A stretch of 63,260 bases of DNA, counting the filler, from Intoshia linei (taxonomy: Eukaryota; Animalia; Orthonectida): assembly GCA_001642005.1 (NCBI GenBank). It is 5 parts of 5 records of this genome, joined end to end, with 100 filler letters (N's around TTAATTAATTAA, not from the genome) between each part and the next. Parts side by side here need not be neighbours in the genome. Positions count along the whole stretch, not along the records: positions 32,523 to 56,017 come from LWCA01000560.1; 4 more parts are not named here. One strand, given 5' to 3'. Shown piece after piece: positions 1 to 63,260 of this stretch; within the stretch, counting starts at the first letter, position 1, and every line of letters begins with the position of its first letter. Below the pieces are notes generated by a model. It saw only the letters and a list, made by a program, of their open reading frames with translations. It did no database searches and was not told the origin of the DNA. A program made the position numbers and the translations under genes.

Positions 1-416
1 TATCTATAGTTTTTAAAATATTGAAGGAACGTTCTACAGATACCTGGGAGCAGGTAATTACCAATATAACTATAGAAATCTGAAATAAGATAGGCATTGA
101 TTCTTTAAAAATATTCCACTGTTTTATTGGATTAATTACATAATATATTTTTATACCATAAGAAATGTAATTATTAATTTCTGCTAATTAATAAGTCGAG
201 CTCAAAAATTTTTTGCACAATACTCAAGCTCGAAAAAAATTTACTCAATACAAACTCACGATTGTGCACTTTTTTGCACAATGAGCATGATCAACACAAA
301 ACTCATTGAGTTTTGTGCCACCTCTAAACATTAGTGATATTTTCATATTAGATCATTTTAAATAGCATCAATTGAAATGGAATTGTCGACGTGTGGTGAG
401 AATCATAAAATTTATT

Positions 417-434
417 TCGACAGTGAAAGGGTTA
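417..434 (-). mobile_element. piggyBac-like terminal sequence (TTAA-CCCTTTCACTG on the minus strand)
   Basis: The sequence cagtgaaagggttaa matches a CCCTTT terminus next to TTAA. The partner end was not seen. Confidence 0.3.
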
Positions 435-657
435 AAGGGTTGATAATAGTGAATAGTAGCATTTTTATGCAAGATTTTATTTTTACGGTAGAATTTAAAA
501 ACTCTTCCCTTGGCAGATCGAGGTGACACAAAACAGTGAGCTAGTTGTATATATTAATAATAAGAATGTAATGTGAAAAATTGTATGCTTATTTTCAGTA
601 AAATCATCTTTTCAATTAATTAATATATTTTAACTCATAGTTTATATTTAAATTTAG

Positions 658-3600
658 TATTACCAATATGAAAAAGATGAATTTTACTTTATGTATACAA
701 AAGTATTGGGATACTTCAACATTATATTTACTTCTCTCTTCACTATAGAATGTATTTTAAAATTAATTGCATTTGGACCGAAGGTTATTATCACTATTAT
801 TATTAATAGTTTAGATGTAAAAAAAATTCAATTTTAGAATTATTTCAGAGATGCTTGGAATATATTTGACTTTGTGACAGTTTTGGGTAGTATAACAGAT
901 GTGGTTGCTTCAGAATTTGAAGTAAAAATTTTTGGTTATTATGAGATATTTTTATTTATAGAATAAATTTATTAACCTGGGGTTTCTACGACTCTTTAGA
1001 GCAGCTAGATTAATTAAATTGTTGCGCCAAAAAGCAAACATTAGAATGTTGATGTGGACATTCATTCAAAGTTTTAAACAATTACCATACGTTTGCTTGT
1101 TAATGTGGATGCTTTTTTTTATATATGCAATAATTGGAATGCAAGTAATATAAAATGTATATAATAGGTTTAAATGACGTAGTTATTTGGAAATATTTCA
1201 CTGGAGAATACGCTGGCCATTACTAGACAGAATAACTTTAGAAATTTTTTGCAATCAGTCATGTTATTGTTCAGGTTAATATAAATATTCGTGAAATTAA
1301 ATTCATGTTCAGATGCGCAACTGGAGAAAATTGGCAAGAAATAATGTTATCATGTATGTCTGGTGCAGCATGTGATCCCGAATCTACATATGGTGATAAA
1401 TATGAATGTGGACTTAATATTTCCATCTTATATTTTGTTACATTTATTTTTCTATCATCGTTTTTGGTAAAAAATAAATATTTTTTTATATATATTAAAA
1501 TATGTTAGATGTTAAATTTGTTTGTTGCAGTAATTATGGACAACTTTGATTACTTAACGAGAGATACTTCCATTCTAGGACCTCATCATTTGGACGAATA
1601 TGTTAATGCTTGGTCTGAATTAGACCCTAATGCCTCGTATTATTACTATATATTAACATTTAATAATAATGTTTTAAAATTTATTATTAATAATCTGTTA
1701 ATTAAATATAACTATAATGTAGCCATTACATATATAAAAAATATTAAATTCATAATATGGATACGTAGCTTAAGGTGTCACATTTTGGGGAAATTTTGAG
1801 CATTTGATGGACAACTAGCACTAAATATTTGTTTTTTTAAAATATAAAAACTATTTCGCAATCAAAAACATTTAACGCTATCTATTCGAGTTGTATTTGT
1901 TATGTGAATTATCTTACTAAAAAGTTTATGAAGAAATTAAAACAGAAATTCATTCGAAGGGAAAAGTAGATATAACGATATATCCATAGTTAAGGATTTA
2001 CTACGTTGAACACTGTGTTATATTGTATATGTTAATTTTTTAAATTAAACTATAAATGATTTATTTTGGGTTTTGGATATTGTTAAAATCTAAAAGTCTA
2101 ATAAATATATTTTATCTCATTATCAACCCTGGTAAAAAACGACACAATGAACTATATTTGTATACTAAAGTTCTTATAAATAATAAAATTTCAAAATTGT
2201 TAAGCATTCTGGTCTACTATCCCACAAACGTTCTTTAAACACCAAATCAAAATAATAATAAAAACTATCATTATAAAAAAAATTTTTTTCGTATTATACC
2301 TTTACACATTATATTTGTAGAATAATGTCTACATAAATAATATAATAATAATAGAATACAACTGAACGCGATTTATTAAAATATATATTATTAAATTATT
2401 TTTAAAAAATACGGTATATTTGTATAGATAGAGGATGTACTAACGAAAAAAAGTTGATAATTATAATGTATTACTAGTATAATAGAATATAATTCTGATT
2501 AAAATTCGATTTATCCAAAAAATAATTTACTATTTTAATTGAAGTCCTTGTACTAAAATTCAGTAAAAAATATAGTGTGGAAAACACAATAGTAGCTACT
2601 ATTGTACGAAGTACAAAACAGAAAAAATTTATATATTTAATTACACAACAAAAATTATAAATATTCTATAGTGGACTGGCAAATTATGTTGACGTTTACG
2701 ATATGCTTAAACGATTAGAACCACCTGTGGGATTTGGCAAAAATTGTCCCAACAGATTGGCATATAGGGTAATATTTATTTTAGTACATGTTAACATTCT
2801 AGCGATTTATTCGAATGGATATGATGATGGATAAAGATAAAAAAGTACACTTTAACGCTACCTTGTTTGCACTGATTCGAGAATCTCTTTCAATAAAAAT
2901 GGGATCAGGTTCATTTAAAAATTTAAAATATATTTTACAGTTTATGAAATGATGGAACTTGATAAAAGCCTCAGGAATACAATTGAAACTCTTTGGCCAG
3001 TGTATCCTAAGACTAAATTGGATATAATACTACCATATAGAAATAGTAATCAAAATAATACAAAATAAATATATTTATTTTAGATATACCTGTAGAAGTT
3101 TTAACAGTAGGGAAAATGTATGCATGTCAATTAATTATTGAATCATGGCGAGCTTCAAAATTAGAAAAAAAACCTGCGAGATCGGTAATTATTATTGTTT
3201 AAATTATAAAAAATAAATAATGGTTATATTTATTAGTCATACTTTACCAATTTAATCGGAATGGCTAATGACCCATCAAATTCTTCTAATGTCGCCAATT
3301 TTATTAAAGATGCAATGTAATTTGAAATTAATTATAATATCATTATTCTTACAAATAATTGCAGTAATTAATTACAATTGTTAAAAATTACACTATCTAA
3401 CAAAATTATACATACTTATATGCAGGGATTGGAATTAATTGATTGCAACCAATTTAATTGCAATTAATTGGTAAAAATTATTGAAAAATAATCAATTAAT
3501 TGTTTGTTAAAAAATTATTTCCAATCCCCGATTATATGTACTTAAATTTGACATTATATTAATTAGTTAATAATTAGACGAGTCAATAGCAATGTCTTAT

Positions 3601-6600
3601 GATCTTAAATCTATGCAAAAAATCTTTCTCTATTTAATCTAATCTGAAAATTAAAAAATCGAAGTTACAGTGCCCGACATAAGTCTTAGACACCCCAATT
3701 TTAATTAATCTAAACACTTCTGGTTCATGATTTAAGACATTTTCTTATATCATCATCTTATATCTAGTGTATGATCAAGAACAAATATTTAACAACCCTA
3801 AAAAAGTAAAAACTATAAAAAAAATTTAATAATTAATGAAATATAGGTATTTTTAATTAAAATTGCAAAATTCCTAGCGACATAAGTTTTAGGCATCTAT
3901 AAAATAATACAATTAATTATGTAAATTAAATGAAAATATTAGATAAATATATATAAAATTACTAATATTTAGTATTCNATATATAAAATTACTAATATTT
4001 AGTATTCTATCATTTATTTTTAATCATTGAAACAATTCTTCTAGGCAACGAGGCATAGAACCCTTAAATAGTTTATAGAGGTACACGGTCACATTCGTCG
4101 TGTATATATCTCCATAGTTCTTCTAAGTTTTGTTGTTTTTGCCGTTTGACACGATTCACAATCTTGATGTTTCTTCAATACATCCAAAAATGATACTCGT
4201 CTGCTTTTCTAAGGATTCTATGGTATTCTTGAGCATTTATTCCTACTATACACTTTATTAATAATCTTTTTCCATTTGCCCTAATACCACCTAAATCATA
4301 TTTTACTGCGTATTTGTAATACTTCTACTTATGTACATTGATAAGAATTTTGTTTTTTACGTTTTCGAACGTATACTCTTCCATTTGTAAATAATTTAAA
4401 TCAACTTTCATCAGTGAAGCTTATATTTTTCCATTGGTTCGTCCATGCCACTTTTTACTTACACCTTTTAAAACGGTTTGTTCTGTGAAATTTTTTAAGA
4501 AACAGTTTTCGACTTGCACTTCTTCCATATAATCCAAATCTATATAACACACGTTTCACCGTCCTACAAGTCACAGAACGGATCAAGGAAAACAGTTTAC
4601 CTCTTAAGTAATGAAAGGTATATGTCAACAATTTACTGTAAATCATAATATGGTGCAACCATATATACATGAACAAAATGGTGCAGTCGAACGCTCAAAT
4701 AGAGTTGTGCGCGAAAAGTTAAGAATTTTGTGCAATAACAATTTTGATGAATGGGATAGATTTATGGATCCTCTAAAAGCAAATTTTAGATTTTTGACAA
4801 CCGAAAAAAATAGTGTATCACACCTTGAATTAGTGTATGGAATTCTCTTACAAAACTTATCTTTATTTTATTTAACATTTACATGTGTTAACTTATTTCT
4901 TTAAATTAAAAGTTTAGCTATACGTTTATAAAATACTTCATTACACACTGTATAACGGTTTTTGACTGTAAATTGCATGTATAGAACAATAAAATACAGG
5001 AAAGTTAAACAGGTATTGTGAACATCTGGTATAAATTCATACTGTGAATAGTGGTGTTCCAAATCTATTTATTTATTGTAAAATTAATTTTGATGTGATA
5101 CGACTACAAACATGGAAATAAGGCATATAAATAATTTGACAGAATAAAACTGCATTAATTCTTTGAATTTGTGGGTACTCACAAAATGATAGGAATGTAC
5201 CTATGCCGTTGATTTTATGTTCTGATTTTATTAACTTTTTTTGTAAGTTTTCACGGGAAAAATTATTTCCAAACAGGTCACATTTCGTAGGGAATATTCT
5301 TTTAAGGGTATCAATACGTTGTGTATCTAAAATTAATATTTAAAATAAGGTCACATATGGTCGATAAATTTAATTAAGAATTTTAGAAAATCAAATGAAA
5401 CAATAAATAAATTAAACAACGATAATGTAATTAATAATTATATAAATTAAAAACATACATTTTTATAGGAAAAAGCAATTAAAATTGATATTGATAGTAA
5501 TAAAGAGGATAACAAGGAAAATAAATTCATTATCAATGAATTAGAGTCAAAAAATGTACATGTAATGCTTATTTGTATACCGGTTAAATGTTAATTATCT
5601 AGATTGAAATACCAAAAAGTATTGCAAGGCGCTTGAGTTTCGGAAATTTTATTACACCTATGAAAAGAGACGAATTTATGGATACCCGTGCTGATGAAAA
5701 TATTAATAAAAGCAATCAATTATTGCAATCAGTGGGTGGATTTTTAGAAAATGTTAACAAGTCAGTGGGAAATGTTATTGTTAATCTAATGGGGAACAAA
5801 CATGATACTGAAAAAAACGTAAATAAAATTCAAACTAAGGAAGTGCCTATATCAGCACAACAAATTAAAAATGAAAAAGCGAATTTTCAGAAAAAAATAC
5901 ACCTCATTAAATGCAAGAATAGAAAAAGTTTAGATATAATTAAATACGAATATAATAACGAACTTGCAATTAATTCAATGCCGATACATAATCATAATAA
6001 ATTCCACCCACATAACCAAAGGGAATTATTCCCTACTGATGTCAATAATTCAAAATTAAATCAATCTCAAATATACGACAATTTTAATGAAACAACTGGT
6101 TTATCAGAAGAAAAAAAATGTACATTTCAACAAACAACAATGGACGATAAAATTCAAAAATATGATTATATGCATCATAATTCATATAAAAAAAGAGGTA
6201 TTATAAAATTTTGATATTCTAAATTAATTTTAGAAATGTATTCACGGTTAATGTCGCAAGGAGTATCGTATGGATCATCTCGCCCTGTTGATTCAATAAT
6301 AGATGATTTTCATTCATATTCAAGTTGTTCAACAGAAGCATACGCATCCCATAATAGCTTTATTAGAGATATATATCAAATCGACAGTGTTAGTAGTATA
6401 TGGGATAGTAGTGCCGCCAGTGAATTAATGAATTGTGGTTTAATATCTATGGAATCACGAAGAAATGTACCAGGAAATAAAACGCACAATACCAATACAC
6501 AATATTATTCAAATATCGATGATGATCAAATAAATAATTCTTGGTATACAAAAAGTGAAAATATATTAAAGGGAAACACAAATTATGCGGAACAAATGAA

Positions 6601-6772
6601 TATAGTTAGAAATACAACCTCAATGAATCCGTTGAAATCAGTTAACAAAAAAAAATTTCAACAAAATGAAAATGTGTCCGAATCGAACAAAAATTTTTTA
6701 TATAGACGCTACTTACCATGTCCACAGAATGGTTCATACTATCATGTTCAAGATAAAAATAAAAATGAATAA
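658..6772 (+). CDS. Voltage-gated calcium channel alpha1 subunit, Cav2 (N/P/Q-type) class; repeat IV and C-terminus only, 5' part lies upstream of the window
   Basis: Spliced exons from 658 read [38 protein letters not shown], the S4 segment [16 protein letters not shown], the pore [51 protein letters not shown] and the IQ region [16 protein letters not shown]. Low-complexity tail exons follow at about 5469-6772. [12 protein letters not shown] is typical of Cav2. Confidence 0.95.
3423..3530. mobile_element. hAT-type MITE in a Cav2 intron
   Basis: TIRs cagggattggaa...ttccaatccccg, flanked by a near-identical 8-bp TSD (cttatatg/attatatg). Confidence 0.65.
3669..4610 (-). mobile_element. Decayed Tc1-like element (3' end plus broken transposase) in a Cav2 intron
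   Basis: TA-CAGTGCCCGACATAAGTC terminus with an internal repeat near 3880. The minus-strand ORF contains [24 protein letters not shown]. The region is the reverse-complement homologue of 32523-33161. Confidence 0.85.
4611..4850 (+). mobile_element. Ty3/Gypsy-like integrase (rve) fragment
   Basis: [22 protein letters not shown]...WD...SHLELVYG matches the retroelement integrase pattern P-x-x-N-G-x-x-E-R-x-N. Confidence 0.75.
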
Positions 6773-7911
6773 TTCATTGTATACGCTATATTAGACACTA
6801 GAAAAGTGACCAGTTCGAATAGATAACTACTACGGTGTCCATTTTTTTATTCAGTTAGTATTTACTTTCACTTAAATGTAATTATTGAAATTATATTTAA
6901 TAATTAAAATACTAAAATAAATGTTGCTCAGAAATGTATGCAATGTGATGTTTTCTATGGCTCTGTTGTGTTTACCGTGTTTAGTTTTACATTTTTATTC
7001 ACTTATATTATTTATTGTGGTTTTTACGAAAGTCTAGATTTTGCATTTATTTGTTTACGAGGAATACAACGATGATAAATACCAAAATAAATTAGCTCAA
7101 TATCATGAAATTAATTTAAAAAAAAAAAAAAATTCTACAACAAAAAATATCATGAAATTTATTATAATCACAAAAATTAATTGAATTGAATTAGTATTAT
7201 AATACTAATTAAGTAATAATAATTTGGAATAAACTATGGTGTACTTTCGTATTTTAATATAAAGTATCTTACACGGTTCAACAAAATTAAAATTTTTGCG
7301 ATACATTATAAGATTACTTTATTCTTAATCTACTCACGATTAGAATTTTAACGATATCTGTATATCGTTAAAATACAATATTGGTAAAATTATTAGAAAG
7401 AATTTATAAAATTTATTAAAACGTTCAGCATAGTATATTTAGGAATTTAAATAAATATATAATGTAATGAAATTATCAGTCAATATTAAGGTGTTAACTT
7501 TTTGATCGAATTCTAGAAATTAAAAAAATACAGGGCCGTACGGTATGAGAAATGCAATAAAAATAACATCTGCGGTGTTTGTTTTTAATATTATTACAAA
7601 AACATTGGCCTGCTTTGCAATTTAAAAATATCTATAATATAAACTGAAATTTGTTATTATATTATTTTTTATGATTATTATTAATTTCAAGCAATTAACG
7701 GTGTCATTATTTAATTCACTGTCAATGCATGTAACCGATCTAATATTTTTAGGCATTTGAAAGTATTTATGGTACTGTCGTTACTTCACCTCGTAAAGAA
7801 TATGATAAATAGTATAAATCAATTTTTTTAATCAAAGTGGCAAGGTTGTTAGTTAGTAGTGAATTATATGGTAGAACACCTAACAGTGAAAAAATATACA
7901 TATGATGCAAC

Positions 7912-8011
7912 NNNNNNNNNNNNNNNNNNNNNNNNNNNNNNNNNNNNNNNNNNNNTTAATTAATTAANNNNNNNNNNNNNNNNNNNNNNNNNNNNNNNNN
8001 NNNNNNNNNNN
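7912..8011. other. Artificial contig spacer (N-run + TTAATTAATTAA + N-run, 100 nt)
   Basis: Identical spacers occur at 7912-8011, 20157-20256, 32423-32522 and 56018-56117. The 12-mer places stop codons in all six frames. Confidence 0.95.
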
Positions 8012-8545
8012 GTATTTATATCAACTGGAATAAGCTCTATCAGAATAATCTTTTTTTTAATTTTCTGGCAGTTAATTATTTCACATTTTTTGTTTTATAT
8101 ATATGATATATTTGATTTGATTTGATTTATACATATTTATAATATATGAATACTAAAATGCTTTTTTGACCATGAAGGTGTCACTTATTCAGATTGAAAT
8201 TTCATTTGTGTGTTAACAAGATACAACTGTATCACCTATATTTTTTTTAAATTTTAGGGCTGTTTTCATTAAAAAAAGGGTAATTCGGGATTTTAGCCCT
8301 GAGGTATATTTTTTTAAATTCTCCAACTCGTTTGATTTTCAAAAAGAGGGAAAACTGGGGTTTTTGACCAGTAAGATGTAAAATTGAGAGGTTAAAATTA
8401 AGTTTGCGAACATCTCCGAAAAAAACTATAATTAAAATGTGGACTTAATAAAATTCTAAGACGGGTAATTATTTAAATAAAGCTGAAGCACACACAGACA
8501 CACACACACAAACAAAAATCGCGTAGCATATTATATAAGTTACGA
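8012..8545 (-). mobile_element. Non-autonomous Helitron-like repeat (family H), minus-strand copy
   Basis: The 5' end on the minus strand is A|TCGTAACTTATATAAT followed by a (TG)n tract. It shares the blocks gtatttatatcaactggaataagctctatcag and gtgtgttaacaagatacaactg with the other copies. Confidence 0.7.
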
Positions 8546-8867
8546 TTATCATTAAAATTGGTAGTTAATAGGCTGAGTATGTTCTCCAAATCATTATAAG
8601 TCAAGAAGGCCCGTTATCCATTTTTCACAAATATAATTTTTAAAACAACACTCAAAGGAATGGTATTCATTTTTTTCAGTAATTAAAAATTAATTACAAA
8701 ACCTCGAGGGACCGATCAAAATGCACGAAGAGTTAATCCGGTTTAAATCTAGGATACTTATTAACATAATAATATTAAGATAAAACTAATTACTGTCAAT
8801 GGTTCAGTCTAATTAAAGTTTACAAATTTTTTATTTTCAATTTAATGTTTTTTATGTGGTAATTTAG

Positions 8868-11800
8868 ATAATGAAATATTGTGGAAACATTTATTGTTGG
8901 TTATTCATGGAATGGGAGTTAATTTTAATGGATACACAGATTTTGTAGATTCTGGTAAGTTCCCTTGTTTTGAACTAATATTGTATACAAAATAAAAAAC
9001 TTTCCAAATGAAATGCCGTTTTAGTTGACACACTTAAAAAAAATATTAATGGCAAAAATCTTGAAGAAAATGCAATAGAATGCGTTCCCATCATTTGGTT
9101 TGACATAAACAAATCTTTTAAATCACCCATCAGGTTATAAATATAATTAATTACATATTTAATTGAAACGACACAAATCTACTCAGTCACAATCCCTAGC
9201 CCCAGTGATACCCATATAATTTTAACATTTCGCGTGGACTCAAATCTTTTTGATTTAAAATAAAGGGTCCACTGGATCAAATTATGGACCAAATTGACGA
9301 CCCTTAACCTATTAAAAAGAAAATAAAATGTATTTAAATCAATCAATTTAAAAATATTTGAATTTTATTCGGCCCGCCATACCCGAGTTTATATTTTTAA
9401 TTTTTGACTTAGATTATTCTTAAAACCCCACTAATTACTAAAAAAGCCGTATACAGCTAGATAACCGTAGATTTGTTTAAATACTAATATATCTTGCTTA
9501 AAATATAATTTATTTAATTAGAGCAATAAATGAAACAAATGCAGCAAATAAAGTTTTTCCTTTTATGACCCGTATAATACATGATATGCTTTCAGATATA
9601 CTTTTATTCAAAACGGAAGCTTCAAAAATGGTAATCATTAAAATAATTTTATCAGTAACCGGTGGTGATTCTTAGTTATTTCCAAAATATTTTTTAACAC
9701 TATTTAAATTCACTTTTTTGTGTAAGATTTAAAAAAAATATTATTTTTGAGACCATGTATCTTAAAACCACGTGTCCCATAATATCTAAGCTATGGGAAA
9801 AGGACCACTTGTAACAAAAAAATTTTAATGCAAATATAGTCATTTTTATTAATTTATATTATTATAACTTATTAAATATAATAAATTTAACATTTAATAA
9901 CGTTTAGCTCATATTTACTACAGTATTGAATCGAATGAACACAACAGTGGAAAACTTTAAAACAATAAATCCGTATTTTAAAGGAACAATAAACATTTGC
10001 GCACATAGTCTGGGAGCAGTAATAATGACTGAAATATTACTACATTCAGCTACACCAAGAGTAATTTTTATAATAGTTTAATTTATTTAAATACGTTTGA
10101 TCTACCTACATTGTAGGTTCTACAATCCTTACTTTTATGAAGTAATTTAGTTGAAAAGGTATGTCTATTTATTTTTCTGTTCCAGTTTATTTGAGAAAGT
10201 AAGAGGATTCTAGTTTTAAAACTCCCATATGTCTACTACAGCTTTTCGATAGTGATGTTTTATCGCAAATTTTATTTTCAAAAATCGAACTTTTATGTGT
10301 CAAAATTATCCAATTATCCTTTTTTTAAAATTTCAACTATTCCTAGAATTATAAAATGTACACATTCTGATAACGATTATAAAATCATCAATTTCAATTT
10401 CAAAATCTTATATCTTCACGGTCAAAACCACAATTTACCATTTTTTGTAAAAATGAAAAAAGTCTAGAATTTTATACAACATAGCTTGTGAAATAGATTT
10501 TAAAATCAATAAACATTATGGTAAATTGCAAACACAAAAAAGTTAATATTAACCATCAAAGCTCAGATTAGCCTTTTTTTAAAAAATGAAAATAGTTCTA
10601 GAATTTAAAACAAAACATTTTAATATGATAAAGTACGACCTTTATGGCCAAAAAAGCACTTAAATATTTATTTTTTTTTATATCTAAAATATTTTATTTA
10701 AAAATTTGATATAATTAACGGTTCTACTAATTGATACAGCTTATTTCAGTTGATATAAATACCAAATACACAAATGTTAACATTGCTAACTAAAATTAAT
10801 AAAACTAGACGGGATGAGTTCACTGAGTACAAATTTGGATACAATTATAAAGGTCCTTTTGGCAAATTTTGTAGCGCCCCTAAAATGCAATTTTCTATAT
10901 TTAATCAATATATTTTTTTAAATTTAATCGATAATAAATAAAAACAAAAGGAAATTTTATTATCAAAAAAAATTAAACCAGACGATTTCCGATGTTTTCC
11001 TAAACGACTACTTTGAGCTTGATGAGAATTTGAAAAGATATTAGTCTCAGGTTCAATATTTGACATGTACAACCTCAAATCACATCTGGTATAACTAGCC
11101 GCTAAAATTGATCAGTTTCCCTTAAGGTAGTACCGACGTAATAAACTGTTGGTTGAAATTAATGAATAATTTACTTTAAAAAGTTGGTAAAAAATAAAAA
11201 GATATACATTTTAAACTTTTGTGAAAATTAAGCGCGATTATTTCAGCAAATACATATTCAGTACTATTTATTATATTAGTATATTAATATATAATAATTG
11301 TTAAATTAAATTTCATTTAAATTTAGATAATTAAATTTAAACCCAATGCGTTCTTTTCAATGGGGTAATTATTTCGTTTAGAGTGAATGAAAATAAACAT
11401 GACATGTAAATAAAGGTTACCAAAGTTTTTTTCGTCGTAGAATTTCCATTCTTATTTGAAATATATAAATACCAGGTACTAAAAAATAATAACTTTAAAA
11501 TGCATTAAAATATTCCATTCCATTTCAAATTTTTTCATACATCACTTTGGCGACTTTTAATGTCAGTGCTGAACTACCGTACGCGAGGCCTATTTGTGGG
11601 AACTTCGACGAAATTTTGGTAAAATGGGGGCATTATTTTTCCAAATAGAATATTAAAAATTATAATTTCTCTATTATCATAAATACATATATACTATATA
11701 TATAGTATATGTATTTATTTTTTGTATTAAATTTAAAATGTTAAGCCAAGTTAAAAAGTCTTGGATGCAGTAGCGGATCTAGGTGGGTGCATCCTGGTGT

Positions 11801-12817
11801 ATCAAATGTGCACTAAAATATTTTAATTTGTATATTAACATTGTGTAAAATTAAAAATGTTTTACAAATTAATGACAATTTAGATTAATTACAAATGTTT
11901 AAAAATATACATCATTATAGATATAAATATATTAAATAAATATTAATTTTTATATCAATAAAAATTATTAGAATACAATTAAAAATTAAATATTAAAAAT
12001 ACATTATACACTGTGTTAGCCTTTATATTTTACACTTTACACATTACTTGACTTTATGTATGTTTATGAGTGTATGAGTTTAGCTAAACTTTAACCCTAA
12101 TAATTATTTCGCCTCCCTGGCTGAAAGTCCTAGATTCGACACCGGTTGGATGAGTGGTTAGGGTCATATGACACTAATCATCTTTTGCAAAAAAAATTTG
12201 GGCCTATTTTGCATTTCTGTAACCTCGAGTTTTGTAAGTTCGATTGTGTTTGAAATAAACGATAATAATAATAAAAATTGTATCATAATATCCAAAAAAT
12301 TTTTAGAGGTCCCATAATGCTGTTTTTGGAATTTGAAGAAATTTTATTTTGGAAAAGAAACTTTAAATTCCCACTAATTGATAAATTCATCAATATTTAT
12401 TACGTCGTAATATTTTTAATTTTACTTTATAGAGATAATTAATTTTAGGGAGATTTTCTGGCTTATAAATTTAAAAAACATATTGCTGATAATGAAACTG
12501 AATTAACTCGAACAATTGGAAAAAAAAAACAAACTATTAAATTACCAAATAAAGGTAATTTTTTACAATAATTTTAAAGTAATTCAAATATAGATATTTA
12601 TGGAAGTTTAAACAATGGATACCCAGTCGACAGAAAAATTAAGATTCGTGGAATAAAAAAACTAGCTTATCTATTTAGACTTTTTCATTATGGTGTAGCA
12701 CATTTTAAGTACTGGAATAGCAAAAACTGTGGAAAAACAATTTTAAATACTATTGTAATTAATCATACAGAAGAAAAATGCACTTTTGACGATTCTTCCA
12801 CTCATACAGTATTTTGA
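8868..12817 (+). CDS. DDHD-domain intracellular phospholipase A1 (DDHD1/DDHD2/SEC23IP family); 5' end not resolved
   Basis: Exons read HLLLVIHGMG, IECVPIIW, MLSDILLF, NPYFKGTINICAHSLGAVI (lipase motif), PNAFFSMGGPI, FINIYY/GDFLAYK and GSLNNGYPVD...AHFKYWNS. The TGA stop ends at 12817. Confidence 0.88.
10127..10808 (+). mobile_element. Helitron-like family H, diverged plus-strand copy in a DDHD intron
   Basis: Contains cttcacggtcaaaa and cagttgatataaatac, the reverse complements of family H blocks. It starts near a|tccttac and ends near CTAG. Confidence 0.6.
11768..12144. mobile_element. hAT-type MITE
   Basis: TIRs cagtagcggatctagg...cctagattcgacaccg, with an 8-bp TSD (cttggatg/gttggatg). 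Confidence 0.65.
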
Positions 12818-13257
12818 TTTCTCCATATATTAAAATACTTTTCAAATAATTTGAAAAATTTAAATACATGTGTATACTTATGTATAGTACTAAATATTAA
12901 ATTAAAACTTAACATTTGCCGGGTGCATAATTTGAGAAAAACTGTACTAAATATAAGATCACTTGACAATGATAATATCTATTAAATATAGATTAAAAAA
13001 GTCCAGGCAGGCTTCTCAATAACGCTATTTTGATATTTCAATATTTATGGCGGTATTGAAATTATAATGTTATAGCGAATAAATCAAGGAAACGGCTAAT
13101 ATTTATGAACATGCAGTACATAATCAAACTTGCTTGACTGTTATGTACTTCACAAAAACAGTACCTATCTCTGCCGAGGGTGATGGTTTTGTCAAATAAT
13201 TGACACCCCTGTTAAATTAAATGCAAATATGACCATATAAAATGAAAACATGACCAT

Positions 13258-14718
13258 TAGGGTGTTGAATTTTTTTTAAATCAAAAATACAGGGTACTAC
13301 AGGGTAAGAAATATACACTTCAGAGTCGTGGTATAGTTTTTTTAGCTTAAATTTTGAAAAAATCCGGCCACCCCAAGCAAATTAGTTATTATAAATGTAA
13401 TTTTTAAAACCTTAACATTTAATTTATTTTAATTGTTGTTATTATAGTTTTTATTTTTTAATTTGATATTAAGTTGGTATAATGCAAGGGTTCCGCCTTT
13501 TTTTACGGCGAACCGATAATAAATTGTAATATTTATTGCGGACCATTAAATCGAAAATTACTGCTACCTTTAAAAAAAATTCCTAAAAAACGTGATAAAT
13601 TGACTTCTAATTAGTAAAAATTTTTTCACAATTATTTCGCGAACCAGGTAATAATTTTTACGGAATTGTACTACTCCGCGAAGTAGCATTTAATAAACCC
13701 TAGTATAATGTATCACATATCGATAATAGCTCTTATAATTAGAAATATCGTTCTGGGAATTTAGTAATAAGGGCTAAGCCTAATATCTTTTTTTACGCAT
13801 TACTTCTTTAGAAACCGGTACGCGAATACCCGTTGTAAAATACACTATTGGAAGATATTTAACAAAAATTGAAATTTCGAGATCTACAGCATTGTAAATC
13901 TGATTTACTAAATCATAACTCAAAAACTCTATAATTTGCATGATAAAAAACTCAAATAAATATTTCTTTGAGTTGCATTGTAAGGAAATTATCAAAACTA
14001 TCGTGGAATATGACATTTAAGTGACGTTCAAATCTGAAAAAAAGTGATGCATTTCGATCAAATTTGACATCTAAGATTATTCTTTTACCAATAATAGAGA
14101 AGATGTAAATTGGTATAAACTTACATTCAAAAATGGCATCGAACACTATATTCGTTAATCTCATATAGAAGAATTACCACGTCCCCATCCATCAAAAACA
14201 GCGCGGTTACCTAAAATTTATTTCCAATACATTGTTGGATCAATGATACTGTGTATGAAAAAGTTGTTTTATACAAGACTACTTTTGTTTGGGATCAGAA
14301 ATTTTCCTCTTTCTGTCTTACCAAAAAGATGCAAATATATCACAATATGCAATGCACATGTTTTTTAAAACAATATTTATATTTTTCGGTACCACCTCTT
14401 CAAGTTTCTCTAACAATGAGGTTTCTGAGCGTGCAATAAACAGAGTACAATACCGATAAAACAGATCCTCATTCAAGTATATTGACGATAAACTAAGTCA
14501 ATAATACAATTAATAAACTGAAAAATATATAAATATATAGGAATAATAAACAATCGTTCATAATAAAATGTGTGATTTTTCAAAGTGAAAGATGGCCGGA
14601 CTTTTTATCATTATATTAAAAAATAAAATTATAGATGTGATTTATAGAATATTACTCATACTACACAGCCATGTATTTTATCAATTTTTAAAATTCGACT
14701 AAAAAGTTAACGCTCTAA
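13258..14718 (-). mobile_element. Decayed TIR DNA transposon, superfamily uncertain
   Basis: Degenerate long inverted ends: ttagggtgttgaa...tccggccacc on the left and gatggccgga...ttaacgctctaa on the right. Broken minus-strand ORFs lie at 13780-14164. Confidence 0.5.
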
Positions 14719-15287
14719 TGACCATATCAATACGAAACATCTACATGTACATTAGTATACATTTAATTAAAAAAAATTTATTTTACATTATTTAGAGTTT
14801 TTTAAAAAACATGTTTAGATTCGTTCTATGGATGGTTTCTACGTTTCGTTACTTATAAATAATAAATAAATAATTATTAATAAATAATGCTTAAAAACGT
14901 ATTATTATTATTAACTTCTTACTATTAAATTTACTTTTAGTTATTATGTTCTAATAATTGTCCACGCTGTGTATACTTTTAGTGCTAATTTCCAAATAAT
15001 GCAAAAATAAATACCAATTAAATAAAAAATAATTTGTAAAGAAGGTTTTATGAAATTTTTTTTTTTAGAAAATTTTGAAGAGGATATTTATCAAAATTTT
15101 AGAAAAATTTAACCATAAGGATAAGAGTATAAATATAAATGTGTAAACAAAGTTTGCAGATGATGTATCAATTGATCGGAGCTCTAAGTGTACTATTCAT
15201 AAACATTTTTAATATGCTGAGATGTTCTGAGAACTCTAAATCAATATACATCCAAAAATATGAATTTATTGACAATATATATCACGA

Positions 15288-16204
15288 TTAAAGACCTTCA
15301 TTCCAAAAATAAACATCCTAAATATATATAAATGAATATGTTGCTGAACGTTACTTACATTTTTAGGAACATAATAGTTACAAAGAGATTTTTGACAGCA
15401 AGTGAAACAGTGCCAATTTGTACTGGGTTTTTTAATACAATATTGTTTCATTTCTTTTTCGCGGTCAATGCATCTTGATAATACATCACATCCCTTGCTT
15501 ATTAAGTAATATCTGTTTGTTTCTACCAGGTTATTTCGATCGTATTCTAAGTAATAATTATCGCATCAAGTCTGGAAACAAATATATTTTTAAAAAATAC
15601 TAAATACAATGTAATCTACTTTGTACAATAGTGTTTTAAAAGTTTTTTTTTGTACATGCATTCTGCCAAACTCATATTGTAACATGAAAATTATGCACTA
15701 GACATGTAAATAGCTATTAACTGTTTCTCTTTCCAGTAGTAGATTATTTATTATTTATCGATGTTTAAAGTTATAATTTTGTAAAAATTATCCGAAAATT
15801 TCTTTCATTCAAAAAATGCTATTAAAACAATTGTATATAAATGAACCTTCATATCTAACGTATGTTGCACAAGCTTCTTGTTGGGGAAGACATTCAACAT
15901 TGTCAAAAGCTATGCAATTTCCATAATTATTTGTTTGATTAGTACATTTATAGCATGATAAACAATTCACACCTAAATAAATATATTACACACTAAATAA
16001 TTATGTACGTCTAGGGGGAATCAGATTTTAAAATTTTACATCATTCATTGAAAATTTAAAAAGTGTCACTTTCCATGATTTAGTAAAAAATACAAACCTC
16101 CTCGTCCTAAAACACATAATGCTAAAAATATAGTATTGAACAGCATTCTGATGGATACTAATAAAATATTTGAAATTATATGCAAATTTACATAGGGTCT
16201 CCAT
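15288..16204 (-). CDS. Ly6/uPAR three-finger protein, paralogue A
   Basis: Spliced product: METL|LSIRMLFNTIFLALCVLGRG|GVNCLSCYKC...CIAFDNVECLPQQEACATYVRYE|...ISKGCDVLSRC...YCIKKPSTNWHCFTCCQKSLCNYYVPKN|DVYFWNEGL*. It has a signal peptide and the CCxxxxCN motif. Confidence 0.85.
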
Positions 16205-16280
16205 GAATATTTCATTTCACGTATTCAATCAAGCATAACCACTAAACTTTTTTATTAATCATTTAAAAATTACGTTATTT

Positions 16281-17958
16281 ATGATTACCTTTACAGTCAA
16301 AATAATACTCATAATTTTTATATTTTTTGCAAAAAGTAATTCTCATTTATTCATTATCATTTATATTTATTATAATGTTAGATAGCTTATCTTTACAATG
16401 TTACGCTTGTATAAATGAAGACGACAATACTGATAAATGTAAAAAAACTGTTGTGCAGTGTAAACAATACGATAACGCTTGTGTAACTAGAGTTCGATAT
16501 GGAAGTATAGTATCTTTAAAATTATCATAAATTAAAATATGAACTGGCGTATACACTAGTGTTGTGCAACACGATCGTAACACCAACTTAACATCATTAC
16601 GGATCGTCTTTAAAAAATTTTCATATTTATCTTATACGAAAATTTTCACAAATTTTTAACTTGCAATTGAACGAGTTTCACTGTATACATTTGTTTTATT
16701 ACTGCATAGAATAACAACTTCAAAATTAATGTAAAATCTTCTTTATCCCACATTTTAATAGTGAAAATTTTTTATTAAAGCAACCTAACACTTAAATGTT
16801 ACCTGGTAACGTGTTCAGGATTAAAGCGATTTTTTGAAAAAAATATGTGGTCCACATACATTTATTTATGTACATTTATTTTCTTGACAAATTGTCCACA
16901 GTGGAAAACGTTGGAATCATTTTTATAGAAGTGTTCTTAAACAAAATGTTTAGTAAACATGATTTACTGTATCTACAACTGTATATTAAAAAATTAGTTG
17001 CTCCATATTGGGTTCCAAATGGAATACGACAATTTTACATATCCAAGTATTGTCAATCCATGGTGAATTGTTTAAAAGATGAAAATGCAAGAAGAACTAG
17101 GTGCAAAAGAGACTGGTACCGGGATTGGGAGTGTATCGAGTGTTGCAGTGGAGATTTATGCAATTATTATGTTACGGTAATTTACAGTCTTTTCTTCCAC
17201 GTGTACTACCACTGATATTATTATTCTTACATAGTACAATGTATATTAGGGTGTCAACCATATTTCGGAAATCCTTTTTGACCCTGAAGTTATCACTTAT
17301 TCGGATTGAAATTTTTTTGTGTGTTAACAGGATACAACTGTACCACCTGTAAATTTTTTTAATTGTAGGACTGTTTTCATAATAAAAAAAAGGGTCATTT
17401 GTGGTTTTGGCCCGGAAGATATAATTTTTTTAAATTTAAATTTATGATAATGTTTATGATTTTAAAATCCGTATCAGCGTATATATTTTTTTAAATTCTT
17501 CAACTTGTTTAATTTTCAAAAAAAGGACAATTCGNATATTTTTTTAAATTCTTCAACTTGTTTAATTTTCAAAAAAAGGACAATTCGGGTTTTTGACCCG
17601 TAAGATGTGAGTTTGGGATGTTGAAATTTATCTTATTATCACCTCCGGAAAAAACTGTATTATTTTTAATGTAATATTTTTTAATAATTTATTAACTTAA
17701 ATGTAAAAAATAATATTATATTGTAATGTATTGTTTAAAAAATTCCAAAATGTTTTTCTTTATTACAATATCAATTCTAGTATTTTTATTCATGTATTCG
17801 ATATAAATAGAAATATAATTACAATGCAATCTAATGTAGATAAATCCATTAAGAAAAAATTAAGTAATTCAGTGTCCATAAATTTTAATTTTCGGGCCTT
17901 AAACATGGTAGTTACAGCTCTAACGATATTTATTAATTTACTATTTATTTATATTTAA
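16281..17958 (+). CDS. Ly6/uPAR three-finger protein, paralogue B, probably GPI-anchored
   Basis: Spliced product: MITFTVKIILIIFIFFAK|NSLSLQCYACINEDDNTDKCKKTVVQCKQYDNACVTRVRYG|IAPYW...ISKYC...RCKRDWYRDWECIECCSGDLCNYYVT. A hydrophobic tail (...VVTALTIFINLLFIYI*) ends at 17958. The last acceptor site is uncertain. Confidence 0.85.
17275..17660 (-). mobile_element. Helitron-like family H fragment in the last intron of Ly6-B
   Basis: Shared blocks gtgtgttaacaggatacaactgtaccacctgt and ttttgacccgtaagatgtgag. Confidence 0.7.
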
Positions 17959-18057
17959 ATTTTTTATCTAAAATAAATATTTAGATGTCCTCATCTCAAA
18001 CAAAAGTTTCCATAGTCTTAATTGCCATTTTATTTTTACAAATAGTATTGTAAAATT

Positions 18058-18150
18058 TATTTAAAATTTTAAATTGTTTGTATATATTCCAATTTTATAT
18101 TAAAATTTTAAATTGTTTGTATATATTTCAATTTTATATTAAAATTTTAA
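18058..18150. repeat. Short tandem duplication (about 40-bp unit, about 2.3 copies)
   Basis: ttaaaattttaaattgtttgtatatatt(c/t)caattttata is repeated directly. Confidence 0.7.
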
Positions 18151-18524
18151 CATAAATGATAAATATTTCTGGTAGCCTTATTCTATAGAATTGAATTCAA
18201 AAAGTAGTAATTAAATATTGACCTGAATTAAAGTATGGATAATTACAAAAATGCATATATAAATGGGCATAATTGTTTGCTACATGTATGGTTTGAAACA
18301 TGATTCATATTATTACAATCTAATGGTATTAAATGAAACATAGTTTTGATTTAATCGTATCACTCTTGAAAATTTGTCAGTGTGATACTGTCTTTATTGT
18401 ATTGTGCATTATTTCGTATTCTTTGAAATTATACACAATACTAAACATTTTATATTTGAGATTAAAGGTTAACAAAACTAAAAATACGCCACAATATTAA
18501 ATAAGTAAGTTATAATTATCAATT

Positions 18525-19064
18525 ATGACGAAAGAGATAAGTCGAAGAGTCAGCAAAATAATGGTAATTGATCAATAACTACATGTTTATTTATATCAAA
18601 TGATATCGTACATTATTTTATATTAGATTCGACGCATGAATTATGCAAAAAATTCAATATTGTCGCGTAAAGTCAGTAAGATTTGTAACAAGAAAGAAAA
18701 TACGTATAGATTGGAACCTGAACACGAATATAGTTTGTCAATGAATTTAATCAACAAGATTATACATTCTGGTATAGAAGAATTCAAGAAAACTCATGGG
18801 CACATCTTAGAGGGCGTAATTAAATATGATGTAATTATGATAATGTTAAAAGAATTTGTTGATAAGATTAAACATGATATTAAGCCGTTCTTGGCTAGTA
18901 GGTATAAAATGATTATAACAGTTACACACTTAAAAAACACTTTGGATTTTAGCAGTGATACTGGATTTCTCTGGAATACAAAATTTGATCAATATACTAA
19001 TTCTGTTATCACTATGGGAGAACATCAATTTATTATGAGCACATATTTTTTGTACGTTGAATAA
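18525..19064 (+). CDS. Tctex1-domain dynein light chain (TCTEX1D/DYNLT2-like)
   Basis: MTKEISRRVSKIM, intron 18564-18626, then ENTYRLEP...RYKMIITV...FLWNTKFD...YFLYVE*. These are characteristic Tctex1 domain motifs. Confidence 0.85.
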
Positions 19065-19863
19065 ATAAATATTTTTAAACTCTTACAAGATTATGCTAAT
19101 TTTCAAAAAGAGAATTCAAGAAATGTCAATTATAAAATTATTAAATTGAATACAAAAAAATCAAAATTGAAACATTAAAAACTTGAAATGTTAGTCTTTT
19201 TAAAGTGAACAAATTAAATTTGACATTAATGTTTGACTGAGAATAAGCAATAAAATATATTTATGACACGAAATTTCTCCAATGCAATAAAAATTTGAAT
19301 TTTTTACAACTATAAATTGTAAATGACAATGCAATTAATTTATTACCATTCATGTTTTACAACAATAAAAATTTTACATATCACTTTTTGTAAATACTGT
19401 GTGATATATTTCATTGTATACACCGATAAAACTTCATTATTTAGTAACAAATGGTCACTAGTAGATTTTTCTCAACTGAACAATAAAAATATGCTTCTCA
19501 TCATGCATCCAATACTAAAGATGAAATCTCAAATGTTGGAACTAAAAAACTTTCGTTTTAAAATATTTCAAGTTGACTCATGAAAATAATAAATACATAC
19601 ATCACTATTAAGAAAAGGATATTCATTAATTTCAAAAAATTGAAATTTTTAATTAATTTTAATTAAAATTAATCATCATTGCTAAACATGATTGATATAG
19701 ACCTTAATATTTGGGATATATTTAGTTTTTACTTATATAACGGTTACTAAAACTAATTTTTTAACATTATACTTTTCAAAACACTATTTCATTATGTTAT
19801 TACCCCAACATCAATTTTTTGTTTTTTGAAAAAAATGTATGAAGAGTATTGGTATTGTGCACA

Positions 19864-20156
19864 TTAGGGTGTCACATCAAATATTTTTTTTAAGAAATTC
19901 AAAAACATACCCAGTAGATTAGATGTAATTTGATAAAAAAATGACAATCCGATGACTAATTTTGAAAAATACTCATTAATGACTCAGCGTTGATCAATTA
20001 ACTAATTAACAAAAAATAACTAAATTTAAGTTTATTTTCATTTTATTTTTAATTTTTTTTACAAAAAGTGAAATTCCTGTTTTGTTTGTGGAGAAAAATT
20101 AGAAATGTTTGTATATTTTAATAAAACGCGTTCAGCTGCATCATTTGCAATTTACT
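19864..20156 (-). mobile_element. End of a DNA transposon with a transposase C-terminal remnant (ANDAAERV), cut by the spacer
   Basis: The ttagggtg terminus is like the one at 13258. The minus strand reads ANDAAERV next to the N-run. Confidence 0.45.
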
Positions 20157-20256
20157 NNNNNNNNNNNNNNNNNNNNNNNNNNNNNNNNNNNNNNNNNNNN
20201 TTAATTAATTAANNNNNNNNNNNNNNNNNNNNNNNNNNNNNNNNNNNNNNNNNNNN

Positions 20257-21312
20257 GAAAGTATAGCCTCATTTTCATCATAATCTATTTTTAAAAAATC
20301 TTCTATGCTTATTTGATCTAGAATGGCTGCTTCTTTAACAAACTTGATTAATTTTAAACATTCTGTATCAGATTTTTCCACTTCTACTTCATCTTTAATA
20401 AGATGTTTAAAACAATATATTGTAGTTTCTTTTATATTTGACCAAGCAAGATCTGTAAATATAATCACATCTTTTAAGTTGATTTTTTTATATGCATCAA
20501 ATACGGCCTTTCCATTTTCAATTTCTTGCAAAATACTCGACATTTTATAATTGTTGAATAAAACTTTAAATGTTTTGATTATTCCTCTGTCCATAGGCTG
20601 AAGAATACCTGTAATATTTTTGAAAGATATATGACTTCTATGTTAGAAAGTATCAAGTCTCCACTAGCGTGGGTTGGACAATTATCCACCAACAATAATA
20701 TTTTTCTTTCTGATTTTTTTAGTTCAGAATTAAACTTAATCAGCCATTGTTTATAAAGTTTGGATGTCATCCAAGCGCGATCGGATTTATCATAAAAAAC
20801 ATTTTTTGTGATCAAAATTTCTAAAGCATCTTGGTTTTTCGAAAATTTACCAATAATCAAAGGTTTTAGTTTATGTGTTCCATCAAAATTTGAACAAAGA
20901 GCAATAGATACTCTGTCTTTAATTAGCTTATGCCCTTTTCTAACATTTTTTGTGACTGTTCGTGATGGGATTAATTTATAGAATAATCCAGTTTCATCCA
21001 TGTTATAAATATCTCTTAATTGGTATTTTTTTAATTTCTATTGGAAAGTCTCTGTAGCTAAAGCTAAAGAAACACTGCTTATCCTTTTATCTTTCTCATA
21101 GTATTTCAAGATTTCAAGCTGTTCCTTTAAATTTAATCTTTTCTCTTTTTCTTTCCATTTACTGGGATAAAAAATAAAGTTAGATACTTTTCAAAAAATA
21201 ATTAAAATTAAAAAACTTTTATTTTTTTCGTTTGACACCTACAGTAAAATTTTTTTATACTAAAAAAAGAAAAAAATTTAAAATTTAAAGGCGAATTTGA
21301 GAATATTCACTG
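20257..21312 (-). mobile_element. pogo/Tigger (CENP-B-like DDE_1) transposon, frameshifted and cut by the spacer
   Basis: NMDETGLFYK, KLKPLIIGK, AWMT, ILLLVDNCPTH and MDRGIIKTFK. Terminus TA-CAGTGAATATTC at 21312. Confidence 0.92.
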
Positions 21313-21427
21313 TACCAGTAATACAAAAATTTTTCATAAATAACTGATTAGATAAATAAATTTATTTTATATTTTGATACCACCATGATCCATTGGTAAT
21401 AATTTAAATGTTTAAAAATAAAAATAC

Positions 21428-21808
21428 CTGAGATGATATCTACAAAATTTTTCAGGTTTATGTCAAAATTTTTTTCGAATTTCGACACTGCATTAAATGT
21501 GATAGGTGTTCTATCTCCATGTCTAAACATCGATACTAGTCCAATAACTGTATCAGATGAGTTAGTTCCTAAAATAAAATATTATTCATCATTATATTAT
21601 TACTAATTGCTTGTTTTTTTAGTGTTGAAGGGGGGTTACAATAATTTGAAAAAGTATAAACTTTATCGTGGGTGTAGAGTAGATGTGAAAATTTTCCAGC
21701 AGATGAGTCTTCTGAAAAATGAGATAGTAAGTACATATTGAAAAGCAATATAGCCATTATTAGCATAAAAGCTAGAAACTTTAATAAGAGTCTATAATAT
21801 TGTTTCAT
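21428..21808 (-). CDS. PXYLP1: Histidine acid phosphatase, 2-phosphoxylose phosphatase (PXYLP1/ACPL2)-like; first two exons only
   Basis: Type II transmembrane segment, YCNPP, intron 21569-21603, then MFRHGDRTP (RHGxRxP motif). The downstream intron contains the pogo element and runs into the spacer. Confidence 0.65.
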
Positions 21809-21867
21809 TATAAGTTTAGTTTATATAGTTATTCTGTCTGTGCACAAAACTTGACATTTATTTTGAA

Positions 21868-24800
21868 ATGAATTCAAATTTTAGAAATTCTAAAGGTACA
21901 ACAAGAGAGGTAACACCGTAAAACATATATTTATATTTTTGATACAATTTATAATTACTAACATAATTTTAATCCATGGATGGGAAATCTTTATATTTAC
22001 CTGTTATAAATCCATAATGTGTCATATCTAAGGATCCACCAAAATTATTATGTGTGCCACTGGTTGCCGTCCTGCAGTATATACTATATAGTAATATAGA
22101 TAGTATATAAAGTATCAGAGTAATTGAGATAAAATATTGTGTCATTTTAATTAGTGTAAATATTTTTTGTATATGTAAAATTTTCTTGCCCACGTTTTAA
22201 TGATAATTTCAGTCACTAATTTTAATTATAATTATTGATACCTAGTATCAATAATATGGGGTTTATATACTTTACAAGACAATTGTATACATGTTCGAGT
22301 TTTACTGAGAGTATTATCACATGTAATACATGTATCTGTAACACTGATCTTAACTCGACTAAAATATAAATCAACTTTTTTAATATTTTAAAATATTTTC
22401 TTTTTACTTTTTAATATTTTTTTGTGTATTTAGGAGTGGAATAATTGGCCGACGGTAGAATTTGATGATTTAACTACTTCTTTTGCTATGTTGCAGGTTT
22501 TGTAGAATTTTTTATTAATATTTACTTACATCAGTATATTCAACAATTAATTCGAAAAGAATCCAATAACATGGAACAAATACTTACTCCTATCATTGAA
22601 GAAGAATTTGAGTGGCAATTTGAAATGATCGTGTAATTTTAATAATTTAATTTTTTTTTATATTATTAATAGTACAATAAGCTTACGTTATGTGTGAATT
22701 TATTCAGTTTTTATCTATAATAGTATTTGTAGGATTCCTAAATAATACTTTTTTTAAAGAAGTGAACCACTTTGTAAAATAAAAAATTGGCGGCACCGTT
22801 ATAAGTAGGGCAATTTTTTAAATAACCTATAAAATAAAAAAAAACTTAATGACTGATTTTTAGTAACTTTTAGCTATTATTAGTAACTTTAAAAAATTTT
22901 TTTGTATACAATTATAATTTGAATCTTGTTAACTTAATTGTTTTCATTTATCATTCATCACATGTTGTCATTCATTGTTCATGTTTTTATTTCGTACCAT
23001 TTGAAAATTAAAAATATTTACTGAAATTTTTTTTCTCTAAAAGAATAACTTTCTATTGTTTACCTTCAAGAATGTCCTTCATACTCAATATTCAATATAC
23101 CAAATATTAATTTAAACGAAAAAATTAAACTATGCAAATGGATAATTAATAGAGTATTTATTGTTTTTATACAAAATTATGTATTTTTTGATATTTCCAG
23201 GTTCTAATAGTCTCTGTTTAGTTACCATTTTTTTAACAGACTAAAACTTGTTTCTACGCTGACGGGTGTAGAAGGAGCGTTCCTTAGAGAATGATATAAT
23301 ATTGGGGATTTGTTTGAATCTAAATTATTCATAATGGCATATATGTCGTTTTTCGTTAGACGTTTATTAATATAATCCTTTAAGCTGTGGGGATCCGAAT
23401 CAAAGGACAAATTTATAATACATTGTAGGCCTTTTCTATGCTAAATGACGATTCTTGAGCCATTTCTATTACATCTAACAGAGATAAATATGTACATATT
23501 TGAATCAAAGCATTGTCTAATCCAAGTTAGTTGACAGCTGCTTTAGCTCGATTTATTATTAAATCATTAAATAAGGCCTTAATTTTAGGGTTGTTCAGTT
23601 TATAGAGTGGAATATCCGCAGATATAAATGCCTCCAAAATTTGGTGAGTAAAATCATGAAACATTTTTAAAAATTTAGGTAGAGGAGGAGTATCGTTTGG
23701 CAATCTGTGTTTTTTTGTGTTTCTGTGAACTTTAACAAACTGCAATTGCAATTTATACAACTAAGTGAGTTATCAGTTCTCTTGAATTCATTAGGATACA
23801 TTCATTATGTTGTTCATTTTGAAATGAGGAGATTTTGTAGTTTTTGGCATGCTAAATGAATGTGAGATCATTTCGTTGAAAATGCCTGATGTACATCTTA
23901 CACAATTCTATCGATTCATATTAGAATGGTTTCTAAAGGTGATGCTATCAAAATTTTTATGAAGCCGACGCCACGTATTTGAGTTTGACATGGCTGATAT
24001 ATTATATACCATTTTTAAGTTTTAAAAAAAAGGTAAACATGAAATATAATAAGAACGACGCACATTGTGCGTATGTGTTATAACAGTTATATTATTGAAA
24101 TGCATTGATTGTTTCACAAATGGAATTATAATTATAATATCTTTTTAGACAAATTATTATCGAAATGGGTCGACTACTTGTATCTATCAGTGTAAATTTA
24201 AAATGTTATTAATTCGTATATATTTTATAAAGTCTAATATTATTTTAAATTAATGTTAATTATAATAAATTGTAATAATTTATTAATAATATGAATAATT
24301 TCATATACAACAGGTGTCAATTTTTCACAAAACAAAATATCCAGGGTCACACTTGTTGAGAAATGTAAGTATATTTTTGTTGGCTATGTTTGTAGTTTAA
24401 TTTTCCAAAAAGTCAGACTTTCCTTGACAACATAGTTTGCTAAAATAAATATATTTTTCATAGCCTTGTCATTTAGTATATTTTTATTATATAACTATGT
24501 ATATTATACATATGCAATGTATTAATATAATATAATATAATATATATTATATCAGTCATGTTAAACTTGCTGCCCGTTTCAAATTAAAGTGAGACTTGCC
24601 GCGACTTCTTATATGTGAATAGAATATATATTATATACTATATTATTAAATTTTCCAAAATGAATTGTTTATGATCACTTTTAAACCTAAAATGCGAGAG
24701 ATCACATTAAAATCATTAATATTAATTAACAATAATTAACAATTAATTTTAAATTTGTTATCTGGTTTGAAGTCATTTCAAATACATAATAATCTTGATT

Positions 24801-27800
24801 CATATTAGCATGGGCTTACCAAAGGTTATACTAAGAAAATAATTATGATGAATTTTTCAAAATAAGCGGCCCTCCACGGATTTTAGTTTGATATAAATAC
24901 GAATACACTTAAAATTAATTTTAATTTAAATTAAATCTAATACTAGAAGGAGTGTAATTCTGTTACATGCTGTAGTATGTCTGAAAATAACGAAATTTAT
25001 GTCTGCTCTGCTCACAATCAACCGAAAGAGGTATTACATTCACTTTATAAATTAGAAATTAGATTAAAAACTAATAAATTGAAAATTAAATTTTCAGTTA
25101 ATAAATAATTTTACATCAACATGTCAGAATTACCAAAAATGTATTCATATTACCAAGTTTTGAATACTTTATTTACCAAACTTGTTTTATCATGGAACGA
25201 TTATTTCACATTAAATTAAATTTATAGTGGATTACTGGCACTAATTAGTGAGCAACGATAAAAATCTCAAGAATTATTTTATGAAATTGAAACCGTATTT
25301 CTGTATATTTTAATTTGTATTTTAAATATATACATATTTATTCATTTTTTTTTTGAAATCGTAGGATCAATATTTACATTTTTATTTTTTTGATTATAAT
25401 TATTTATTAAAATATATTTTTGACTGGGAATGCATAGAGTTCTGTGGTTGAAATTTTTTATTTACGTATTTTTTTATCTATGTAGGTCAATTAGAATAAT
25501 CTGTATCAGAATAATTTTTTGTTTAAATTCTACAACCATTACTTATTTTATATTACTTATTACATATATTTTTATGTAATAACATTAAAAAAGGAAGTAA
25601 ATAGTAAATTGCTTTATCGACCCTGAAGGTTTAATTTTTTTAACTTTGTGATATTGAATTTTTTTGTGTGTACTAGCCGGAAACAACTGTATTATATGCT
25701 CTTTGTTAAAATTATATGACTATTAAGTTTTTCAAATGTAAATTTATGATAATCATTATGATTTTAAAATCTATATAATAATTTAAAATTTTTTAAAGTC
25801 TAGGAATCTTTTCATTTTTAAAAAAAAGGTAAGTTATGGTTTTTGTACTGATGATATACTTTTTTGAGGTTGACGTTTATCGTAATGTTAATAATTTTAA
25901 AAATTGTACGAGAATTGATGTTTTTAAATTTATAAGCCTCTTTTTTTCTTATATATGTGGTTATAGACAAACAGACAGAAATGCATTTTTCGCTAATTTA
26001 TTTAATTTTATATAGATAACCAATGAATACCAACCATTTAATTTTTAAATCCAATAAAACGTAAATTTTAGAAGTCTTTTAAAATAATTTGAATTGTTTA
26101 AAAAAATTTAAAAAGTTTTTGACCTGAATGTTTATACCACTATTCTTGAAGGCTCGACTAATGGTAAATTGTGATGAAGAATTTCGCATACGGTGAGCTA
26201 TTGACGATGACGTCACTATTTTTCCAGAACTTTGAACTCTACAAATGCCTTTTTAATGTTTTTTTTAATTATTTTTTTTCGTAACGGCTTAATTTCGTTT
26301 CGATTTGATCTATTCAGATTTGAAATACTATATACACTAAGAGAAAAGTGGTGGTTTTTTGCAATTTTAACCTTTTCAATACCCTTCTGTAAATCTTCTA
26401 TTAATTTTGTAATAATTTTGAAAATAGTCATCGGTCGATAATTAATCAAGTATATCACATTAATTTCAAATGAAGTGTTAATTTATTAGCTCTTTAATTG
26501 TTTTGAAAAACTGTTAAGACGTTTTTTGAAAGTTTCTCAAAAATAAAAAAGAATGTTCACGAATATATTCGATTTTTTTTCTAAATTTTTATTCAATGAC
26601 GGGTATTGGGAATCTGCAGCATATAAAAAAATTCAGAAACTGATATGGTAATCTAGACATGTTTATATTAATTGCAAAATTGCTGGAGGGGGATATAGAA
26701 ATATTATATTTGTGTAGCAAACATTATTTATGTGAATTAATTAAAATTTAGTGTTGTGCTATTGACTACTCATTTCATACATTGAATTTGGCTATAACTG
26801 TGATCAACAATCAAAAAATATTTCCTGATAGGTATATATATATTGTTATTACGTTGCAGTAATAATTATAATTAATTATAACAATATAATTATACATTAT
26901 GACTCATATTTACATATCATACTTATACTCTTCAAATTTTAAAAAAGGTTAAATTATTTTTAAGCGGAGGAAATCAAAGCATTTTGTAAATTTTTTTGGA
27001 TAATTATGTTTTAAATAACATTTGGGACACTCAGTAAATAAACTTTTTTAAATTTAACAAAAAGTGTCAAAAATGCACACCCTAATATGCATGAATTACT
27101 ATTGTTATTATTAACCAATGAAGTTATTTAGTCTATTAATATATTAATGGTGTTTGCAAAGTTGTCAAATTATTTCGATGGTAATCATCGAATTTAATTT
27201 AATTTTATTAAAATTTCACAAAAATTTAATACGGAGTTTAAGAAAATTTTTTTTAGTAACTTTTTATTAGAGATGATTACTAAAAAAAATTAAATTATGG
27301 TGTAAGGGGTGATGACCAAAAAAAGGTTAATCTCTGGATTAAACGAACCTTTTGAAAAAATTGATATATTTAGGAATTGGTTCATGTTGATTTCACACCT
27401 TTTTTATCAAACTTATCCTTTAGCGTCTAATCAAAATTAATGCTTTCTTTTTAAAAAATATCGAAAATATTCCGTGGAATTATTTAATTTTTGTATATAA
27501 ATTAAAATGTTCTTATCAAGGTATACCAGATTAATTATTTTACATTGGGATTAAATTAAATAAATCTAAAAGTTTAGGTGTCTTAATTCTACACCCCAGG
27601 GTAGCAACGAAATACGTTCTATAATTCGTCGATTATATCGAATATTTTCTCATTTCTTCAATATGCACTCTGAAATTTTTGATGGTTTTGAGGTAAGTCA
27701 ATTTAGTTTAAGTATTATACAATGTACATATTAATATTTAAAATTATTTGTACACCCATATATAAATTAAAATATATTATAGAAAAAATACCATTTATAC

Positions 27801-27872
27801 AAAAGATTTTCAATGATTGTTATAAAATTGAATTTAATGGATGAAAACGTAATGAATATTCCAATTATTTAA
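21868..27872 (+). CDS. MOB4: MOB kinase activator 4 (phocein)
   Basis: Eight exons: MNSNFRNSKGTTRE|EWNNWPTVEFDDL..Q|YIQQLIRK..WQFEMIV|QIIIEMGRLLVSIS|KECNSVTC..CSAHNQPKE|CCAIDYSFHTL..FPDR|..RRLYRIFSHFFNMH..FE|KKYHLYKRF..LMDENVMNIPII*. The order is collinear with MOB4. Confidence 0.93.
21969..22145 (-). CDS. Candidate small secreted or membrane peptide (58 aa) nested antisense in MOB4 intron 1
   Basis: MTQYFISITLILYILSILLYSIYCRTATSGTHNNFGGSLDMTHYGFITGKYKDFPSMD*. It has a hydrophobic N-terminus and is locally richer in GC. No recognised homologue. Confidence 0.3.
   Translation of the reverse strand: MTQYFISITLILYILSILLYSIYCRTATSGTHNNFGGSLDMTHYGFITGKYKDFPSMD
23160..23870 (-). mobile_element. 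Internally deleted hAT transposase relic (CGGBP1-related type) in a MOB4 intron
   Basis: EAFISADIPLYKLNNP in the N-terminal part and APSTPVSVETSFS, the hAT C-terminal dimerisation motif. Confidence 0.75.
25345..25985 (-). mobile_element. Helitron-like family H, diverged copy in a MOB4 intron
   Basis: gaaatcgtaggatcaatatttacatt, gactgggaatgcatag and a gacaaacagacag tract, homologous to 49981-50746. Confidence 0.65.
26216..26470 (-). mobile_element. Possible non-LTR retrotransposon RT fragment
   Basis: NYRPMTIFKIITKLIE resembles the LINE RT motif NYRPISLLxxxxKxxE. The rest is not recognisable. Confidence 0.35.
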
Positions 27873-27921
27873 TCACAATTAAAAATAAAATTTAAATGTT
27901 GGATTTTTCACAAATAACGTA

Positions 27922-30900
27922 TTATTTATTGTACACATCATATTGCGTATTAAAGTCGATTGATGGATAATGGCTAAAATTTGTATTTTCAATAAAATAA
28001 TTTTTTTTTATCCATCTGTTCATTTTTCTTATAGTTTCTTTTTGAGATACGTTTTGATTTGTAGAAAAACCACTGTCAGTTGTATTTGGTTTACACTTAT
28101 AATTTGAATATTTAACTGTATGTGCTGATTGTGAGGGAACATGGGGGTATGAGCTTTTAATATTCGGCAAATTTATCGAATTTGTGAGAAAACTTTTATT
28201 ATAACGTTTTGTAGAGTTGAAGTAATTGTCATGTTTATTATATTGTGGCGTTTCACAATTTTTAAATATAAAGAACCTATTCAATTTTATCTTTTTACAA
28301 TGATGTATAATTAATAGAATTATGTAAATTGAGAATACGCAACTAACCAATAAGAATATACACACCAAGCTGTATATAACTATTCTACCCATGTTGGATT
28401 TTACGAAAGAAACTTCTTGATTAATTTTATTATTTTTTTGGCTTGATATCATATTTGTTAAAACGTTTTGTCCACTAAAACTTTTTTCAATGTCTACTTG
28501 ATCGAAATTTCTGTTCCACGATTTAACTGAAAAAATTAATTCTTTAGGACTGTCCAAATCAACTGATCCTACATTTTCATTAATTAAATAAATGTGGCTA
28601 TTATTTTGAAATATTAGTATTGAGAATTTCTTTTGGTTTTCATTTAAATTGATAGAGGGTGATTGATCATTCTTTAACTGAAATTTGGTTTTTCGGTTTT
28701 TATTGGGAGAAATAGTTTTAAGTGAGCTGAATTTTTTATACAATGAGTTAGAAAATTCGCATATTCTTTTCGTGTATATATTTATAACAATATTTGATTT
28801 TCCAGGGTTTATAAAATTAAGTTCGTTATTAACTATATTTACCACCGAATTATTGGAACTTTGGATAGATATGTCATATATTTTACTGTATGGTGAATTT
28901 TTATTTAATTCTATCATGGTGTTATCTGAAAATGTTACCCAAAAGAGCATCTTTGATTTCTAAATTAATAGGTTTATAAATAGTATTTAATCATACATTA
29001 ACAGTGGGACGCTCTATCAATTTAGATTTGACAAAAATATAATGTTCACCCATGCTAGTTGAGTTAGAATGTGTAGATATGAATAAATCGTTGAATGGAA
29101 TAAAATCTAAACTATTTGTTGTTACGTGATCTTTATTTGAGACAAAAAAATATTGAGATCCTATTTTCATGTTTTTGTAAAAAATCTAAAATAATAATTA
29201 TAATATTATTACATGTATAAGTATAAATCAGGGATCTTAACCTTTTTAATGCATTACCCTTTATCTGTATGGTATTTTATTCATTGCCCGTATATAATAA
29301 ATATTGTAAATACACATATTTTTAGTGATACCCTGTACTTGTCACCTTTCTGTTCTTCCTCAAATTTACCACGTGCAACACCGTGAGAACCAGTACTCTA
29401 AGTCATGCATCACAATCCATACATCAATATAAATTAAACTCTATCATCTCAGATGGGAATCATAATTTAGACTTACATTTAAATACATATTAAAAAATTT
29501 ACTAAAATACACTCCGCGACAAAACTACAGCACATTTTAAATTTTGCTTATATTTCCAAATTATCTTTTAAAAAGTAAAATTTATTACATTAGGAAATCT
29601 TCTAAGTGTCATTCAAATAAATATTTCACCGTCAAAATTATAATATGGTTGGTAAAAAAATAATGATTAAATATGAAAAATATAATTATTTCATGTGTGA
29701 CAAAATTATAGCACAATTATCATTTTAAAGTTTTATTTTTGATAAAATGATAAAAATATATATTATAAATACTGTTTAATTATGCGTGTGGCCACCATGT
29801 TTCTTTATAACCTCAAAAATCCTGTCGTTCATGCTAGAAATGGTAATAGCTGGTAAGGATGTCTAAGCTTTTTCAATTTCTGTTTTTAACTCATGTAAAT
29901 TTCTATATTGTGTGCCATTTTTATATATCATGTGAGAAAGAACTCCCCATAACCTTTCAATAGGATTTAGATCTGGAGAGCATGCCGGCCATCTCAAAAC
30001 ATTCAACCTCTTTGAATTTAGCCACGTTTTTGTTTCTTGAGATTTATAAATTGATGCATTATCCTACTGAAATATTTTGAACGACCTTCGACAGGGTAGT
30101 AGGTAGTTGTTTAAGACGTCAATATAAACTTTAGAATTCATATTTATGTTAATAAAGCATAATTTGCTTTTCGTGTTAACATCAAATGCTGGCCATAACA
30201 TAATACTACCCCTTCAAATTTTCTCCCCATTTTAGACATTTCATCTTTTCTTAGATCGTGCCAATAATACGACTCTCCACCAGGACCGTCCAAATTAAAC
30301 CTTTTTTCGTTTGAAAAAAGACAGATGATCAGTTTGTTTTTAAATTTTAACGGGAAAACGTCATCCTATCTTTTCGATGTTTTACTGATAAGAATGGTTT
30401 CGATTTGAGTTTTCGGCGTTCGATATACGGACAGGCTTTCAAAGATCTTTGTATTGTCCTTACAGAACTATTCAAATCTAGTTCATCTCTTATGTCTCCG
30501 GCCGATAAGACAGACTTTGAGGTTTTTCTAATTATTCTTCTTATTTCTTTACATGTGAATTTTGAAGGTCTGCCAATAATTTTAAGTTTTAGTGGTATAT
30601 TCAGAAATCCTGATCTATTAATATAGTTATATATGGCTTTGCGGCTTCTTCCTATCGATTTTGCAATATATGTGACCACTTTTCCTTCAGCCAATAAAGC
30701 ATCAATTTGACCTTTGTTATAATCTGAAAGAAAGGTTTCACGAAGCATATTTTGGATTATTATTGCAAAATTTTAAGATATCTAAATTTTTTATAAATTT
30801 ATTGCAAAAAATATGACCAAAACTAAAAACAGACAATAAAAAATCTTAACTTTATATTTACTTTATATAGACACTTTTGTAACGAGTTGAAATTAAAATA

Positions 30901-31550
30901 AAAAGTATATTTGATATTTAAGTTAGATAAAATTAACAAACGATCTTAATTTTTTGTTTCCAGTATAACAATACATTGTTGCATAATAGGGTATACATTT
31001 TTTAACAAAATCATTTTTAAAGAATATTCATAAAGTTATATGAATGTGCTATAGTTTTGTCGCGCAGTGTATATAAATAGCGTAGATTTTGATATTGATT
31101 TGTTTAATAAACACATTTCGAACAACAATAATATTAGAACAAACCATTATGTTAATTATTATTGGTTATTATTAGGTATGTATAATATACATAAATATTG
31201 AGTCATGGACTCGTAATAGTTTTAATTAATGTGGGCTCCGATTTTATCATACTTTAAGGATATATGATGAATAAAGTGCATGATTCTTTGTAATATACAT
31301 TAAAAATTATTTATTAAAATTGATATATAAAATTTTATTATAATATACCTGAACATTTGATGAACCGGGAGAATGAGGAATTAAGAATTGATTTTTAATT
31401 CTAGCAATATTATCAGATAATGTGAATAAGTCTTTCACTACATCTGTAACATCAATATTGAATTTGTCACTTAGAATTTCACTTGTCGAAAAAGACGCAG
31501 TTACTGTAATTTTTGATATTTGATAAACAATTTCACATTTCTTCAGATCA
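27922..31550 (-). CDS. TMEM132-family type I membrane protein; last three exons, 5' part missing at the spacer
   Basis: Exons at about 31349-31550 (CEIVYQISKITVTASF..IDVTDVV..PG), about 29000-29186, and 27922-28960 (LFWVTFSDNTMIEL..SSNNSVVNI, TM segment IVIYSLVCIFLLVSCVFSIYIILL, cytoplasmic tail). These match the TMEM132 C-terminal motifs CxxxYQ and WxxFSD. Confidence 0.75.
29510..31069 (-). mobile_element. Full-length Tc1/Tc3-like element with a disrupted transposase, in a TMEM132 intron
   Basis: TA TSD and TIRs cactccgcgacaaaactacagcacatt / aatgtgctatagttttgtcgcgcagtg. HTH ORF at 30347-30748, then FSNEKRFNLDGPGG, QxDNA and WPACSPDLNPIE in shifted frames. Confidence 0.92.
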
Positions 31551-32522
31551 CTAAAAAAGGATTAAATAAAATTATCCCTTGTATAATATTTAAACGTCAT
31601 TATATAATATACATCCGTACTCCCAAAGGGTAAGCAGTGCTTACTAAGAACTAATGCTGATATTTATAGATTAATTTTTTTAATATTTTCATAACATTTC
31701 AATAATTGTAAGTAAACATTTTCTATAAATTAATTTAAAGAAAAATTCTTTCAAAACCGAGTATACTAAATTATTATAATGTACATTGTACATTAATGTT
31801 GGTTTCGATTTTCACCACCCCTAGTACACACGGATGCAACGATGTAAAATGAACATTTCATGTAACAAAAATATAAAATGATAAAATTTAATCGATTTTA
31901 TCCAGGTTAAGTGAGTTTCATTAGACCAGTAATGAGCAAAGTGTCCCACTCAGTGGGACTAGACACTTCAAACTAATTTTGTCCCACCGAGAACTTTCAT
32001 TTATTGTTTCAAATTTATTTTTACAAGTTTTGGAAAGTTTTTGAATCAAATTTAAAACCACCACAACTGTAAAATTAAAATTTTTATCGCTTATAAAATT
32101 ATTTTTTTTTCATTTTCATAATTGAAATTCATGGGGAAAAGAACGTTTTTCAACGACGAATAAACAAAAAAATACGGGGTGGTTAGTCAAAACGACAAGG
32201 CTTTATCCATAATAGATGATTTTATGCAAACTCTCGTACGAGACTTGTACGTCATTAAAAGACACTTTCAAAATTCACACCACATTACAGAATCTGATGA
32301 GGTGATGAGGTGTCGATAAGTCAAAATTTATTTTGACGAACTCAACTCTACCATTAATTTACAAGTAAAAGAAGAAAAAAGTTGGAAACGTATCACTGAA
32401 ACGTCTCTGCACCTTTCTCTTCNNNNNNNNNNNNNNNNNNNNNNNNNNNNNNNNNNNNNNNNNNNNTTAATTAATTAANNNNNNNNNNNNNNNNNNNNNN
32501 NNNNNNNNNNNNNNNNNNNNNN

Positions 32523-33161
32523 TAAATGCTTAAGAATACCAGAGAATCCTTAGAAAAGCAAACGAATAACATTTTTTGGATGGATTGAATAAACATAAAA
32601 TTTGTGAACCGTGTCAAACAGCAAAGACAACCCGTCCATTTATTAAAGGTAATCGTATAAAAAAATAAAAAGATTGACCGGTACAAAGTCCAGATTTAAA
32701 CATTATTGAAGACATGTCAAAAATTTGAAGGATACGGTTTATAAGCTACATCCAATAAACTTAAAAGAACTATGGAGATATATACACGACGAATGGGACC
32801 GCGTACTTCTAAAAACTATTTAAGGGTTTTATGCCTCATTGCCCAGAAAATTTGTATCAGTGATTAAAAATAAATGATGGAATACTAAATATTAGTAATT
32901 TTATACATATTTATGTAATATTTTCATATAATTAACATAAAGGCACTAGACTAAGACTTATGTCGCTCGCAATTTTGCAATTTTAATTAAAAATAGCTAT
33001 ATTTCATTAATTATTAAATTTTTTATAGTTTTTACTTTTTTAGGGTTGTTAAATATTTGTTCTTAATCATAGACTAGATATGATATAAGAAAATGTCTTA
33101 AATCATGAACCGGGAGTGTTTAAATTAATTACAATTAAACTAAGACTTATGTCGGGCACTG
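32523..33161 (+). mobile_element. Tc1-like element 3' end, same family as 3669-4610
   Basis: Ends in gacttatgtcgggcactg-TA, with extended reverse-complement similarity to 3669-4240. Confidence 0.85.
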
Positions 33162-33806
33162 TACAATTTTCATCTGACCCGCCTCAAATGTTGACTCTCT
33201 ACGGACTACGAATAAAATCATTCAACTCAGGAATAACAAAAATAGGATTAAATGTAGTTATAAGACATTTTTTGAAATGTGAATATTATTTTTCATAGTA
33301 CGCATCAAGTAAAATTTAAATCACCATATGAGCCCCATATCTTCAAAAATAATTTTATATCAGTATTTATTGCATGTTAAAGTTTTTGAAGCAATCCAAA
33401 AATATACAAAATTATGTCCATTAATACATTAAAATGACATGTGCATTGCACATGGCCGAAATTTAAGACACTTTATCAATAATTAATTCACTATACTAAA
33501 ATTAGATTTCGAAATGTATTTTGTGGTTGTTGAAATGACGATACCAAATGGCAATTGAATTAATGACCATTTATAAAAATTGTACATGTATGTTCAATTA
33601 ATAACAATTAACTAGAGACTAAACAGACGTACAGAACCCCGCAAATGAAGTATACTATACACCCAAATAAAATATACAATCTGCTGTAATGTGTTATATG
33701 ACGCTAATTTAACCTAAAATCAAATTAAAAAATAATAATTGAAACTAGGAAAACCATGTATGGCAAAAATAAACATTCGACACATATTACATAATTAAAT
33801 CATTAC

Positions 33807-35184
33807 CTTTAATTTTAGCTTCGATTTGAGGTTTATATTTGTGTATAATGTGTTTAACTCGCTGTAACACAGCTTCATCTGTTTGTTCATAACTTAGATA
33901 ATTATTTCCACTTTCTTCTTCCTTTTTTTTAAAATCATCAATTGTGTCTTGGGTGTTTTGGTCAATTTTTACCTAAATTAGTGATTATACCCATTTATTT
34001 ATATATTTATATTCCATTTTTAATGAATAAATAAACATACCAATAACTTTTTGTCTGCAATTTTATATCCGTTAAGAAGTTTTAAAGCACGAAAGGATGA
34101 TTTGGGTTCATGATATTCACAAAATCCAAAACCTAAAAATGAGAATTGTATTAAACATTATTAAAAATACTGTTGGTGCAACACCAAATGGAATCTGTAC
34201 TCTGACTTTATTAAGGAGTCTCGACAAAATATTTAATAAATGGGAAATCTTTTTTTCAAATTGAGCATTTAAAAAATTGTATTTTTACATGTCAACCATG
34301 TTTTGTGTTAAATATAAAATGGGACATTAAAAGCCTTGGAGAGGTGATATGGCTATATAACATTACGAATAAATTGAAAAATTATTTATAGAGCACATTA
34401 TTCATATTCGATGGACCGAGATTGATAGGTTCGGTTCTGGCTGTAGTTACGAACTAGTGGATAAACTACCACTATTTTAAACTACACATAAAAATTGCTT
34501 CGAGGTCTCGCGTACAATACATTCTGCTATGGTTACGTTATAATTTCTTTTCTTTCGTTTAATCAATCCACACCGTAAAGATTAGATGCCATACGAATAT
34601 AAAAATAAAATCACTTACCCTTATTGTTATCCGTTGCAACCGAAACAAGATTCCAAGAATTCATTCCAAAAACCTAAAATAAAGATTGATTAAAACAACA
34701 AAAAACACAAAAAATTACACTCAAAATTTCGCGCACCATACTGTCAGTAGTATATTTAGATATATTTCCTACAAATATAGTTGATTTAGGGGTATTTGGA
34801 TTCTAAAACAAATAATTTATATATTAAATATATTAATACGAATAACAACACCATCAATTTAAAATGAAAATTAAATTGAAATAACTTACAATTATAGGAA
34901 TCATAACAGGTTGAGCTTCTTGAACAGGAAGTCTAGGCATCATGTGAGGTAAAATTGTCTAAATTATTAATAAAATAAAAAGTGCAAACATACTTGATTC
35001 ATAGGTGGCATTGGCATGGCAGGCATCATGGCTAAACATATTGATTAAAAACAAGAAAAAAACGAAATGAATAAATATTACGCCGGTAATTAATAGGATA
35101 TCCCAATTGTGGAGGTGGAATGAATTGATGATTAATAAAATTTTGGTTTACTGGATATCCATGATTTGGTGGCGGAAATGACAT
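33807..35184 (-). CDS. RBM25: RNA-binding protein 25 (N-terminal Pro-rich region and RRM); 3' part missing at the spacer
   Basis: MSFPPP...PMMPAMPMPPM, RRM TIFVGNIS...GFGFCEYHEPKSSFRALKLLNGYKIADKKLL|VKIDQKT. Confidence 0.85.
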
Positions 35185-35484
35185 TTTTAATTGAAATTAA
35201 ATTAAATAATTTTGTATCACGAGAATAAACTTTGTCGTCATATAATAGTTTCTTAGTTACCATGTAATTTTAGTTATGCATTGTTAAGCATAAGTTGATC
35301 AAATTGATACTCTTATCATTTACAAATTGTTAATTTTACGCACTACATAAATATATACCAACAATTTCCAAATAGTTTACATAATTTTGAAACAATTGGA
35401 GCAAATTTAAAATTGAAACTTATTTTTTAGTCATTTATTTTTAATATTTCAATTTAAATTTTCACCTACATTTGTCATGTCTAA

Positions 35485-38400
35485 ATGACGTACAGTGCTG
35501 TTCCTTGTCGTAATAATTGTGGATTTTATGGAAATGAAAAAAATCTTAATCTTTGTTCAAAGTGTTTTAACGAGTCAAAACGTCCTACTGAACCAAAATT
35601 GTTAACTTTTAAAGAAAAGCTTGCAAAAAGGTATATTAATAGCAAAAAGCCTTGAAAGTACTTGTAAATTTATATTACAATTTGTAATGCTGTTAATCGT
35701 TTGAAATGCAATTATTTGTTATTCAAACAAACTTTTTTGATTATGACAACATTTACAAAATAAATGTCTTATCAATATAAAATTTAGAAAAGATATGTTT
35801 AAGGCAGAGCAATTCCGTTCATTTGATCCCATTTCATTTGTTAAAAAATATGTTTTGGAATATGGTTACTTTTTAAATAAAAAAATTATTTTAGATATTA
35901 TAATTTGATAAAATTGACTGCATTTTTTAGATACTGCGGATAAGGACCCTAAACCGGTTAATGTAACACGTAAACTAAAAAAAAAGTCAATTTCTGATAA
36001 ATTTGTATCATATTTAAAAACTTTTAATAAGCCAATTATTCATGATATGACGGTTTTAATTAAAGAAACTAGTAACAAAATTTCTCTACAAGACAATTCG
36101 AAGGATCTTGATGGTCTTGCAATTATCATGGCCGAGTTTTATCAACTTTTTAATGATAGGATGGAAAATTGCGATATTTATAAAGGTTTGTTAAGATTAA
36201 AGATTTAAAATTGAGATTCTTGTTGAAATAACTTTGTAATGGGATTCTAGATAGTAAGGGTACAATTAGTGATTGTGCCGGGGAAAAAAACCGGGACAAA
36301 ATTCCCGGAATATTTAATAATTTCTCGGTATTTTTACGATTTCCCGGGATTTTCCGAAAAAAATTGAGACATACCTGTATTTGATTTATGTTTGTTATTA
36401 CTATGAAAATATGATTATATTATAATATCTAAAATGTACTATTTTAAAAATCCCGCCACTAATAAAATTTAATCAAAAATACCATTTACCATTACTTATA
36501 GAAAAATTGTCTTACACCGATATTCTTTTCAAAAATCCGATTTTACCAAATCTTAAGAAAAAAATCTAATTTTTCAGCCCTTAATGGAAAAATATCCTTT
36601 TTCCAATACTTTTTTTAAAAACCTCTTATTCCAACCACAAATTACTAACACTCAAGAGAATTCTTATCTTTTTCCAATATTATTTTGAAAAATATGAGTT
36701 ATTACGAATTGGAACGCTATCATCAAGATTGTTAAAATTAAAGGAAGCTCTTATGACCGTTCAACTATACACAGATCAGAAAAATTTTACAAAATCATTT
36801 TTTTTCAGTGTACCATAAAATTTTTACAGACTTTGTCCGTTGCTGTACCATACAATTTTCAAAAAAACTACTAAAAGGCATAATAATCCAATAAGCCAAA
36901 ATATATATAGTAAAAATTAAAAATTATCATGATTCATGAATATAAAAAAATCTAGTAGTTCAGAAGCCAGCACTTTCCCCATCTCTGGCCTGTGCCCTGT
37001 GAGATTTAGCGGCATTATTTCCATGTATCTTTAAAACACTTTATTACAACTTAACCATTTTTATTCTATAATTTGAAATTAATAATTCAATTAGAATTAA
37101 CTGAACGTGATAAAAAGAATTTGGTCAAAGAAATTGAAATTTACTTGTCGTGTCAATTCTATCATTTTGTTTTCGATAAAAGCTTGGCATATCTTGAAAC
37201 TGCAGATTTGGAATTTCAAATGAAAATTCGAAAATTAGCGTGGGTCAATGCAACTGTTCTCGGTTCGCTGTTTGACGAAGAAAATAGTCAAGTTAAACCG
37301 ATTTTTGATCAGGCCATAGAAAGTATTATTCAATTTTTGTAAAATACATTATTGCAGAGTTTCTAGATGTTGGAATTTTATTTTAAAGTTTAGACGACCG
37401 CTAAATTATCAGTTTAAAAATTATACATTTCTCTTACCACTAATAAAATTTAATATAAAATAGCATTTCAAGTCTTTTATGTAAAAACCCTTATATATAT
37501 GTATATCAGTTATTGCCCCGAATTTTAAATTGTGTAATTATGTATACTTTTTTTATAATTTGAGAATGAAAAAAAGTCGAAAAAAATATGCGACAAAAGT
37601 GCTCTAATGCTTTCTAATTTACAGCAAAATAGGTACAATAATTTATTTAAAACATAATGTTATAATTTTAATAATGAGTTCTTCCACCAATATTTGTAAT
37701 AACTTCAAAAATTCTAGAAAGCATACTTGCAATTAAGGTGTTAACCTTGGGTTGGCCAATAGAATTCCAAGCTCTCTATGGCTGATCTCAGATCTTTTAA
37801 ACATTTATATTGTTTTCCATCTTTATATACAATCCCAGTCATCATTCCCCATATATTTTCTATTGGGTTTAGATCCGGTGAGCATGGTGGCCACGGAAGA
37901 ACAGTAATATTTTTACGATTTAACCATTCTTTAGTCATTTTAGACGCGTGTATAGGTGCATTGTCTTGTTGGAATATTCTCAAATTCGTTTTGCAAGGAA
38001 GTAAGAATTCATTTAGTATTGTTTTATATTTTTCAGAGTTGAATTTTTCGTGTGTAAAACATAATTTAGTTTTAAATTTTTTTCCAAATCCTCCCAAACC
38101 ATTACACTGTTACCTCCACGTTGTTCTTTCCTACGTTTTTCATCGGAAAAACATATTTGATTCCAATTAATGGACATATTGGTACGAGCAAAAAGTACCC
38201 TTTATTCTATGTGGAGTTTTGTAAGGTTTGGGCATTTTATCATGACTCTTCGTTGAATGTTCGGTGAGGAACATAATTCCCGTTGTATCGTCCGAGTGGA
38301 AACGTCATTAAAAGAACAATTTGATTTTATTGAACTAGCACTAAGACAAGAATTAGACGCTTCTCGCAATAAAAGTTGTCTATTAGATGGACTTAATGTC

Positions 38401-39748
38401 TTTGGGCATCCAATTTTATTATTTAATTTTTTTGACGAACGATTATTGAGATACGTTTGTATGCACTTCCTACTTTTTGTTACTGCAATTTTCGACTGGC
38501 TATGCCCTTCCTTTATCATATAATTAATAATTCCCTTTTGTCGTTCATTTAAATATTTTCTTTTAGACATCTTTATTAAAAATTGTGTATTCTATATGTA
38601 TTTATGAATTAGATATATTTTGAAATTAAAAAATTTAGCTTTAGTGCTAATTAATACCTAAAATATAATCTCTTAGAGCACTTTTGTCGCGTGATCAATA
38701 ATGAAAATAAATATTTTGGGGTAATTAGCGATGAATAATTGCAATAAATTATATTTATACACTTTGAAATGTCATATGTAAGTGACATTTATTAAATTTT
38801 ATTTTAATTTTTATCCAGAAAATGGTTTTAATAGCATTTTTATAAGGTGCTTTAACGTTTTGTCGGGGTGTAATTGATTAAATGTAAAGATTGAATACAC
38901 TGGTTTATGTTTACTCCTTTGATTTTATTTTTGATATTTTTAGCTATAATTTTGATGGATACAAAATGCTCACCGTATGAAAAATTGCAAGTTGTTTCAG
39001 GTATTTTTTTGAAATGTCAATTTAATCTAATTAGATACATGTCATTTATTATTTAATGCCATTGGCTTAAATGGAAACAAGCACCCAAATCAAGTACCCA
39101 CGGATGAATTTTTATCGTCATTAATATTATTAATTATTCGTTCTAACCCTTCAAGATTGAAAGCAAATTGTGAATACATTCAACGACTTACATATACCAA
39201 TAGATTACAATTTGGAGAAAGTGCCTTCTTTTTTGTTAATTATGTATTTACATTTAGATTTAAGTTATATTATTTAATTCAATTTTTAGAATTCCGCAAT
39301 AAGCTTTATTGAAAGTATATCTGCCAAATCGTTGAACATTGAATCTCGCCGATTTAAAAATTATATGAATGGTACAGCTTTCCCTCCATCTCACATTTAC
39401 AAATGTGATGGAATTAGACATTTAAAATCTAACGAAAAGAGATTAGCTAGTTTAATTGAAAAACAAGAGTAAGTTTTATTTTACCCTTTGGTATACATTT
39501 GTATTTTTATCATTTATAGACGTTTACAACAGGCTGAGATCAAAATTAAAATAAGCTTTGATGCTTTTATCGCCGAGAGATGCAATCAGTTTTCTGAATT
39601 GAATTCTACATTGGATAATTTTATTAGTAAAATTAAAGACGATTCATTGGAAGATACGGAATCAAATTCTGAAATGGAAAACAGCACAATTAGTCTGGAT
39701 GATAATCTACCTGAAACTGACAATTTGCCGCCACCCCTTATACCTTAA
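35485..39748 (+). CDS. RABGEF1: Rab5 GDP/GTP exchange factor (Rabex-5)
   Basis: A20 zinc finger CRNNCGFYGN...LCSKC, helical bundle DLEFQMKIRKLAWV, VPS9 domain TDEFL...NPSRLKAN..YI.R...GE..FF.N..AISFIE, and C-terminal NLPPPLIP*. Confidence 0.92.
37507..38873 (-). mobile_element. Tc1-like element with a disrupted transposase, in a RABGEF1 intron
   Basis: ORFs 38202-38570 (HTH) and 37741-38097 (FQQDNAPIH, WPPCSPDLNPIENIW). Inverted inner repeats gcgacaaaagtgctctaa / ttagagcacttttgtcgc. Confidence 0.9.
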
Positions 39749-40212
39749 TTTACCAATACGTGTTAATGTAAATTTCTTGTACTAAGCAATGTTCCTTTCA
39801 ATTATTATTCAAATATTAAACATATTTCCGGTATTTTTTTATTAGTATGTTTACAACAAGATTAGTGTATGATTTAGAGTTGGTCAAGTTTAAAAATTAC
39901 AATTTAACAGTTACATTAATATTGTATTAATCAATTAACGTGTAATGTAGTCATTTCTTAGCACTTACATTTTAATGATCAGCGAAAAATTTAATGCAAA
40001 CTGACCGGTTCGTTGTAAAATACATTTTTGAATATCTGCTTTAAAGGGTATGTAAAAGTGAATGCCAAGTTACCAGTGGTTACGTGTTTGTCTAATTTTA
40101 TAAAAAGAAAATTTTTTTTTTATAATAAAATGCTATTTTTTTAATAAAGTGCATAATAGACAAGTTAGTTTGTAAATAATTTAATGGAATCAAAAAAGAA
40201 TCAATTATACAT

Positions 40213-41573
40213 TTAAGGTGCCAATCTAGAAAAGTTCCAACTGTCATTAGATTCATTAAGACAATAAGAAAATCTATCATGAAGTCTAGATCCTTGTCCC
40301 TGCCAAAATTCAAAATTTTTTGGTTTCAAACAATAACCTCCCCTAAAATAATAAATATTATTATATTAAAATGAATTAAAAGGGTGGATATAAATAAACT
40401 CAATTAAAAACCAATAAATACACTTTTTCATGGTTTTGTGTCGACCTTGGTCCATAACATCAAGTCAACTTATTCATTTTTTACATAAGAAAGTGTAACA
40501 TTATTAAAGAACAAAGTTTATCTTAACCAGTAGTCTTTCAGGGTTCTGGGGACGATAAAAATCAAAAGGCACTAAGATCGTCGCGTTTGGTTTAAATTTC
40601 ATAAATAATACATGACGCCTCATGGAAATGAATGTGTCACTGCTTCATTATCATTAAAATTGTTTAAATAATTTTTTAATTTGTAAGTTTCGGATTATAA
40701 TTTTTCCACCACTCTGTATATTGTACAAATACCAATAGTCTGGTTTTTTCAAAATCAGCTGATCTTTATACACTTCTCGACGTTCTTTGAGTTCCTAAAT
40801 GTTAATTGTAATGACAAACTAAAATGGCAACATTTAAAGAGATACTTTCACTTTGTGGACTAATAATTGCATCAATTTGATTAATTCGCGGTCTAGATTG
40901 GAAATATTCATTAGAATCATTAATAGAGGTTTTAGCTACGACACCCTCGATTCTAATCTTAATAAAAGTTAAAATGTAGTATTTTTTTCAACTTGTCTAT
41001 GTAAGGAAGGCCAAAAAAACAATAGTGCTGCTGAATCGTTCATTTTCTAATTTTTAAAATATAAATCATGAATTAATTAACATTACCAAGTCATTTCCTT
41101 TTCTACTTTTGTAGTTTGTATAAAAAATAACACCGTCATCAGAAAATCCACGCATCAATACCATCCGTAATGATGGTTTACCGTTACTAAATTTTGATTA
41201 AAAGTTATTACTTTTAATACGGATTGGCAGTAGCTAAAGACATTGCATTTGGCTCTTTAATACAATCTTTAGCCAAATTGTACCATTCTTCAAATAGTCG
41301 GAATGGATTGGCTTCTTTGTATGAGATTTCATTCAATCTGTCATTAGATCCAAAATATTCATATCGAGTATATCTTACTATAATGTTGTTTAAGTTTATT
41401 AATATGCAATTAGTTTTCCTTGAAAACATTTTAATTTCACGGAATAAATTGTATATTTAAAAATTTTAACAATATACCACTTTCATCCATGCTTCCAAAG
41501 CTAATATCTATAATTAAGGATAATATTCATAGAAACAAAATAATCATGTTCTACTTTTGGACAAAATGCACAT
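40213..41573 (-). CDS. PNPO: Pyridoxine/pyridoxamine 5'-phosphate oxidase
   Basis: [18 protein letters not shown]|[19 protein letters not shown]|[11 protein letters not shown]|IRIEG..YFQSRP..SPQS|KPDYW|GGY..EFWQG..RLHDRF..RLAP*. The start codon is uncertain (41573, 41490 or further upstream). Confidence 0.93.
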
Positions 41574-42210
41574 CAATCTCTGAATATAGAGAAATCATTT
41601 TAATGTCATGTTTTATGGGTTAACAATTAACTACGGTCTTAATTTTCCAACTAAAATTGAAACGTCTGAAATAATGAAGGATAGTTCGTGTTTGTCACCT
41701 ATGTGGTCTCGTATTGATGGGAATGTCGCTTTGACTTTAGAAATATGTAGATTTCTTCGACCTTTGCTTAGAGTCACAAACTCCAAAAAGGAACAGGTGT
41801 CACTGATAACTTATCACATAATCCAGGAATATCCTGAATAAACACCAGTCTAACTATATAAGGTTAACAAGAAAGGAAAGAGACATTGCATGGTCAGTAA
41901 AAAATTTATTAATTTATAAAATTCTTAATTTTATTATTATTACCTGATCGCTCTTAAGTGTTTAAATTAAAGAATGATACTATACTTGATTAAGATTCCA
42001 AATTAGACCAGCGATTAATTCTGAATTTCAAAAATAAAGACAATATTTTGGTAGTTGACAATATTATATTGTAATCTTAAAGAGATGGAATGTGATACAT
42101 ATAAAAATGTTAAGAATAATATTAATATAAAGTTATTTATTGCAAATAAATAAAGACACAATTATCATTCATTTTAACTTCTTATGTAATCAATTCAATT
42201 TAATATAGTA

Positions 42211-45200
42211 ATGAAAAATTATTTATACATAACTATCTTGATCTTATGTTTATTAGTTTATTTGAACGGTAATTTTGAACCATGTTAAAAATTTGTAAAA
42301 ATTAATTTCAAATAGGTTGTAATCTTAATGAATATATTGTTAAGGATTGGTTTAAATCATATTGCAAACGTAGGATTATCTCAATTAATTAACTAAAAAG
42401 TTATTTAGGTTGTCCTTATTTATGCGCATCCTGCAAAATAGGTGGTCCTATCGGTCATTGTGATTCTTGTTATGATGGTTACTACCGATCATTTGGTTAC
42501 TGTAAAAGTAAAAAATAAATTATACATTATTACATATTCCAATTTTAAGATATTAATTTCATTTTTTTATAAATTGTTAGTCATAAAATAAAAATAGTCT
42601 TTCTAGCACCACTAAAATTTATTCTAGCGCCCCTGTTAACAAACTCTGAGTAAACGTTTAACATGTTGTCTTTTCACGGGGTATATACTTTTGTGATATA
42701 ATTAAGGTTATATTGATTAATTTACATTTTTATATTATCGATATATCAATCAATATTATATACTAGATTGACTGTTATGTACTACGTACAAACAGCACCT
42801 AGCTCTGCCAAGGGCACATTTTTAGTCTACCAAAAAAAGAAATTCACGTTGAAAATCTAACTTAAAAATCCTACTATTCACTATTATCAATCCATTAAAG
42901 GAGTGGTTCCCAAACCTGTTTCAGGTGATCAAATGTTAACAAACAAAAAATTAAGATGGAATAATTCACTTTAAAGTAAAAAGTAATGCGATGTGATGGT
43001 TCCACCTGAAACAAGTTTGGGAACCACTCTTTTAAAGGATTGATAATAGTGATTAGTAGGATTTTTAAATTAGACTTTCATCGTGAATTTCTTTTTTTGG
43101 TAGACTAAAAATGTGCCCTTGGCAGAGCTAGGTGATGTTGGTGCGTAGTACATAACGGTCAACCTAGTTATTATTACAATATTAATAAACTTATTATAAT
43201 ACATGTAATCACTATTTACTAAATACTGTATCGTATTATATCACAATATTTGAATAGGATGCCACTCTGTATGTGCAACATGTAACGGAGAAGGATTAAA
43301 AGACTGTATTACATGTTCTGTTGGATTTTTAACCCAAGATCTTATTTGTAAAAGTAAATTTAATATTGAATTGATTAGGTTTATTATTCTTACCCAAAAC
43401 GATAAATAAATTTACTATGTATCTCATATTAGATTTCACATTTAAAAAATTCTCGTCACATTTCGGTGGCCAGTGGCCACCAGTATAATTGTGTGCCTAA
43501 TTATTAACCAATATTATATATTTCATATTTCAGCTTGTAAAACAAATGAATATATCGAAACTAATGGAGACGCATGGTATTGTGCTGGTATTTACAGAAA
43601 CATTAATATGCATAAAATAGTAATATTCTAGCCTGTGATACATCATGTCAAACTTGTAGTGGCCCTCAATATAAAGAATGCATTCAGTGTCCGTTTGATA
43701 GATATAAAAATAGATACCATGAATGCCAGAGTTATATTAATATTGTTCATACATTTTTATTACATTTTAGAATGTGGGAAGAGAGAATTTTTAGATTCAC
43801 CAAATGAAGACAGACAATGTGCAAGTAAATATTAAATATAGACATTCAGGTGTGCATTAAGTTTGATAGTTTCGGTTTTATTAGAAAATTTTAATCATTA
43901 TTGACACCTCGAAATAATAATGTCGTTTATTAAATTAAAAAATATATTTTTAAATGCCTCATTTGGAAAAATAAGTTTTCATTGCACAAAAAGTTTGTTA
44001 TATATGTCTCTCCCGAAGAAGGTATCGGGTAGAGTATGTTCGGCTCTGTATTAATATGCAAAAATGATTTCTATATTTTTTTTCTAAAAAAATAGTGGGT
44101 GCGTAGAAAATTATAATCTAACTAAAGCAGGGCGCACAACCTTTTCAACAATTTAGCCGCAAAGCTATTTTACTCATTGATACTACAAAATAAAAATATT
44201 TTAAATTATCCTTGAATAAAATCTGATTAGAATTTTATCAATTTGACGTAAAATGGTATACATGATAAACAGTCAAATATATTTTATTGCACAATAAAGC
44301 AAATACAAAATTTAAATTAAGTGATTTTAAAAGTTTTTAATTTGAAGTAAAGTGATATGTTGCATTATAATCACATGGATTTCTCACGGCCGCAGGTAGT
44401 GCATCCCTGAACTAGAGGGTTCGGTAATATGTTTTTGGGCCACTAACATACATCACGACTATAAAATTAATGTCACTGTTAAAAATCGAATCAATTTGAT
44501 ATTTTAATTAACTTAATATTAATTAATGGTAAACTTACATATTTTTTACTATACCCGTCTGACTTGAAGTATCTAAAATCTGAAATGCAAAATTTGTCAA
44601 ATATACGTTTGCCATAATGCTCATTAATTAATTATAAAATTATTTATTTACTGTTAATGTTAATATAGAATGTCATAAATCATGTAAAACTTGCATCGAA
44701 AGATCTACAAATTGTTTGACTTGTAATTCGGATAAATTTATGACCGAAAACAATGTTTGTTCCCGTAATTTATAACTACAACAGTTTATTTATATTAGCG
44801 GTTCATCAATGATGGTACTGACACACAGAGTTTATATTTACACTTGTGTGAGCCTGCAACTCATACTTTTTTATTTGATAACATTATATGCAATACAAAG
44901 CATTTTTATAAGGTTTGGTGAAATTACTAATGTCCATAGTTGCACAATGTGCAACTATGTGCAATAGGGCTATTCTAATATTTTAATATAAAAATGACAT
45001 ACATAGAAAATGAGAACCGGTTAATTTCCTGCAGAATGATATTAATCAGTGTTAATAAATTTAAATATAAATTTTACTACAAATTTTCAATTTATCTAAA
45101 CTAAGTGGCCAGAAAAATACGTACTGTCACTTTTAGTTTATTTTGGAATAAATTTTAAGCCGAAAATTTTTATTTGTCTACAATGGTACTTAAAAAATAT

Positions 45201-48200
45201 TTGAGCAAAAGCATTTAAAATATTTGACCCAATTCATATAAATTAATGTCTTTTTTTTGAAATTATATAATTTTTTTTAAAATGAATTTGTCCGTAAAAG
45301 TGTCTAAAATAAACGATTTTTTATTGATATTTAACCATTTAATATAATATGATAATAATAACATGATTAGTGTCACATAATTTATGTTATATCTTAAAAT
45401 TATAACAAATACAAGGCAATTACGGAATAAAAAATGTTGCCATATTTTTTTACTATGAAAAATGTTAGGAAAACTGAAAAAAGTAAAGACGCGGGGGTTT
45501 TTTGTTACAAAAATAAAAAAAATATATCATTCTGCAACAAATTATTATCTATATACTATGTTTTTTTTAAATTTCAAAAAAAAGTCCAAATTGTAATGTA
45601 ATGTGTATACTATACACATTAATTTATGGACTAATATAACTTATAACATTATACACTGATTAAACTTTTGATTCGGCAAAATTCTACTTACCTTGAAGAG
45701 GCTCTTGAAAACGCATAAAAAAATGTTGTTCCCATGGAAATGTTTTTTATTTTTTGAACGTATCTAATACACGTATATGTATAATATACATTATATATAC
45801 ATGTATACATAATCGAAATCTTGCAGCCTGTGGGCCGCTATTGTGAAACCCTTACTATCTACAATTTGCAGTGTATTTTTAATAATAAATGTAAATAGCA
45901 TGTCACAGATCCTGTAAAAAATGTAATGGAAGCACAGCTAATGATTGTACGCATTGTGATGAATACAGATATTTAAATGATGACTCCGAGTGTGCCAGTA
46001 ATATTAAGAAATATTATAAAAATATCAATAAATGTGTTAAATGTATTTTAGTATGTCCAAGTACTGGTCACATAAGTATCACAGATGAAGAAACAAGACA
46101 TGGAAATTGTCAAGGTATATTATAAAGACTATACGACAGAGTCTAAATCTACAATTTATCTTATAGTTTGCCTCGAAAATGAATATTTAGTTATTTTGAT
46201 TCCTGAAAAACAAATTGGATATTGTAAACGTAATTTGGTAATTTCCAAAAGCTAAACAAATTTTAGAGTGTGATCAACATGAATTTTTAACAATCACGGA
46301 TAAATCAATAAAAAAAGGGTTCTGTACAGGTTAATTACTTACTTAAAATATGAAAATGTACTTTTAATATATGATATACAATGTATGTATGTAATAACTA
46401 TATAATTCATAGAATGCCACGAAAATTGTAAAACGTGCAGTGGTGTTTTAAAAACAGATTGCTTAGATTGTATCGGTACCAAATACTTGTCATCAAATTT
46501 TGAATGTCTACGTAATTTTATTTTTTCTTGTATCAGATGTTTACATTAGTTTTGGCGATATATAAAAATTTACCGGTAAAAATGTTTCTGTAAATTAAAT
46601 TATGTAAATATTATAAATATAATTGTATTAATCTATTTATTTTAAATTATGATTGAATCTTTTTTATTGCAATGTCTATTACTATAATCATTAATGTGGT
46701 ATATGAACCAAACCATATAAATATTATATATCTTTGAAACCAGCGTTAAATTATCTACAAGATATTATTTAGGTATTATTTTTATGCAAATCTATTTTTC
46801 AGTGTAGACTAGTGTTATAAAAATTAAATTTGTTTTTAATATTTTAATAAAATTTACTTCATACATAAAATGTATCGGTAAATTGCCAAACATAATTTAC
46901 ATACTCCACTTTTTAATTATATCAGATATATAATAATAAATATGTAATTATATAAATAAAATTTTATTTAAATATTTCATGTGTGAAGTTTTAAAAACTG
47001 GTCAAGTAGAATTTTTTTATATAAAAAAGTGGACTACGAGATGAAAAAGGTTGCCGACCCTGCTTTATATAATGTATACATTTATATATATCCGGCACAG
47101 AATCTCTTAAGTATCCTTAATTTTTTGGTTGACCATTTTTATCCATGTGAATTGAAAATATCCACATATACAAATGTAGATTCTAAATTGTTATTTAGCA
47201 TGTGAAAATGGGTATATACAAAGAAAAGATACCGAAAATGAGTATAACTCGTGTCAAGGTAATCATTATCTAAAACTACAGTCCAACCCGGTTTGGGCGA
47301 ACCTTTGAATAGGGGAACCCTCGATTTTTTGCGTACTTTTTCAATATAGTGTTAGTTTTATAGTATTGTGTACTATTTACTATATATTAGTGTCAAATAC
47401 ATCTTGTTTTGTGGCACTTTATTTTTTAACAAAAATTAAATTATATATAACAAAAAATAGAAATAGCTAAATTGAAAGCTTTAAAATAAAAAGTTGTTTG
47501 AACGAAAACTATATGTAATTTATGCAACGAGTAAAGGAACAATATCTGGAATTAAAAATGAAATTGTACCACTTTTGAGTAATACAGTAATGAGTTTTAG
47601 TTTTGATGAAGCAATAATGTCAACAAGCCGACTTAATTTTTTGTTGTTTTTTTGATTTGAAGATAATTTAAAATTTTGATACCAAATTTTATTAAGAATT
47701 TTATGAATATAGAAAAACAAACATATAAGATTTATAACACGGTGCAACAAAATAAAAAATTTTTAAAGGTAACCGAATAATTTTAATTTAGTAGTGATCT
47801 ACTCATTACAATGGTATATAATATTACATTTTTACAGATCGTTAAACTCACATTATATATACGTGAAAGTGCGCATTTTAATAAAAAAGTGTTCTATGCA
47901 AGTGTAAATTAATATAAATGTGTAAATCTGATTTAAAAAAAAAATTTCATTAATATATGAGTTATTTTGGGTGGCTTTACGATTCTATAATTTTAATTTA
48001 TATTTGTCATCAGAAATCATTAAAATCAATGACCATTCAATTTGGTTTTTTTTGAGATAAAATAATAAAATTTAAAAATATGGAAGATTCATTCATTAGC
48101 TATTTTTTACACTTCACTGGTTGGTTCAGATCAGCCGCCATAAAGAAATTTTCATTTTAAATTATGCACGTTAAGAAATAAACTGAAAAAAATTAAAATA

Positions 48201-51200
48201 ATGACAGAAAACATTAGAATGACAAACAAATCGTTGGAATATTGTTGTATTTTATTAAAATTTTATATTAACCAATTAATATATATACATATTAATGTTT
48301 TACCGAGATCATTCACAAAAAATCTCAAAATTTAAATTATTACCTCAAAATAAGTTCATGTGGGTTAAAATAGTCATGTAAATATCTAGAATTTTAAAAG
48401 ATGCAAAAATTTTCGAAGACGATCACTAAAAAAAATCTGAAAAAAACTACCTACTCCATGAACTGAGACCATTATAATCCTTAGTTATATATAATATGCT
48501 TTGTTTGTCTGTATGTGTTATCGTTTATTTCAATAACTACCAGTCTTAGAATTTTATTTTGTCCACATTTCTATTAGTGTTATTTGCAGGGTGAAAGTAA
48601 GATAAATTTCAACTTTCCCAACCTCACATATTATGGGTCAAAACGCCCAATTGTACTTTTTTTTGAAATTCAAACGTGTTCAAGAATTTAAAAAAATAAA
48701 TCTTCAAGGCCAAAACCTCAAATGACCCTTTTTTTTAATGAAAACAGCTCTAGAATTTAAACAAATTTACAGGTGGTACAGTTGTATCCTGTTAACACAC
48801 ACACAAAAATTTCAAGCTGATTAAGCAACGCATTCACGATCAAAAAAACACTTTAGTACATATTTGAATTCATATTTTTTACTTTGAAACTATTTAATTA
48901 AAACAAAAAATGTGAAATAATTAACAGTTTAAAAATTAAAAAAAAAATTAATATGATAGAGCTTATTCCAGTTGATATAAATACAAAATTTCAATCCCAA
49001 AAATCTACGCATTCCCGGTAAAAAATAATTTTTAATATATTATCAACCAATGTTTTTCAAATATTTCGATTAAAATAAAAATTGAAAATGTAAATATGAT
49101 CCTACAATTTCAAAAAAATGTGCATTTGAACGTCTACACATTTTCAATAAATATAAGTGAAATTCTATATAATTCATTCTTTTGGAATTTTATTCATTGC
49201 TACGCAATTTTTAAATATTAAATTTTCATTTTTAAAACATTTTGTTTAAAATTTAAATTAAAACTACAACAACGAATTACTAAAAGTATACAACTTTGAT
49301 TATTATTATTTAATTAAATACTATCATTGTTCAATTAATTTAATATTTTAAAGAATTTTATTATTACCTTCAGTTTTTGGGGCACTTAGCAAAGAAGGTA
49401 TCCCAAAACGGGGTTATATTGTTTAATGTTTACATAGTGTACGTATAGAATGCACAAAAGGAGAATATCTGTTAATTATAAATGAGGATAACAGAGATGG
49501 AAGATGCAATGGTATTTATTTTTATTTTTAAAATTGATGTGCAATTTGCATACGATTTGTATTTAATTTACAATAAAAGTATATAGTATGTAATGTGAAT
49601 TGTTTGGAATGCAATGAATCTCCGAATTCTTGTACAAAATGTAGATTTCATGAATATGTCACCCCATTAAAAAAATGTGAAGGTTAATTAAAATCGTACA
49701 ATGCACATTTTATAATTACAATTTAGAATGCTCCCCAGAATGTTTAGAGTGCAATGGACCGACGAGGTTTAACTGTATCAAATGTATCCAACGCTTTTAC
49801 ATCCATGCGGAAGGATTTTGTTCAGGTCAACATTTAAAATCAGTTATTAGAAGTTGATTTTAAAACATACATATTATAAGTTGTTCCAACAGACTGACTA
49901 TTATTTTATAGATAAAGATTACAAATTAAATTAAATTTTAATTGACTCTGAGTCATGAAATTTGTACCGTTATGCTGTCCCATTTTTTTGAAATTGTAGG
50001 ATCAATATTTACATTTTTAATTTTTATTTTAATCAAGATATTTGAAAAATATTGGTTGATGATATAATAAAAATTAATTTTCACTGGGAATGCGTAGATT
50101 TCTGGGATTAAAATTTTGTATTTATATCAACTGGAATAAGCTCTATTAGAATAATTTTTTTTTTTAAAGGTTAAACTTTTGTATTTATATCAACTGGAAT
50201 AAGCTCTATCAGAATAATTTTTTTTTTTAAATTTGGATCGTTAATTATTTCACATTTTTTGATTTAATAAAATATTTCGGAAAAAAATATATAAATACTA
50301 AAATGAATTTTTGACTGTGAAGGCGTCAATTATTCAGATTGAAATTTTTTGTGTGTGGTAACAGGATACAACTGAACAACCTATAAATTTTTTGAAATTC
50401 TAGAGCTGTTTTCATTAAAAAAAGAAGGGTAATTTGAGGTTTTGGCACCCTGAAGATATATTTTTTTTAAATTTAAATTTATGATAATATTTATGATTTT
50501 AAAATTCGTATCAGCGTATAAATTATTTTAGATTCTCTAACTCGTTGGATTTTTAAAAAAAAGTACAATTGGGGTTTTTGATCCGTAATATGTGAGTTTG
50601 GGAGGTTAAAATTTATTTTGCTAACACTCCCGGAAAAAACTGTAATTGAAATGTGGACTTTATAAAATTCTAAGACTGGTTGTTATTGAAATAAAGTAGA
50701 ACACACACACAAACAAATATTGCGTAGAATATTATATAAGTATGGATAATTATAAATTTACATATTAATATTAAAATTTTTAGAATGTAATAAACTTTGC
50801 TATAATTGTTTTGGAGGTCAGTCAAACCAATGCTTATCATGTCATTCCAGCATGTATGTTTCAACGTCGCATATATGTGAATGTAAATTTTAATTGATTA
50901 CAAATTTGTGAAATAATACCATGTTATTTTAGCTTGCGATTTAATCGATAATTGTGAACAATGCACTGGAGTAACCTGTGGAAGGTGCTATATAGGATAC
51001 GCAATTATAGAGAAAAAATGCATTCGTGAGTGTTTTATACGTCTTATTTAATTTACATTATTAATTATAAATTATCAAAATAATTAAAATTTTTTTAGCC
51101 TGTAAGTTCTTTAAAAACTGCATAAATTGCAATGGAGATATTTGTACAAGGTGCAATTATGGTTATAGAATTCATCTAAATAATTTATGTTTGCGTATAT

Positions 51201-51759
51201 ATATTCTAAATTAAAATTTCAACACATTTTAAGTATGCCATGTGGACCACTGTTCAAATTGTTACTCCAGTCTAGAAACCTGTAGTATCTGTAAAAATGG
51301 ATTTATCTTGGAAAATAACACTTGCAAGCGTAACATTATTAACTATGATCTAAAGATTTGTTGTATTTTAGCATGTTCCCAGATTGAACGTTGTGTCAAA
51401 TGTCAACTTAATAATTGTGCTGCATGTGAAGAAGGTTTTCATGCAAAACCGAGATATTGTGAAGGTAAACGATATTAAAATTTAACTTTTTTCGTTAATT
51501 TCAATATACTTATAGCTTGCCACGATTATAATTGTTCTTCTTGTAATGAATACTCCGAAGTGTGTGAAATTTGTAAAAAGGGATATTCTCTCAATAGTTT
51601 TGGCACATGTGTCGGTTAGTTTTATATTTTTAATAAACAACTTTATATTAGATTGTTTATCAGAAGATAACTGCATTGGGAAAGATGCTAGGGGTTTTTT
51701 TTAGTTAATAAATTTAATTTTATATTGTAGAAAGTATTTATTTAATTTGTAAACAATGA
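42211..51759 (+). CDS. Secreted furin-like/VSP-like cysteine-rich repeat protein, about 24 exons and roughly 600 aa
   Basis: Signal-peptide exon MKNYLYITILILCLLVYLN, followed by 22 phase 1-1 exons. Thirteen have six Cys (e.g. CHSVCATCNGEGLKDCITC..C, CDTSCQTCSGPQYKECIQC..C) and nine have two Cys (e.g. CKTNEYIETNGDAWYC). The last exon reads ESIYLICKQ*. No protease or TM domain was seen. Confidence 0.85.
42762..43168. repeat. Foldback element: about 166-bp inverted arms around a spacer of about 75 bp
   Basis: Arm 42762-42927 (actagattgactgttatgtac...cccaaacctgtttcaggtg) is the near-perfect reverse complement of 43003-43168. Confidence 0.95.
44128..44409. mobile_element. hAT-type MITE
   Basis: TIRs cagggcgcacaac...gtagtgcatccctg, with an 8-bp TSD (aactaaag/aactagag). 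Confidence 0.65.
47279..47660 (+). mobile_element. pogo/Tigger-like 5' end relic
   Basis: TA-CAGTCCAACCC terminus and a psq-HTH-like stretch YATSKGTISGIKNE near 47521. Confidence 0.4.
48478..49120 (+). mobile_element. Helitron-like family H, plus-strand copy
   Basis: 5' end A|TCCTTAGTTATATATAAT followed by tgtttgtctgtatgtg. It is the reverse-complement homologue of 49981-50746. Confidence 0.75.
49981..50746 (-). mobile_element. Helitron-like family H, minus-strand copy
   Basis: The minus-strand 5' end A|TCCATACTTATATAAT followed by (TG)n is typical of non-autonomous Helitron 5' ends. It carries an internal duplication at about 50116-50228. Confidence 0.75.
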
Positions 51760-52073
51760 TGTCATTATTCATCTAAAACGTATACAGACTTTTATTTTTA
51801 GTTTGTAATAAATACACGTACATAATAACTACATGTATGTTAAAATATTAATAGTAAATGTATTGTTATTTTAATATTATTTTGTAGTTGGTATTAAGAC
51901 AAATATCATGTAATTTTTTAAAATTATCATATATTTTTTCTATACAGAACGTAATTTAATTTGTATTCTAAATTTACAAATCTTTTAATTTACATAATAC
52001 TATATAGGAGGTAATATACATATACGATTATTTCATAATAATAATTTTTTTAAATATCATATTATAAGTATTA

Positions 52074-52420
52074 CTAGGTTGACTGTTACGGTTACTGTTA
52101 TATTAAATATTGACTTGTACTAAAGTGTTTTTTTGACCGTGAAGGCGTTACTTAATCAGATTGAAAATTTTTTGTGTGTTAACAGGATACAACTGTACCA
52201 CCTGTAAATGTTTTTAAATTCTAGGGCTGTTTTCAATTAAAAAAAAATGGTAATTTGTGGTTTTATATCTGAAGATAAATTTTTTTAAATTTAAATTTAT
52301 GATAAATTATCATTGATAATACATGTATGTATTTATAATTTTAAAATCCGTATCAGAGTATATTTTTGTAATTCTCCAATTCGTTTGATTTTTAAAAAAA
52401 AGGACAAAATTAAGAGTTTA
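52074..52420 (-). mobile_element. Helitron-like family H copy carrying the CTAG 3' end
   Basis: actaggttgactgtta (CTAG|T on the minus strand) is joined to the family H core. A similar join occurs at 56350-56530. Confidence 0.65.
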
Positions 52421-53184
52421 AATTTCGGTCATTTGAAAAAGTATTTTGAAAACGTCTATAAAATTATTGCATAAATAACCGAAATTATAATATCGATAAA
52501 ATCCACAAAAATTGAAATGTATAGTTAAGCGTGAGTGTTGACATTATTAAATATAAACCATGACAATTTATCACAATGTTGTTTTTGCAAAAAAATAAAG
52601 TTAAATTTAAATTTTTCTATATATTTTCAAAAGGATATTTAAAATGATGAGCGCAAGTCGAATCGGCATCTTTGTAACACCCCATTCTAAGTTATTTTAT
52701 ATATCATGATAATACACCATTTCCGCACTAACCGCCCTTAATTCTTTGATGAATGTGACACCCTAGTAAGGATTATTATTTACATTTATTGTTAATAGAT
52801 AAATATATACGGCGTATATTCAGTATTATTATATGTATTATATCTTAAAGCTCGTAAATTTAAATATTTATGCTTTACATGTGAGTAACCTTTAATTCGG
52901 TGATTCCTAACGTGGCAGGTAAAACCGCCGGACCTATATGGGGAGTTAGAAAAAATTTTAACTTTTGGGCGCTGGACTAAATTGGGTATGTTATTGTGTT
53001 ATTATTAATAATTTATTAAAATTTATTAATATATTGACTTATATTTTGAATAACTATTTTAATTGTAATGTAATTTTATATAACTAGGGAACTTTTTTCG
53101 TTAAGTCATAAATTAAAAAGTAGACCTTTTGAATTGATAAAAATGAATGTTTTCTACTATGCTATTTCAAATAACATTCACATA

Positions 53185-54187
53185 CAATGCACGCAATAAA
53201 CATATTCCAACTGATTTATATTAATTTTTGGTCTATTAACATTAATTTTCATGAATATTTCATCTCTATTAAAAAAGGTATTAAAAAGTACGCTTGTTGA
53301 TACCATTATTTTTCCTTTGCCACTTTGATATGAAAAGATATTAGACAAATCGCTAATTAGCCGCGCAATAAACATAGGACACTTCACATTAAAATCACTT
53401 TTTTTATACAAATAATTACAAAAAATACAATTTGGACAGTTCTGATGGATTCCAGTTTTATTGGCATGATCTACGAAAGGAAAAAGAAGTCTACTCTACG
53501 CGGCAAAGTGGAGGTAGATCAGTAATGGTCTGGGAACATTTTCACAGAAAGGAAAATTCTGAATGGAAATCAGAACTCTGAGGATTATATTTTTACCTTA
53601 TCTGAATTTCTACTTATATTTGCTCACTTTCATTATCGTACAGATTACATTTTTCAACAAGATAATGCTCCAATCCACACTTCTGGTAAGGTCAAAACAT
53701 GGTTTGAAGAACATTCTGTTAATGTAATGAACTGGCCATCGAAGTCTGCTGACCTTAATCCTATAGAAAACTTATGGGGAATTTTGGCAAGGTCCGTATA
53801 CAAAAATGGCAGGCAATTTAAAAATAAGGATACTCTGACGCAGATAATATTGACAGAATGGGAAAATATCTATAAAGATGTTATTGAAAAGTTAGTATTG
53901 ACAATAAAGGATAGATGCCTTGAAGTTGTGATCAATAAAGGAGAAAAGACACATTATTAAATTGTAAATACATTATTTTAATTTGAGGTGTCTTATGTTT
54001 ATTGCGCGGCTAATTAACGATTTGTGTGATAACTTTTCATAAAAAGGTGGCAGAAGAAAAATAATGGTAATTAACAAGCGTATTTTTTAATATTTTTTTT
54101 AATAAAGATGAAATATTCATGAAAATGAATGTTAATAGACCAAAAAATAATATAAATCGGTTGGACCTATGTTTATTGCGCGCACTG
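53185..54187 (+). mobile_element. Internally deleted Tc1-like element with long (about 200-bp) TIRs
   Basis: TA-caatgcacgcaataaacata ... tatgtttattgcgcgcactg-TA. It retains YWHDLRK, FQQDNAPIH and WPSKSADLNPIENLW but has no HTH half. Confidence 0.9.
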
Positions 54188-54606
54188 TATCATTTTATTT
54201 TTATCTGAAAATCTACAAAAAACGCCTTTTTAAATTTGAATGCTACATTAACGATTTGATAAAATAGAAAGATACTAGGATTACAGATAAATTTCAATGA
54301 ATACCTTCGTCTAAATTTATTTTATTTATTAAAGCGCATTTTCTTGTATTCTACATTGAAAAAAATTGATTTTATTGACAAAAAGTGAAAAGGTTAGGAA
54401 TCACTGCTATAATGTATTCCACAATATAGAATCTACATGTTTTAAATATAATCATACCAAATGTATATTGTACCAAGTTATATTGTGATTTTAGTCCATT
54501 ACAAATCTAGTATATATTTGACTATAATTTATAACTTTAAATCTTAGAAAGTATACAATATTTGTTTTTATAATTAATATTTTTATGTCACATGTACATT
54601 GTACCT

Positions 54607-55314
54607 CAGCCATTTGAAACTCAAATACGTGGTGGGCCGCATCTTTTCGAAATTTTTTTAAGCGGGCCGTATCATAAAAATTTTTATAGTATCACCTTTG
54701 AAAACCATTATACTATAAATCAAAATCATTGTCAAATACACAGTGTGTATTGAAAGTGATGTCAAATCAGATAATCGAAATTAAAAATGTTTTTAGTTTG
54801 AGCAGCCATGTGGTTTTTTAATTTTTTAAAATTTTTTTTGGACAGTTGTGCTAATATTATTAAAAGGATAATTCGTATTATCATCGTAGATTACTGAGTA
54901 AACTTGGCCAGTTCTTTCATCTTCATTATTTTGTGATAATTCTATCCTCGAAATTAGAAGTGAAATTATTTTTTGTGCGGTTTTTTATCTATTGTGTAAG
55001 ATTTATTTTTTAAATTAAAGTTCGAATGATAAAACTAGAAATTTAATTTGATATGACTTGTACGTATTTTTAATTATCATTAATTAATTAATTAATTGTA
55101 AGTATGATTTTAATCGTATCATTGATATCATTAAATATGATCTCCTCACAGTTTAGGTGTGAAAATGATGATAAACAATTCATTTTGGAATATTTAATAA
55201 CATATATATTATATCATATATATTATTACTATTAATAATATAGTATATATACATATACGACGTTGCGGCGGGCCGTACTTAAATTTGAAAAGGGCCGCAT
55301 TTTTGAGACGGTTG
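54607..55314. mobile_element. hAT-type non-autonomous element
   Basis: Ends cagccatttgaaa...ttgagacggttg, subterminal gggccgc motifs, and an 8-bp TSD (ttgtacct/ttgtacat). Confidence 0.55.
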
Positions 55315-56536
55315 TTGTACATTGTATGTGCGCAAAAATTATTTCATATGTCAAAAGTTTATCGGTTTAAAAAATCGTTTAAACTCTGAGATGCTCTAAT
55401 ATTAAATAATTATAATCAACGAAAAGTTGAAAAAGTGAAAAAATATGACAAAAATTGATCATTATTTTACAAATTTCATCAACAGAAAGTAAATTATGTC
55501 ATATTTGGCATTGTGTATATTCTTAATTATAATCGAGATTTTAATAATTATTAAAATGTAGATGGTACATTTAAATCGTGTTTTATTATGAAAGAATAAA
55601 ATGTTATATACATGTATAAAATGTATATATTTATAGCCTGTAATTTAATTATAGAATACAGTAGTTTCTCTAGTTTTTAAATGTTGAAACTTAATACAAA
55701 TAACATATAAGGAAGAGAGTAATATATGTGTAAAACTTTGCTACATATCTAATCACTAAACTTATATTAGATAGTAAATCATATTTTTTACAGTTTTTGT
55801 ATTTAATTTTAATGCTAATACAATAATTAATTAATGGATAAAACAATAATATTAAGTTATAGTGGTTTGATTGAACATATATTAAATTAACACTTTAATA
55901 TTGAATAAACTCGAGTAATATTGAAATGTATATAGCAATATTGAATTATCATCATCGGTATCGAATTGAATTTTAATCAAAATTAGATATAGAATAGACA
56001 GGGGTGGCACCAGCAATNNNNNNNNNNNNNNNNNNNNNNNNNNNNNNNNNNNNNNNNNNNNTTAATTAATTAANNNNNNNNNNNNNNNNNNNNNNNNNNN
56101 NNNNNNNNNNNNNNNNNAAAAAATTTAAATATCTCATTATATACTATAATTAAATTAAAAATTAAGAAACTTAAATTAATTTAAATAGCTTAGTTGCTAT
56201 GATATTGTCAATCATTATCTTTTAATAGCGAACTGTAAAATTAAAAAGAGAAGTATCATGTTGATCAGGAAAATTTTACCTTTTTATTTGTATGGGCCTC
56301 ATGCAGATCCTCAGAAAAAACTTTTCATTTTGTTGTCTAGTGTTATATTACTAGGTTGACTATTATGTACTTTGTACAAACAGCACCTGGTATGCCGAGG
56401 GCGGACTTTTTTAATTGTACCAAAAAATAAATTTAATAATAAAATTTTACCGCGAAGACGTCACTTTGTCAGATTGAAATTTTTTGTGCGTGTAACTTGA
56501 CATAACTATCAATTATTTTTTAAAATTCTGGGACTA

Positions 56537-57000
56537 CACTGCGTTCCAAGTTATTATGCGACGATTAAAAACATTAATGATTTAAAAAGTAGTCATTTAA
56601 TTCTATTAATTTTTTTATCATAATTTAATCATTCACCATATACAACTTTATTGTTACAAAAAAAATTATCACGTTTCCAAAAAAGCATTCTATTTAACAT
56701 TTTATATTTTTGGGTAATTTTTAGTGTGCCAAATTATTATGCTAATCAAAATTTAGGATAATTATGGGTAAATCAACATCACTTACTGTTGACGAAAAGG
56801 ATAAAATCCTGAAAATGTTGGATAACGGAATATCGATAAATGAAATAGCTTCAAATTTAGAACGCGATCATCGCATAATTCGTGGATATATAGAACTCTT
56901 CCAACAAGAAAAAAAGAAAGGCAAAGGGATCATTCAAAGGAGTATCTGTTAAATATATATCTATATTGAACTAGAAAAGGTTCGAAACCCTCTTAGCACT
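56537..57000 (+). mobile_element. Tc1-like 5' fragment
   Basis: TA-cactgcgttccaagttattatgc terminus with an inner repeat near 56725. ORF MGKSTSLTVDEK..ISINEIASNLERD (HTH). Confidence 0.75.
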
Positions 57001-57281
57001 TATCTAGAGATATTTAAATTATCGGATTAACTGATTGAAATTGATCATTATTTTGATGATTTTAAAATCTTTATCAGATTGGGTAGTTTTTATAATTCTA
57101 GTACTCGTTTGAATTTTAAAAAAAAGCTAATTTTGGTTTTTGATATTAAAAGGATTCAATTCTGAAAATGAAATTTCTGATAAAACACAACTCTTGAAAA
57201 ACTGTAATTGAAATATGGGATATTTAAAACTCGACTACTATTACTCTATTTAAATCCAATCACTTATATTAAAAATCAAAA

Positions 57282-57500
57282 TTTACTAACCTTTATGGGA
57301 AAATTACACTTTTACCAACCCTAAAGGAAAAGAAACACTTTTATCAACCTTAAAAGGAAAATTCTAGTTTTACCAAACCTTACTGAAAAAATCCAATTTT
57401 ACCAACCGTTAAGGAAAAAATCTACTTTTATCAACCTTAAAAGTAAAATTCTACTTTACCAACCTTTAATGAAAAATCCAGTTATACCAACCCTAATAAA
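57282..57500 (+). repeat. Degenerate 28-30-bp minisatellite, about 7.5 copies
   Basis: Unit approximately TTTACCAACCTTAAAGGAAAAATCTACT. Related units occur at about 36535-36680 and, inverted, at about 57738-57772 and 62380-62500. Confidence 0.85.
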
Positions 57501-57823
57501 AATACTTATAAAGCGACCAAGACCACTAAAACCATTTAATAAAGCAAATATTAAATATAGTAAAATCTATAATGAGTAATTTTTTTTACTTTTGTTTTGA
57601 AAAGTTTTAACTGTTTTATTATTAGTTTGAGTAAGTATTAAATCGATAACTAGTTTAGCGATAATTTTTCCATTTAAACACTTTGCTTTGTTTGTAATAT
57701 GGACTTTTTATATGATACTCTGCATCTTGATAAAATTAGATTTTTCCTTTTAGGGTTGATAAAACTGGATTGTTATTAAAAATGGCTGGATTTAAGTAGA
57801 CACGCATTAAATAAACAGATATA

Positions 57824-59244
57824 AACTGCACCGCAAAACTGCAAAATCCAATTTTTGCAATTAAAATTTAAACTTTGAAATATGTGTCTCAAAACTATGT
57901 GAAAAACGCATAAAAGATACAAAAAAGGTAATTTATTTATATATAACAACAGTTTTAATACTTGGTTATATTTCCTCCTTTTGCTTCTAACACTTCGACC
58001 AATCAAGAATGAAATGATTCTACCAATTTTTTTATTTCCTGTATGTCAAGGGCATCCCATATACATTTAATTTCTGCTTTTAATTCGGAAATATTATTAT
58101 ACACTTTAGTTCCAGGGTATAGTCGACGAACCATTATAGCCCAAAGGTTCTCAATGGGATTGCAATCAGGACTGTATGGTGGCCAATCAAGAACTTGTAT
58201 ATTATTTTCACGTAGAAACCCCATAGTTTTTTTGAGACATGAGGCCTGGCGTTGTCCTGCATCAATATAAAATCGTTTTGGTGAAAAGAAAGATAGGATT
58301 TGGTCAATCTGTCTATATATACATCTGAATTTACATTTTGGTCGGTAAAATAAATAGATGTGGTACCGTTTAATCCTATTCCTGCCTATACCACAATGCT
58401 TTTCGAGAATAGTTTTTTTCTGAAAAATTTACGAATTTCATTGTGTTTTGCCCAATATTTTCGACATCCATCCAGACCATCGAGTAAAAATCTCTTTTCG
58501 TCTGAGAATGTTACCTGTTCCAAGTTCAATTTTTTTGTTGTTAATTTTAATAGCGTTTCCTTTGCCCATTTTAATCTATTCTTCTTAGTAAGTGGTGACA
58601 ATAATGGTAATCTAAAATATGGGACATATTTGTAACCATTTTTAGCCAAAAATCTAAATTTTTTTGATAATATAATTATATATATATTACCTGTACACCG
58701 TATCTTTTGAGACATTGAGATTCATATCAGCTATTAAACGTGCTGCAGTAGGAGAATAATCTTTTATAAGTTCAAGTCAGATATGCCTTTTCGTTCTATC
58801 ATCCAATAATTGAGGTCTTCCACTTCCACGAGTTTAAGGTTTACTTCTCAGAAGGTAATTTTTTATGCAGTTATATGATCTCCCTAATCTATCTGCAATT
58901 TGACCAATAGGTACCTTTTTTCCGTAAGAGATTGTATTACACCTTGTTCAAACTCCGATAATAAGTTACCACGTTTTGGCATTTTAAAAATAAGTTTCTA
59001 TGATAGTAAACTCAATTAAAAAAGTTAATAAATATAATTTCACATAGTTTTGCAACAATAATTTTAGAATGTAAAATTGAATTGTTAATTATTTAGTTAA
59101 TTAGATGATAAAATGTGGCGAAATCTTGCATATTAGTTAAGATTCAACGTCATATTAACATGTCATGATAAGAGTTAATTTAGAATAATATAAATATATT
59201 TAATGGAAAAATTTAGAGTTTGCACATAGTTTTGCGGTGCAGTT
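57824..59244 (-). mobile_element. Full-length Tc1-like element with a disrupted transposase
   Basis: TA-aactgcaccgcaaaact ... agttttgcggtgcagtt-TA. Motifs FSDEKRFLLDGLDG, QDNA and WPPYSPDCNPIENLW. Confidence 0.92.
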
Positions 59245-59425
59245 TACCTTTTTACTGGAACTATCTCGGAGTATGTAGTACCTACTGGGTAAATGATTGT
59301 TAAAAATCATTTAATATAAAATGAATTAATTTACTATTAAAAAAAAGAATATGTAAAACTCCATAACGATTTGAAATAAATTTAATTACAAAATAATTGT
59401 AAAATTTCATAGTAAATTAAAAAAA

Positions 59426-59916
59426 ATGGTACTCTATGAATTACTAATGATATACCGACCCTTGGAGAAGGTAAAATATTCAATTAACCAATTTCAAATT
59501 GTAATTAGAAAAAATTAATTGAATCAATAAAAAAAACATGCCACGAAATTATTCAGAGAGGTGGAATATTGAAATCGTTTGAAAATCTTGGCAAAAAAAA
59601 ACTACCATATAGAATGCAGATAGACAGAGAATATTTTTATGATGGCAGGTATACTGGTTTTATAATGTTAAACTTAAATAACCCTCCCATTAGATATTAT
59701 ATTATTAATTTCAACCTACCTCCCAGTTTGGCTAATTCTTTGACAAAAAAATTAGGTATGAGTTCTGACACCATTCGACGACGCATGTGCCGAAAAATGG
59801 AAGAAATATCTAGACCTTGCACAAAAGAACCTTGTGATTATGGTGAAATGGATAAAGACATTTATTCCAAAATTAATAACTACCGAAGACAATTTATTGT
59901 ACCCAAGGAATTTTAA
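59426..59916 (+). CDS. MRPS6: Mitochondrial ribosomal protein S6 (bS6m)
   Basis: MVLYELLMIYRP..|..IIQRGGILKSFENLGKKKLPYRM..GR|YYIINF..; introns at 59471-59508 and 59649-59693. Confidence 0.88.
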
Positions 59917-60191
59917 TAAATTTATGTTTTATTCATCACTGTCAATTTTGGCTGTATTTAGGATTTACGGAAATGGGTTTTCCATTCATAAAACGGTATG
60001 ATAGAATAAGGCTTTTCGTAAGTCATAGTCTAAAAGTCCTTTTTTGTTGGAATTCGATGGAAATTGGATTTAACACAATTTTTTTTAATTACGATTAATG
60101 CCCGTAATTCAACATTATTTACTCGTGTATAAAACGAATACATACAATTAAACGATTAAGAAAATTTTCGAAAATATTTTATTTTTTATCA

Positions 60192-61185
60192 TTAAAAATA
60201 AATGAAAATTTTATTTGTATATGTAGTATTTACATGAACATTATATATCAAATAATAGTAAAGGTGTAACATTTTGTAATTTACATAATGAAATGTTGCG
60301 GGTCTATTACTGCAACATTCATTTCCATCTATAAATGGGTAGTAGTCGTATGATCTTAGCCAAAACTTTGGACTTAGGTTATTGGCTATTAACTGGGAGA
60401 TTGGTTCTAAGGCAAAAAATGTTTGTCTTTGTTTACTATCTCTAGTGTCAATAGCTTTGATTCCAGAATTTTCTGCACAAATTCCCATTTTCACGTCCTC
60501 TGCTCCTTCCGGGGTTTGATCACATATATTTGGATTTATCATAGCTTTTTCTACAAAAGTGTCTACTGCAGCTTTCGATAAAAGATATCTACATAAAGTG
60601 TTAATTATGACATTTTCAGATATATTATTACCCTGCACCACCACTCATATATCCCTGCGTTTTTCCCCATTTAAACCTTCTTCCAGCATATAATTTTTCA
60701 CTGCTATTGAATTTTGACAAAATGAGCTTCATATTTTCTATTATTGCAAATGTATCATCATCCGCTTTAAAAACCCAATCGTAATTCCCCCGAATATTAT
60801 CGTATGCATATTTGAAACCGGCAACAGTTTTTGGCCAAAGAATATTATGGGATTCTGTTATGTTTATGGCATGTATCGGCAATTTTTTAGATTTTTCACT
60901 GCTTATAAATACATGACCATCGCATTTTTTTGTCCACAGTATATTCAATAGTTTGGCAACTTTTAGGTTTTTTGGGTAGGTTATTATAAAACAAAAAATT
61001 TTGATATTTTTAATTTCAGATGTATTTAAATCGAGGTAGGATGTTTGGTTTAATTTAAAATTACTTTGATACATAAGTGCTCCATTATAGGTATATTTTA
61101 AATTTGGCCATATCAATGTTCTACAAGTGTATATAACCACAAATAGTACCAAAATACAAATAATTACGACTATTTTTTTGTACAT
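60192..61185 (-). CDS. C1GALT1: Core 1 beta-1,3-galactosyltransferase (T-synthase)
   Basis: Type II TM segment, IFCFIIT.P, WTKKCD, LWPKT, DWVFKADDDT, GYMSGGAG|YLLSKAA (intron 60589-60631), AEDVKMGIC, DTRD, CCS..ATFHYV. Confidence 0.93.
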
Positions 61186-63156
61186 TACGGTATTTTTCTG
61201 AGATTAAACAATGGTCAACTGTACAGTGTACACTATACAGTAACTGTTTCTTAGTGCTTTTATACTTTAATAATAGTGATTTAGTACACATTATATGCAA
61301 CCGATTACAATGAAATTAAATTAAATCCAAAATTAAACATAGATGTAAGTTTATAACTAATGCAGTGTTCTTAAACGGTGCACCGCCAAGAAATTAGCCA
61401 AATATCATCAATGAGATCTCCATTAAAAACCAATATAATAATACTAATGTAATGTTAAAAAAATTTATATTTTTTTATTATTATCATTATTTTATATTTT
61501 TATCGGATTTAACCTGTGCACATTTCTTATCAATTTTTTGTTGTTAGTTATTCAAATATATCAAATCAAATTCTTATCAAAACTCTAATGCATTTCACAC
61601 ATGCGCCCTGAAGTAAAAAAGGTTGAGAAAAACTGAATTCATGAAACCTACATGAAATGTATGTTCAGTATAGCCAACTTAAAAATTTAAAGTTTAGATA
61701 TTAAATTTTCGATTTACAGGGTCAAACGAGTGGACAATAATTTTGAATTTTATAATTATTGTCATTTTTCGGATTAAGAATCAAATAATTATAAAATTGT
61801 GTATTCACATTCAGTAAAGTAATATAAAATTCTATAGATGTTTCTTAAACTGACATCGTATAATTTTACAGGGTCCGCGTAATAATTTGTACTAATTATG
61901 TATATGTCATGACCATTTTATAATTATGGTTAAAATGAATGTTTTATTTTTTATCATCATATTTATCCTTCACTAATATAAAAGTGAATGTCTTTTTGTT
62001 GTTGATTAAAAATTAGTCTAATATAGTTTCTTCCAGTTAGTGTTTTATCATCAATTATTTCTCAAAAATTTGCATCTTCACGGTCAAAAACTCAAATTAC
62101 CTGACATTTTGTAAATTATTATGATAACCCAAATAATTAAAAAATGTAGTTACACGACAGATTATTTTATTATAATTTATTTTAATTTTTAATATTATGA
62201 TTATTTTAAATACAAAAATATACTTTTGTTTTTATCTCACAAATTAGCCTTTTTTCCAGAGATGGGAAAGTGAGGCCTTATTAAAGATATGGTGCGGGGT
62301 TTTCTGAACAATTTGAATTATTTTTTATTTAAAATTATTTTTAAAATATTAATTTTTGTTTAAATGGGATTTACAAAATAATATTGGTAAAAGCGGGTTT
62401 TTTCTTTAAGTTTGGTAAAAATAATTACAATGATCAGATAGAGGAATTTTTTCATTAAGAGTTGGTAAAATTTTGGTTTTTTCTCATAAGATTTTACTAA
62501 ATTGAATAAAATATGCTAAAAATTTATCATTCACCCCCAATCATCTAAAATTTACTAAATATCTAAAATCTAAGATTTTTTGGGGTACTAACTATAATTA
62601 TATTATTTTTAGATTACACACATATTTTATTTATAATTAAGTAATTAATCGGCCTTAAAATATAGACGTCAGCCCTCGGCAGTTCTAGCTGATATTTGTT
62701 CAAATTGGGTATAAGTCAATCTGGTTAAATATAAATAAAATTACGTGGTTTATTATGTCCAGTCACTAATTAAAACATAAAATAAATACATATTTTTTTT
62801 TATTTAAACACATGTCATACATGTATGTATTCCAATTTACGCTTAAAATTAAGATGTATATGTTAATTATAAATTAAATAAAAAAATTCTTTATCAATAT
62901 ATAACAAGGTCATTCAAGGTGTCCCGCCAAATGAATTCACTAAAAATAATTTTTTTATTGAATTTTGTGTTAATCAGATTACATCAGTGTTTCTCAACCT
63001 TTTTTTCGCCATGGACCATATTTTATTGTAAAAATTCCTGTGGACTACCATAAACCAACGTTTCCCAAATGCCGGGTAGCGGAAGAAATTATATTTACTT
63101 AAAAATTAATTAAAATAATATATAAAAATAATATTTACTATATTATTTAAAAAATG

Positions 63157-63260
63157 ACAGGTGGTACAGTTGTATCTTGTTAACACACATAAAAAATATC
63201 AATCCGAATAAGTAACGACTTGACGGTCAAAAAAGCATTTTAGTATTCATATATTTTTTT
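63157..63260 (+). mobile_element. Helitron-like family H fragment running off the window
   Basis: acaggtggtacagttgtatcttgttaacacaca matches 48768-48800. Confidence 0.7.

Follow-up and report, generated by a model that had tools for sequence, protein, structure and literature searches.

We found that a gene of the orthonectid parasite Intoshia linei is real, comprises 24 exons and encodes a probably secreted product made of furin-like cysteine repeats only. Its best explanation, to which we give a probability of roughly 0.7, is a constitutively spliced furin-like-repeat protein that was built by duplication of 1-1 exons. The gene is an ordinary one; one module per 1-1 exon is the classical build of such proteins, and modular extracellular proteins of metazoans typically combine 1-1 exon shuffling with a phase-1 intron behind the signal peptide (PMC7259759).

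Exon Structure of the Gene

Positions are given along the window, that is, the whole stretch of 63,260 nt, and the contig carrying the gene was examined over all of its 23,495 nt. The coding region starts with the ATG at 42211, which opens a hydrophobic N-terminal exon, MKNYLYITILILCLLVYLN, with a phase-1 donor at its end (42268|gtaatt); judged by eye, its peptide appears signal-like. Each of the 22 internal exons that follow is a multiple of 3 nt in length, is bordered as AG|x-Cys ... Cys-x|GT and contains an even number of Cys, while all introns are in phase 1 and all exon junctions read C-x-|x-C. The internal exons fall into two classes, 14 with six Cys (93–99 nt) and eight with two Cys (54–63 nt), and are followed by a short two-Cys terminal exon. 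The initial annotation had described phase-1 introns and x-Cys starts of the internal exons after a signal-peptide exon, to which 22 of 22 internal exons conform; it had also recognized the two classes, although its counts of 13 and 9 become 14 and 8 plus the two-Cys terminal exon. When exon lengths and Cys counts were summed, the corrected product amounted to ~646 residues with 15.9% Cys.

A strict search with this exon grammar over the 23.5-kb contig gave 23 candidates, all on the plus strand, which are the 22 exons and one nested sub-candidate, and gave zero candidates on the minus strand or outside the gene. Likewise, a regular expression for the six-Cys pattern had exactly 14 matches in the contig, each of them within the gene. 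No other sizeable ORFs occurred at 41.8–42.2 kb, upstream of the signal-like exon. Farther upstream, a suspected identity of an ORF at 41214–41429(-) as pyridoxamine-phosphate oxidase was not confirmed.

In GenBank the gene is deposited as the hypothetical protein A3Q56_04419 of 352 aa (OAF67853.1; P0001 hereafter), in which 13 of the exons reappear without a single changed letter, as do the 12 junctions that connect them. Neither a catalytic domain, a TM segment nor a GPI tail was found in the gene product, and Pfam gave no match to Peptidase_S8 or the P domain on P0001; the earlier description of a Cys-rich, furin-like product lacking catalytic, TM and GPI segments holds.

TABLE 1. Exons of the I. 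linei furin-like-repeat gene and repeats in its introns, with positions along the window.
Feature	Position	Strand	Remark
Exon 1, start codon and hydrophobic signal-like peptide MKNYLYITILILCLLVYLN, ends in phase 1	42211..42268	+	Donor gtaatttt; missing from P0001
E2, two-Cys hairpin, 54 nt	42316..42369	+	
E3, six-Cys, 99 nt	42409..42507	+	
E4, six-Cys, 96 nt	43258..43353	+	
E5, two-Cys, 54 nt	43534..43587	+	Holds the out-of-frame start ATG of P0001
E6, six-Cys, 99 nt	43632..43730	+	In P0001 at residue 10
E7, two-Cys, 54 nt	43771..43824	+	
E8, six-Cys, 96 nt	44669..44764	+	
E9, six-Cys, 99 nt	45899..45997	+	Best single-exon Pfam match, VSP, E = 0.009
E10, two-Cys, 63 nt	46052..46114	+	
E11, two-Cys, 63 nt	46167..46229	+	
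E12, two-Cys, 63 nt	46267..46329	+	
E13, six-Cys, 99 nt	46413..46511	+	
E14, two-Cys, 60 nt	47199..47258	+	CENGY..., resembles the CPxGY hairpin of furin repeats
Dispersed repeat, left copy, intron 14	48510..49097	.	Inverted relative to 50005-50709; inverted pairs I2, I3, I6, I8, I9
E15, two-Cys, 63 nt	49449..49511	+	Missing from P0001
E16, six-Cys, 96 nt	49587..49682	+	Missing from P0001
E17, six-Cys, 99 nt	49727..49825	+	Donor gtcaac, alternative in-phase donor 49852; missing from P0001
Dispersed repeat, right copy, intron 17	50005..50709	.	Together with the left copy brackets E15-E17
E18, six-Cys, 99 nt	50784..50882	+	Missing from P0001
E19, six-Cys, C-x4-5-C spacing, 93 nt	50933..51025	+	
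E20, six-Cys, C-x4-5-C spacing, 96 nt	51099..51194	+	Missing from P0001
E21, six-Cys, C-x4-5-C spacing, 96 nt	51234..51329	+	Missing from P0001
E22, six-Cys, C-x4-5-C spacing, 93 nt	51372..51464	+	Counterpart in paralogue L001, Cys codons at 268-354
E23, six-Cys, C-x4-5-C spacing, 99 nt	51516..51614	+	Counterpart in paralogue L001, Cys codons at 400-492
Probable terminal exon, DCLSEDNCIGKDARGFF and TAG	51652..51702	+	P0001 ends ...DARGFF; the initial annotation leaves this exon by a donor at 51693
Last exon of the initial annotation, ESIYLICKQ*, doubtful	51731..51759	+	Needs donor gttttttt

The Exons Encode Furin-Like Sub-Modules

The invariant Cys of the 14 six-Cys modules are spaced C-x3-5-C-x2-C-x4-8-C-x2-C-x9-12-C, and the eight two-Cys hairpin exons read C-x15-18-C with an (E/G)(Y/F)(I/L) motif. 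FU repeats were recognized by this six-Cys skeleton with an optional C-x12-18-C hairpin after it, a pattern that all 14 modules and 8 hairpins carry. By their spacing, the six-Cys exon matches Cys a–f of an FU repeat and the two-Cys exon its g–h hairpin. The same Cys spacing, G/aromatic positions (CxxCxG...CxxCxxGY) and CPxGY-type hairpin are seen in the Cys-rich domains of PC5/6 and PACE4 and in FU1/FU2 of the R-spondins; however, the gene product consists of repeats only and lacks a protease, a P domain, a TSP1 domain and a basic tail. It also differs from those proteins in that the hairpin is absent after many six-Cys units, whereas elsewhere two or three hairpins are consecutive.

With P0001 as query, the sole Pfam family above threshold was VSP (PF03302; 35.7 bits, cutoff 31.4), GF_recep_IV (PF14843) was matched weakly at 16.2 bits, below its cutoff of 29.5, and no match to PF00757 or PF15913 was reported. 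None of the single exons reached a Pfam threshold (VSP, E = 0.009–0.016), and the zinc-finger and PSI look-alikes among their matches were discarded as sub-threshold noise. In the protein atlas, the neighbours comprised clusters of the furin-like/VSP type as well as the PCSK5 and PCSK6 Cys-rich domains; the atlas model had a pLDDT of 0.78, with PCSK5/6 and ciliate VSP-like neighbours at only TM 0.30–0.41. Among solved structures, the profile of the 14 six-Cys exons gave a weak alignment (E = 0.28) to R-spondin-2, at its second furin repeat, a weak match to RDS3 was rejected as a zinc-binding CxxC look-alike, and a sequence search with P0001 returned nothing relevant. AlphaFold2 run on P0001 without an alignment gave an unusable model (pLDDT 34).

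Based on the pairing in R-spondin structures, which presumably applies here, the disulfides of each sub-module would close within its own exon, three of them in a six-Cys exon (Cys a–f), and the two-Cys exon would form the optional g–h beta-hairpin. All introns sit at one and the same place, in phase 1 within the C-x-x-C that joins two modules. The product is most likely a disulfide-stapled extracellular rod with a structural or binding role.

Outside the Cys, module identity is ~13%, and neighbours are not more alike than other modules (14% for adjacent and 12% for non-adjacent pairs), suggesting that the modules are old and strongly diverged; therefore, the array of modules is not a recent cassette set.

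Origin of the Array and a Single Paralogue

The simplest origin of the gene is that 1-1 exons were duplicated in tandem several times over, block by block, the blocks being hairpins of 17 residues towards the 5′ end, hairpins of 20 residues in mid-gene and a five-exon run of six-Cys modules with C-x4-5-C spacing at the 3′ side. Growth by tandem exon duplication is shared with other class 1-1 proteins (PMC7259759), such as the EGF arrays of fibrillin and Notch (exon shuffling sensu Patthy), as are the signal exon, the phase-1 intron and one Cys-knit module per exon. Unlike in those proteins, an exon here corresponds to an FU sub-module, either a six-Cys core or a two-Cys hairpin, rather than to a whole domain, and the gene lies in a genome from which most introns have otherwise disappeared (PMC6543705).

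One partial paralogue (L001) was detected, sharing with the gene the last three exons, the intron positions, the exon order and all 14 Cys; a paralogue family with shuffled cassette order, which the initial annotation had named as support for its idea, did not emerge among annotated proteins. The NG86 dN/dS between the two was 0.28 (bootstrap range 0.10–0.55). Because the dN of 0.30 (0.40 outside the Cys) differs little from the divergence seen in the short introns (~31% mismatches), the non-Cys positions may be nearly unconstrained or diversifying.

An exhaustive phmmer search of annotated proteins, using as query an 81-aa stop-free genomic stretch composed of E21, the in-frame intron and E22, produced 6 matches, only P0001 and P0003 being from Intoshia; the other four, from a bacterium and metagenome samples, were Cys-rich repeat proteins of a generic kind. 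Word-based searches with P0001 and P0003 returned the queries alone, the P0001 search covering lengths of 194–616 aa, a range outside which the full-length 646-aa product falls. No orthologue was detected by phmmer or the word searches.

Constitutive Versus Combinatorial Splicing

By default, a single constitutively spliced mRNA with all exons would be expected. The gene could alternatively be a combinatorial cassette gene, in which exon skipping generates many isoforms and thereby a varied secreted or surface protein, comparable to schistosome micro-exon genes (MEGs). This we regard as unlikely. All 22 internal exons are symmetric, with even Cys numbers and junctions that rebuild the same C-x-x-C link, and the initial annotation rightly held that they can be removed without a frameshift; P0001, which omits E15–E18 and E20–E21 and yet stays in frame, demonstrates that skipping is tolerated on paper. 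However, P0001 is a predicted model whose start is plainly wrong, and constitutively spliced arrays of EGF, FU and similar modules show equal exon symmetry (PMC7259759). The fast evolution of the non-Cys positions would also suit a variable protein, but the modules are ancient rather than recently amplified cassettes, and the one paralogue detected keeps the order unchanged. The undescribed combinatorial system proposed earlier is not supported; the gene shows a textbook 1-1 architecture with old modules and, among annotated proteins, a lone, order-keeping paralogue.

The exons of schistosome MEGs, symmetric micro-exons of about 6–36 nt that hold most of the coding sequence, are not known to encode disulfide-folded modules, and experiments have shown that skipping varies the proteins. 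The gene resembles them in encoding a secreted parasite protein, by our prediction, and in having only symmetric internal exons that keep the frame on skipping, but its exons of 54–99 nt are not micro-exons, and each is a structural module.

Two further features bear on this question. Inverted copies of a dispersed repeat flank E15–E17, and inverted repeats around exons can promote skipping or circularization in other systems. The gene is also very intron-rich for its genome, as I. linei has a mean of ~5 introns per gene (PMC6543705); retention of as many as 23 by a single gene is unusual for the species and could reflect a use for them. It is conceivable, if quite improbable, that the 23 phase-1 introns were retained for skipping, perhaps via the inverted repeats around E15–E17, yielding a repertoire of furin-repeat rods that differ in length and surface at the host interface; if true, the gene would be a module-sized counterpart of the schistosome MEGs.

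The GenBank Model and the 3′ End

Missing from P0001 are the signal exon and ten exons that encode modules (E2–E5, E15–E18, and E20–E21), and P0001 starts at an out-of-frame ATG within E5 that is joined via an acceptor lying 11 nt ahead of that of E6, indicating that the model is probably truncated and mis-started. That this deposited annotation is nevertheless correct, with E1–E5, E15–E18, and E20–E21 decayed or unused and a 352-aa product without a signal peptide, is very improbable, as none of the ten omitted module exons has lost its open frame, any Cys of the skeleton or its in-phase AG/GT borders, the annotated start lies out of frame inside E5, and 15.9% Cys with furin repeats makes little biological sense without a signal peptide.

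At the 3′ end, reading through the terminal exon leads to DARGFF* with the stop at 51700–51702, the same as in the GenBank annotation, and in the annotation of paralogue L001 the homologous position likewise forms the end, ...DAGGLI*; the stop at 51700–51702 marks the probable end of the coding sequence. The initial annotation had instead spliced to a last exon with an unpaired Cys (ICKQ*), suggested to allow oligomerization. Both GenBank models read on to GFF* or GLI*, and the GTTTTT donor that this exon needs is used by 0 of the 23 other introns, which makes the exon and its unpaired Cys doubtful, together with the oligomerization that depends on them. The 11-nt block TGTAGAAAGTA at the proposed acceptor is conserved in paralogue L001, and the reading frame beyond it is not. 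Because of this conserved block either 3′ end may be the true one, and an unpaired terminal Cys is putative.

Comparison With VSPs

Giardia VSPs (PF03302) and ciliate furin-repeat surface proteins resemble the product in that a CXXC-rich ectodomain follows an N-terminal signal, and VSP-like genes have been claimed in the myxozoan Sphaerospora, another reduced metazoan parasite (bioRxiv 10.64898/2026.02.11.705288). The VSPs, however, possess a TM helix, a C-terminal motif and a large family, none of which was found here, and the present gene belongs to an animal. VSPs were defined by a single TM helix close to the C-terminus, a CRGKA or basic motif in a short cytoplasmic tail and a large multigene family (bioRxiv 10.64898/2026.02.11.705288); no hydrophobic stretch was found in ...CIGKDARGFF* or ...ESIYLICKQ*, and a CRGKA or basic tail motif was missing at both possible C-termini and in the paralogue. 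A VSP-like variant surface antigen, grouped with the Giardia VSPs and Sphaerospora VSP-like genes and serving antigenic variation at the host interface, is hardly credible even for a tissue parasite whose protein hits VSP as the sole Pfam family above threshold, since neither version of the 3′ end supplies the TM segment or conserved basic motif, the annotated proteins hold two detectable family members instead of tens, and the VSP model, according to the atlas neighbours, mostly scores generic CXXC-rich furin-like repeats.

Significance

In practice, the gene is of modest value: OAF67853.1, as deposited, is probably truncated, and the corrected model adds back the signal exon together with ten exons encoding modules. 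Greater interest would arise only if true combinatorial skipping occurred in transcripts or if the protein were located at the parasite–host interface. The corrected gene represents a lineage-restricted, probably secreted protein in an animal that ranks among the most reduced known, and a very clean case of one disulfide-closed sub-module per 1-1 exon, as predicted from the Cys pattern, which would be useful for teaching and for studies of exon duplication.

Exon anatomy of the cysteine-module array

The piece at 32523–56017, a complete contig of the Intoshia linei genome (Orthonectida; assembly GCA_001642005.1; 23,495 nt, ~27% G+C), was screened for exons with AG/GT borders, a length that is a multiple of 3 nt, an open phase-1 frame and x-Cys at the start. 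The gene model runs from exon 1 (42211–42268, coding for MKNYLYITILILCLLVYLN plus one base of the following codon) through 22 internal exons to a terminal exon, with each of the 23 introns in phase 1. The internal exons (22/22) open on a split codon and a Cys and close on Cys-x plus one base, and therefore a C-x-x-C link is re-formed at every junction. The initial annotation's series of phase 1-1 Cys-module exons behind a signal-like first exon is thereby confirmed, while its count of 13 six-Cys and nine two-Cys exons has to be changed to 14 (93–99 nt) and eight (54–63 nt) internal exons, its ninth two-Cys exon being the last module, starting at 51652. Together the exons sum to 1,942 nt of coding sequence for ~646 residues, 103 of them Cys (15.9%). 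Many introns are very short (37–54 nt), which fits a genome with a median intron of 57 bp and ~5 introns per gene (PMC6543705).

A stricter screen of the whole piece on both strands, restricted to exons that open with x-Cys, close with Cys-x and hold two or six Cys, returned 23 candidates, all on the plus strand and within the gene, namely the 22 exons and one nested sub-candidate; none was found in the ~14 kb of the piece outside the gene or on the minus strand. A six-Cys regular expression likewise matched 14 times in the piece, only within the gene. The confinement of this exon grammar to the gene is far beyond chance.

The GenBank model is incomplete

The deposited product, OAF67853.1 ('hypothetical protein A3Q56_04419 [Intoshia linei]', 352 aa), contains 13 of the exons and their 12 junctions letter for letter, so the same splice sites were picked by an independent gene predictor. 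Exons 1–5, 15–18 and 20–21 are missing from it. For its start (MVLCCNILA..., 43590–43640) it uses an ATG that lies within exon 5 but out of frame, and this is spliced on to an acceptor that precedes that of exon 6 by 11 nt. The ten module exons left out of it each retain an open frame, the Cys skeleton and AG/GT borders in phase. The deposited annotation is probably truncated, and lacks the signal-like exon together with these ten.

Combinatorial exon skipping, proposed earlier as the source of a variable protein, is neither supported nor refuted by the initial annotation's own criteria and appears unlikely. The symmetry of the exons permits skipping, and the deposited protein stays in frame without exons 15–18 and 20–21, but it is a gene prediction rather than an isoform. 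The retention of 23 introns, far above the genome average, and the inverted copies of a ~600–700-nt repeat in introns 14 and 17 that bracket exons 15–17 would suit such a scheme, but neither is evidence of alternative splicing. Constitutive splicing is the default expectation.

Module identity and arrangement

Searches were run by single exon, and full-length searches with the database's own OAF67853.1. An alignment of the 14 six-Cys exons shows six invariant Cys (consensus CxxxCxxCxGxxxxxCxxCxxGxYxxxxxxC), and the two-Cys exons read C-x15-18-C with an (E/G)(Y/F)(I/L) motif, as in exon 14 (CENGY...). Judged by sequence, the Cys pattern is that of a furin-like (FU) repeat. The Pfam VSP family (Giardia variant-specific surface proteins, PF03302) matched the deposited protein at 35.7 bits against a cutoff of 31.4, and GF_recep_IV matched below threshold. 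The protein atlas groups it with clusters labelled 'Furin-like repeat / Giardia VSP' and gives, as neighbours in structure, the Cys-rich domains of PCSK5 and PCSK6 with low TM scores (0.30–0.41). A profile of the 14 six-Cys exons aligned weakly to the second furin repeat of R-spondin-2 (E = 0.28). In R-spondin structures the FU disulfides pair a–c, b–d, e–f and g–h. If the pairing within these modules is the same, each six-Cys exon would carry three closed disulfides and each two-Cys exon a g–h hairpin, so that each exon would be a structurally closed unit.

The module order, called irregular before, has some structure. Hairpins of 17 residues occupy exons 2, 5 and 7, and those of 19–20 residues exons 10–12, 14 and 15. 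At the 3′ end, five six-Cys exons (19–23) are consecutive, without hairpins between them, and have their own spacing (C-x4-5-C-x2-C-x4-6-C). This arrangement looks like block-wise tandem exon duplication. Outside the Cys, modules are only ~13% identical and adjacent ones (14%) no closer than non-adjacent ones (12%); the array is not one of recently amplified cassettes.

Paralogue and relatives

An exhaustive phmmer search with a stop-free 81-aa stretch (51233–51475; exon 21, an in-frame 42-nt intron and exon 22) returned six proteins. OAF67853.1 was best, the only other Intoshia match was OAF65152.1, and the remaining four, from a bacterium and metagenome samples, were generic proteins with Cys-rich repeats (E = 5e-5 to 2.5e-4). 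Word searches with the two Intoshia proteins found nothing beyond the queries themselves. By these protein searches an orthologue is undetectable and a large annotated family is absent. A VSP-type role in antigenic variation fails on the features that define the VSP family (bioRxiv 10.64898/2026.02.11.705288): the protein lacks a TM helix and a conserved tail, and the annotated proteins show no large family.

The paralogue (OAF65152.1), on contig LWCA01001422.1, covers the last three exons only. Similarity starts in the intron before exon 22, with the contig edge 240 nt further upstream, and no exon-21-like exon was found up to that edge (contig positions 1–267); either the copy is partial or a longer intron precedes its exon-22-like exon. 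Over 78 codons, 14/14 Cys, both intron positions and their phases are conserved. The pair gave dN = 0.30, dS = 1.09 and dN/dS = 0.28 (bootstrap range 0.10–0.55), a sample too small to separate relaxed from diversifying selection. The short introns (68–69% identical) are about as similar as the exons (67–73%), so non-Cys positions may be only weakly constrained.

The 3′ end

The initial annotation placed a splice from 51693 in the last module (donor GTTTTTTT) to a final exon at 51731–51759 (...ICKQ*). A GTTT start is seen in none of the other 23 donors, and unspliced read-through gives DARGFF and a TAG at 51700–51702, the ending in GenBank; OAF65152.1 also ends at the homologous place by read-through (...DAGGLI*). 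In favour of the splice, the paralogue has the identical 11-nt block TGTAGAAAGTA at the acceptor (51727–51737; about 609–619 on the paralogue's contig), 25–35 nt beyond the annotated stop of either copy, and similarity at the DNA level reaches 51748. The block is either a real acceptor of a small last exon or a 3′-UTR signal; the frames past it differ (ESIYLICKQ* vs. a 22-residue AT-rich tail). The short read-through ending is regarded as the more probable of the two, and the 'unpaired terminal Cys' is therefore no observation to build on.

Repeats and neighbouring sequence

Repeats and other features in and around the gene (window positions)
Feature	Position	Location or strand	Description
MITE-like palindrome	42762–43168	intron 3	166-nt arms, 93% complementary, 75 nt apart
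Dispersed repeat copy	48510–49097	intron 14	inverted relative to 50005–50709
Dispersed repeat copy	50005–50709	intron 17	inverted relative to 48510–49097
Dispersed repeat, partial third copy	52116–52264		
Tc1/mariner-type transposase remnants	37741–38570 and 53727–53960	(−) and (+)	DDE_3 at E = 8.6e-16; Tc3-type HTH
71-aa ORF with Met start	41214–41429	(−)	head-to-head with the gene, ~780 nt from its ATG

The copies in introns 14 and 17 share blocks that are 83–91% complementary; exons 15–18 happen to be skipped in the GenBank model, and the copies lie around exons 15–17. The palindrome's repeat family is also present on the paralogue's contig (835–1092). The downstream transposase remnant lies between inverted repeats (53206–53404 and 53966–54165). 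Pfam and solved-structure searches with the ORF gave no match, and a suspected resemblance to pyridoxamine-phosphate oxidase was not confirmed.

Nature of the protein

A hydrophobic N-terminal exon, a phase-1 intron and one module per 1-1 exon form the classical metazoan layout of extracellular modular proteins, which arise by exon shuffling and duplication (PMC7259759). The gene shares with this class its signal-like exon, phase-1 intron and Cys-knit module per 1-1 exon, and on this layout it is read as encoding an FU-repeat protein, probably secreted. While the gene anatomy and the family-level assignment are shown directly, we infer that the product would be a long rod held by disulfide staples, with an extracellular function in structure or binding. 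In practical terms, what is gained is chiefly a corrected gene model. The protein itself is an ordinary one, restricted to its lineage, of a known kind and assembled in a known way.
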